A DNA stretch of 64,000 bases, taken from the NCBI GenBank assembly GCA_002104945.1, contig MCFH01000059.1, forward strand, positions 62,001-126,000. Direction: 5' to 3'. Shown here one piece after another: positions 1-64,000 of the stretch (its first letter is position 1; the number at the start of each line of letters is the position of its first letter). Position numbers and translations under genes: made by a program. This DNA is from Piromyces finnis finn (taxonomy: Eukaryota > Fungi > Neocallimastigomycota). A model generated the notes under the pieces. It was given only the letters and a program-made list of their open reading frames with translations, made no database searches and was not told the origin of the DNA.

Positions 1-308
1 ATAATTTTTGATTTTATTTATCTTTTTTTTTTTTTTTTTTTTATTATATATATAAAAAATATTTTATATATTAAAATAAAAATTACTTTGCCTATTTATA
101 AAATTTATTTTTTATTTGTGTATTTATTATTATTATCTATTTTTTTTTACCTATATGGAAAAGATGAAAACACACTAAAATATTTAAAAAAAAAAAAAAA
201 AAAAAAAATAAAAATATAAAATTGTATCTTTTTGTAATAAATATTAATTATTTATTGGTATATAAAATTTAACAATTTCTTTCTTTTTCTTTTTTTTTTA
301 TATACTTT

Positions 309-341
<33 letters not shown>

Positions 342-988
342 ATTAATTATCTAATTCACAAAAAAATTAAAAATTTTCTATTTTTATAAAATGTTTTTTT
401 TATTTTTTTATTTTATTTTTTTTATTTTTTTTTTTTTTTAATTTTATAAAACTATTTTTTTCAATTTCTATAATGGTATTAATTATATAATCATTTAAAA
501 AGAATAACTTTTATAAAAGGTTATTAGTTAAAATAGTTTTATAAAATATATTTTTTCTTTTTCCTTTGTAATAATTATTTGTAAATAAGGTTTTAATTTT
601 TTTTTTAATCTTTTTTTGTTTGTTTTAAAGTTGTTTTATTCCTTTTTCATCGTAAAAGTGAATGACTATTTTGATGATGTTTCATTTTTTATTTATTTTT
701 ATTTTTTATTTTTTTTTTTTTTTCATTGTTTTTAATCATTATTTTATTTTATTTATTATTTTATTTTTTATTTTTTTATTTTTTTTTTTTTACTTTTATT
801 TTGTTCTTATTTTTAATGTCTTTGATTGATGGATTTATCTTTTATCTAATATTCTTTAAACTATCTATAACTTGGTTATAATACTCATTTTATTAATCGA
901 ATAGATGATACTATTTAATTGCTAAAAATATATATATAACTTTTTACTCTTTGGAATTTTTTTTTTCGGAAATAAATAAATAATAATA

Positions 989-1019
<31 letters not shown>

Positions 1020-1660
1020 TTCTATATATATATATATTTTAATATTGATAAAGAATAAATACTTTTTTTATTCTTAGGTATAAAATAAAAAACTATATAT
1101 ATAAAAATATAGTTTAGTTAAAATGATTTATTTGGTATATTAAAAAAAGTATTTTCTTTTTTTCTAGGAAATCTGATGGGTTTTTCTTTCATTTATATTA
1201 TATATTACATATGTATATAAACTGTCTAGTCTTTTAACTGTTGAAGTGTTGATTAAATTTTATATATATTAAATAAAAACGATATATTATTATTATTATT
1301 ACTGTTATTATTTCTTTTGGTGATGGTGATAAAAATGTACTTTTATTAATTTCTAATAGAATCAAAAATATGATATATGTTAAAAAAAAAAAAAGAATTT
1401 AAAAATTTCAATGTTTTTATTACTTCTTTTTCCCTCTTTTGTAGCCTTAAATTTATTTTCAAATGATAAATAGAAATTTAAAACTTTATATTTTTTCTTT
1501 CTCCAATATAATTTCTACTTTATGACAATACCACTAATATTACCTTCTCCATAACCTTTCATTTTCTTATATTTTGATTTCTGCTTTTTTTTTTTTTTAA
1601 TTGTTTCTTTTTCCCTTTCTTCTTCCCCTTTATACATTTATAATCAGTGTCGTCATTTTT

Positions 1661-4600
1661 TTAATTCTTTGAAATTAAGGAATCAACCCATCCCATGATA
1701 TTATTTTGAATATCTTTCATATCATAAAGATGAAAAATTCTTAGTACAGCTTCCAATTCATTTAAATGATCCATTGTGTAATCAGTAAAGTTGTCTTGAA
1801 TGGAAGGACGATGTTGATAATCATCAACCAACTTCAGTGCTTGTATCCATTTCTCTGGAAGATTAGGATTAATACGTTGAATGGTATCATGAAGAGCTTC
1901 CATACGAATCTGATGATTTACTTTATGATTATTATTATGTAATATGTTAAGAATTGAAGATTCTGATGGTAACAATATACTTGCGGAAAAAGGATTAATT
2001 GTTTGATGAGGATTATCAGTAGTACTGGTGTTAAAGCTTTGCAAAGGATTAAGAGATGATGTTCTTACTGGGGGTACTTTTTTTGGATTATTTACATTCA
2101 TGGAAATATCAGAATTGTTTAATGATTTTTGAGAAGTTAAAGGTATAAAGTCATCATTGGGTTGGCGCTCATCTTGACATGAACTAGGTGTGGAAAGAAC
2201 ATTAATAAAATGACTTTTTTCTATTGAGTGCTCAACTGAAGCTGACTCAGAAGTTGAAATATTTTGTTGAGTAGATGCAATGTCTTGTAAACTATTACTT
2301 ATGGTACCTATCAAACCTCCTTGAGGTCTTTGTATACGATAAGAATTGGCATTCGTAGATACAAATTCACGAAGGACGACTTTACTGTTGGAAGAATTTA
2401 CAACAGATTTCATAGAAAGGGATGGTTTTGAGGAAAGCATGGAAACAAAAGAATATTCATGATGTAAATCATTCTTTTCATCATAAGAAGAGGAAGAAGA
2501 TGACATAGATGTCGCTATTGACAAAGGTCTCTTACCCTTCTGACCGACATTAATACTATAGGAATAAAAACTAGGACAATGATCTGATATATCAAAACCA
2601 GATATAACCTCGCTTGGAGTGCTATTAAGCCTATTTATGAAACCGAGTGAGGTATAATTAGTATTGTTATCAAAATCACTTTCAATTTCACCATTCGCTT
2701 CATCTATATCTTCATAGAGACTGATAGAATGACGACTAAGATATTGATGAAGTTTATCCTCAGAATCATTTCTAGACAAGGTACGATTTGGATATTGGCT
2801 ATACTTTGAAGATGCGACATTGATAGTATTAATAGATTGATTAGATCTTTTTAAACCACTGTATTCACTAGAAAGAGAAAGACTATCTTTAATTCTAAAT
2901 GAACGTCTTTCACTATACGAAGTATTAATCGATGTATTAATATCATCTTGATTTTTGTTATCATTATTATCATTATTGCCGTTATCAACCATTTGTATTA
3001 ATGCTGATGGAATTTCAATTCCTTTATCCTCTTTTTGTTTTTTAATCTGTTGATTTTGATTTGTCAATGAGGAATCTTCTGTGATCTTTGTAGTAATCTT
3101 TTCTAATTCTGTCAATTCAAGTGGTTCAACAGTTACTGCTTGTATAGGATTAACAGTTTCCATAGTTTTTTGTTTATCATTTTCTTTTTTAATTTTATAA
3201 GCGTTAATGTCATTTTGATTGGCGTTTCGAGGGTGATCACTATTCTTCTTCTTGAGGGTTTTAATGCCGTTCATCTCTTGCATGGTACTTTCATTGTTCG
3301 ATTCTATAGCTTCTGTGACTATTTCATTGGAATGAATAATGGGTGTAGTCTTTTCTGAGATCAAACCTTCTAAATTTGCACTAAAACCAACATAGCTATC
3401 TATGGGTCTTTTTTTATTGGTTGTAGGGGTAATTAAATCATCAGATTCAAATTCTGTTGATTTTACTTCAGATTCTAGTATAGGTGTCTTTTCATCATCA
3501 GTTTCTGAATCATTTAAGTTCTTACTTACTTCCACTATTGGTCTCTTTTGTTCATGAATTTCGAATGATGTAGATTGGTTAACCTTGATAGGATCATTAC
3601 TTTTTTGAAGATAAAAATTGACATTACTTTTATTAATCTTATTCTCAGAAAGGGAAGTAGACTGAGTAAATGAAGTAGAAATAGATTGCGAAAGTAAATC
3701 ATTAGTTTGATAAGAAACATTTTCTATTTCAAATTCATTTCCTTTTTGTAGTAAAGACGGATGAATATTTACAGAATTATCATTCTCAAAATCAGATTGA
3801 TCATCTATATCAATACAATGATTACTAATATCAAAACTATTCTGTTCATGAAGGAGATACATTGGTATTCCAATAGGATTATCACTTATACCTCCATAGG
3901 ATGATTCATAGGTTGAAATTGTTTTATTCATAGCAACATTCTTATTATAGAAAGGGTTGTTATAATACAAATTATTACTCATATTATGTGATTGATTAAG
4001 AGTACTAATGTTGATATATTTGCTTTCATTTGAATTACTTATATTATTTGTGTTATTATTGTTTATATTGCTAACACTGTTATTTTTATTAAGGGTAGAA
4101 TCATTTGAATCAATTTTACAGATATCAATATTACTTATTGCATTATCCGTAGATGGATCGCTTTGATATAGATGTTGTTTCATTAAACTAAGATTGAATT
4201 GTATAGAATCAGATTTATTTAATGGATTTTGACTGTTATCCATTTTTTCCGAATTTGTACAGTTAGCAACAAAAAATGAAGAAATATCCTTGCTTTTGTC
4301 AAAACTCGTTAAATGCATTTTTGAATCGGTGACGGAAATAACGATTGGAGCATAGAGACAAATTAAATATTTAATAATTTCAGTTTCACAATATTTCTTC
4401 ATACAATTCTCCACGACAAGACAACACATTAGCTCTAAAAGAGTATATTCATTATCAAAGAGTTCCTTATTAATGTCACTTTTAAAAATAGTCGGTCTTT
4501 TGTGTTTTGGAACAATATTTACACCCATATAAAGTGCAGTGAGACAAAGTTGTAAAGGATTCATTCGATGAACTAAATCGTAAGAATCAATTAATTCACT

Positions 4601-6661
4601 AACAATTACATCGTAATCTGGGTATATACTGGAGGCAAATTCTAGTAATTCAGCGATAAAATATGCTATTCTGCTCCAGAGATGAGGAGGGAAAATAAAA
4701 TATCGAAGAAGTATATTTATATGTTGTTCATCACTTTTTTCCATACAAATTCGTATTAGATTATATTGTATAAAATTATTATGAGAAGTCCAAGAACATG
4801 ATTTCAATTGAAATTTCAAAAGACGCTCGATTAAAAACTGATCCTGAGTACTGACCATTTGGGAAATTTCCTGTATACATTCTTCATATCCAGATTTTAA
4901 CCAATGATCTATGAATTCACCTAATTTCCAATTACCCATTCTATAAAATAAGATTTTTTTTTTTTTACAATTACATTAATAATATAATATAATAACAAAA
5001 TAACAATAATTAGTACATTAATAAAAAAAAAGTTATTTCAATATATAATAAAAGAAAAAAAAAAAAAGGGGGAATTTATGCATATAGTATAAAATATATA
5101 TTTTATATTTGAAAACATTCTTAAATAATACATAAGTAATAGTATAAAAAAATCAATGTAATCCTAATTACGTTTTGAATTTATGATTTTACCTTTGATG
5201 TTGTTCATTCAATGGGAAAATACTCCAAAAACATGCAACGTTATCAGCGAAATATTGAGAAACTTTTTTCACTACTGATTGAATGGTATCTAAAGATCTA
5301 TCAGGAAGACCACAATAAATACGAATTTCATCATCTTCGGGATAATCATCTGTTGTCATCGATGAATTAATTATAATTTTATTCTCGGAATCATTTATAA
5401 TATTTATGGTTTCAGTAGAAATAGGTGTAGATACTTTATCATATTCTGAATGTTCACTGATATTATCCAAGTTATTATTTATTGAATGGTTAGCTTGGAT
5501 AGGATAAATTTCATTTTCCTGAATATCTGAAGCATTAGATTCAGACAATAATTCTGGTATACTAGAGGTATTATTGGAAGTAGTATCTTGAAATATTTGT
5601 GGTTGAGAAGGTTTTTTGATGACGGAAGATAATTTGCTTTCTAAAGGATCATTAAAACTATTCTTAATTTTTTCTTTTTCATCATCCAAAGTGTTATTTT
5701 GATTTTTTGCTGAATCAAAATTAGTGATATGTTCTTTGGTAGTTACCGTTGAAGATGATAATGAATATTCTTCTAGTAAGGTTGGTAAAGAATTAGTAGG
5801 ATCAATATCCGAAGCTGCTGGTAATTCACTAATACTATCAAAAGAATATATCTTATTTTGATCGATATAGATGCCAGAAGGATCTGTAAGTTTAGTAGGA
5901 TTTAATGTGGGTTGAGTTTCTTCATTAATAGTATTAGTAGGTTGAAGATTGGCTGAATTGGCATTATTGGATATTTTACTATTAATACTATTATTATCTT
6001 GTTTTTCCTCTAATTTTACTGTCTCAGCTTTATCCGATAGTTTTGAAGATGGTACAATTTGGGTATCATTTTTTTGAACTGGTAAAGTTTCAGCTTCAAC
6101 AATTTCTACAGAAGAAAAAATTGGTTGTTTTCTTTTTTTAAAAATCTTTTTTATATTTAATTTTTGATAAATATGACTTTTTCTTGTTTTGCGTTTATCA
6201 CCTTTTTGTGACTTTTTCTGTTTGATTTCCAAAGATATTTTAGGTTTAATTTTATGTTCAGTTGTGATCTCAGATGATTTATCATCAGATTGTAAATCCA
6301 TAACAAAATTATCGGTAATTGGCCTTATGTTAGAAGCTTCTGAAAAATTATGATGAAACACTGAATTATTTTGAATAGTAATATGGCTGAGAGCATGACT
6401 GATAGTGCTTTGAGAATTTTTATGATTGATTTTATTTTTTGTTGATTTTAGTGATTTGCTATGTTTATGATACGATATATGAAATGGTTTCTTAAGCATG
6501 ACAATCAAAGAATTCATTAATGATTTATTGCTATCTCCATAAAATTGATTTACATTAATAATAGAATCAATAGTCTGATTTCCAATAATGCTTACATTCT
6601 GAATTTCATCTTCATTTTCTTTCTTTTCCTTTTTCTTATTTCTTTTTATTAAAGTATTCAT
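1661..6661 (-). CDS. Large orphan protein (~1,582 aa), two exons (6661-5193, 4940-1661); mostly Ser/Asn-rich disordered, with a central helical globular region
   Basis: The 490-aa and 1092-aa ORFs join in frame: donor CAAAG|gtaaaa (intron 5192-4941), acceptor tatag|A ATG GGT, giving ...HQ-R-MGNWK. Total 4,749 nt, divisible by 3. No family recognised. Confidence 0.8.
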
Positions 6662-9600
6662 ATTGATGATTCATATATGTTTGTGAAATAAATTAATATT
6701 AAAAAAAAAATTATATTATGGTAAAATAAATTATATATAAATAAAAAAAATCTTGATTGATTTTAAAAGTAATCTGTGTTGGAGTTATCAAATAACTAAC
6801 GTTGAAGAAATACAGTTATAAAGTAATAAGGAGAAAATATTTCTTTTTTGTAGCTTGAAAGTTATTTTTTTCTCTATTGTTTATTATTTATTTCTGTAGT
6901 AAATTGGTTATGTTTTTTTTTCCAAAATTTTTTTTTCATATCACTAAATAAAAAGATAAATTTTATACTGCGAATGTATTTTTCTTTTTTTCGTATAAAA
7001 AGGTTAAAAAATAAATATATATTAATTATTTCTATATTTTAAAATGTAATTAAAAAATAATAAAAAAAAAATTAAATATAAAATATCTTCTTATAAATAT
7101 ACACGTATATATGATTTTTTTTGTTGATTTAATTTTTCTTATATTGAAATATTGTTATATATAGTTTGTTGAATATTACTCTTTATATAATATTTATATA
7201 AAAATTTTGTTTTTCTTTTAGTAAAAAAAAAAAATTGAAATATTTCTAATTCATAAATTATAGCACCATTAACTATAAATTATACTCTTTTTTTATTTCA
7301 ATATATTATAAAAAGATTTTTTTTATAAATAGAAAAAAAAAAGAGAATGTTCAGAAAATTATATTTTAAGATAATTAAAAATTAATTTTAAATAGCGTTT
7401 AGTTTAATAAATAATTGTTCTTAAAAGAATCATACATTTTTATTAGTATTCTTCATTAATTGAATATTGAGTGTGTATGTTTGAAAAAAGTTTTTATATT
7501 ATTTATTAAAAAGAAAAGTAATAAATAATATATAAATAACAATTAAGTTTGTATTATAAAGTAATATATCAACCACTTTAAATACGTTTATTTTCACAAA
7601 ATTGTATTTTTTATATAAAGATTCAACAACAACAAAAAAGTATTATATTTTTGTCCGAAATTGTGTATACTTATTTGATATTTTTTGTTTTAATAAACAA
7701 GATATAAAATATATAAAAATATTAGAATTAATTAACCAAAATACTTTAAATTTATTGAGGGTTGTTAAAAATTTTAATTTTTATTAAAAAATAAAAAAGG
7801 TGATTAAATACACAAATGTATTATCTTTATTATTCTTTTTATCCTTTAAAGTCTATTTTTAAAAAAGTATGAAAAAAAAAGAAAGAAGAAATATTTACCT
7901 TAATATATTTCCATTAGTCAAATATTAAGTATATCCTTATATTAAATGTCTTTCCTATGAATAATTTTTTTCTTTTTTTCTTTTTTTTTTTTTTTTGAAA
8001 TATGGATATATGATAGGAATTAAATAAACATTAATATCAATGGGTTGTTTTATCTTTTATAAAAGTATTGAATGACAAATCATCAAAGTAAAAATAAACA
8101 AATGGTATATTATTATCACTCTATTAATAGATGGAGAAACGATTTATAAAAAGTTTTTATTTCTTTATATCTATAATACAAAATAAATTCTTTTTTTATT
8201 TATTTGATATTTGATATTCAAACGTTGTTCATTCTTTAATTACACTTTTATCAATTGAAATTTCTTAATAAAAATCAAGCTTTTCAAAGACGTTTACTTT
8301 TTTTTTAGATTCAATAAGAAATCACTTTAATACTACAATTTTATAAATCCATCAAAAGGTCTATTTTGATATAATAAAATTGCTTCTATTATATAGAATC
8401 AAAATAGAGATAAATCTATAAAAGATTAAAAAAAAAATATAAAAAAGAATAATTATTTATAAAAAAAAAAAAAAGATAAACCCCTTTCCTTTCAAAATGA
8501 AATTAATAATAAAATATAATTTATTTAAAATATATTGAGAGAATAGAAATTAATAAATTGTAATTGATAACTTGATATATTATAATTATTAAAAAAAAAA
8601 AGATTACAAATTTTTTTTTATTCTATTCTAATAAATTATTTTGTAAACTAAATATATGAATGACATATTTATTTATTATGTATTATATTTCAATTTATGA
8701 TTCACATTTATTACCATTATATTATTATATTATCAATTTATTTATTAAAATTTTAATTTATTTTATTTTATTAATAAAAATGTTAAATATATTTTATATA
8801 TTATTAGTATATATTAGATTATAATTTAAATTTATATTATTAAACAAAAATTATTATTTATTTAATTATTAATAATTTGTTCATTGAATTAAATTTATTT
8901 ATTTTAATATTTATTCATACATTTATATAATTAATAGTTAAAACATCCACATTCTAATATTTATTTATTTTATCCATTAACTTTAATTAATAAAGAATCA
9001 ATTTTTAATAATTTTTAATTAAAAAATTTAATTAGCACAAAAAATTCTTTGAATTTCATTGGCTAAATATTTAATTATAATTTTTATAATTTAATAAAAA
9101 TAATTATAATTATAATAGTAATACCAAAAAGTAACAAAGCAGTCATGTCATGTCTAAATGAAAGCTTTGAAATAAATATAAAGTTTTCTTTTTATTATGA
9201 TAACTTTTATTATCTATTAAATTTTTAGAATTAATAATTACTGTTTAAAAAAGTATCCATCATATAATGGAAGAAAGATAAATAGTCTTTTTAAAAAGAA
9301 AGATTTTTCACTACAAAATTAATACTAATAAAAAGAAGAGAAATTATTAATAGAATAGGAAATATTTAATGAATGTAAAGATAATTAATGAAATGAAATC
9401 AAATTTTATTTACTTTCAAATATGAAATAGTATATAGTATATTAATGGGAAGAAAAGATATAATTATTAGAAGATATAATTATCATTATACTCATCAAAT
9501 AAGTTACAAATAGTATTATGAGTATTAACAATAACTCAATTAAAATTGTTATTATTAATATCTTTAATTAATAGTTATATTTGTTACTATTATCATTATC

Positions 9601-12600
9601 ATTTAGTATTCTTATTTTCCTATTTCTATTTTAAATATAATAATATATTCATGAAATATTTCGTATATTAATAAAAACGAATTTATATTATAAATTTCAT
9701 TATCTATATTATAATTTTATAAAATTAATTATTAATAATATTTATTATATTTTTTTTATTACTGTATCAATATTACTATTAATATTAATTTAATAGAAAT
9801 TCTAAACCATATTAATTATAAAATTATTATTTCTATACAATTTTATTATTTAATATTATTAGTTAATCAATTAATAATAATTGTAAAGTAAAGAATTAAA
9901 TTGTTATTATTTATGTAATAGAAATATTTAATGACTAATATATAATTAGTTTTTTTAAAGTATTAAGAAATGTAATTTGATTTCAAGAAAGTATCGTTAA
10001 TGATACTGGTATAAGAAATGCGTTTTGTATATTATCATATAAATAAATAAAAAGTTTATAAAAAAAAAAGACTTGATTCATATATATTATTCATTTTTAA
10101 TGTTATTACTGATAAGCGTACCTTTTCTCAAAAAGAAAAGAAAAAAAAAATTAAATAAATGAATAAATAAATGTTATTGAAAAATTTTATTTATTAATAA
10201 TTTATTCATTTACTTTTGCATTACGATTTATTTGTTTAATAATATATTTATCCATTTATTTATTTATATTTTTATCTATTTTTAATATTTAATATTATAT
10301 TCTAATATATTATAATTTTATATATTAATATTTTAATACCAAAAAAAGAAATTTATTTACATTACATTTCCATAAAGGTAAGTATTCCAAATAAGGAAAG
10401 TATTGTAAAAATGTAAACATAGCAGTAAATTACAATATACTAGTAATATATGGAATATATTTATAATTAATAAATGTTCAATATAAATGCACTTTATTTC
10501 TTTTTTTTAAAGTTGCTGAAAATTGAAACTTTAAAATAAATAAAACTGAAATTTAATATATTAGAGTATACTGTAATAAATAGAAATAAATGAATCTGCG
10601 AATGAAATAATTTCTTTATTTTATTTTATAAAAGAAATTTTGAAATATTCAAAGAGAAGTAGCGGTAGTGATGGTGGTGGTGCCTAGCAAGGCTATTTAT
10701 AATAATATTAAAATACAAAAAGAATATAGAAAAAATGAATTGATGGGTTTAGAAAAGATATTACAATTATATATATAGTGTAATAGTTTTAACTAAATAT
10801 AATAATAATAAAAATAGTATAAGAATATATAATGATCAATGATAATTATTACTGTTATAATCATATTATCCTTTTTTGTAAGCGTTAATTATTATTACTA
10901 TAATTATTCAATTTTTTTTCTTTTCTTAATAAAAACGACTTTTAAAATTACGAATTATTATAGAAGAAAAATTAAAAAAAAAAAAAATACCTATAAATGA
11001 ATATTTTATAATTGATACTTTCTTTTACATAACCTTTTTCTTTTTTTTTATAATTAAATTTAAAAAGGAAATATTAAATTGAAGTATTATTTTGATATTT
11101 AATATGAAATGAGTTATTAATTTTTTTAAAAAAAACCAGAATGAAAAAATGTTAATTTGATATATAGAAATTTAATTATTATTATTTAGTATTATTTAGA
11201 ATTACTAATATTGTTAAAATATAAATGAATGATTACTTGTAATACTTTAACTAATAATATATATAATGTATTGAGGAAATAACAAAAAATGAAAAAAGTT
11301 TAAAGATATATAGAATAAACTTATATATTAAATATTATTAATATATTAAAGTAATAATTTATGAAAAAAATTGAAAAAAAAGAAAAGCTAATGGAAAAGC
11401 TTTAATCATATGTAAAAGATAATATAATGAAATTTAAATAATTTTTAATTTTTACTTTAAGTTGGTAGTAGTAATAAAAAGGAAATAAGCTATATATACA
11501 TATAATAAATCCATTTTTAAAAAAGAAAAAAAAACAATACATATAAAGATATACAACGTGATAAATAAATAAAGTATCATATAATAAAATATTATAAAAT
11601 ACTTCTACATGAAATGAGAAAAATTATAGAATTTTAGTAATAATTGTAATTTATAAAAAGTACTTCATATTCTAAAAGTAATAATATATACATATATAGT
11701 TATTTCATTAATATTATTATTTATACTCATATAATTAAAAACGAATACTTCAAATTTTTATTTTACTAATCTTGGCATTGATTTGTAATTAAAAGATGTT
11801 TATAAAGTTTCTTTTTCTTAATAATATTATTTTGAATGATGTAAATCTTAATGCCTTGTATTAACAGAAGATTTATAACATATTTTTTAATAAAACAAAA
11901 TATATAATTAAAAAGGGAAAGTGATAATATTGGGTATATACAAATATCTGATTTATAACAAAAATAAAAAATTATTAATTACAACTTTTTTAAGGTTTAA
12001 CCTTTAAATATTTTTGTATTATTGGTAAATTTTTAAAAAAAAACTTTTTTATTAAAAAAAAAAAAATAATAAAAAAAAAAAATAATAGTTGATTTTAATA
12101 CATTATTTGTGTAGAGTAATACTAATTTAAATGAAGTTTTCAAAAATAACTATTTTTTTTATAAGAATTTAATAATTATTTTAATATTTAACAATATTTT
12201 TATTTTATTTTATTTTATTTTATTACCAACATTTATATATATATATCATTCCCTTAAAAATAATAAATTAAAGGGTTTATTAAATATTGTCTGAAACTTT
12301 TTCGATAGTTTATTTAAAATTTTGTATTTAACAACAATTCTAATTATTTAATTTTTAAAATTTTAAAAAATTTAAAGTTTAAAGATTATTTCTTTTTATT
12401 ATAGAAAAATGAATTTTGCAATAAACAATAATATTGCAATAAACTTTGTGAAATAAAGTTAAGAAAAAAAAAAAAAAAAAACTAAATATATAGTTAAAGA
12501 GTAATTAGTTTTATATATTATTAATTTGTTGATAAATAAAATTTTTAGTACTAATTCATTTCATTTTCAATTATTAATACTTGTCATTAACATTCAAACA

Positions 12601-12678
12601 TATATATATATTTTTAATCCCCATTTCATTTATTAATTTTTGTAATACTATTCAACTAATAAAAATAAAAGAAAAAAA

Positions 12679-13824
12679 ATGATTAGTCAAGCTGAAGCTG
12701 GTCCAAGAAAAGTTAGAGTTGCTAAAAAACTTGTTGTTAAAGATAAATCACCAGTCTCTTCCACTAAAAATTTATCTAGTAAATTTCAAAATATGAGTAT
12801 TGAAGATAATTCAGATAAAATTACTCCTGAATATGTTTCAAAATTAAAAGCTCCAACTTCAGGTTTTTTATGTCCATTAACAAAGAACAAATATATTCAA
12901 TTCAAGGGATTTAAAATTCGTGATGTAGATTCTGGTGAAATATTTTATAATGTTTCTGATCCAACAGATCCAGAACCATTTGATACTTTCATGAAAGGTG
13001 TAGACGATTCCTACCGTACCCTTCATTATGAATTCTCTAAGAATTATTTAAAAGGAAAACACATCGGTACCACGTATGTACACTACATTTATATAAAAAT
13101 ACTAATAATTACAAAAAGGAATAAAAATAATATAGAATAAAATAAAATATTATTTCTCTAATAGTATTGAATTTTTTTTCTATTTTATATTAATAAAGCG
13201 TTGAATTTGCCACTTGTCCAGAAGCTATTCCAAACTTCCGTATGATTGAACGTCATTACTTTAAAGATAAACTTATAAAATCTTTTGATTTTAGTTTTGG
13301 TTTTTGTGTAAGTTTAAATATAAATAAAAAAATAATTAAATATTTAATTTTTTTTTTAATTACAAATTACAAATTATTAAATAAAAATTTTATTTTAAAT
13401 TATCTTTTCTTTTTTTCTCTCTCTTTTTAATAGATTCCAAATAGTAGAAATACTTGGGAAAATGTATATGAAGTAAGTTCTCTATAGACAAATTAATGAA
13501 TAATAATTGAATGAATCTATATTATTTTAAATAAATATTAAATTAAATAATATTATTAATTTTAATTTCATTTTCTTTTAAATTTCAATGTAATTTATAG
13601 GTTCCAAAAATTTCTTCCAGTTTATGTAATTATTATTATTATTATTATTATTATTTACTAATAAATAATTATATATTTATAATAATAAATACTGACACCT
13701 AATTTATTTTTACTTATTAGACAAAGAAATGTTACAAAATCCAGAACAAACATGTTCTGATAGTTTTTACTTTATAAATGATAAACTTTTCATGCATAAT
13801 AAGGCCTATTTCACTTTTAAATGA
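12679..13824 (+). CDS. UNC119: UNC119 (GMP-PDE delta family) lipidated-cargo carrier, 5 exons
   Basis: Spliced product contains [55 protein letters not shown] and C-terminal [22 protein letters not shown], all UNC119 hallmarks. Canonical GT-AG introns. Confidence 0.93.
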
Positions 13825-14439
13825 GTGAATTTAATTAAAATCTAATCAATCAATACATATTTTAAATAATATTTTAATATTTTACATAAAGACATAAAAA
13901 TGAATTTATTTAAAAAAATAATATAGTATCAAAAAAAACTAATAAAGAACAACATATTATATTAAAAATATAAAAATTAAAAACAATGATAATAATAATA
14001 AAAAAAACTATGTATTTTATTTGTATTTGTTTTTATTAGAGTTGACTCAAAATTAATTTAAATTTTCCATTATAAATAATCATTATATTTAAAAAAATAT
14101 TTTAAATTATTTATTGTGAAAAATTTAATGGAATATTTATTTTGCTTAATATATATATATATTTTTTTTTTAAAAAAAAACATAAAACATTCATGAAAGG
14201 ATAGTGAGGTAATCATTTAGTGTATATATATTATATATTATGCATATTTTATTAATAGACATAATATTCAAAATTGAAAATTGAGATATGTTAATTTAAA
14301 ATTATATTTTGTTTATATATTTACAAACTATATTTATATATTAATGTAAAATAATGAAAAACAAAAAATTCTATTTTTTTTTATTTTAATTGCATATGTG
14401 ATTATTAAAAATTAAATAAATATTGTATTTATCCTATTT

Positions 14440-15872
14440 TTATTTTTTAAATGATTTTTGTGATATTTTGGTATGATTATTATTTATTTTTTTATGAGAT
14501 GGATTAAGTTCTTTCATTGACACTCCAGTATTTTTTATTTGAAGATTGGTTTTTTTAGATGTCTTTTTTTGAGTATTGAGGATAGGTGTAGAACTAAATC
14601 CTTTCATATTATTAAGATCATTCGATTTGATATATTCTCCATCAGATAGTGTAACTTTTTTTGGTGATCCAGATTTAACTATTGTTGATTTGGCTTTTTT
14701 TAAATTTGATTTTTTCTTTATACTACTACTGTGACTACTACTACCACGACTATGATGTCTACTATTACTACTGTTAGTAGAAAGGGTTGCATAACTAGAT
14801 GCTTTAAGGTTACTCTTACTAATATCTTGTTCATGGTTCAAATTTGTTTCAGAAGCATAATCATCCTTTTTATTACTCTCTTCAAAATTATCATTTTCTT
14901 TTTCAATATTTCCCTTTTTTTCATCATTTAAAATTTCATTGAGTTTTTCTGATTTAATTTTAGATTCTTTCTCAGGAATATTAAAAGAAATTCTCATTTC
15001 CGAATCATGACCTTGAATTTCATTCTTTAAAGGAATACTACTATTTTTATTTGATGAACCCTTTTTCAAGATAACTTTTTTATCATTAGCAGAAATAGCC
15101 CTGGCTGTTTCTGGGGATACTATTACAATACTATCACTACTAAAACTTCCAATACCATTTTCACCCACTTCATAATATTTCAAAGAATGAACACTGTTTT
15201 GAACTCGTCCCTCCGTCTTTATTCCTCTTACATAATGATCTGATTGATATGTCACTCCTTCTTTTAACGTTATAGGACCATGACTTTTATCTAATTGGGT
15301 GGTTGAATAGCTGCACTTTTCACGACTTGTACAATCACATTCACATGTTGCGTGTGTAAGGGTATTATTAGTATTTCCATTAGCATCGTTATAACTATCT
15401 GTGGAAGAATTTATTTCTTTGTCAACTGTTTCTATTTTATCCTTTTTATCATTTTCCTTTTCCTTTTGGTTTTGTTGCTGCTCCTCCTTAATTTTTTTAA
15501 TCTTACCACAAACTAGACAATTATGACATTTAGGACATTTATAATGAATGCTGTTTTCAATAATTTCCTCTTCTTCATGCTTTTCCTTATTTTCCTTCAA
15601 TAATGCCCCATCACTACCAAATTTTCTTGTAATATGATCCACTCCATCTTGATCATTGTTTATTCCTTGAATATTATTTAAATCATATTGACTACTATTA
15701 TTACAAGATTGACTCTCATTATTATTATTATTATTATATGGAAAGTCGGTAGTTTGGATACTTTTATCCATGTGTTCCGGTACATCTTTTATTTCTTCTT
15801 CTGTTTGAGTTTGAGCAGTTTCTACTATCACTACACGATTAATTCTCATCTTTTCATCCCCTGTTGAAAATT
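14440..15872 (-). CDS. Low-complexity Lys/Ser-rich ORF with Cys clusters; probably the terminal exon of the 16776-19734 gene, possibly a separate gene
   Basis: 469-aa ORF with upstream acceptor tcaag|AA TTT TCA ACA GGG GAT GAA AAG ATG at 15872. Motifs HYKCPKCHNCLVCG and HATCECDC. I could not resolve the exon link across 15873-16650. Confidence 0.6.
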
Positions 15873-16775
15873 CTTGATTATAAATTTTACTATTATAAAT
15901 GAAATTTATTTATTTATTTATTAAATAAGTCGAAATTTATATTTTTACATAATAGTAATATCATATATTTTATTAAAATTGCATTAGTTATTGATATGAA
16001 AAATAATATAAGTATAAATAAAATTATATAATTAAATTTATACAAATGAAAAAAAAATAATATATTAATATTTTTGTAAAATATATCTATAGAATAAAAA
16101 CAACACTATCAATTTAAAATAATAAAAAAAATATAAATAAATAATTTTCTATATTTTTTAAATTGTAATATAAAAAAAGCAATAAATTAAAATCAAAAAG
16201 ATAATGATTGAGATGTGTATATGTGCTTTTTTTTTCTATGGAATTAGACTAAATTATTTTTTAATAATGTTGATAAATTATTTTTTTTTTATAATTTACA
16301 TGATAGCTTGGTATTGTTTATTAATATAACTGAATTATTATTATTAATTTTTTTTATAATTTAGTAACTATTTTCTATTTTCAATAATAGATTTCGAATA
16401 AAAGATATATATAAGAATATAAATAGTTTGTTCATTTTTATTTATTTTATTATTGATGATAATATACGTTTTTTTTATGTTGTTATTATCGATATGATGA
16501 GATAGAAGGATTATTAAAAATAATAATTTTATTTAATTTAATAGAGATTCGTATTTTTTTTTAAAAAAAAGAGATATAATAAAAAAAAGTAATAATTAAA
16601 AGAATATTTAAAAAATAAATAAAAATATATATATATATTTTATAAACTATTTACTTGTATTCCTTGATAAGAAACATATATCTATTTTCCTAAAAAATAT
16701 ATAAAAAGAATAAATATATATTAAAAATTTTTATAGAATTATTGATATATGCATTAAAATAAAATTATTTACTTT

Positions 16776-19734
<2,959 letters not shown>

Positions 19735-20364
19735 TTTTTTTTTTTTTACTTATTATTGATATAATATCTAATTTTTTTTATTTATTTTTTGGTATTTAAT
19801 ATTATTTTGGGAATAATATTTAATTTTTTATATAGTAACGGATTATTAATTTATTATTGCGAAAAAGTGTTACGTCAATATTTAACTATTATACATAAAT
19901 GTTTTTGTGTATATCTTTATTTTTTTAATATGTTAGGAAAAGTTTTTTTTTTTTTTATTTTATAAAAATATAATACAATTTGATTTTCAATAATAAATAA
20001 TATTCTTTTTATTAATATTTTCCTTTGTCCCTTTATATATCTACCTTTTATAAAGAAAAAAAATGCAAATTTACCTATATTTTATTGTTTAAATCTTATT
20101 ATATAATAAAAAAAAATATTAAATATAAAATATAATTTTTAATTATTATTATTTCTATAAATCAAATTTTAAAAACTTTATATTAATATTTACTTTGTAA
20201 TAATTGAAAAGCTTTTTGAAAAAACTAAATTTTAAAAAGTACAATAATATATATTCTATTTAACTTTAAATATTATTATTTTAAATCTAAAGAAATTACT
20301 TTATTCTTTTTTATTGAAAAAAGTATATTCAATTGATATGACTCTTTTTCACTCTTAAATAAAA

Positions 20365-20402
<38 letters not shown>

Positions 20403-20560
20403 AAAAAGCAATACCTAATATTAAAATATAATTTTTTTATTTTATTTAATTTTTTTTTTTTTTCAGTATTACAGCATAATAGATTTAAATATAAATGATA
20501 AACGTATAATAAACATCAATTTTTTCTATTCAATAAATATATATATATATAATTTTTTGA

Positions 20561-20591
<31 letters not shown>

Positions 20592-20716
20592 ATTATATTA
20601 GTTATTGAGAATAAAATATTATTTACTTATTTACTAATATTTTTATAATTCTTCTAATAATTTTTCTAATTATATAAAAATTTAAATGTGTGTGGTGTGT
20701 TACTAGAAAAAAAAAA

Positions 20717-21341
20717 TCAATATATATATGGGCAATTATATTGGATTGCATTGTGATGTTGTCTATGTACAGTTTCAATACTTTCAACATCTCCAAACCA
20801 TCCGGAATAAGTAGCTCCACAAAAACTACAAACTACTCTACTATTTAATAATTCACCATTTTCATTTTCAATTGGTTTATAAGCAAATCCACATTTAGAC
20901 AACTATATATAAAATTTTGATAAATATTAATTAATATGAAAGAAAAGGAATATTAAAAAATATATATATATATATATTAATTATTTTCATTAATAAAACA
21001 AAACTATAAATTAAAATTTTAAATTTATTAAATAAATTAGAATAAAACTTACTGATACAAAGAGTTCATTATTAACATATGGATATTTACATAATTTATC
21101 AATTGGATTGCCTTGATAATTTAAAACAGGTTGTTCTGAAAGGTATGAATAATATCTTTCTTGACAGTTATTAATATATAATTCACTGCAAACTTTATTA
21201 AATGCATTCTTAAATCTTAATAATTCTATATATATAAATATTAGTATACAAAAAATATATATAAATATATATATTTCAATATTTTAATAATACTATAATT
21301 ATGAATACTTTGCATTTTGTGTAATAATTATTTTTAATAAA

Positions 21342-21384
<43 letters not shown>

Positions 21385-23041
21385 CTTTCCGTTTTTATTA
21401 CTGAAATTTTACCTTCTGGCATTCTAAATGAGAAAATAATTTTTGATGATTCATCTTCAGGATATGGTATAACAGTAGAACTACAAATATTAACCTTTTC
21501 ATTATGAATTAAACTTTTTTCTTTTTCAGTTAAACGTGAAATATCTACCATATCTCTTAAGTAAACGATGGATGTATCTATAAAAACTTTATTTTTAAAA
21601 TTCCTTCCAAATGAATTAAATAAAAACATTCTATCAGTAGCTTTTGAATATTTACTCATAAATTCCCATACTTTTTTAATTTACATATACATTTAACATT
21701 ATTAAAATGCAATACAAGTATTATATAATATAATAAATATCATCAATTAAATGAATATTAATATGATTTAATTAAATAAAAGGATTATATACATTTAATA
21801 TTTAGAGATGGTGTTTGTTGACCATATAAATTATAAGTGACTAAACGGAACTGTTTTGGTAATATAAAGATTGCTACTGGACCCTTCTTGACCCATCTTT
21901 TTTTTTCGTCGTTAAATTTATACATATTTGATAAACTTTAAATATAATAATAGAAATCAGGTAATAAAGAAAAAAAGAAAGTCTGAATTTTAGTATCTAC
22001 TTTTTATGATAATAATATACATATATATATATATATATTTCTTTTCTAATTAAAAATACATAATAAAAAAATTTTTTTTATGTATTAAAAAATATATGCT
22101 TAGCAAAAAAAAAAAAAACTTTATACATAGCTATAAAGTTTTATATGAAATAATTTATTATAAACTTTTAAATTATAAATTTAATAAACATACAATGCAT
22201 TATTTGGGTCAAGCTCATCTTTCCATGGTGCTGCTAAATTTTCTGTTAAATCTCTAAAAATTTTTAAACCACGGTTTTGGTATTTTTTACGTTTTTCTTC
22301 CATACTTACATTTGAAGAAATGAATGGAACATCTTCAGGATCACTTGGATAAAAATCGCTTGCTATTTATTATATAAATTTAAATTTAATAGGAAATAAT
22401 AATAATAATGATAACAATATTTAAATTTGAATTTCTATATGTTATACTCTATTTTTAGTAGAGGAAAATTACCATCTGATTCACATTCTTGTAAAAAAGT
22501 ATTTCCTGCTGTTTCTTCTTCATATATATAATTATTTTCTGTATCCATTTCAATATTATTTGATAAATTTTGGTCTTGGAATTGTTGGTTAATAGCTGGA
22601 AAACCTTTTATATATTCATTTATGATATAGAATTTTGTTATTAATTTGTTCATTTATATAATTTTATTTAATAAATATGAATAATGTATTTTTAATCATT
22701 AATGAAATATAAACTTTGTTATATCTACTTTTTTTTAAAAAAATAAGAAAATAAGGAAGAAATATATTAAAGTTACTTTTATAAAATAACTTTAAATATA
22801 TATATATATAAAAGTTTTATAAATTCATTATTGATATATACCTATATCCGTATATCCACTATCTTTTTCGTCTTGTTGAAAACTATTCTTTGAATCTATT
22901 ATATATGTAAAAAATTACATAGAGCATAAGATATTGAAGTCAATTATATATTATATATTAAATAAAATTGTATCCTTAAATATTGTTTTTATTTTTAATA
23001 TTACATTCAACATCTGTGAAACTAATTTGTGAAGTATTCAT
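20717..23041 (-). CDS. Multi-exon protein: acidic N-terminus, RanBD/EVH1-like PH-fold domain, C-terminal BIR zinc-binding domain
   Basis: Phase-consistent exons from ATG 23041 (MNTSQISFTDVE) to TGA 20717. PH-fold cues: LSNMYKFNDEKKRWVKKGPVAIFI...KIIFSFRMPEELLRFKNAFNKV. BIR: ERYYSY..YPY..LSKCGFAY...VVCSFCGATYSGWFGD....TVH........NCPY (C-x2-C-x6-W...H...C). Confidence 0.75.
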
Positions 23042-24048
23042 TTTCTTAAAGTTAATTATTCAGTACTAAAGTAGAAACCAATTAATTTAAATAATATAAA
23101 TTATAAATTATGTAAAGTTATCAACGTATATTTTATTTTATTTTATTATTATTATTATATTATCAACAATTCTTTATGAAAATAATTTTCATATATAAAT
23201 CACTGTACTGTCAAACGATTACAAAAAAAACTATAGTAATTTAAAAGAAAAGAAAAAAAAAAAAGGTTTCTTTTTTTTTATTATTATTTAATTTTTGAGT
23301 ATGGAATATACTATAATATATTAAAATTTTCATAAAATTATATATTAATTAATTAATGAATTTAATTAATAATTAGGCCCTACTAGTTCTACAATTTAAA
23401 TTAAAAATTTTAAAAAAATTTTTATTAAACACTTTTTCTTTTTTTAATAAAGAGAACAAGGTCACTTTATTTTTATAAGATTATAAAAAAAAAAAGGCAT
23501 TTTAATTATATATTAATTAAGAATTGAAAATAAAACTAATACTTTTTACTTTTATTATTATTTGAAATTCTTTAAAATTACAATAATATAATTAAAAATT
23601 TATGAATGAATGACTTGATTTGGGAGTTGAAAATATTTAAATTTAAATCAAAAGTTTATATTAATCTATAATTTTAATTAATCTTTGAATTTATTTTTCT
23701 TTTTTATAATTATTATAACAGTATGATAGGATAGTATACGTATTATAGTCATATTTTCCAAGCTTTTTTTTTTATTTCATTTTAAATATTAAATACCACT
23801 AGAGTTCACTGGACAAAAAAAAAAGAGAGAGAGAATGGATGTGTATCATTTTTAGATTTTTAAAGTTTGTAATTCTATTTATTTTTATATATTATGATAA
23901 TATATTATAATATATATAATTTAATTTTAAATATAGTATATTTTTAAATATATATTGCAATACATTACAATATATTTTAATTATTTTAATAATTTTATTG
24001 TTAATTAAAATTTTGATCCAAAAAATTAAAAAAAAAAAGGCATAATGA

Positions 24049-24206
24049 AAGATACACCTAAAACATAAATAATAATTAGAATAATTAGAATAACGAGATC
24101 ATCCCCTCAAAAAAAAAAATAAGAACCTTTTCTAGATCATAGTAATAATCATGGAATCATGGTTTTAAAAAGATTCACCTAAAACATAAATAATAATTAG
24201 AATAAT
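24049..24206. repeat. Direct repeat pair, 31 bp identical (CACCTAAAACATAAATAATAATTAGAATAAT) at 24055-24085 and 24176-24206
   Basis: Read directly; both copies are preceded by AAAGAT(A/T). Intergenic. Confidence 0.85.
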
Positions 24207-25477
24207 CACGATTTTATATTATTAATAAAAAGTAGTAAATCAATAACTAGCTTTTAAATAAAATATACCCTAAAAGAATTAGAGTAACAATATAAAATTA
24301 TTATTTGACGACCTATTAACAACATTATTGTATGTCTATATACATTATAGTTAAACTTGATCATTAACAACTCTTTGCAATTATATTTGCACGAATCCAA
24401 TTAATTTTTATCAAGGAATAATTTTTTAGTATTGGCATTATAAAAATTATAATAATTTATAAGGTTTAAGTTTTATATATTTATATTTTAGTTTTTATTA
24501 TAATTTAAAATTATTCTTATATTCTTAATTTCTTTATTTATATATAGAAAAAGGTTGCTCATAATCTTATATATTAATTGTAATATATAGTAATAGTAGT
24601 AAAAATAAAGTAATAATAACATATTTCTATGTAATGAAGTTGCTATAATGAAAATATTAACACTTTATTATCACCTAGCTAAAATATTTATCATTCCTTT
24701 TTTGATAATGCTATAAATCATCCACAAAAAAAATAGTAAAAAAGATAGAACTAAACCTATTCAAGGTTTATTCCAACATTTTTTTGTTTTTAATTAACTA
24801 AAAATATATATATATATATATAATTATTATATGTTTTGTATTTTCTAATTTATAACAAAATCTTTAAAACAGTAAAAAGACATTGATTTAAATAATCTTT
24901 ATTACATTTTTTTTTTCTTTTTAAATATTTTTTATAGTATATAAAAAAAAATATAATAAAACTTTTAAAAAACGTATTACTCGATAATTATATTTAAATA
25001 TTTTTGATTTTATCTATATATACTTTATTAATAAAGAAATTTTTTTTTTAAAAAAAAAAGGTGAAAATAAAATAAATAAAATTTATTATAAATTTACATT
25101 ATATAATTAAATTATACATTTTATATAAAAAATAAAATAAAAAAGTTTTGATAAAAAAATATAAAGAAAATATCAATTAAGAAATATTTATATAGCTAAT
25201 ATCATATATACATATATACATATATATAACTACATTAAGGAATAACATCTTTAATACATATTTCAATAATCTATTAAAACTATTATCATTAAAAACATAT
25301 TTTTAAGTATATTAACAACCATATATTGGTTTTAATAGATTTACTTATTATACTATCTTTATAATAAAAATTATCATATTTATAATATTAACAGAAAGTA
25401 TTTTCCAAATACGTAATTAATTTAAAAAAAGAACGAACATTTTCATCAGTTTTTTAATCACAAAAATTTAAAAAAAA

Positions 25478-26911
25478 ATGAGTGATTGTATGGATATTGA
25501 TCTTCAAGGAATATTAAAAAAGAGAAGTAATGAATTTAATCTAGACTATTTTCAAAATAATACACCTAAAAAACCTGTAAAGAGAGTAAGAATTGAACTT
25601 CCAATAGAAGAATTTGATGATGAAGACTCTTCTAATATTTGCAGTCCAAAAAAAAGAAGAGGAATAAATAATCCGTAAATATTTTTTCTTTATAGATTCA
25701 TATATAACAAATTAAAATAGTTTAGAATAATAGCATAAATATATAAATAGTTTTGGTTTTCTTTATAATTTACATTATGAAAATGTTGATTAAAACTAAT
25801 TGTTATTAATTCAATATTAATTTTTTTTTTTAATATTAATACTAATATTGTAGAAATGGAATAATATCAAATAATATAATAAAAAATTCAAGTAATTCAT
25901 CAGTAAACTCAAATAAGCAACAACAACAACAACAACCAATTTCACAATCAAATATTAATGAGTCATATAATAAAAAAAATAGAACCATAATTACACCTAC
26001 TTCTTCACTTATATCACAAAAGTTAAAAAATATAAAGAATAATTCTTTAAAATATAATTCAAACACTACTAATAGTAATTTCAGTAATAATATTTTGTTT
26101 GGAACACCAATTAGTCCTCAAAGTGAAAATAATAGTATCAATGAAAATAATGGTCAATTCTTATTCTCTAATACCTCTTCACCTTTGTCAATTAATGTTT
26201 TAAATAATAATAACAATAACAGGTTTACAAGTACATTATCAGCCTCATTATCACCCCCAATTGATATAAATAAATCATTAAAATCACCTACTACACCTAC
26301 TTTATCATTTTCTTCTTCTTTACCCACCTCCTTTACATTTCATTCACCATACGTATCAAGTTTCAATCCATTTTCAAACATTTCAAATAACAATAATAAT
26401 GGTAGTAGCGGATTCACCTTTAATTACAATTTAATGAATAATAAGAGTATTAGTACTGAATCAGAGGAGGAAAGTAATAGTAAAATTTCTCTTTCTTCCA
26501 ATAATTTACAAAGCCCAAATAGCAATTCTAATATATCATTAATTTCAAATGGTAATTATATATAGTTGTATAATTTTGATAAAAATAAAAAAAAAAATTG
26601 CCTTTATTTCAAATTTATTTTTCTAATAATATTCATTTATATATAAATTTATAAAACTTGTTATATAATAAAGGGAATAGTAATAAAATTGATGAAGATG
26701 AAGATGAAGATGATGCAGAAAGAGAACAAAATACACTATTAAGTAAAATAGCAAAACAAAGTTTCGAAGCTGAAAAGGTAATTCATTAAATATATTTTTA
26801 TTTTCTTAAATATACATATAGTAAAAAAATAATACTAATTATTAATTTTTCATTATGCCTATTTTATATATTTTATAGAAAAGATACATGCTTCATCATA
26901 AAGTAAATTAA
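25478..26911 (+). CDS. Intrinsically disordered Ser/Asn-rich protein with many S/T-P sites and a basic NLS-like motif, 4 exons
   Basis: The 66-aa and 156-aa ORFs join in frame (CC|gtaaat...tgtag|A AAT GGA), then exons at ~26674 (GNSNKIDEDEDED...EAEK) and 26879-26911 (KRYMLHHKVN*). No family recognised. Confidence 0.7.
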
Positions 26912-27521
26912 ATTTCTACATTTTATAGACAGATTTTCAATATTTATAAATACACGGAATAATAATATATAAATGTTAATAAACCATACCTATTTAAAAT
27001 AAACTATATACAATTTATTCAGTAAAAATAATGACTATAAAAAAAAATACTGTTTACATTAAAAATAATTTTGTACTATATAATTTTTTTTTAATTTTTG
27101 ATAAAATATTGTTTTACTTAAAAAAAAAAACATTAATTATTTATTATATAAAATGCATTATCTTTTAAAAAAAATAATAATAACCAAGAAGTTAACATAC
27201 ATATAATATTATTTATTACTTATTAACTCTTTCAAAATATATATATATGTATATATTAACAATGTTAAATATAATTATACTGATTTATTTTTATTTTCAA
27301 AGAACTCTAGAACTGTTAAAGAGTTATTTTTCTTCTAAATATAATTAAGCATATAATCTACATTATTCAATATACAATAAACTACTATCGATAAAAAAAT
27401 AATTTATAATAAATAATATAAATAAAATTAAATATTTAAATCTTTTACATAATAATTAAAATTTATTTAATAATTAATATTTCTTTTTTTTTTTTTTAAC
27501 TATATGTTAATATCATAATAA

Positions 27522-29981
27522 TTATTTTATATACAAAAAGGCTATAATTAGCACTATGCTGCCTATTGAATTTTTTTTATAATTATAATATTAGTATGGT
27601 GTAGAAATAATTTCGATATTTTTTAAAATAGAAACCATTTTATAACTTACTAACTACAATAAGCAATAAATTTTTATACGACTTTGGTTGATCCTTTGCT
27701 TTTTCTTCATTTTCGGAAAACTATTTAAAAAATAGGAGGGAGTAATGTTAAAATTAAAAAATTATAATTAGTTTGATAGAAATAAATATATCTATACAAT
27801 ATTTATTAACTAATGAATATTAAAAAAAACTTACAGTATTTATTAAAGATTTTAACAATTTTTTATCATTCTCTAAACGCATATGTAATAATCTAATTTC
27901 ATTTACATTAGAATCACTTGTTTGTTTCATGTTTTCAATTTTCTTTTGTAGGATAGTATTTTTTTCTTTAGTTGAATTTAAACTTTCTAGTAATTCCTTT
28001 TTTTTTATTTTTTTTTTAATAATTATATATGTATATATAAATTATTATTTATCCATTAGTATTCATTATTATATTACTTAAAGATCATATTTATAAATAA
28101 ATATTAATGAATTATTTCTACCAAATTTGTTGATGTTAAATTTTTAAACTTATCCAATACATCTTTTAATGTTTTTGTTTTTTCTTGAAGTTCAGTCTAT
28201 AATTATATTAATGTAAATATGAAAAAGAAATTACTATAACAATATGATGTAAATATAAATATTAAAGATGGTATGAAAGATATATACTTCTAATTCCAAT
28301 ACTGTATTATTATATTTATCAAATGTATTAAATATATATCTTATTATATTTTCTCCATTTCTTATATAATATTTTATTTCATTGTTTATAAATCATATAA
28401 ATTAATGAATATTGAAAATGAATATTAATTAAAATACTGTTTTCAATATTATATTATATTTATTCAAAGGAAGATAAATTACTCCTTATCTTTTTCTTTT
28501 TTCGACAATTCCATTTTTGGATTCCATTCATTATGCAACGTTTCTTTTAATATTAAGGTATGATTTATATTAATTATAAAATTAATTTTTTTTTTTTTAC
28601 TCAAAATTTATAAAATTTTTTTTTTCCGTAAAAATTTTACTTTGAATAACATTTTGCATTCTTCCAATGATTCTTATTATATTACATATTTCCATTTTTT
28701 TACTGCGAGTTGGGGCTTGTAATATATATACATTATCTCTTGTATTAAGTTGGAATACATTTGAATTACCTCTAAACATTGAACCTTTTGCGCAATAAGT
28801 ATTTTCTTTAGTGATATTTTTAAAAGGAAACAAATTAATGTATTATACATAAATAGTATATATCGTTATATTTATAAAAAGATGTATTATGTAAATATAC
28901 AACGATGTAAATATTTATACCAAATAATTTTTCAATATCCAAAACAATTAAATCATATGGTTTCCCCAAATTCTCTATCATCCATTTATTTTTATTTATA
29001 CTATCATTTGAATTAAGTAATGAAAAAGAACTACCCGATGATATATTTTCATTGCTAATCTCATTTGAAAGATTTTCAAATTCACTATCATCACTTGTTT
29101 TTTTTGAATGATCACTCTGAGTATAACTATATGTATCGGAATGTTCAGTCTTTATTGAATTTGGTGAACTTAGTCTATATGATGAATTGTCACTACTACT
29201 ATAATTATCATTTGGAGATGATGATTCGTTATTATTTTCTTTTTTATTCATTATATCCTTTGGTTTGAATGACTTTTCATTTAATACTTCTTCCGAAGAA
29301 TCATGATGGTCAATTAGGAATTTAACGGAACGTGTTTCTTTAAAAATAACTTTTAAAGCTTCTTCACCTATATCTAGAATTGATTTTTCTGGATCAAAAT
29401 AATATTTTGAATATTTCTCTTGATTTTCTTTCGGGGTAATAGCTAACTGAATAGTATCATCTGTTATTTTTAATATTGCAAAATCCTTGAATGAAAAGTT
29501 TTGATTTAAAATAGATACATAATATATATATTCCTTTAAATTTCCAATATCTTTTGAGGTATATTCCATATCAAAAAATGAAAATTCTTGATGTAAGGGA
29601 CTTTCATTCTCTGGAGAATTTTCATTTTCAAAAATAGGAGATGTATATTGATTAAATGCAGAATTGTTTATATTTGGTAATTCAACATCTTGAGAAGATA
29701 CTCCTAATAAATTATAATTTCCAAGTTTTTTTGATGATCCTATGGCATCATTTTTTAAGGTATTACTTATCTAAATGTAAGGTTTTTTTTTTAATTTCCA
29801 TTTCATTATTTTTTTATTTGTTTAATATTAAAATACCATAAATTTTACAATGTTATTTTCCATTATAAATCATTATAATAGAATGGAAAATAATAATTAG
29901 ATATATAAAGCATTATCTTTAAATATTTTTTGATTATTTATAATAAATTTAAATGATATAATATAATGATATCTATACCAT
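27522..29981 (-). CDS. Multi-exon protein with a split PH-like domain, coiled coil and C-terminal transmembrane (tail) anchor
   Basis: Large exon 29770-28921 includes the 244-aa ORF; next exon gives ENTYCAKGSMFRGNSNVFQLNTRDNVYILQAPTRSKKMEICNII (PH beta6-beta7-helix pattern). Last exons splice (GTT A|gtaagt...aatag|GC) to ...KSYKNLLLIVVSSIVLIIAFLYIK*. Start codon and one or two internal junctions are uncertain. Confidence 0.65.
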
Positions 29982-31737
29982 TTCTGAAAAATCAATAAAT
30001 AACCGGTATTCTACAAATTAATATTAACTGCTATGATTCTTAAAAAAAAAAAAAAAAAAAAAAAAAGAAAAGCTTTTTATGAATTCATTCGAATATTTAA
30101 TTTACTACAATTATTATTTCCTATTTTTAAAAAAAAAATAAAGTTTACATTGTTTTAATGAAAATTTAAATAATTTTTAAACTATTACAATTTAAATTTT
30201 TTAGTATAAAAAAAAAGCTTAAATTTTTCTTTTTTCTCTTCTTCATTAGAAATAATTTGTGAATGAGTATTTAAAAAGAAAACTTTTTTCCATTTGAAGT
30301 TCAATATTTGATACTGAGAATATATTAATAAAGTAAATATTGTTATGTCATTATTTTTGTATCTAAATAAAAATTGAATGTTATAATATTAATAATGATA
30401 AGATATTTGAGCATTATGATGAAAAGTAAAATAGTAGTATTTGCTTTTATTTTATTTTTTTTTTTTACAATATGGTCAAAACATTAAATATTAAAATAAT
30501 TATCATATAATAATTATTTTAGTCCTTTATCTCCAATGATTTTTTTTATTTTTGTAGTTGATAATGCTATAATTGATTGAAGAAATAAAATAAATCTTTT
30601 TTCTAGATGTAAACATCTAAATTTTTATATAAATGAAGGTATGGATTTTAGATTTTAATAAAGTAGATAAATGATAATTTATATTATAGTTTTAACATCA
30701 GGTTTTTTTTTTAAAAATAAAAGTAGTTACATTTAAATTTTAATTATAATAATTTTATTTTTTGTGCTACTTTTTGATAAAATAATTGAATCTTATATGT
30801 AAAAGGTATAAATAATTGGAATTTAGATAGGCTTTTAAAAAAGTTTGCATATTTAATATGTTTTCATATGCTTAAATAATCATAATAAAATATTTATGTT
30901 TCCAATCATTATGTAAAAACACTTTTCTCATAAGCATTTAAAAATATAATGAGTATACATTTCTTTTAAAGTTATAATCTTTATTTCTTTGTTCTATTAT
31001 TAAATTTTTACACAGTATAATACAAAATTATGTTTAAAGAATAATATAAAATAAAATTTGATCTATTTATAACCTTTTCCAATTAATTATTGCTATTGTT
31101 ATTATTGCTATTGTTATTATTAAAGGATAAAAGATAATTACCTTATTAAAAAAAATTATAATATATTTTTTTTTCCCTATTTTAATATATCCTTTTTTTT
31201 ATTATGTTAAATGCCGTTTTTATTTTTTGTATAAAATAATAAAAATTAATAAAATGTATACAAAAAACTAAATTAAAATAATAAAAAAACAAAAATTAAT
31301 CCTCAGCCACATTTAATATACATCGTGTTAATCATTTTTACTCTATCAAAAAAATAAAAAAAAAATTCTTTTAATTTAATTATCACTTTATTCTTAAAAT
31401 AAAAAAGTTTTTTTTTTTTTTAAATTGAAACTTAACCAATTTAAATCATTGAATAAATTTATATAAAAAAATAAAAATATAAAAAAATAAAATAAAAAAA
31501 AACCATAAAAACTATTTTAAAAACCTTTTTTTTCATAATATATATTTATATTAAGTCAAGTATATAAAAAAAAAAGTATTAAAGAATATATTTAAGTAAA
31601 AGGATAAAAAAAATTCAAATTTCAAAAAATACAAAATCATTTATCAATGAAAGTTTATTTTTTATAAAGTAAGCTATATATTTTAATACTTTATTATAGA
31701 TAAAAAAAAACTTTATCAATTTACCAAAAATTATTAT

Positions 31738-31774
<37 letters not shown>

Positions 31775-32769
31775 TACAAATTACTTGGAATGTTTTTCTT
31801 TTAATAATATAAAGATTGAAAATCCAGAATTTTGATTACTCCATAAATAATTAAAGAGAATAAACTCAATGCAATAAAGATTTATATAAAGTACCATTTA
31901 TTATTATGTTAATTATAAATTTTTAAATGAAAACTATAATTTATTCAATGGTATATAAATCAACAACAACAACAATAAAAATGGCAATAATAAAAGGCAA
32001 TTAATGTATAATAACAAATTATAGTGTATATATTTATAAGTGATAAATAAATATTATATTTTATACTGTGAAATAATATATATATAATATTAAGAAAAAA
32101 GAATCAAAATATATATTAGTTTAGTATAAATATCTCTTTATATTTTATCAATAAATTTACTTTTTATATAAATCATTTAAAAATATTTCAACTTAATATT
32201 AGTATAAAAATTAAATATAAAAATCTATTGACAATAAACTATTTATTAAAATTTAGTAATAGTCAGGTACTATAAAAAAGATGGCTTCAAAATAAAAATA
32301 TTATCCAACTTAAAAGTTATTTTATAATGAATAATTTCAATTTTTATTGCAATGGATCGAAGTTATCTTAATTATATATTTTTTTTTTTTTTGAGAAATT
32401 ACAATTTAATTAATTTCGTAAATGTTATATAAAATATAATGTAATGAATACTTGAATAATTTTAATATTAATAAATTTTGGAAATCAAGAAATTATTTGA
32501 AAATTGATAATTCAAATTTGAAATTTGAAATTTGAAATGGAAATTATAAAAACTTTTTTTTTATCCAACTAAATATATATATGTACTAATACTATTTAAA
32601 TATTCTATAAATTTTTTTATAAAATAAATGAATATACATTTAACTCTATTAAATAAATATATATATAATAATTTTTGAAATGAATATAAATACATAATAT
32701 CTAATATTTATTCAACTATTATCATATTTCTCATATTTCATATAATAGAAATAGAGTGAATTAATAATA

Positions 32770-35700
32770 ATGTCGAATTCACCAATGCAATCGAGTAATA
32801 TGACTTCAGATGAAGTCTTTGATACCCAATCTATATCAACTCAAACTTTACCAGATACAATATTTCATTATCAATATTACAGTGAAAGAAGACATGAAAA
32901 TAATGGAAATTTATCAGAAAATAATGCAAAGAAAAATCAAGTAGAAGATTGGAGAATGCGTGAAAGATTGAAGACAGTATCAGTAGCGTTAGTATTATGT
33001 TTAAATATTGGTATTGATCCACCTGATATTGTTAAAACAAGTCCATGTGCAAAATTAGAATGTTGGGTTGATCCATTTGCATATCCACAACAAAAAGCAT
33101 TAGAAACTATAGGAAAATACTTACAACAACAATACGAAGTATGGCAACCAAGAGCTAGATATAAGTTATCACTTGATCCATCAGCAGAAGAAACAAAAAA
33201 ATTATGTTGTTCATTAAGAAGAAATGCTAAAGAAGAAAGAGTTCTCTTCCATTATAACGGTCATGGTGTCCCAAAACCAACACCAGGAGGTGAAATTTGG
33301 GTTTTCAACAAAAATTACACACAATATATTCCAGTATCTATACATGATATACAAACATGGCTCGGCTCTCCATCTATTTTTGTATATGATTGCTCAAACG
33401 CAGGAAATATTGTTAATGCATTCAATCGTTTTGCTAAGGAACGTGATAACGAAGCCAGACGTCAACTTCCAACCATTGATCCACAAACGGGTATGAAAAC
33501 TACACCAAGATTTTCTTCATTTAAAAACTGTATACAATTGGCTGCTTGTGGCAGCAATGAAATCTTACCTATGAATCCAGATTTACCAGCTGATATTTTC
33601 TCATGTTGTTTAACTACACCAATTCAAATTGCATTAAGATGGTTTGTTATGCAAAATCCATTACTTACACATATTACTCCAGAAATGATTAGTAAAATAC
33701 CTGGTCGTCTAAATGATAGACGTACACCATTAGGTGAACTTAATTGGATTTTCACAGCTATTACTGATACAATTGCATGGAATGTATTACCAAACGATCT
33801 CTTTAAACGTCTTTTCCGTCAAGATTTAATGGTAGCTGCATTATTCAGAAATTATCTTTTAGCAGAACGTATCATGAGATCATTTAATTGCCATCCAATG
33901 TCATCTCCCGTTCTTCCACCTACATATAAAAATTCATTATGGAAAGCATGGGACTTAGCTGCTGATATGTGCCTTTCTCAACTTCCAAATCTTCTTAGTA
34001 AACAAGGAGCTTGTGAAAATATTACTCAAGAATATAAGCATAGCACATTCTTCACCGAACAATTAACCGCCTTTGAAGTATGGCTTGCTAAGGGAGCAAT
34101 TTCTAAAGAACCACCAGAACAATTACCAATTGTTTTACAAGTTTTACTTAGTCAAGTTCACAGATTACGCGCTTTAATGTTACTTAGTCGTTTCCTCGAT
34201 CTTGGACCATGGGCTGTTAATGCTGCTCTTTCTGTTGGTATTTTCCCCTATGTTCTTAAACTTCTTCAAAGTCCAGCTGCAGAATTAAAACCAGTTTTAG
34301 TATTTATTTGGGCAAAAATTTTAGCTGTTGACCAAGGCTGTCAAAGTGATCTTTTAAAGGATTCTGGTTACAATTATTTCATTAGTATTCTTACTAATAA
34401 CAATGCACCACAAATACAAAATATTTCTGAACATCGTGCTATGTGTTGTTTCATTCTTTCAGTATTTTGTCATAACTTCCGTGAAGGTCAACAAGTATGT
34501 TTAAGATCCAATCTTTTAACAATTTGTATTCTCCACTTAAACGACCAAGATCCACTTCTTAGACAATGGGCTTGTATCTGTATTGGTAAGGTTTGGGAAA
34601 ATTATCCAGAAGCTAAAACCATCAGTATTAGAGATAATATTCATGAAAGACTTTTTGGTATATTAACTGATATTGTACCAGAAGTTCGTGCAGCAGCTAT
34701 GTATGCTCTTGGTACCTTTATTGGTAGTATTGAAAAAACTGAACAAGTCATTAGTATTGAACATAATTTAGCAATTTCAGTATTAGTTGCCACAGCAGAT
34801 GCTTCTCCATTAGTTCGTAGAGAGTTAGTTATTGCTTTATCCGCAATTGTTTATAACTATCACAGTAAATTTGTTCATGCAGCCAGTGAACTTATGGAAG
34901 AAGAAAGAAAGAGAATTTCAAATTCTGAAGATTTACACTACTATAACGCCAGTAGTTATATTAAAGGTAAGAATGGTGAAGACAATCCATCCTCATCTTC
35001 AAATGCTAATGCCTCACATTCAAGCCATAATACTATTTATAGTTGTGTATGGAAAGTCCTATTAAATCTATCTGTTGATCCTTATCCAGAAGTAGCTCAA
35101 TTAGCTAGTTGTGTTGTCGATGATGTTAATATGCATCTCCTTAATAATTCCGTCTCAGAAAATATTTCAAATCAATACCTTCAAAATAACCCTAATAATG
35201 CAGCAGGCGTAAATGATTTAGCAGCAAATCAAAATTCACAAGCCACCTCAAATTCAGCAACCATTACTACTACAACCACTACTACTTTTGCTCAATCAAG
35301 TGGTAATATTGTTAACACACTTCGTCGTTCACGTTCAATTGTAGATGTTCTCAAAAACTTTGCTAATCCATCATCAATGACACCTATCGAAGTTGTCAAT
35401 CCATCTTCATCATCTCAAAATAGAAATAGAAATTCTACAATTCTTTCTAATTCAATCAAAAATCGTTCATCATCATCAAGTTCTTTATCCCATCTTACTT
35501 CCCTTTCTCCTCTTACCTCAAAAAACGCTGATCAAAATAACTCGATAAATAAAAAGAGTCAAAGTTCTGTCTTTGATGCCAGTTTTAATATGTCTTCCAT
35601 AAAAAATTCTCTTCCAAAGAATGATGATGTGAATAATCGCAATACCAATAATAATAATACTAATAAATTAAATATGGATGACTCAAATACTAAAGCTGAA

Positions 35701-36021
35701 TCCATGATTCCATTAAAATCAGTATTCTTTTATTGGAGTTGTGAATACTTTACAGAATCACAAACTAAGGTATATACCTATAAAATGACAAAAGTTGATA
35801 CGATATATTTATAAAAAAAATATTAATTGGTTATTAAATAATTTTTTATCAATAGGTTCCAGAACCAGAAGATCCTGGAAGTATTAGATTTAATGAAAGA
35901 CAATATAAACATGAACGTTTAGAGAAACTTATTAATGATACCCATCCAAGATATGGATTAGCTTGTAAGTTTTTAATTTCTTATGATACCTTTTTTTTTT
36001 TTTCCCTATATTTTATACTGA

Positions 36022-36052
<31 letters not shown>

Positions 36053-37708
36053 TATTCATTTTAATTCATCTATAGCAAATAATCGTTTTGATGAAAGAGT
36101 AACATCCTTCTCTTGTGATATAGGACCAATTAATTTATTAACATTCCATGAATTTGAACCATGGATTGCTGTCGCTAATGATAAAGATATTATTAGGTAA
36201 TTTTAATAATATTTAAAGAAAATCATTATTTTTATTATCCATTATAAAAAATTAATAGTAATAAGAAGCTATAGAAATAGACGAGTATTAATTGTCATTC
36301 TTATAATATATAAATAAAAAATAGTTTATGGAATCATGAAAAGAATGAAAGAATCAATACATTCTCAAATCTCAACCCAATTGGTAGTAAAATTACATCT
36401 TTAAAATTTATAAATGAAGATGATGTTACTTTAATAATGGCTGGATCTAATGATGGTGTTGTACGACTTTTCAGACATATTGATGAACCAAGTGAATTAG
36501 AAATTGTTAGTGGTTGGAGAGCTTTATCCGATGTTATGCCAACTAATAAAATTAGTAGATTAATATTAGATTGGCAACAATTTACTGGTTCTTTATTATG
36601 TTCTGGTGATGTTAGAGTTATTCGTATTTGGGATGCACAACATGAACTTTGTATGCAAGTAAGTCTATTATAATGAATAAATTAATAAATAAAAAAAAAA
36701 AAAAATTGATGATGATGATAATAATAACATTTCAATAAATATAAAAAAAAATAATAATAATAATAATTAATAGGAAATTCCAACTAAATCAAATAGTTGT
36801 GTTACCTGTCTTACTAGTGATAATGTTACTGGTAATTTAATTGTTGCAGGTTTCGGTGATGGTATGTTAAAATTATATGATCGTAGAAGTCCATCCAGAG
36901 AAAGGTAAAAGATATTTCATAATACATAAGCAATCTTTTAAAATAAAAAAAAAAAAAAAATAATATTATACTAATATCTTTATGGTATTTAATATACATT
37001 ATATATATCATATAATAGTATGCTAGCCACATTTGCTGAACATTCTGCAAGTATCGTTAATACCTATTTAGGACGTGGAGGAACTCAAGATTTAATTACC
37101 GGAAGGTAAAATTAATTATATACGTTTTGTCGTATAATTAATTATATATATATATATTAATTATTATTTGAATATTATTTTTTATATTGTTTTATTAGTT
37201 CTGGAGGTGATATTAAGTTCTGGGATTTACGTGTTCCAAAATCATTAAAATCATTAGAAATATATCCAAGTGGAGAATTAACTTCATTAACGGTTCATGA
37301 ACATGCTCCATTAATTTCATGGTAAAATTTTATAATAATAATAATAATAATAATAATATGAGAATAACCTTTTTAAAAAATGAAAAAATTTTAAGCATCA
37401 TAGTAAAATATAATAACTATTTATTTTATAAATATTATAAATCTATTTTAATTATAATTTAATAAAATAGTGGCATCAATGGTCAATCTGTAAAAATCTT
37501 TAATACAAATAATGAAGTATTGGGTAGTATAAGAGCACATGAAGGTTTCTTGGGAAGTTATAGAAATGGTACTGTTAACTGTTTAGGATTCCATCCTCAT
37601 CAATTACTTCTTGCATGTGGTAATGATAATAATGTTTCTATATTTGGAAGTGAAGTCAGATCATGGAAATTGCCATTTATACCACCAGAATATGACTATT
37701 ACGAATAG
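32770..37708 (+). CDS. KOG1: Raptor / KOG1, TORC1 scaffold subunit (RNC domain, HEAT/ARM repeats, C-terminal WD40), multi-exon
   Basis: DWRMRERLKTVSVALVLCLNIGIDPPD, ERVLFHYNGHGVPKPT, EQLPIVLQVLLSQVHRLRAL, LDLGPWAVNAALSVGIFPYVLKLLQS. Exon 1 32770-35769; WD40 exons to TAG 37708. Confidence 0.98.
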
Positions 37709-38381
37709 ATATAAAATTTTTTTAAAAAAAAAAAATAAAAATAAATAAAAATAAAAAAATAAAAGAATAGATTAAAATAAAAATAATAAAAATTCATTTA
37801 AAATTTTAATATATAAAATAAAAAAAATTTTTTTACATTTATATATTAAAATGTTTTATTCATAAATATAAATATATATATATTTATTTAAAAAAATAAT
37901 AATAACAACCAAAAAATAATAATACTAAATAATATTTTATAGGGATATGAATAATAATTCGTTTTTAAACCGAAGTATTATTTATTTATATCAAAGATAT
38001 TTTTAAGGAATAAGAATAAAAAAAAAAAAAAATGATCTATATATTAAAAGCTTTTTTTTTTTTTTTACATCTTTTTTTTTTTTTTTTTTAATTATTGTTT
38101 TAGTTTTTTTAATACTCTTTTTTTTTTTTTACCCATTTTTTCTTTCATCCATTTTAATATTTTTTTTCTTCTTCCTTTTCTTTCATTAATTCCATTATTC
38201 CTTAAAATCATATCCTAAAAACTCAAACAAAAAACAAACCTTTTAACTAGTAAAAGAAATTAAAAAATTTAAATTAGTAATAAGAATAATAAAATAAAAG
38301 TAAAAATAAAAAAAATAAATATTTATAAAATAATATTTTCTAAGTAATAACAAGAATAATAATAATAATATAAATTATCTT

Positions 38382-38413
<32 letters not shown>

Positions 38414-38821
38414 TATATATATATAGTAAAAAAATGAATGAACAAAAGTAATAACAGGTCGAATTTCTTCTGGCTAAAAAATCTGGTTAAAATAGCCAAA
38501 AATTTAGGATAAATACTAAATAAACAAATATTTAAAATTAAATATAAGATAAATAAAAAAAAATGTATATAATAAATAAATAATAAATAAAAAAATAATA
38601 AAAACTATGTAAAAATTAATGTTAAACTTTTTTTTTTTTTAGAATTATAAAAAAGTATTCTTTTTATTTTTTTAAAAAAAAAAAAAAAATAATTTTATTT
38701 TCTAATGCATAATAAATACATACTTTCTTTTCTCTATATAATCTCATTTCCATTTTTTTTTTTTTAATATACATACATAAAGCAATATACCTGTTTGTTT
38801 ATAACTCCTTTATAAAGAATT

Positions 38822-39358
38822 TTGTCGTTCCAGTTTTTATCCTGGTTGTTAAGGCGTTTCCTTAGCATACATAAGGCTTCTGGTTCGACCCCGCAGATGT
38901 CAGTGCCTGTGGATTTTCCCACTGGGTTTGCCATGGGTTGGGTTATGATATTCAGGTAAGTATAAATGAACTTTCTAATTTACTACTATGATAATAACAC
39001 TCGTCTAGCCGGCCTGAGAGGGTCTAGTGTACATGGTACATTCCAAATTAGAACTTAATAAGTGGTGACTTAGGCTATGCCAAAAACACATAATATTCCT
39101 TAATCAATTTAAGTGTAAACATTAGGGGGCGGTTGACACGTGATCAAATTGACTATAAGAGGCTTAGCATTGTAGTTGTGAAATATCGTACAACGACATG
39201 CATCTAATGTACATGGATTAAGTGAGCGTCGAAGCTGAAGAAACAGTATGACAGACCAGGAGGGTCACAACCACCTAGCAATAGGAATGAGCCAACGTTT
39301 CTCTAAGAACCACCATTGGAGCTAACTCTGATCGATGGGAGAAATGCACTCGGAAGTT
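38822..39358 (+). ncRNA. Candidate structured non-coding element: GC-rich (~41%) island with no ORF of 60 aa or more, followed by a poly(A) run; identity and strand uncertain
   Basis: Hand count 223 G+C in 540 nt versus ~5-15% in the flanks. Several hairpins, including GNRA tetraloops (GGCCU-GAGA-GGGUC, CCUA-GCAA-UAGG). No ORF in the supplied track. Confidence 0.45.
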
Positions 39359-42300
39359 AAAAAAAAAAAAAAAAAATAAAAAAAAAAAAAAAAAAATTAT
39401 AAAGAATTTTGGTATACAATAATATTTATATATAAACAATTAATATTTTTAAAAAAATATTAATCAATACTATTGATAATTTTTTTTTTATTCGTATAAA
39501 CAAGTTTTAATAAATATTTTTTTTTAAAGTAATATGTAATTTATAAGTAAATATTTATTATGAATTCTATTTTAATAAACGAAAATTCTCTTTTTATTTT
39601 TTTTTTTAACTTAATCTTTAATTTTTATAATGTTGACTTTGCCATTAGTTATTTGCAAATATAACTAAATTAGTAATTTTTATTACATTTATTATGTTTT
39701 ATTATAATTTATTCTTCATACTTTTATTTTTCTATTTTCTTTTTTTTTTTTTTTTGGTAAATTTAATTTTATACCAAACTATTTAATTGAAGTAAAAAAG
39801 TAAATAAACTTTAAACTATTACATATATAATTTACATTTATACAAGCATTAACCAATTATATTTTATATTTAATTATTATTATTCATTCACTTTATTATA
39901 TAATAACATCATTACTAGTGTAAAAAACTCAATTCTGAAAACCTTTTTTTTTTTTAACCGAAAAATACTTTTAACTAAAAATCCCATTTTTAGAGTTTTG
40001 TTATTAAATATGACTTTTTTTAAAAAAAATGATAATTAAAATAATTTCTAAAAGAAATTGTTTGGTTTTAACCATAATATTTTAAAAAGAAAAATAAATA
40101 AAATATTGTATATCCTTATGTTTTACAATATTATACATTTATTATTGTTGAAATGAAATAATAATGGCTTAATATTTAAAAATTATTTTGAATATATAAA
40201 ATGAAATGTTTCTTTTTATACTATTTTAAATTTTAAATAACTTTTTTAATTAGTTTATTAGTTAAAAATGGTATTTTTTTTTTCCTTTTTAATTTTATTG
40301 GTAAAATAAAGAAAGAATCGTGTATAAAAAAAACATAATCAATATTCATTATGGATTATAGTTTTGTCTCATGTTTCAAAAACTTTTTTATTTGTTAATT
40401 CGTCAAATTAAGCCATTAAAAATTAATGAAAAGAAAAAAAATCAATAACAAAAATATATCATTTAAGCAATAAAAGAAATGTTGTAAATCAATTTAAAAT
40501 AATATAAAAAAACTTTGCAAAGTATCAATGAAATAAAATGATTAATAATATAATTTATATAAGTTATTAATATTTTTATATACATTTCTAAAAAGTGTTT
40601 TCTTATTATCAAATACCTTATTATTTATAATAATAAATATTATCAAGGCATAAAAAAATAATATATATATATTATATATTATATATTAACACATAACTAG
40701 TATTATCAAATAAAAATAACAGAATTAATAGTATTAATAAAAAGAATATTTTTAATATTTCCAAATTGCTTATTGATCTAACTCAATTTATTTATTCAGA
40801 GTGACCTTTTGTTAAATACTTTATTTTTTAAACTAAAATATTAATAAAAGTTTATATTATATATATATTTATTTAATAAAAGGTAATGTGGGAAATTCAC
40901 ATCAAAAAAAATAATTATAAATAATATATTAATAACTTAATGTATCATTTTACTAAAGATTTTTCTTTATTCATACTTAATTCTACACTTTTATTAGTTA
41001 TGATTATTATTTATTATTACATTAACTTTTTTATATTTTTGGAATTAAAAATAATCATATATATATTCATGCATTCATTGTTTTTGTATTAAAAGAAATG
41101 TTTTGTAAAGTTCATCCCTTATTCTTTTTCGCAATATTTTATATATACTGAATGGTTATAAACATAGTTATTAATGAATTTAATTACTTATCCCATTACA
41201 ATTCATTTTTTTTGCCATTTTTTATTATTACTATTATTATAATTATAAAAAGTAGATCTCGGTCATTATTATTTTATTTGTTTATCACTAACATTGATCT
41301 ACATATTTGATGCTTTTATATATGTGTTTAAAAAAATTCTTGGTCAAAAAATTATTCTTTACTTTAAGACAAAAATGAAAATATGATAAATAATAGCTTT
41401 ATATTATAAATTTAGTACTTTATAATATTTTTTAATTTTATAGAATATTGCTTTAAAAAAATAGATATGATTTTAATATTGCTAAAGAATAATCTCCTTA
41501 ATTATTAATAATAAAATATTATATATTATAAAGTTTAATTTATTATATACTATTTTTTTTATTACTTGTTATAAATAACTATACTCTAATTCGAAAATCT
41601 AGTACTGAAAATGGTTATAAAGTATGAAATGGTATTTATAAACACAAGAGTCATACTATATAGTATTAGTATAAAAAAAAAATATTTATAATAAAAATTA
41701 AAAATAAGAATATTTATCAAATTGATAGATTAAAATATAAAATATTTTATGCTCTATGGTAGAACATAAATATGTTCTAATGGTAACTAAAAACACTACC
41801 AAAATTTATGGATGTTATTAATTTTTATCTAAAGATATATGTATATGTTAACCATACTACAAATATTAATGGAAATAATAATAATAATAAAAAAAAAGTA
41901 CTTAATAATATGTCAATAGTATAAGTAATAATAAGGAGAAAAAAACACTTTTGATTTATTAAAGCATCTAAATTACAATATATAATGTATATATATAATA
42001 TAAAATATAAAAATGTATATATTAATTTTAAAAATCAAAATATACATATACATACTAATAAATAAATATAGATAGTTTTTTTTTTTACATATTAAAAAAA
42101 TACATAAATAGTCTAGTGCTTCTTACTAAAAACACTATTATATAAAAGTATGATTATACTATAGCATATACAATAATATTTAATAATTATAAATAATAAG
42201 AAATTTTTGATGTGTCATTAGAATTATTAATGGAATCATTTTCAAAAAAAAAAAAGAAAGAAAAAAAGAAATTTGGACACATATCCAAAATTTGATGAAT

Positions 42301-43251
42301 AGTCAAATCTTATTTTAAATTGGTAACATTTTTTTATGGAAAAATGTTAAGAAAAAAAAAAAAAAAAAGGACATTAATTAGAAATAATAATATTTATTTT
42401 ATAAATAGATTTAATATTAAACTATGTAAAAAGTATAACGATTCTAAAGTTTCACCTGTTATTCATTACTAAACTATAAAAAAAAAATAGTTTATTTCAT
42501 TGTTACCGCCTTTTAACACTAAATCTTTTTTCTACAAATATTCTAATTGATTTTCAAATTTCTTAAATTTCTTTATTTTGTTTATTTATTCTTTAAAATA
42601 AAGTTTAATTTGTGTAACGCAGATATTAATTAAAATTTTAATTAATATAATTAATTTTATATATTATAATATATGATTTTACAATTTCTTTCTATTTATG
42701 GTATTAATTAAATTTTTTAATTAAAACAGTTTAAAAAGATAGCTTCAGAAGAAAAAAAAAAAAAAAAGGAATATAAAAAGCTCAACTATTATTTATTATT
42801 CTAAGATATAAATATTTACTATAGCGTATAATTATTGTCATAATAAGAGTAATAGTTAGTCATTTTACTATAAAAATATTTTTTAATTATACACTATCTA
42901 TTATCTCTCTATTTAGTATTGTGAAAAAATACACTTTATTACAAAGTATATTATTATTATTATTATTATTTAAACTTTAAATAATAATTATTTCTGGTAA
43001 TTAATTAATTAGATGATTACCAAAAAAAAAAAATTCAATAACCAAATTAAAATAGAAATAATTATTATAAATATAATTAATAATTCTTTTTCTTCTTCAA
43101 TTTGTTTTATTATCTTTTTTCTTTTTCTCAAAGTATTTAAAATTGTGTATAACATCTCTAAAAGTATGAAAATAATATATTTATATAAAAAATTAAAATA
43201 TAATAAATTATATTATATATAATATTAATTGTATCCTTCAGTTATATAAAA

Positions 43252-44602
43252 ATGACATATGAAAATACTCTTCCTCCATATAATGAAAGTAATAGCAATA
43301 AACTTGGTCCACCAACTCCAATAGTTTCAACCCCATTACCATCAACACCTTTTAACGATTCACAAGATGGACCTGGAATACGACCAACTTTACAGTAAAT
43401 AATACTAATTACTAATTAAAAATCTATATTTTTAAATTTAATAATTTCATTATTAAAAAATATATATATATATTACAACAACAATAATAGAAATATCGTA
43501 TCAACTGTAAATTTGGAAACACGTCTTGACTTAAAAACTATTGCACTTCACGCAAGAAACGCTGAATATAATCCAAAAGTTAGTATTAAATATAAAAGTA
43601 TAAAATTTTGTTTTTATATAAATAAATAATAAATAAATAAAAAAATTAAAAATATTAAATTTGAAATTCAAATTTACATTTAAATTTTAAAATATGTAAA
43701 TAAATAAATAAAAAAAAAAAAAAGGATGATTTATGGATAAATAATAAAATATTTTTATATCTATTAATTTATATCTTTTCATATCTAAATACAATAATAA
43801 TAATGATGTTGTTGTTGTTGTTGTTGTTGTTATTATTATTATTGTTGACAATAATAATAATAATAATAATAACTATTATAATTTTTATTTTTGTAAACTA
43901 TATTTTATTAAAAAAAAATATTATAATTAATAATAATATATATATATATATAATACGTATATATACTTTTATAACTTTAAATTATATTTAAATTAAAAGC
44001 GTTTTGCTGCTGTTATTATGCGTATCAGAGAACCAAAAACTACTGCTTTAATTTTCGTTTCTGGTAAAATGGTAATAACAGGTGCTAAAAGTGAAGAACA
44101 ATCAAAATTAGCTGCTAGAAAATATGCAAGAATTATTCAAAAATTAGGTTTTCCAGCAAGATTTAATGAATTTAAAATACAGAATATTGTTGGTAGTTGT
44201 GATGTTAAATTCCCAATTAGATTAGAAGGTTTAGCTTGTTCCCACGGACACTTTTCAAGTGTACGTTTCAATAATAATGAAAATCATTCATGATAAAAAG
44301 TATCTTAATTTCTAACAAACTTTTAATTAAATTTTTAATTTAGTATGAACCTGAATTATTCCCTGGTCTTATTTACCGTATGGTTAAACCAAAAATTGTA
44401 TTATTAATATTTGTTTCTGGAAAAATCGTATTAACTGGTGCAAAAGTAAGAATACGCAATACCACATATACTACATATATAAATTAATTTTAAATTATTC
44501 TAATTTTGAATTTCTATTTGAAATCTATTTTAGGTAAGAGAAGAAATTTATCAAGCTTTTGAAAATATATATCCTGTATTAAAAGAATTTAGAAAAGTAT
44601 AA
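43252..44602 (+). CDS. TBP: TATA-binding protein, 5 exons
   Basis: [82 protein letters not shown]...[57 protein letters not shown]. Confidence 0.98.
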
Positions 44603-45280
44603 ATTAAATCAAAATTGTTACAAAAAAAAAAAAAAATCCATATTATTATAGTAAAAAATAATAATTTGCTCTTTTAATAATTTAACTTTTATTATTATAA
44701 TTATTATTATTATAAAAGAAAGTTTAACATGATATTTTCACTTTGTTCTTTATATACAATTGTTTTTATTATAATTATTATTATTATTACTATATATCCA
44801 TTCTTTCATTTTAATATTACAACATTCATCTTTAAAAACTTTTTTAATTATATATATATTATTTTGAAAATGAACTGACATAAAATCTATTAATAATTAT
44901 GAATTTTTTTTTAAAAAAAAATGTAAATAATATAAAACATGACATTCAAAAAAAAAAAGTTACTATTATTCTAATATAAAATATCTATTAATAACTATTA
45001 GACATCTTTTTAATTCTTTCATATCAACAATAAATAAATAAATTTCAATTTTTACATAAAGAAATACTTAAATTTTAATTTATTTAATATTTAAATTTAA
45101 TTTTTTTTTTTTTTGTTTTACATTAATATTTGTATATTACAAAAAATGAAAGCCATAAAAATTAAAATTTGTTAGAACATAAACTAAATAAAACATAATA
45201 TATATTTAAAAAAAAAAACAGATATTATATAAAAAAAAAAAAAAAAAAAAAAACCCCTCCCATTAGAATACTGTAAAATA

Positions 45281-45979
45281 ATGACAGTCGATACAAGTAA
45301 TTTAGACGTATTATTAAATAATGGGCAATTAAATGAATCTGAGCTTTATGAGAATAAGGGGAAAACATTGATATGTGAAATAATTAAAAATGGAAAAATA
45401 AATGAACTTGAAAATTTTATAAATAAATATAATGTTTCTTTACATAGTTATTCTAGTAATGGCTTTGATATATTAATATATACAATAAAAAATAGTGATT
45501 CAGTAGAAATGATAAATTTTATAATTGAAAAAACACCCTATAAAAATCTTAATTATACAGTAAAAGACAATAATAACACAATTGGTACACCTTTATTTCT
45601 TTCATTGGCTCAAAATAAATTTAAAATTGCGGATTTATTAATGGAAAATGGAGCAGATATAAATATGACATTGTGTTGTAATTTAGATAAAATTCGAGAA
45701 GAAGACGTTTACCTTACTCAAAATCCATATAAATATTATGATGTCATTGCCAATCGTGATTGTTTTACTCATGATTACTCCCGTGAAATTTATAGTAATA
45801 TAATTCAATATTTATGTGAGGTAGATTCACTTACTCAACAAAATTTAGAATATATAAAAAATCATGGCTTTGAAATTAACGCAATACGAACCGGAATTAT
45901 TAAGCAATTAGAAAGAAACAATAAATTTGAATATGCTAAAATGATTTCAAATTTAATTAGTGAACAAGATATTGATTAA
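45281..45979 (+). CDS. Ankyrin-repeat protein, intronless, 232 aa
   Basis: Ankyrin-like units FDILIYTIKNSDSVEMINFII and TPLFLSLAQNKFKIADLLMENGADIN. Confidence 0.85.
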   Translation: MTVDTSNLDVLLNNGQLNESELYENKGKTLICEIIKNGKINELENFINKYNVSLHSYSSNGFDILIYTIKNSDSVEMINFIIEKTPYKNLNYTVKDNNNTIGTPLFLSLAQNKFKIADLLMENGADINMTLCCNLDKIREEDVYLTQNPYKYYDVIANRDCFTHDYSREIYSNIIQYLCEVDSLTQQNLEYIKNHGFEINAIRTGIIKQLERNNKFEYAKMISNLISEQDID

Positions 45980-46758
45980 TATAGAAAGAAGTAATAAATT
46001 AAATTTTTAAATTGTTCTTAGCCGTAGTAGTAACCGCAGTAGTAGTAATGATAATAAACAATAATATAAATTGTACTACTTTTTTTGTACTTATTTTGAT
46101 GTAACACTTTAGCTATTAGGCACAAATAAAAATAAAATAGATTATGAATTTTTTGTAAAAATAGAAATAAAGATACAAATTTTTATTATATAATTTAATA
46201 TCTATGTTTTTATAAAAATAAAAAGCGATAAGAATTAGCGTTCATTTCCCTTCGACTACTATTTCTATTTTAAAAAAACTATTTCCATTATATAAAAAAT
46301 AAAATATATACATTAAATTATTTTTTATGATTTTGACTAATTTATAAAGGTATAATAATGCTATTACAATATAGTTATAATATTATTATGTTCAATACAA
46401 CGTTGAATGTTGAATGGAGTGAAATTGAGCAGAATAAATTGTTTATATTTATTATTAAAAAGATAAAAATTAATATATATCAACTGGAACTTTATTTCTT
46501 TTACTTCCTCTAACAAACTATAAAGCTAATAATACTTTAAAAAAAGTTTATACTTTTATTATTTACATATAATATTTTATTTATAATTATAATTAATATA
46601 CTATTCTATATTTCTTTTTATTGTATTTTTGTATATCTATGAATTCTATATGATATGATAATGATAATATAAAATCATAATGAATTTTAAAATGTTTAAT
46701 GTTTTATTTACTGCAGTTACTACTAAGATTTATAACTTTTTTTTTTATACTATATGAA

Positions 46759-47802
46759 TTATTTTGTGACGTGATAACCTAATTCTTTTATCATTTGTAT
46801 ATCACGCTCAATTGTTATTCCTGATGTTGTTAACATATCTCCTGAAATTAAAGCATTTGCTCCAGATAATAAGCAACTACGTCCTTTATCACTCAATAAT
46901 CCACGACCACCGGCTAATCTAATAAAGACATTAGGATTTATAAAACGATAAATAGCACAGATTCTTCGCATTTCTTCTACACTAAGTACCTTATTATTCT
47001 CAAATGGTGTTCCTGGAATTGGATTAAGCATATTAATAGGAATAGATACTACTCCTAACTCATGAATCATGAAAGCCATATCAATACGATCTTCCCAAGA
47101 CTCACCGAGTCCCATAATACCACCAGAGCAAACTTCTAACCCTTGTTCCTTAGCATACTCAACCGTTTTAATTTTATCTTCTGTAGTATGCGTTGAACAT
47201 ACCTTTTTGAAAAAGTTTCTTGAACTTTCCATGTTATTGTGATAACGAGTTAAGCCTGCAGCTTTTAATTTCTTAAAATCACTTGAATTTAAAAGGCCGC
47301 AGGAAGCACATATCTTTAAATTTGTATTTTCTTTTATTTTCTTCATAGCTTGGCAAAGTTTTCCCACTTCAAACTTTCCAAGTCTACGACCTGAAGTGAC
47401 AGGTGCAAATCTTTGAACACCTCTGGAATCATCTTTTTTGGCTGCAGAGAGCATAGCTTCACTATCTACGAGTGGATATTTATTAACAGCCACTTTATAG
47501 TGTGAAGATTGGGCACAAAATTTACAATTTTCAGAACATTTTCCACTTTTAGCATTTATAATTGTACAAATTTCAAATTCATTTCCACAAAACTTTTGTC
47601 TTATTTCATTTGCCGCTTTACATAACTCTTCAAGATCACTATTAACTAATTTCATAGCTTTACTTTTCGTTATTTCCTGACCATTAATAATATTTTGTTT
47701 CAATTGATTAATAAAAAACTTATTTACCGCTGAACATAATGTTCTTTGAGATATATGATTTAATAATGGATAACAAAATTGAACAGGAATATTTCTAATC
47801 AT
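46759..47802 (-). CDS. bioB: Biotin synthase (radical SAM), intronless, Firmicutes-like, with an N-terminal extension
   Basis: CTIINAKSGKCSENCKFCAQSSHY (CxxxCxxC), YHNNMESS, EVCSGGIMGLGE, IPINMLNPIPGTP, IRLAGGR, and a C-terminal SGANALISGDMLTTSG segment. Confidence 0.97.
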   Translation of the reverse strand: MIRNIPVQFCYPLLNHISQRTLCSAVNKFFINQLKQNIINGQEITKSKAMKLVNSDLEELCKAANEIRQKFCGNEFEICTIINAKSGKCSENCKFCAQSSHYKVAVNKYPLVDSEAMLSAAKKDDSRGVQRFAPVTSGRRLGKFEVGKLCQAMKKIKENTNLKICASCGLLNSSDFKKLKAAGLTRYHNNMESSRNFFKKVCSTHTTEDKIKTVEYAKEQGLEVCSGGIMGLGESWEDRIDMAFMIHELGVVSIPINMLNPIPGTPFENNKVLSVEEMRRICAIYRFINPNVFIRLAGGRGLLSDKGRSCLLSGANALISGDMLTTSGITIERDIQMIKELGYHVTK

Positions 47803-48056
47803 CTTTTCAATTAAATACTCGTATTTTTAACTTTTTTTCTTTTATTTTTAAATAGTGTTACTAATATACAAAGTATTTTTTATTATTTTTTTTCTTGTTT
47901 GTTAATATATCTTTGTTTCTTTTGTTTCTTCCATTTACTTTTACATTTTAGTTTTTTTGTTAAACTAATAATTATTTTATTATTTTATTATTAATTATCC
48001 AATCAAACATAATATTTAGATATTAATTTCTTTACCAAAAACATTCACCCCACAAC

Positions 48057-48059
48057 TAT

Positions 48060-48124
<65 letters not shown>
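48057..48124. repeat. (TATT)n microsatellite in the divergent bioB / WD40 intergenic region
   Basis: Directly visible. Confidence 0.95.
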
Positions 48125-48127
<3 letters not shown>

Positions 48128-48641
48128 TCATAAAATTATAATGTATCTTTTAAAAAAAAAATAAAAAAGAGTATAAAATATATGATTATTTATTATTAAA
48201 TGTTTGTTTGTATTATCATAAGCATTCAACCATATTAGTAAAATATATATTACACATTTATTACTTCTGCATAACATTTTATAATTATTTTAAAAATTAC
48301 TACAACCAAGTTTTTCTTTAAAGAAAATTAATGCGTTTATGAATCTTATGAATGAAATAGTTCCTACATTCGTATACATTTTGTTTACATAAAGATTTAA
48401 AAAAATTTTATATTTTAAAGTTTAAAAAATATAAATTAAAAATTATATTTTAATTAATTTTAATTAAATTGAAAAAAAAATGTTTTTTTTTTTTTGTTTT
48501 TGTTTTTTTTATTTTATAGTTTATAGGATTGAAGTTTGCTGCATGTAATACTTTACAAAGAAAAAAAAAACTATAATAATAAATATATATATAATAGATT
48601 TAGAAAACTTATAAATATTATTAAATATAAAGTAATTAAAA

Positions 48642-51218
48642 ATGGCTATGGAATATCGTATTAGTATTAATGAAGCACATTTAACACCAATTACAGCAAT
48701 TGAATTCAACCCATTTAGAAGAGAAATATATACAGGAGCAGAAGGTATTTTAAAATAATTTCATTAATAATGAAAAGAGAAACCATTTAAAATTAATATA
48801 ATTAAGAAACATGATGTCACTCCATTAACTTAAAATATAATTAATATATTTTATTAGATGGATCAATAAGAATATGGGAACTAGATTCTGGGAAATTACT
48901 ATATAACTTTAATGAACATAGTGGTTTTGTAACTCAATTGTTATACTGGTAAACCTATATTAATATTTGAACTCAATTATAATAAATGGTTTTTTTCAAA
49001 TTATTAAAATTGGATAAAATAATATTTTATTTATACAGTAGAGAATTAAAAGTATTATTCTCAGTATCCATAGATGGTCAAATTATTGTCTGGGGACCAA
49101 CAAATAAACCAATGCAAAAAATAAGTGTAATTTACAACATTTTTTTTTTAAAAAACTTCTAATAATGAAAGAAAAAAAGAAAAAACTAAAAAAAATTTAA
49201 ATAAAAATTATTTAAAAAAAATTATATCATTTAAAGACAAGGGAACCAATATACTGTCTTGAATACAATAGTCGAAGACAACAATTATTATGTGGATATA
49301 AAGGACGTGTTAGAGCATTCCATGTTTATAGTCCAGAAGAAGGACATAATACAGAAGTAATTGAAAGAAAAGCTATTAGTTGTTGTGAACATACAGATAT
49401 AGTAAGTTGTATTATAACATGTGAAGGAAGATTTTATTCTGCTGGGTAAATACTTAAAATATATATATAAATACATTAAATAATAATATAATTACATATA
49501 AGAAAAAAAAAAAAAAGGAAAAATTCTTATAAAATTCAAATTTTATAAAAAAAAAAGATATGATAGAAAAATTGTTATATATGATACACCACATCATGGA
49601 AAAATAAAACTAAAAGTTATTCATACAGTACATAATGCACATGAAGCTGCTATTTCCTGTATGATCTATGGTAAAAACTCTGATAACAGTTGGTAATATA
49701 CGTTAAATATATTTTCTCTTATAATATTATTAATTCATATTATTTAAAGAAAAATATTAATAAAAAATTAAAGAAATATATATATATGCAATATGCAAGT
49801 ATATTTTATTAATTAAAACCATAATATATATATAATAATAATACTGATATAATAGGATTATTACAGGTTCATTTGATAGAACAGTTAAATTATGGTCACT
49901 TGATGGAAATTTGCTTCAAAATTTTGATGGTTTTAAGTATTATATCTTTTCCATTTTTATTTATTTATGCTATTATATATCTTTTGATAATATTTAAAAA
50001 AAAAAAAAATATTAATATATTTTTTATTAAAAGTAATACAATTACCTCCGTATGTCACGTACCACCAACACAAACATTATGGCTTTCAGCAAATTCACCT
50101 ACACCAATTATATGGGATCCAAAAGGGGGAATTAATGTAAAAAAAAAAAAAAATAACAATATTACATTGAATCTATATTTCGTTTATATATATAATAATT
50201 AAATAAAATAATGGTTCATATAGGTATCAGATTTTGTTACTACTTCTCTTCCACCATTTATAGGACATATAAAAAAATTATTTTATGTACCAGAAGGAAA
50301 TCAGATATTTGGTACAACAAATAATCGATCAATTATAATATGGAAATATAATCCAGCAGCAAGTTCATCTACTTTAAAGGGACATAGTGATATTATTGAA
50401 ACTTTAACATTCAGTAGGTTAAATTTTGTATAAATATTGAAATTAATAATTTTAGAGTATTAATATTAATTTATTATTATTAATATAATAATAATAATAA
50501 AAGCTGAAAAAGAACCATTATTAATTTTTAGTGGTGGAGCATATAGCGAAATTCAAAGGTGGGAAAGGCTTCAATTAAATTCCTTTATGTATAGGTATTT
50601 CTTTTATATTACAAAAAGATATATATATGTGATTTTTTTTTTTATTTTTTTATCTCATAATATGATATAAAAGAAAAATGAATAATTTATTTTTATTATA
50701 ATAATAATAAATTTATATAATTTCTATACTTTTACATATTTCAATAAAAGTCATGATACTGTTTGTTTCTTAAAAGATATAGAAAATATAAAGACATCAA
50801 ATAAAGAGGATAAAAGAAAAAAACTAGAAAAACCTAAACTCAAAAGTATTCGAAGAAGATATTCACAAATAATGAACACAATGCCTAGTTCAAACTATTC
50901 TGGAAGTAAATCATTAAATAATTTGGAAATGATGATGTTACCTTTGGATATTGGTGATATGGAATTAAATAAAAATTTGGTAGATGAACCAACAAATAAA
51001 AGTAATAAAAAAAAGCAACTTAAAATAAAGCCAAGTTGTTTAAAACTTATCTATGAAGAAAATTTTGATTATTTGATATCAGGATATGAAGATTCCAGAA
51101 TTAGTAAAATATATAAATTTTTTTTTTAACCTTTTTAAATATTTTTTAAAAAATATTAATTTATATCTATTATTAAAATTATATAAAAATATTAATACAT
51201 AAATAATTATATTAATAA

Positions 51219-51254
<36 letters not shown>

Positions 51255-51607
51255 GTTTGGGGTTATAATGATGAAGTATTAAAAATCCCAATACCTGAAA
51301 AGGATAAATCAAAAAATGGTACCTTGGCAACAATTCCAAATGTATCAGATACAGGTAACAGTGATAGTGTTACAAATAGAGTATCTGGTCTCTCAATTAA
51401 ATATGTTTTTGAAAGACATAAATCAAGTATATCAGGATTAGTTTCATTTTGTTTAGATAATACCTATTGGCTTGTAAATAAACATAGGCATATATATATT
51501 AATATAATTCTTTATTTTTTTTTTTCTTTAAATAAATATATGTATTATTAATTTTTATACAACATTAATATATATTCCAATTATTTTAAATATTATATAT
51601 ACATTTA

Positions 51608-51674
<67 letters not shown>

Positions 51675-52505
51675 ATAATATAATAATAATTTAGATAAGT
51701 TCTGGATTTGATAGAAGAATATGTGTCTGGAATTTATCTACAGGAAAATTCCAAGATGTTTTAAGAATTGCTGGACAACCAAAAGATAAAGAAGAATTAG
51801 CTGCAGATGACATTATTACTGATATTGATTATAATCCAAATAGAAAAGAATATGCTTATGCCTCAGCTGATAGAATGATCTATCTTAGAAAATTTTCACC
51901 AAAAGGAGATGAAATGCCACTTCAAGCAGTAATGCAAGGACATGAAGAAGAAGTTCGTCAAGTAAGTATTATAAAAAAAAACATTACACATATATATATA
52001 AATATTCTATTTTTGTTTTTTATTAATATTATAGGATATTAATTAAAAATATTATTTAATTTTCTTCTCTATATAATAAGATTAAATGGAATAATACCTA
52101 TAAAATATGGGTTTCTGGATCGGATGATAGAACAATCAGAATATGGGTAAAATTTATTTTAAAAAAAAAACTATAATATAAATATATTAACTAAATTTTA
52201 AATTATTATTCTTAATTAATAATAATTAAATGAAATTCTATAACATTTAGCCTGAAACTGGTATTCCTTGTTTAAAAGTTATAAATAATATTGGTATTGT
52301 TACAACCCTTTGTATGGATGTTGTTAATGGATGTATTATTTCAGGGGCAAATGATCATATTATAAGAATTTATGATCCTGCAAAGGGGTATGAAAATGTT
52401 CAAAAGCATTGTGGTCATCAAGATGAAGTTAAATCTATAATTCATATTCCAACTAGAAATCAAGTATGTGTTTTTTTTTTTACATATTCATTTCTTATTA
52501 TAATT

Positions 52506-52541
<36 letters not shown>

Positions 52542-53174
52542 AAAATAAAATATTAAATAAACATTTTTTGAAAATAAAATAAAAATGTTTCAATTATATT
52601 AAGTATATTTCAGCATCATGGGATGGAACAATAAGAGGTATTTTATCCTATATAAAATTAAAAAAATTTAAAAAAAAAAAAAATATTTATTTACCTTTTT
52701 TTTTTATTATTTATTTAAATATTCTAGTATGGAATGCCTATATTCAAAAATGTAAGTTTATTTATATACTATAGTATTATTTTAAGTAAATCTAAAATAT
52801 ATATATACGTATGTGTAGATGTATCTATTGAAATAAATAATGACTAAAATATATAATAATTTCCTATTTAAAAAAAAACAATAGCTCGTATTTCTCTAAA
52901 TCAACCACAAAAAAATATTGAAGGAATTAATAGTTTTGATGTTAATGATGATGTAAGAACAAAAAAAATTTTTTTTTTTAATTACGTTTTTAATATTATA
53001 TAATAAAAATACCAAACATTTTTATTTATATATAATTTTATTATTATATAATATTTTTAGTATATCTACGGAATAAATAATGATGACTTTTCATTAAAAA
53101 AGAACAGTTCATTAACTCTGTCACAAAACCCATTTAATATTGGTTTTACTAACGGAAATGATGAGGAAAATTGA
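48642..53174 (+). CDS. Large multi-exon WD40-repeat protein (two propeller-like clusters separated by a charged linker)
   Basis: ATG 48642 MAMEYRISINEAHLTPITAIEFNP..IYTGAE-DGSIRIWE; AHEAAISCMIY..ITGSFDRTVKLWS; GHSDIIETLTF; GHEEEVRQ-IKWN..WVSGSDDRTIRIW; GANDHIIRIYD..GHQDEVKSII; ISASWDGTIR. Stop TGA 53172-53174. Ortholog not identified. Confidence 0.85.
51608..51690. repeat. (TAT)n/(AAT)n microsatellite in a WD40-gene intron
   Basis: Directly visible. Confidence 0.9.
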
Positions 53175-53426
53175 AATAATATGCAAAATTTTGAAATTTC
53201 ATGATATTTGTATAGAATTATAGATACTTTTTTTCTTATTCAATATTAATTTAAATATATATATATATATATTCATTCCTTAAATATTTATATATAATTA
53301 ATAAAATTTTAATATTAATTAATTCATAATAATAAAAATCTATATCAATACCAAAAAAATTATTATCATTATAATTTAATTATTTTTATATTTGAATTAA
53401 TTTTACTTTATTATCTTTTATTTCAT

Positions 53427-53457
<31 letters not shown>

Positions 53458-53636
53458 TTATTTAATGTTTGCGCATTATATTTTTATTTTGGATGGAGCT
53501 ATTTTTACAGCATTTTTGTAAATATTATAATATTATTAAATATATTTGACATCATTTAGATTTATACCAAATATTATTATAATTATCATGGATTTTATTA
53601 CAATTAATTCAATCTCATGAAATGTTGTTAATATAT

Positions 53637-56773
<3,137 letters not shown>

Positions 56774-57883
56774 TTTTATTTAATTGAATTTATTTTCTTT
56801 TTTTCTTATAAAATTTTTTAAAAAGAAAAAATATTCCAAAATAAAAAATAAAAAATAAAATGATAAAAAAAAAAATAACCTTTAATAAAAAAGTTAAATT
56901 TAATAATATTTAAACTTTTACATTAATTAAAATGAATATTTAATATTAATTATGTATTTAAAATTAAATTAAAATGGATGAAACACATAAATACAAAAAA
57001 TTAAAAAAAAAAAAAAAACATTTACATAATAATAAAAATAAAATTAAAGAATTCATCACTTTAAAGATTTTTTTTTAAAAGGTGGGTTTTCAACAAAATG
57101 GTTTCATTTACTATTATTATAAAATATAATAATAAAATTTAATAAAACCCTCTCTAGTTTTTTTTTTTTTTTTTTTTTTTAATTTTCATTTATTTACTTT
57201 TATTTTTTTTAATTTGGTTATTTTTTAAAAAAAAAATTAAAAAAAATATATATTATATATATAAATATAAATACTTTTAGAATTGAAATCATAAAATTTT
57301 AATATTTGTTAATACTTCATATATTTATAAATTTATATGACTTTGAAAAAAAAAAAATTGATTTTTAGTTTTTTTTTTAGATTTGATATTTTGTTAGTTT
57401 GTTAGTATTTTCATTGTTAATTGTTAATTTATGTTTATAATAATAATAAAAAAAATGGATTGCTTATAACAATAAAAAGATATTAAATATTTAAAATTTT
57501 TATATTATTAAAATATTAATTTTCTCTTCATTGCCTTTCTTTTTTTTTTTACAATATTTTATACGATCTATATAATAAAAACATAAATTAATTTGTTATT
57601 CGTATTTCTTTTTTCTTTTTTTTTTTTTTTTTTTTTTTGTTTTTGTTTTTTTTTTTTTTTTTTGCCTTTTTTTATTTTGTTTTGTTTTCGAGGAATTGTC
57701 TTTAAAAATTAAATTCTATTAATAATTTTGCTTAGGTGCATTTTTTATATATATTTAATTTACTTTAGTTCGTTTTTTTTTTTAATATTTTTATTTCTAT
57801 CTTATATTCTGTATTCTTTTATTTATGTTTTATTGAATTGTTGTCATATTAAAATTCTCGCAATTGATTGAATTCTTTGGAAT

Positions 57884-60800
57884 TTACTTGAAGAATTTTC
57901 TTCCCTTCTTTTCTGGTGTACCTGGTCTTCCACCTCTTTCAGCTTGACGTCTTCTTTCTTGTAAGTTAATTCTATCTAATTCTAATTTTTCCTTCATTTC
58001 CTTGTATTTTGTTAATAACTATTTGTATTATATTATTTATTAATAAAAGAATTGTATATTAATTAAAAATGTATTATAACATTTCATATTTTATTTTTAT
58101 CTATAAAAAAGCTTACATCATCTTCAGATTGCTTTAACTTTGTTTCCTTTTCATGAACCTTTTGGTCGAAGACTGCCTTCATTTCAGCTTCCATCTTCTT
58201 CATCTTTAATTCATGCTTCTTTCTTTCTTCATCAAGTTGAGATAATGGACTGTAATAATATTAATTAAAATTGATTAAAATTATATTATTATTATTATTA
58301 TTATTGCATTAATGAGAATAATTTTATTAGAAAAAAAAAAAAAGTATCATTAAATTACTTTAAGGCATCAGAAGAATCAGCAACTTCAGATGAAATTAAC
58401 TTTTGAGAACGGTATTTTTCATATAATACTTCGTTGGTGTATTCCTTTAATTCTTCCATATGAGTTCTTTATTAATTAAAAATGAATGTACAATTAATTG
58501 TTAATACTTTAAATACCTATAAAAAAATTTATTAACAGTTTATTACTATAATAATTCTACCTAATAAGCATTTGACGAAGCTTAACGAAATCACAGTGAT
58601 CTGGGTTATCAACTTCAATAATACCCCATGGGTACTTTCTACCACGAACGTTCTTGTTACCAACCTTGAATGGCTTGTCACTACCGACAACACAGAATGG
58701 CATAGATAACTATATATATTTAAATTTTTATTAAAAAAAAAAGATAGTTATTTAGTTTCAATTCATATAATTTTATGATCATTTTGTTATCTATCTTATC
58801 CAAAAAAATCTGTAAAAAGTTTTTATTTAATATTTTTCTATTATTAACGCAATAATGTTAATTTATACTTACAATAATTTCTTTGTTTTCTTGGATAGTT
58901 TCAGCATCATCATTATCATAAATTGGTGGTTGGTAAATTTGAATGTTATGGTAAGCAATATCTTCTAAGATCTATTTATTTTTTACCAATTTTTAAAATT
59001 AACATTAATTCGAAAAATTTATATATATTTCCTTAATATATAAATGATGCATACTCTAGCCTTGAAATCCTTAATTTCTTCATCACTTAAAATATCAGAT
59101 TTAGCAATGACTGGAATAAGGTTAACACGATGATGTAATCTAGACATGAATTCAATATCAATTGGTCTTAAACTGTATTTTCATAAAAAAAATTTATATT
59201 AAATTCAATTCTTTAATAAAATTTTAAAAACTAGAACAAAATTTATATTATAATTAAAATTTACCAGTGACCAGTTGGTGGAATAAAGTAGATACAAGCA
59301 TGAACACGAGTATCAATAAGTCTCTTTCTGTTAACACGGTTTTCTTGTTCAAGGTAAGCATCAAAACGAGCTTCAATATTTTCTAAAATTGGTTGCCAAC
59401 TATTTTCATTGTTAACGTAATCACCAAAACCTGGAGTATCAATAATGGTTAACTTTAACTTAACACCATTTTCTTCGATATCTGTATTTTATTTCCATGA
59501 TTAATGAATATAAATTATAACATTACTATTTAATATATTTTACAATTAATGACAATGATAGTAATTTAATGAAAAAAAAAATTACCGGCAGTAATAGTTT
59601 GGATATCAACAGTCTTTGGAGTTTCAGTGGTAAGTTCTTTTACTTCTTTGTTTGGGAAGATAGAAGTATTGAATAGAGTATTGATTAAAGTAGATTTACC
59701 TAAACCAGATTCACCTATATTTTTAAAATAATTATTTATTCATAAGTAACTTTCAACTAGTAATATCATTAACATTAATTTTATTCATTATAAAAGTATT
59801 GATTCATACCAACTACCATAACAGTAAATTGGAAACCTTTCTTAATAGACTTGTTGTGAACTTGTCTTGGTAAATTTGAGAAACCAACAAAACCTTTAAG
59901 TTGTCTTTTTATTATACCTTGATCAACCTTTATAAAAATGTTTAAATATTTTTGTTATTTTTTTTGTTATTAAAGAATGTATAAAGTGTATATTAATTTT
60001 GTTTGTTTGTTTGTTTTAAATTTTTATTTAAATTTAATTATTATTAAATCGATGTTTTTACTTTATATATTATAATTTTTTTATCTTTTTTTATTTAACT
60101 TGATATTCTTTATATTTTTTAAAAAAATATGAGATTTCTTTTATTATTACTATTGTTATCATTATTATTGTTATTAGGTTATATGTAATATTATATTATT
60201 AAAAAAAAAAGTTTTTTTTTTATTTGATACTTACGACTGGATTTTCTGTTTATTATTTATTATAAACAAAATATATGGTTGACAATTTTTTATTACATTT
60301 TTAATAAGGATTTTAGATTTGATATTAAAATTTCGATTATTAGTATTATAGTATTATTAAAAATAAATATTTTATTATTAAGTAGTTTCTTTTTTATAAA
60401 GTAAAAAAAAAATAAGAATCATATAATCCATTCAATATAATGTAATATAAAAATCAAATAAAATATTCATCTTTTATTATTGAGTTTGAAAGTAAATTAA
60501 ATGCTGACAATGATATAATGATATTTATATATAAATTGTTATTTAAAAATATCTGATATAATTTTCTTATAACCGAATTTCATATGATAAAGTAATTTTA
60601 TTCTAAATGTTATTACCTTATTGATTATTTTATTGTTACTTATTTTTGTTTATTTATTATTCTTTTTACTTTTGTTCTATACTGTTTTTATTATTTAAAA
60701 AAAAAAGAGTAATATTTTACATATTATACTTTGGCCCACTTTAAAATATTTTTATTTATTATTTATCAAAAACATTTATGTTCCTTCCTTATTACATCGA

Positions 60801-61069
60801 AAAAAAAAAAAATATTATTGCTTATTCTTCCAATTAATATAATTTAAAATTTTTGTTTACATTTTATTTATTTAAAAAGTTGTTTATACTTTTTGATTTC
60901 CAATAATGTTTTTATACTCTTCCTAAAGAAAATATAAAGGTTGTTTATTTTTTTGTTTTGTTTTGTTTTGTTCTATACTGTTGTTATTATTTCACTTTTC
61001 GTTAATATTTATTTACATTATATTGATTGATTTAATATAATTCCTATTTTCTTTAATCCACTTACCCAT
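57884..61069 (-). CDS. CDC3: Septin, Cdc3/AspB type, multi-exon with two 5' micro-exons
   Basis: [43 protein letters not shown] (G1), IIDTPGFGD (G3), IAKSD (G4), RGRKYPWG, and coiled coil [25 protein letters not shown] typical of Cdc3. Stop at 57884; start inferred at 61069. Confidence 0.92.
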
Positions 61070-63750
61070 TATTAAATATTAAATATATATTAAAAATTAA
61101 AATAAAAAAAAAGAAATCTATATTGTTTAATAGTGTTGTAAACTGTAAAGATTCTATGAGTATATAATAAATATCCTGTCTATAAATAAAGAAATTTAAG
61201 ATTTTTTATTATATAAAATCACTTTTTTATTTTGATTTTGTTATTTATTTTTTATAACTATATTAAAATAAAAATAAAAAAAAAATATTAAAACTATAAT
61301 TATTAAATTATAATTAGTATTATTATTTTCATAATTTTATTTATTTATTTATATTATCTATTTTTTATTATACAATAATTTATTATACATAAAAAAAAAA
61401 AAACATTTTTTTATTCTATTGATTTTCATTTATGTAATATATTATTACCATTGACTATAAGGAATAATATAATATGAATATATAATAAATAATATATTTA
61501 TATTTTAATTCCATTTATATATAAAGATAATATATGAAACTTAATAAATATACTTGTATATACCATTAGTTAAAAAACATGGATATTAATGATGATGTAG
61601 TTTAAATATATTTATATATATTTAATATATATATAATAATATATATAATAATGTATTATTTATATTAAATATGTACTACATTTACCTATAATTAATTTAC
61701 ATTTTAATACATTATGTTATTGTATTTAAATGTTTTATACATATATTAGAATAAAATAAAATAAATTTAAAATCTATTAATTCTATTAATATTATATATA
61801 ATATTATATATGTGGCTGTATATTATTCCATATAATAAGATCCAATCATAATAATATATAATTATATTCTTTTCAGTTATTTCTATATATTATACTATAG
61901 TAATAGGAAAGAAATTAGTATAGAAAAATTATTAGTAGCCTACAAAATACAACACAAAATTCTGGTTAAACAAATAGGTTAAAATTTAAAATATTAATTA
62001 TTATCATGTCTATTATTTTTATTTTCGAACTAGGATTAATATAGAAATCAGTTTCTAATATCTTAATTATACCTTTAGTTTTTATTTAGCTTTCAAAAAA
62101 AAAAAAAACCATAATTAAGAACCCTTGAAATAATTTTACTTTTTTATAAACAATAACTACCGTTACTCAAGCTTATTTAAGGTTACACATGTGTATATTT
62201 TCTTTATAAATATATTTCTAATACATTATTCACTAATTATAAGAATGTATGTACGATACAATATAGAAAATGGTAAAAGGATGATGTTTGTAGCATGAGG
62301 AAAAATGAAAACTATATAAAACCCTTGAAAAGAAATCATCATGAATTATAAAAAAACAGTGTTAAATGTCAACATTTTAATCCGAAAGAAAAATTACACT
62401 GAAAATAAGTATAATAATATAATGCTTATTTTTTTATATCATTTATTGCAATAATAAATCTATTTATGTGATTCATAGTAAGGTTAATTATATAATATTG
62501 TAAATATAGACATATATACTGAAGGTTCATTATAATGAAAATGTTATCATTAATTGTTAATTAAAACTACGTTCATTTAAATAAATTGTTTATATATAAA
62601 ATTTCTTTTCTTTTATTCAACATTTAGATAACTAGTTATTTCTTTATTTTTATAATATACATCATATTATTTTAAAAATACTTTTTAACAATTTTTGATA
62701 TTAGTTACAATTTAAAGATATAGGATTTTTTCTTTTTCTTTTTTTTTCCTTGTTATAATTTATTACTACTTTTTTAAGATTATTACTTATTATTACTTAT
62801 TATTATTTATCAATTAATAATGAATTTGATAAAAAGTGTATATAATATTTGGATATGTTAATACACTTTTAAAGTTAACCTTTTATGAAAATATAAAAAA
62901 ACATTATAATTAATCTTAAATAAATATAATAAATTAATTATTCTTTCTTTTTTTTTAAATAATAATGAAACTCCTCCCTTTGTAAATATATAATTTAAAT
63001 ATTATTCTAGTATTTTAAACTGAATAATAGTAATTTTAATTATTATCATTCTTTTTCTTCTTCTAATTATTATTGTTAAAATCGAAAAAAGAATATTCAA
63101 AAGAAATTTTTTTTTAATCACAAAAATCAAAAATTAATAATTAATATAAATTTAGATTTTTATTATAAATTAATTTTAAAGTATATAATAGTATATAATA
63201 TATATAATATGGCTGTTATTATTGTTATAAATAAATAAATAAATAAATAGATAAATAAATAGATAAATAAATAGATAAATGAATGAATGAATTAAATGAT
63301 TAAATTATTGAAAAAGATATAAAAAGACCTTTATTTAAGCCAAAATTATTTAAATCTTTGAAAAAAAAAATATACAATAATATCATATCATATTAAAAAT
63401 ATATTTTAAATTTTTTATTATTTATATCAATTACATATATCTATATCAATTTGCTAATATTTGTGATAACAGAATATAGTAAATTTAACAAGAATAATTT
63501 AAAAATATTATCCAAAGGTAAATAAAAATTATGTTAAATGTTTTATTTAATTGTGAATGTCAATACACTTGTTTTCTTTATAATATATTTACAATATTAA
63601 CGTAAAAATTTATAATGTATAATCAATTATCAATTGAATATATTACATATTAATTTTAATGCAGAAAAAAAAACAAAATTTCTTGAAAAAATAAGAAAAT
63701 TATCTATCCAAACTTTTTTTTTTTTACAGTAATAGTATAATAAAATCAAA

Positions 63751-64000
63751 ATGTCAAGTGAAGATAACAGTATCATGAATAATAAGGTTAATGACACTAT
63801 GGAAAATAAAACAGATGACCAAATTACTAATCCAGCTATTGCCGGTGCTAGTACCCCAAACCAAGTTAATAATGAAAAAGAAAATGAACATTTAGCTGAA
63901 GTCAAAAATAATAAGATGAAGAATGAAGATCAATTAAATTTACCAACATACGAAGAAGCTGTTAGTTTTCAATCATTTGTAGATAATTTGGAAACACCTG
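63751..64000 (+). CDS. 5' part of a gene truncated by the window edge; acidic disordered N-terminus with an LPTY motif
   Basis: Open frame from ATG 63751: MSSEDNSIMNNKVNDTMENKTDDQITNPAIAGASTPNQ...LNLPTYEEAVSFQSFVDNLETP to the end of the window. Confidence 0.7.
   Translation, partial: MSSEDNSIMNNKVNDTMENKTDDQITNPAIAGASTPNQVNNEKENEHLAEVKNNKMKNEDQLNLPTYEEAVSFQSFVDNLETP

Follow-up and report, generated by a model that had tools for sequence, protein, structure and literature searches.

An open reading frame of the anaerobic fungus Piromyces finnis raised the question of which kind of biotin synthase (BioB) is used by a strictly anaerobic eukaryote, and from where it was obtained. Type II BioB was described in 2024 and was reported from anaerobic prokaryotes only, with eukaryotes encoding Type I BioB only (Lachowicz et al. 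2024, PMC10813225). A reading of the locus made from the DNA alone (the sequence-only reading) had proposed that the Type II kind occurs here in a eukaryote and came from bacteria, and ligands, marker residues, fold and tree were all found to be of Type II. Its statement that no eukaryotic example had been described agreed with the literature: the searches found no publication on Type II BioB in eukaryotes or gut fungi, be it on its nature or on its origin, and PMC10813225 calls eukaryotes exclusively Type I. The reading favoured below, a Type II-clade BioB that originated in an alphaproteobacterial lineage and works as the biotin synthase of the fungus, is given a probability of about 0.7.

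The gene and its place in the fungal genome

The window, i.e., the whole stretch of DNA analysed, comprised 64,000 nucleotides of contig MCFH01000059.1 in a host assembly of 56.46 Mb and 232 contigs. The complete coding sequence of the Type II-clade BioB was located at positions 46759..47802 of the minus strand and specifies 347 amino acids plus stop, beginning with ATG. The frame was single, uninterrupted and intact, with an in-frame stop nine codons 5' of M1 and the next Met at M50. Since the protein could be aligned with bacterial BioBs from end to end, with no intron-like gaps, the gene is intronless, as had been proposed. The whole protein matched the NCBIfam model TIGR00433 (bioB) with 396.1 bits (cut-off 225), versus at most 86 bits for the HydE, PylB and HmdB models, and Pfam assigned a Radical_SAM (PF04055) and a BATS (PF06968) domain. 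This was the only BioB among the BioB matches in the genome; the other two radical-SAM matches were HydG and HydE themselves, and identity of the gene as a HydE or HydG paralogue was rejected. Proteins of gut fungi have already been deposited under the name "biotin synthase".

Being intronless and of bacterial type, the gene might be taken for an assembly artefact, in which fungal DNA was fused to a read or contig from contaminating bacteria. This explanation has next to no probability in view of the surroundings and the distribution of the gene. The GC3 of the coding sequence was 0.18, as in the host, versus 0.46 in the bacterial sister genes, and both flanks had 18% GC and no N runs. The same window carried eukaryotic genes, namely a Raptor_N/HEAT gene (32770-35814), a GMP-PDE-delta gene and an ankyrin gene. 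Remnants of bioD, bioA, rnd and efp, which accompany the gene in bacteria, were sought around the locus, with chance-level matches only. Orthologues with the same extra N-terminus were present in three other fungal assemblies and on many metagenome contigs; the contigs that carry those of Anaeromyces robustus and Neocallimastix lanati measure 420 kb and 1.38 Mb. Because the gene is common to at least three genera of gut fungi, it was acquired before their divergence. Compared with the closest fungal orthologue, dN/dS was 0.076, a sign of strong purifying selection, and the base composition of the gene has become entirely that of the fungus. Residence of a Type II-clade BioB of bacterial origin in the nuclear genome of the fungus is thus close to certain.

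Cluster ligands, marker residues and fold

All residues listed by the sequence-only reading were found, and all positions given here refer to the minus strand of the window. The radical-SAM motif CxxxCxxC (Cys89, Cys93 and Cys96; 47515..47538), which binds the SAM-associated 4Fe-4S cluster, was invariant across 230 aligned BioB rows. Ten residues ahead of this motif lies Cys79 (47566..47568), which corresponds to Ser43 of the E. coli enzyme and, when aligned with the Type II enzyme of Blautia obeum (boBioB), paired with the ligand Cys52; by this alignment it is the Type II-specific ligand of the auxiliary cluster. The further auxiliary-cluster ligands of boBioB, Cys138 and Cys198, have their counterparts in Cys165 (47302..47310, together with Ser167) and Cys225 (47128..47130), and the stacking Arg268 of boBioB (Arg260 in E. 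coli) in Arg295 (46918..46920). In the alignment to 8vcw, the spacing of residues 79, 165, 225 and 295 (86/60/70) was identical to that of residues 52, 138, 198 and 268 of boBioB; distances of 86 and 60 had been given by the sequence-only reading, and they match the boBioB numbering in PMC10813225.

Two marker residues of the active site pointed in the same direction. His161 and Ser140 are conserved to 99-100% in Type II enzymes, and Type I enzymes have Asn and Thr instead (PMC10813225). The equivalents in P. finnis BioB are the active-site His188 (47239..47241) and Ser167, where Type I has Asn151 and Thr130. At the columns of Cys79, Ser167 and His188, all 206 rows on the Type II side of the 230-row alignment had Cys, Ser and His, and all 24 rows on the Type I side had Ser, Thr and Asn. 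The sacrificial 2Fe-2S cluster of Type I is held by Cys97, Cys128, Cys188 and Arg260, and of these ligands Cys97 is missing from P. finnis BioB, its place being taken by Ala133 (47404..47406).

The same position, 106 in boBioB, carries the Ser that named Type II, and this Ser is not present in P. finnis BioB either. In the structures it is no cluster ligand; for motif types other than Ser the coordination of the auxiliary cluster was not determined, and the 'Type A' motif was said to be confined to Bacteria (PMC10813225). By that motif scheme, P. finnis BioB is classed from its sequence as 'Type A', though it is nested in a clade of the Ser type. Ser occupied the position in 197 of the 206 Type II-side rows and in four other fungal orthologues, and Ala was found in P. 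finnis BioB, in P0001 and in five further rows scattered over the clade. Judged by this distribution, Ala133 is a late, lineage-specific change from Ser. The sequence-only reading was right about the residue at the Cys97 position, but Ala does not go back to the transfer, since the orthologues of the other genera of gut fungi keep the usual Ser. Judged from the sequence, with the three Cys ligands and Arg in place, a 4Fe-5S auxiliary cluster chemistry is probable for P. finnis BioB.

Structural comparison led to the same assignment. The closest solved structures were those of the Type II enzymes of Veillonella parvula (vpBioB, PDB 8VDW) and Blautia obeum (PDB 8VCW), with E-values of about 2e-84, versus 4e-48 for E. 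coli BioB (1R30). An AF2 model of P. finnis BioB (pLDDT 87.5) was superimposed on 8vdw and 8vcw with TM scores of 0.86-0.87 at 42-43% identity, and on 1r30 with 0.81 at 29%. With boBioB and vpBioB it has in common the fold, the radical-SAM motif, the three Cys ligands, the Arg, the equivalents of Ser140 and His161, the lack of Cys97, and a strictly anaerobic host. Unlike these enzymes, to which its identity is only as high as stated, it has a eukaryotic host, Ala at position 106 and an N-terminal extension of 28 residues, and it is the only biotin-pathway enzyme found in its genome. With Type I enzymes, i.e., E. coli BioB and fungal mitochondrial Bio2, it shares the reaction (dethiobiotin to biotin) and the general fold, whereas identity was 29-31% and the branch between the two types was very long, the longest in the tree.

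Relatives, donor and direction of transfer

The careful tree was calculated with IQ-TREE under LG+C20 PMSF. It contained neither the crystallised boBioB and vpBioB nor fungal Type I Bio2; the lineages of the former were represented by BioBs of a Blautia MAG and a Megamonas (Selenomonadaceae) MAG. In this tree P. finnis BioB grouped on the Type II side, apart from Type I. The fungal BioBs were monophyletic (support 100/99) and formed a clade (100/91) with 22 rumen alphaproteobacterial rows, and the next sisters of this clade had gene contexts of proteobacterial type. The taxonomy of the MAGs follows the labels of their submitters, and the intermediate lineages (P0037-P0043, P0040, P0047) are metagenome contigs.

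Gut Firmicutes had been named as the donor by the sequence-only reading, and this part of it was contradicted. Direct acquisition from clostridia would agree with the occurrence of Type II BioB, which is typical of Clostridia and Lachnospiraceae, and most of the several thousand BioB matches were indeed from Firmicutes, at 53-62% identity. MAGs of rumen Alphaproteobacteria, however, reached 74-79% and formed the sister group of the fungi. When the fungi were constrained to the Firmicutes side, the log likelihood fell by 115 units and the AU test rejected the tree with p = 1.3e-5 (46 rows, LG+F+G4, best of four -fast searches per hypothesis). Derived motifs of the fungal BioBs, namely Pro after the Ser/Ala, C-A-S-C-G, Y-H-N-N and E-S-W-E-D, were shared with the alphaproteobacterial group only. 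Direct transfer from Firmicutes is therefore highly improbable, although the alphaproteobacterial and fungal clade lies inside Type II diversity, so that the ultimate source may be Firmicutes-like.

The closest relatives belonged to one subclade of small-genome rumen Alphaproteobacteria. Their BioBs (RGIG8297, contig JAGABS010000018.1; RUG13554; P0019 and P0025) resembled the fungal ones over the whole mature protein, and differed from them by the lack of an N-terminal extension, by a GC3 of about 46% and by Ser at the 106-equivalent position throughout. The contig of RGIG8297 was a genuine bacterial one with 42% GC and carried efp, rnd, bioB, bioD, bioA, potF, pssA and psd. In the alphaproteobacterial contigs examined, bioB was followed by bioD or by bioD and bioA, apart from one (L099, genome G052) with a methylase-like gene 3' of bioB in their place. 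The order efp-rnd-bioB recurred in other assemblies, and an rnd-like neighbour was present in 55 of the 58 genomes of this alphaproteobacterial order. Most genomes of the order carried a different, Type I-like BioB with 34-38% identity, so that the Type II gene is foreign to it; the genomes with Type II were each other's nearest kin.

Monophyly of the alphaproteobacterial MAGs (93/83) placed the fungi as sister to the sampled crown group, not nested within it. In the same comparison of 46 rows with -fast searches, exclusion of the fungi from the wider alphaproteobacterial clade was rejected by the AU test (p = 0.027) but not by the SH test (0.079). Since fungi and crown group are reciprocally monophyletic, topology alone gives no direction. 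A reverse or relayed transfer, in which an unsampled bacterium gave the gene to the fungi and these later passed it on to the rumen crown group, would be compatible with this topology and with the fact that Type II bioB was itself acquired from outside by the order. It is nevertheless very unlikely: the bacterial genes are devoid of the fungal N-terminal extension, and overlapping bioB-bioD(-bioA) genes are common to the crown group and the more basal P0039 and P0040. Distant members of the order (G050 and G057) moreover hold more divergent copies, which diverge in step with a housekeeping gene next to them, the pattern that vertical inheritance in bacteria would produce. An alphaproteobacterial lineage is thus the likely donor. 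The gene would have passed in a single transfer from bacterium to fungus, bioB alone, from this lineage or from a close unsampled relative.

N-terminal extension, biotin pathway and meaning for gut fungi

Codons 1-28 (47719..47802, minus strand) form an N-terminal extension that was absent from all bacterial relatives. In P. finnis it contains three basic and no acidic residues and a conserved R-T-(I/L) motif, and residues 1-17 were disordered in the predicted structure. Extensions of 27-37 amino acids were present in all six fungal orthologues, and all six were devoid of Asp and Glu, versus 11% in the mature part. A conserved Arg is located two to three residues ahead of a Ser-rich stretch. 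Because there is no Met at the position of the bacterial start, the extension is obligatory. An origin from DNA upstream of bioB in the bacterial genomes G052 and G055 was considered and rejected; the similarity was a read-through over a stop codon, and the bacterial genes start at the usual Met.

Presequences for import into the mitochondrial matrix comprise the N-terminal 15-50 residues, are basic and free of acidic residues, and have Arg at position -2 or -3 of the cleavage site. Yeast Bio2 is imported into mitochondria, the organelle in which Fe-S clusters are assembled. Composition and R-T-(I/L) motif fit the presequence pattern in each of the six orthologues, and the extension is probably a hydrogenosomal presequence of mitochondrial type. 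A hydrogenosomal location of P. finnis BioB is accordingly somewhat favoured on these features; the acid-free, basic extension would route the enzyme into a compartment that is anoxic and holds Fe-S assembly machinery.

The genome was searched for further biotin genes with six-frame profiles, which may miss intron-rich genes in a genome of 18% GC. These searches found no second BioB and no canonical Type I BIO2, a check that the sequence-only reading had proposed. The proposal that an ancestral Bio2 was replaced by the Type II enzyme may hold; what the search showed is the absence of Bio2 in P. finnis, not its ancestral presence. BioA was not found by the six-frame profiles; a candidate on another contig (C1) turned out to be ArgD. 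Two independent profiles, both of which detected BioD in most control genomes, gave no BioD in P. finnis. No plausible BioF was found, its matches being below the cut-off and inside giant or unrelated ORFs. The genome did contain BioY and a biotin carboxylase of the acetyl-CoA carboxylase type. With BioY present, and BioA, BioD, a plausible BioF and a second BioB lacking, the enzyme is probably supplied with dethiobiotin that the fungus salvages from other members of the rumen community. This salvage is judged somewhat more probable than its opposite, and a 'BioB-only' salvage variant is known from gut bacteria (PMC6593275).

According to an alternative interpretation, the extension is no import signal and the enzyme is cytosolic, or biotin is formed de novo via unrecognised upstream enzymes. 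Growth of N. lanati in the absence of added biotin has been reported despite gaps in its modelled pathway (PMC8561657); this may point to upstream steps that escaped recognition instead of salvage. The P. finnis genome has giant ORFs with KAPA-synthase-like aminotransferase domains. Against this stand the obligatory nature of the extension, its freedom from acidic residues in all six orthologues, the conserved Arg before the Ser-rich stretch, and the failure of both profiles to detect BioD. This alternative is considered unlikely.

Hydrogenosomal location and salvage would together give the following scheme, which is put forward tentatively, at slightly less than even odds: gut fungi would import an oxygen-labile, bacterial Type II 4Fe-5S BioB into their hydrogenosomes as the only enzyme of the biotin pathway and, with a BioY-type carrier, would convert dethiobiotin of the rumen into biotin. 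SAM-derived 5'-deoxyadenosyl radicals would abstract hydrogen from dethiobiotin, and the extra sulfide of the auxiliary 4Fe-5S cluster would be inserted into it.

The BioB family of the Neocallimastigomycota is a clear exception to the report that eukaryotes encode only Type I. If the scheme is true, Type II BioB would be seen here for the first time in a eukaryote and in an organelle. The expected donor is corrected from Firmicutes to rumen Alphaproteobacteria; the Proteobacteria in the data set of PMC10813225 had Type I BioB only, and some Proteobacteria are now seen to carry Type II. Under the scheme, gut Alphaproteobacteria, besides Firmicutes, would hold and donate this enzyme. The sporadic change from Ser to Ala provides a natural experiment on the residue that defined the type, and this residue would be dispensable.

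NadA/NadB and AdcA of the Neocallimastigomycota follow the same pattern, in which a bacterial enzyme compatible with anaerobic life was fixed in the ancestor of gut fungi (PMC8262920; 10.1101/487215); the main text and one supplementary file of the survey of horizontal gene transfer (10.1101/487215) do not list biotin synthase among the transfers in cofactor metabolism. This gene adds biotin to the parts of cofactor metabolism that gut fungi have rebuilt with oxygen-independent enzymes from bacteria. The result also bears on the 'incomplete' biotin pathway in metabolic models of gut fungi and on the vitamers that cultures really need. A hydrogenosome with its small and known Fe-S machinery may ease the question of the source of the sulfide that the 4Fe-5S cluster inserts, and would offer a eukaryotic setting with defined ISC machinery in which the donor of the fifth sulfide can be sought.

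A biotin synthase of the Type II clade

The biotin synthase (BioB) gene was an uninterrupted open reading frame of 347 codons on the minus strand (window 46759-47802), with an in-frame stop 9 codons before the first Met; the next Met was residue 50. Radical_SAM and BATS domains were detected in the 347-aa protein with Pfam, and the NCBIfam BioB equivalog TIGR00433 scored 396 bits (cut-off 225). The paralogous models HmdB, PylB and HydE reached at most 86 bits. All residues named in the sequence-only reading (Cys89/93/96, Cys79, Ala133, Cys165, Cys225 and Arg295) were found in place.

By sequence, the closest solved relatives were the Type II structures 8vdw (V. parvula) and 8vcw (B. obeum), both at E ~2e-84, as compared to 4e-48 for E. 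coli BioB (1r30). An AlphaFold2 model (mean pLDDT 87.5) gave the same ranking by fold, with TM 0.86-0.87 and 42-43% identity to 8vdw/8vcw and TM 0.81 and 29% identity to 1r30. In boBioB, the auxiliary 4Fe-5S site is formed by Cys52, Cys138 and Cys198 with Arg268 stacked above, and E. coli Cys97 is replaced by Ser106; the Type II markers His161 and Ser140 are 99-100% conserved and correspond to Asn and Thr in Type I (PMC10813225). In an ungapped alignment, the ligands and arginine matched fungal Cys79, Cys165, Cys225 and Arg295, and Ser106, His161 and Ser140 matched Ala133, His188 and Ser167. The spacing of 86/60/70 was identical in both enzymes, so the ligand spacing given in the sequence-only reading was correct. 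Among 230 aligned BioBs, columns 79/167/188 were Cys/Ser/His in all 206 Type II-side sequences and Ser/Thr/Asn in all 24 of the Type I side. The column of E. coli Arg260, a 2Fe-2S ligand, held Lys in 22 of these 24 rows (rows L103-L125), all native BioBs of a small-genome alphaproteobacterial order; either a genuine substitution or an alignment shift by one column could account for this.

BioB types are named after the residue at the Cys97 position (PMC10813225); the fungal protein, with Ala133, therefore bears the 'Type A' motif, which according to the same study is confined to Bacteria. The strict Type II motif has Ser at this position and is not matched by the fungal protein. Ala was shared with the closest orthologue (P0001, 89% identical), and the canonical Ser was present in the orthologues of Anaeromyces robustus and Neocallimastix lanati and in two more fungal sequences. 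Among Type II-side sequences, this position was Ser in 197 rows, Ala in 7 and Gly in 2, the Ala rows being spread over several lineages. Judged from these alignments, Ala is a recent change. Since Ser has no ligand role in Type II structures, and Ala is scattered and recent, the fungal protein is interpreted as a member of the Type II clade that tolerates a Ser-to-Ala exchange, rather than as a kind of its own.

Gut-fungal proteins labelled 'biotin synthase' were already present in public databases. In the literature searched, no Type II BioB was found described for gut fungi or any other eukaryote. In the study by which Type II was defined (PMC10813225), plants and fungi are reported to encode Type I only, as are the Proteobacteria of its data set. 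Biotin was not mentioned in the main texts of two papers on horizontal transfer in gut fungi, nor in one preprint supplement.

Genomic residence and probable donor lineage

The bioB gene is a fungal gene. GC content was about 18% across the whole window, and the bioB flanks were 18% GC and free of N. The window also contained eukaryote-specific genes, namely a GMP-PDE-delta-like gene, a Raptor_N/HEAT protein gene (32770-35814) and an ankyrin-repeat gene adjoining bioB (45281-45979). Orthologues were situated on fungal contigs 420 kb and 1.38 Mb in length. GC3 of the fungal coding sequence was 0.18 versus 0.46 in the closest bacterial genes, and no relics of bacterial neighbour genes were detectable around fungal bioB. 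Comparison to P0001 (dS 0.79, dN/dS 0.076) indicates strong purifying selection.

The ankyrin-repeat gene also adjoined bioB, in a different relative orientation, on metagenome contigs with the 89%-identical orthologue (L131, 475-1869). For five long intron-free ORFs of 244-1092 aa (window 1661-4939, 5189-6661, 14440-15849, 18124-19734 and 28835-29569, all minus), no match was obtained in Pfam at E <= 1e-5; the first two were situated in GC-richer stretches (27-31% versus a background of ~17%).

After the fungal orthologues, the best matches were about 40 proteins of ~318 aa with 74-79% identity, whose named members were 'MAG: Alphaproteobacteria bacterium'. BioBs of Firmicutes, Brachyspira and Melainabacteria followed at 53-62%. 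Among GTDB species representatives, two rumen MAGs gave close matches: RUG13554 and, from water buffalo, RGIG8297. The contig of RGIG8297 is clearly that of a bacterium, with dense coding and 42% GC. It carried efp, an RNase-D-like gene, bioB, bioD, bioA, potF, pssA and psd; the order efp-rnd-bioB recurred in independent assemblies. RUG13554 had an intact bioB on contig C96 and a second Type II copy (L096/L097, G002:C20:8830-9784) in which residues 30-297 and 295-347 lie in different frames, owing either to frameshift in a pseudogene or to faulty assembly.

The order of RGIG8297 comprised 58 species-level genomes of 0.5-2.2 Mb. Fungal-like Type II BioB (62-77% identity) was encoded in 7 of these and Type I-like BioB (34-38%) in about 28, with both in one. 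Most of the order had the Type I-like form only; the Type II gene must therefore be an acquisition made within the order. The rumen alphaproteobacterium G052 carried a Type II gene (locus L099, 73-76% identical to the fungal one) and a Type I-like gene (35%) on one contig (C18:111096-112127 and C18:16933-17880). The RNase-D-like gene was found in 55/58 genomes. By this gene the Type II-bearing genomes were mutually nearest kin (79-100% identity), and two genomes more distant by it (G050, G057) also had more divergent BioBs; this agreement fits vertical inheritance of Type II bioB within one alphaproteobacterial subclade.

The main tree was calculated with IQ-TREE (87 rows, LG+C20+F+G4 PMSF). 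Fungal BioBs were monophyletic (100/99) and formed a clade with 22 alphaproteobacterial rows (100/91). These rows were monophyletic (93/83), making fungi and alphaproteobacteria sister groups. Successive outgroups were P0037-P0043 (metagenome contigs), the G050 group, the search matches P0047/66/72 and P0040, and then Melainabacteria, Brachyspira and Firmicutes; Type I BioBs were on a very long branch. Two intermediate lineages had proteobacterial-style contexts (sspB ... dnaK-dnaJ-bioB-bioD-bioA and bioB-bioD-tal-miaB-ybeY-corC) and shared an overlapping bioB-bioD junction.

In AU tests (46 rows, -fast searches, LG+F+G4), exclusion of the fungi from the alphaproteobacterial clade was rejected (delta lnL 46, p = 0.027). 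Placement on the Firmicutes side was strongly rejected (delta lnL 115, p = 1.3e-5), and the Firmicutes donor proposed at first was abandoned, as was also indicated by the identities. From the sequence data, a single transfer of bioB is concluded, by which the ancestor of the gut-fungal genera sampled received the gene from this rumen alphaproteobacterial lineage or from an unsampled bacterium closely related to it. The sister-group topology alone would be compatible with transfer from fungi to alphaproteobacteria, but this direction is unlikely given the conserved bioB-bioD operon junction and the congruence of BioB with a housekeeping neighbour gene in the bacteria.

Pathway context and predicted localization

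When the whole assembly (56,455,805 bases, 232 contigs) was searched in six frames with profiles, a single BioB was detected; two further weak matches were HydG and HydE. In the same searches BioD was not found with TIGR00347 or PF13500, nor was BioA, the best BioA-like match being ArgD. BioF-like domains were sub-threshold only, within giant or unrelated ORFs. KAPA-synthase-like aminotransferase domains of this family were located at C112:705872-706588, C35:238648-240175 and C113:691398-692255 of the fungal assembly (G000), in frames of 2029-3600 aa that are probably PKS/NRPS-type megasynthases. A BioY domain (133 bits) and a biotin carboxylase of the acetyl-CoA-carboxylase type were present. 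This gene set matches the 'BioB-only' variant of gut bacteria, read as dethiobiotin salvage by Rodionov and co-workers (PMC6593275). It also fits N. lanati, whose biotin pathway has been described as 'incomplete', although this fungus nevertheless grew without added biotin (PMC8561657).

All six fungal BioBs started 27-37 residues ahead of the bacterial start. The extension lacked Asp and Glu in all six (mature part 10-12% acidic), contained 3-7 Lys/Arg, and had a conserved R-T-(I/L) ahead of a Ser-rich stretch. Residues 1-17 were predicted to be disordered in the AlphaFold2 model. The fungal protein has no Met at the bacterial start position, and the extension therefore cannot be skipped. An acid-free, basic N-terminus with Arg at -2 or -3 is a hallmark of mitochondrial-type presequences. 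Together with the mitochondrial location of yeast Bio2, which is matured by the ISC system (PMC6006210), these features make targeting of the fungal BioB to the hydrogenosome the most probable interpretation.

No new mechanism is implied by the fungal Type II-clade BioB. It represents a known kind of enzyme in a host where it was not expected; the proposed donor has been corrected, and an address in an organelle is plausible.
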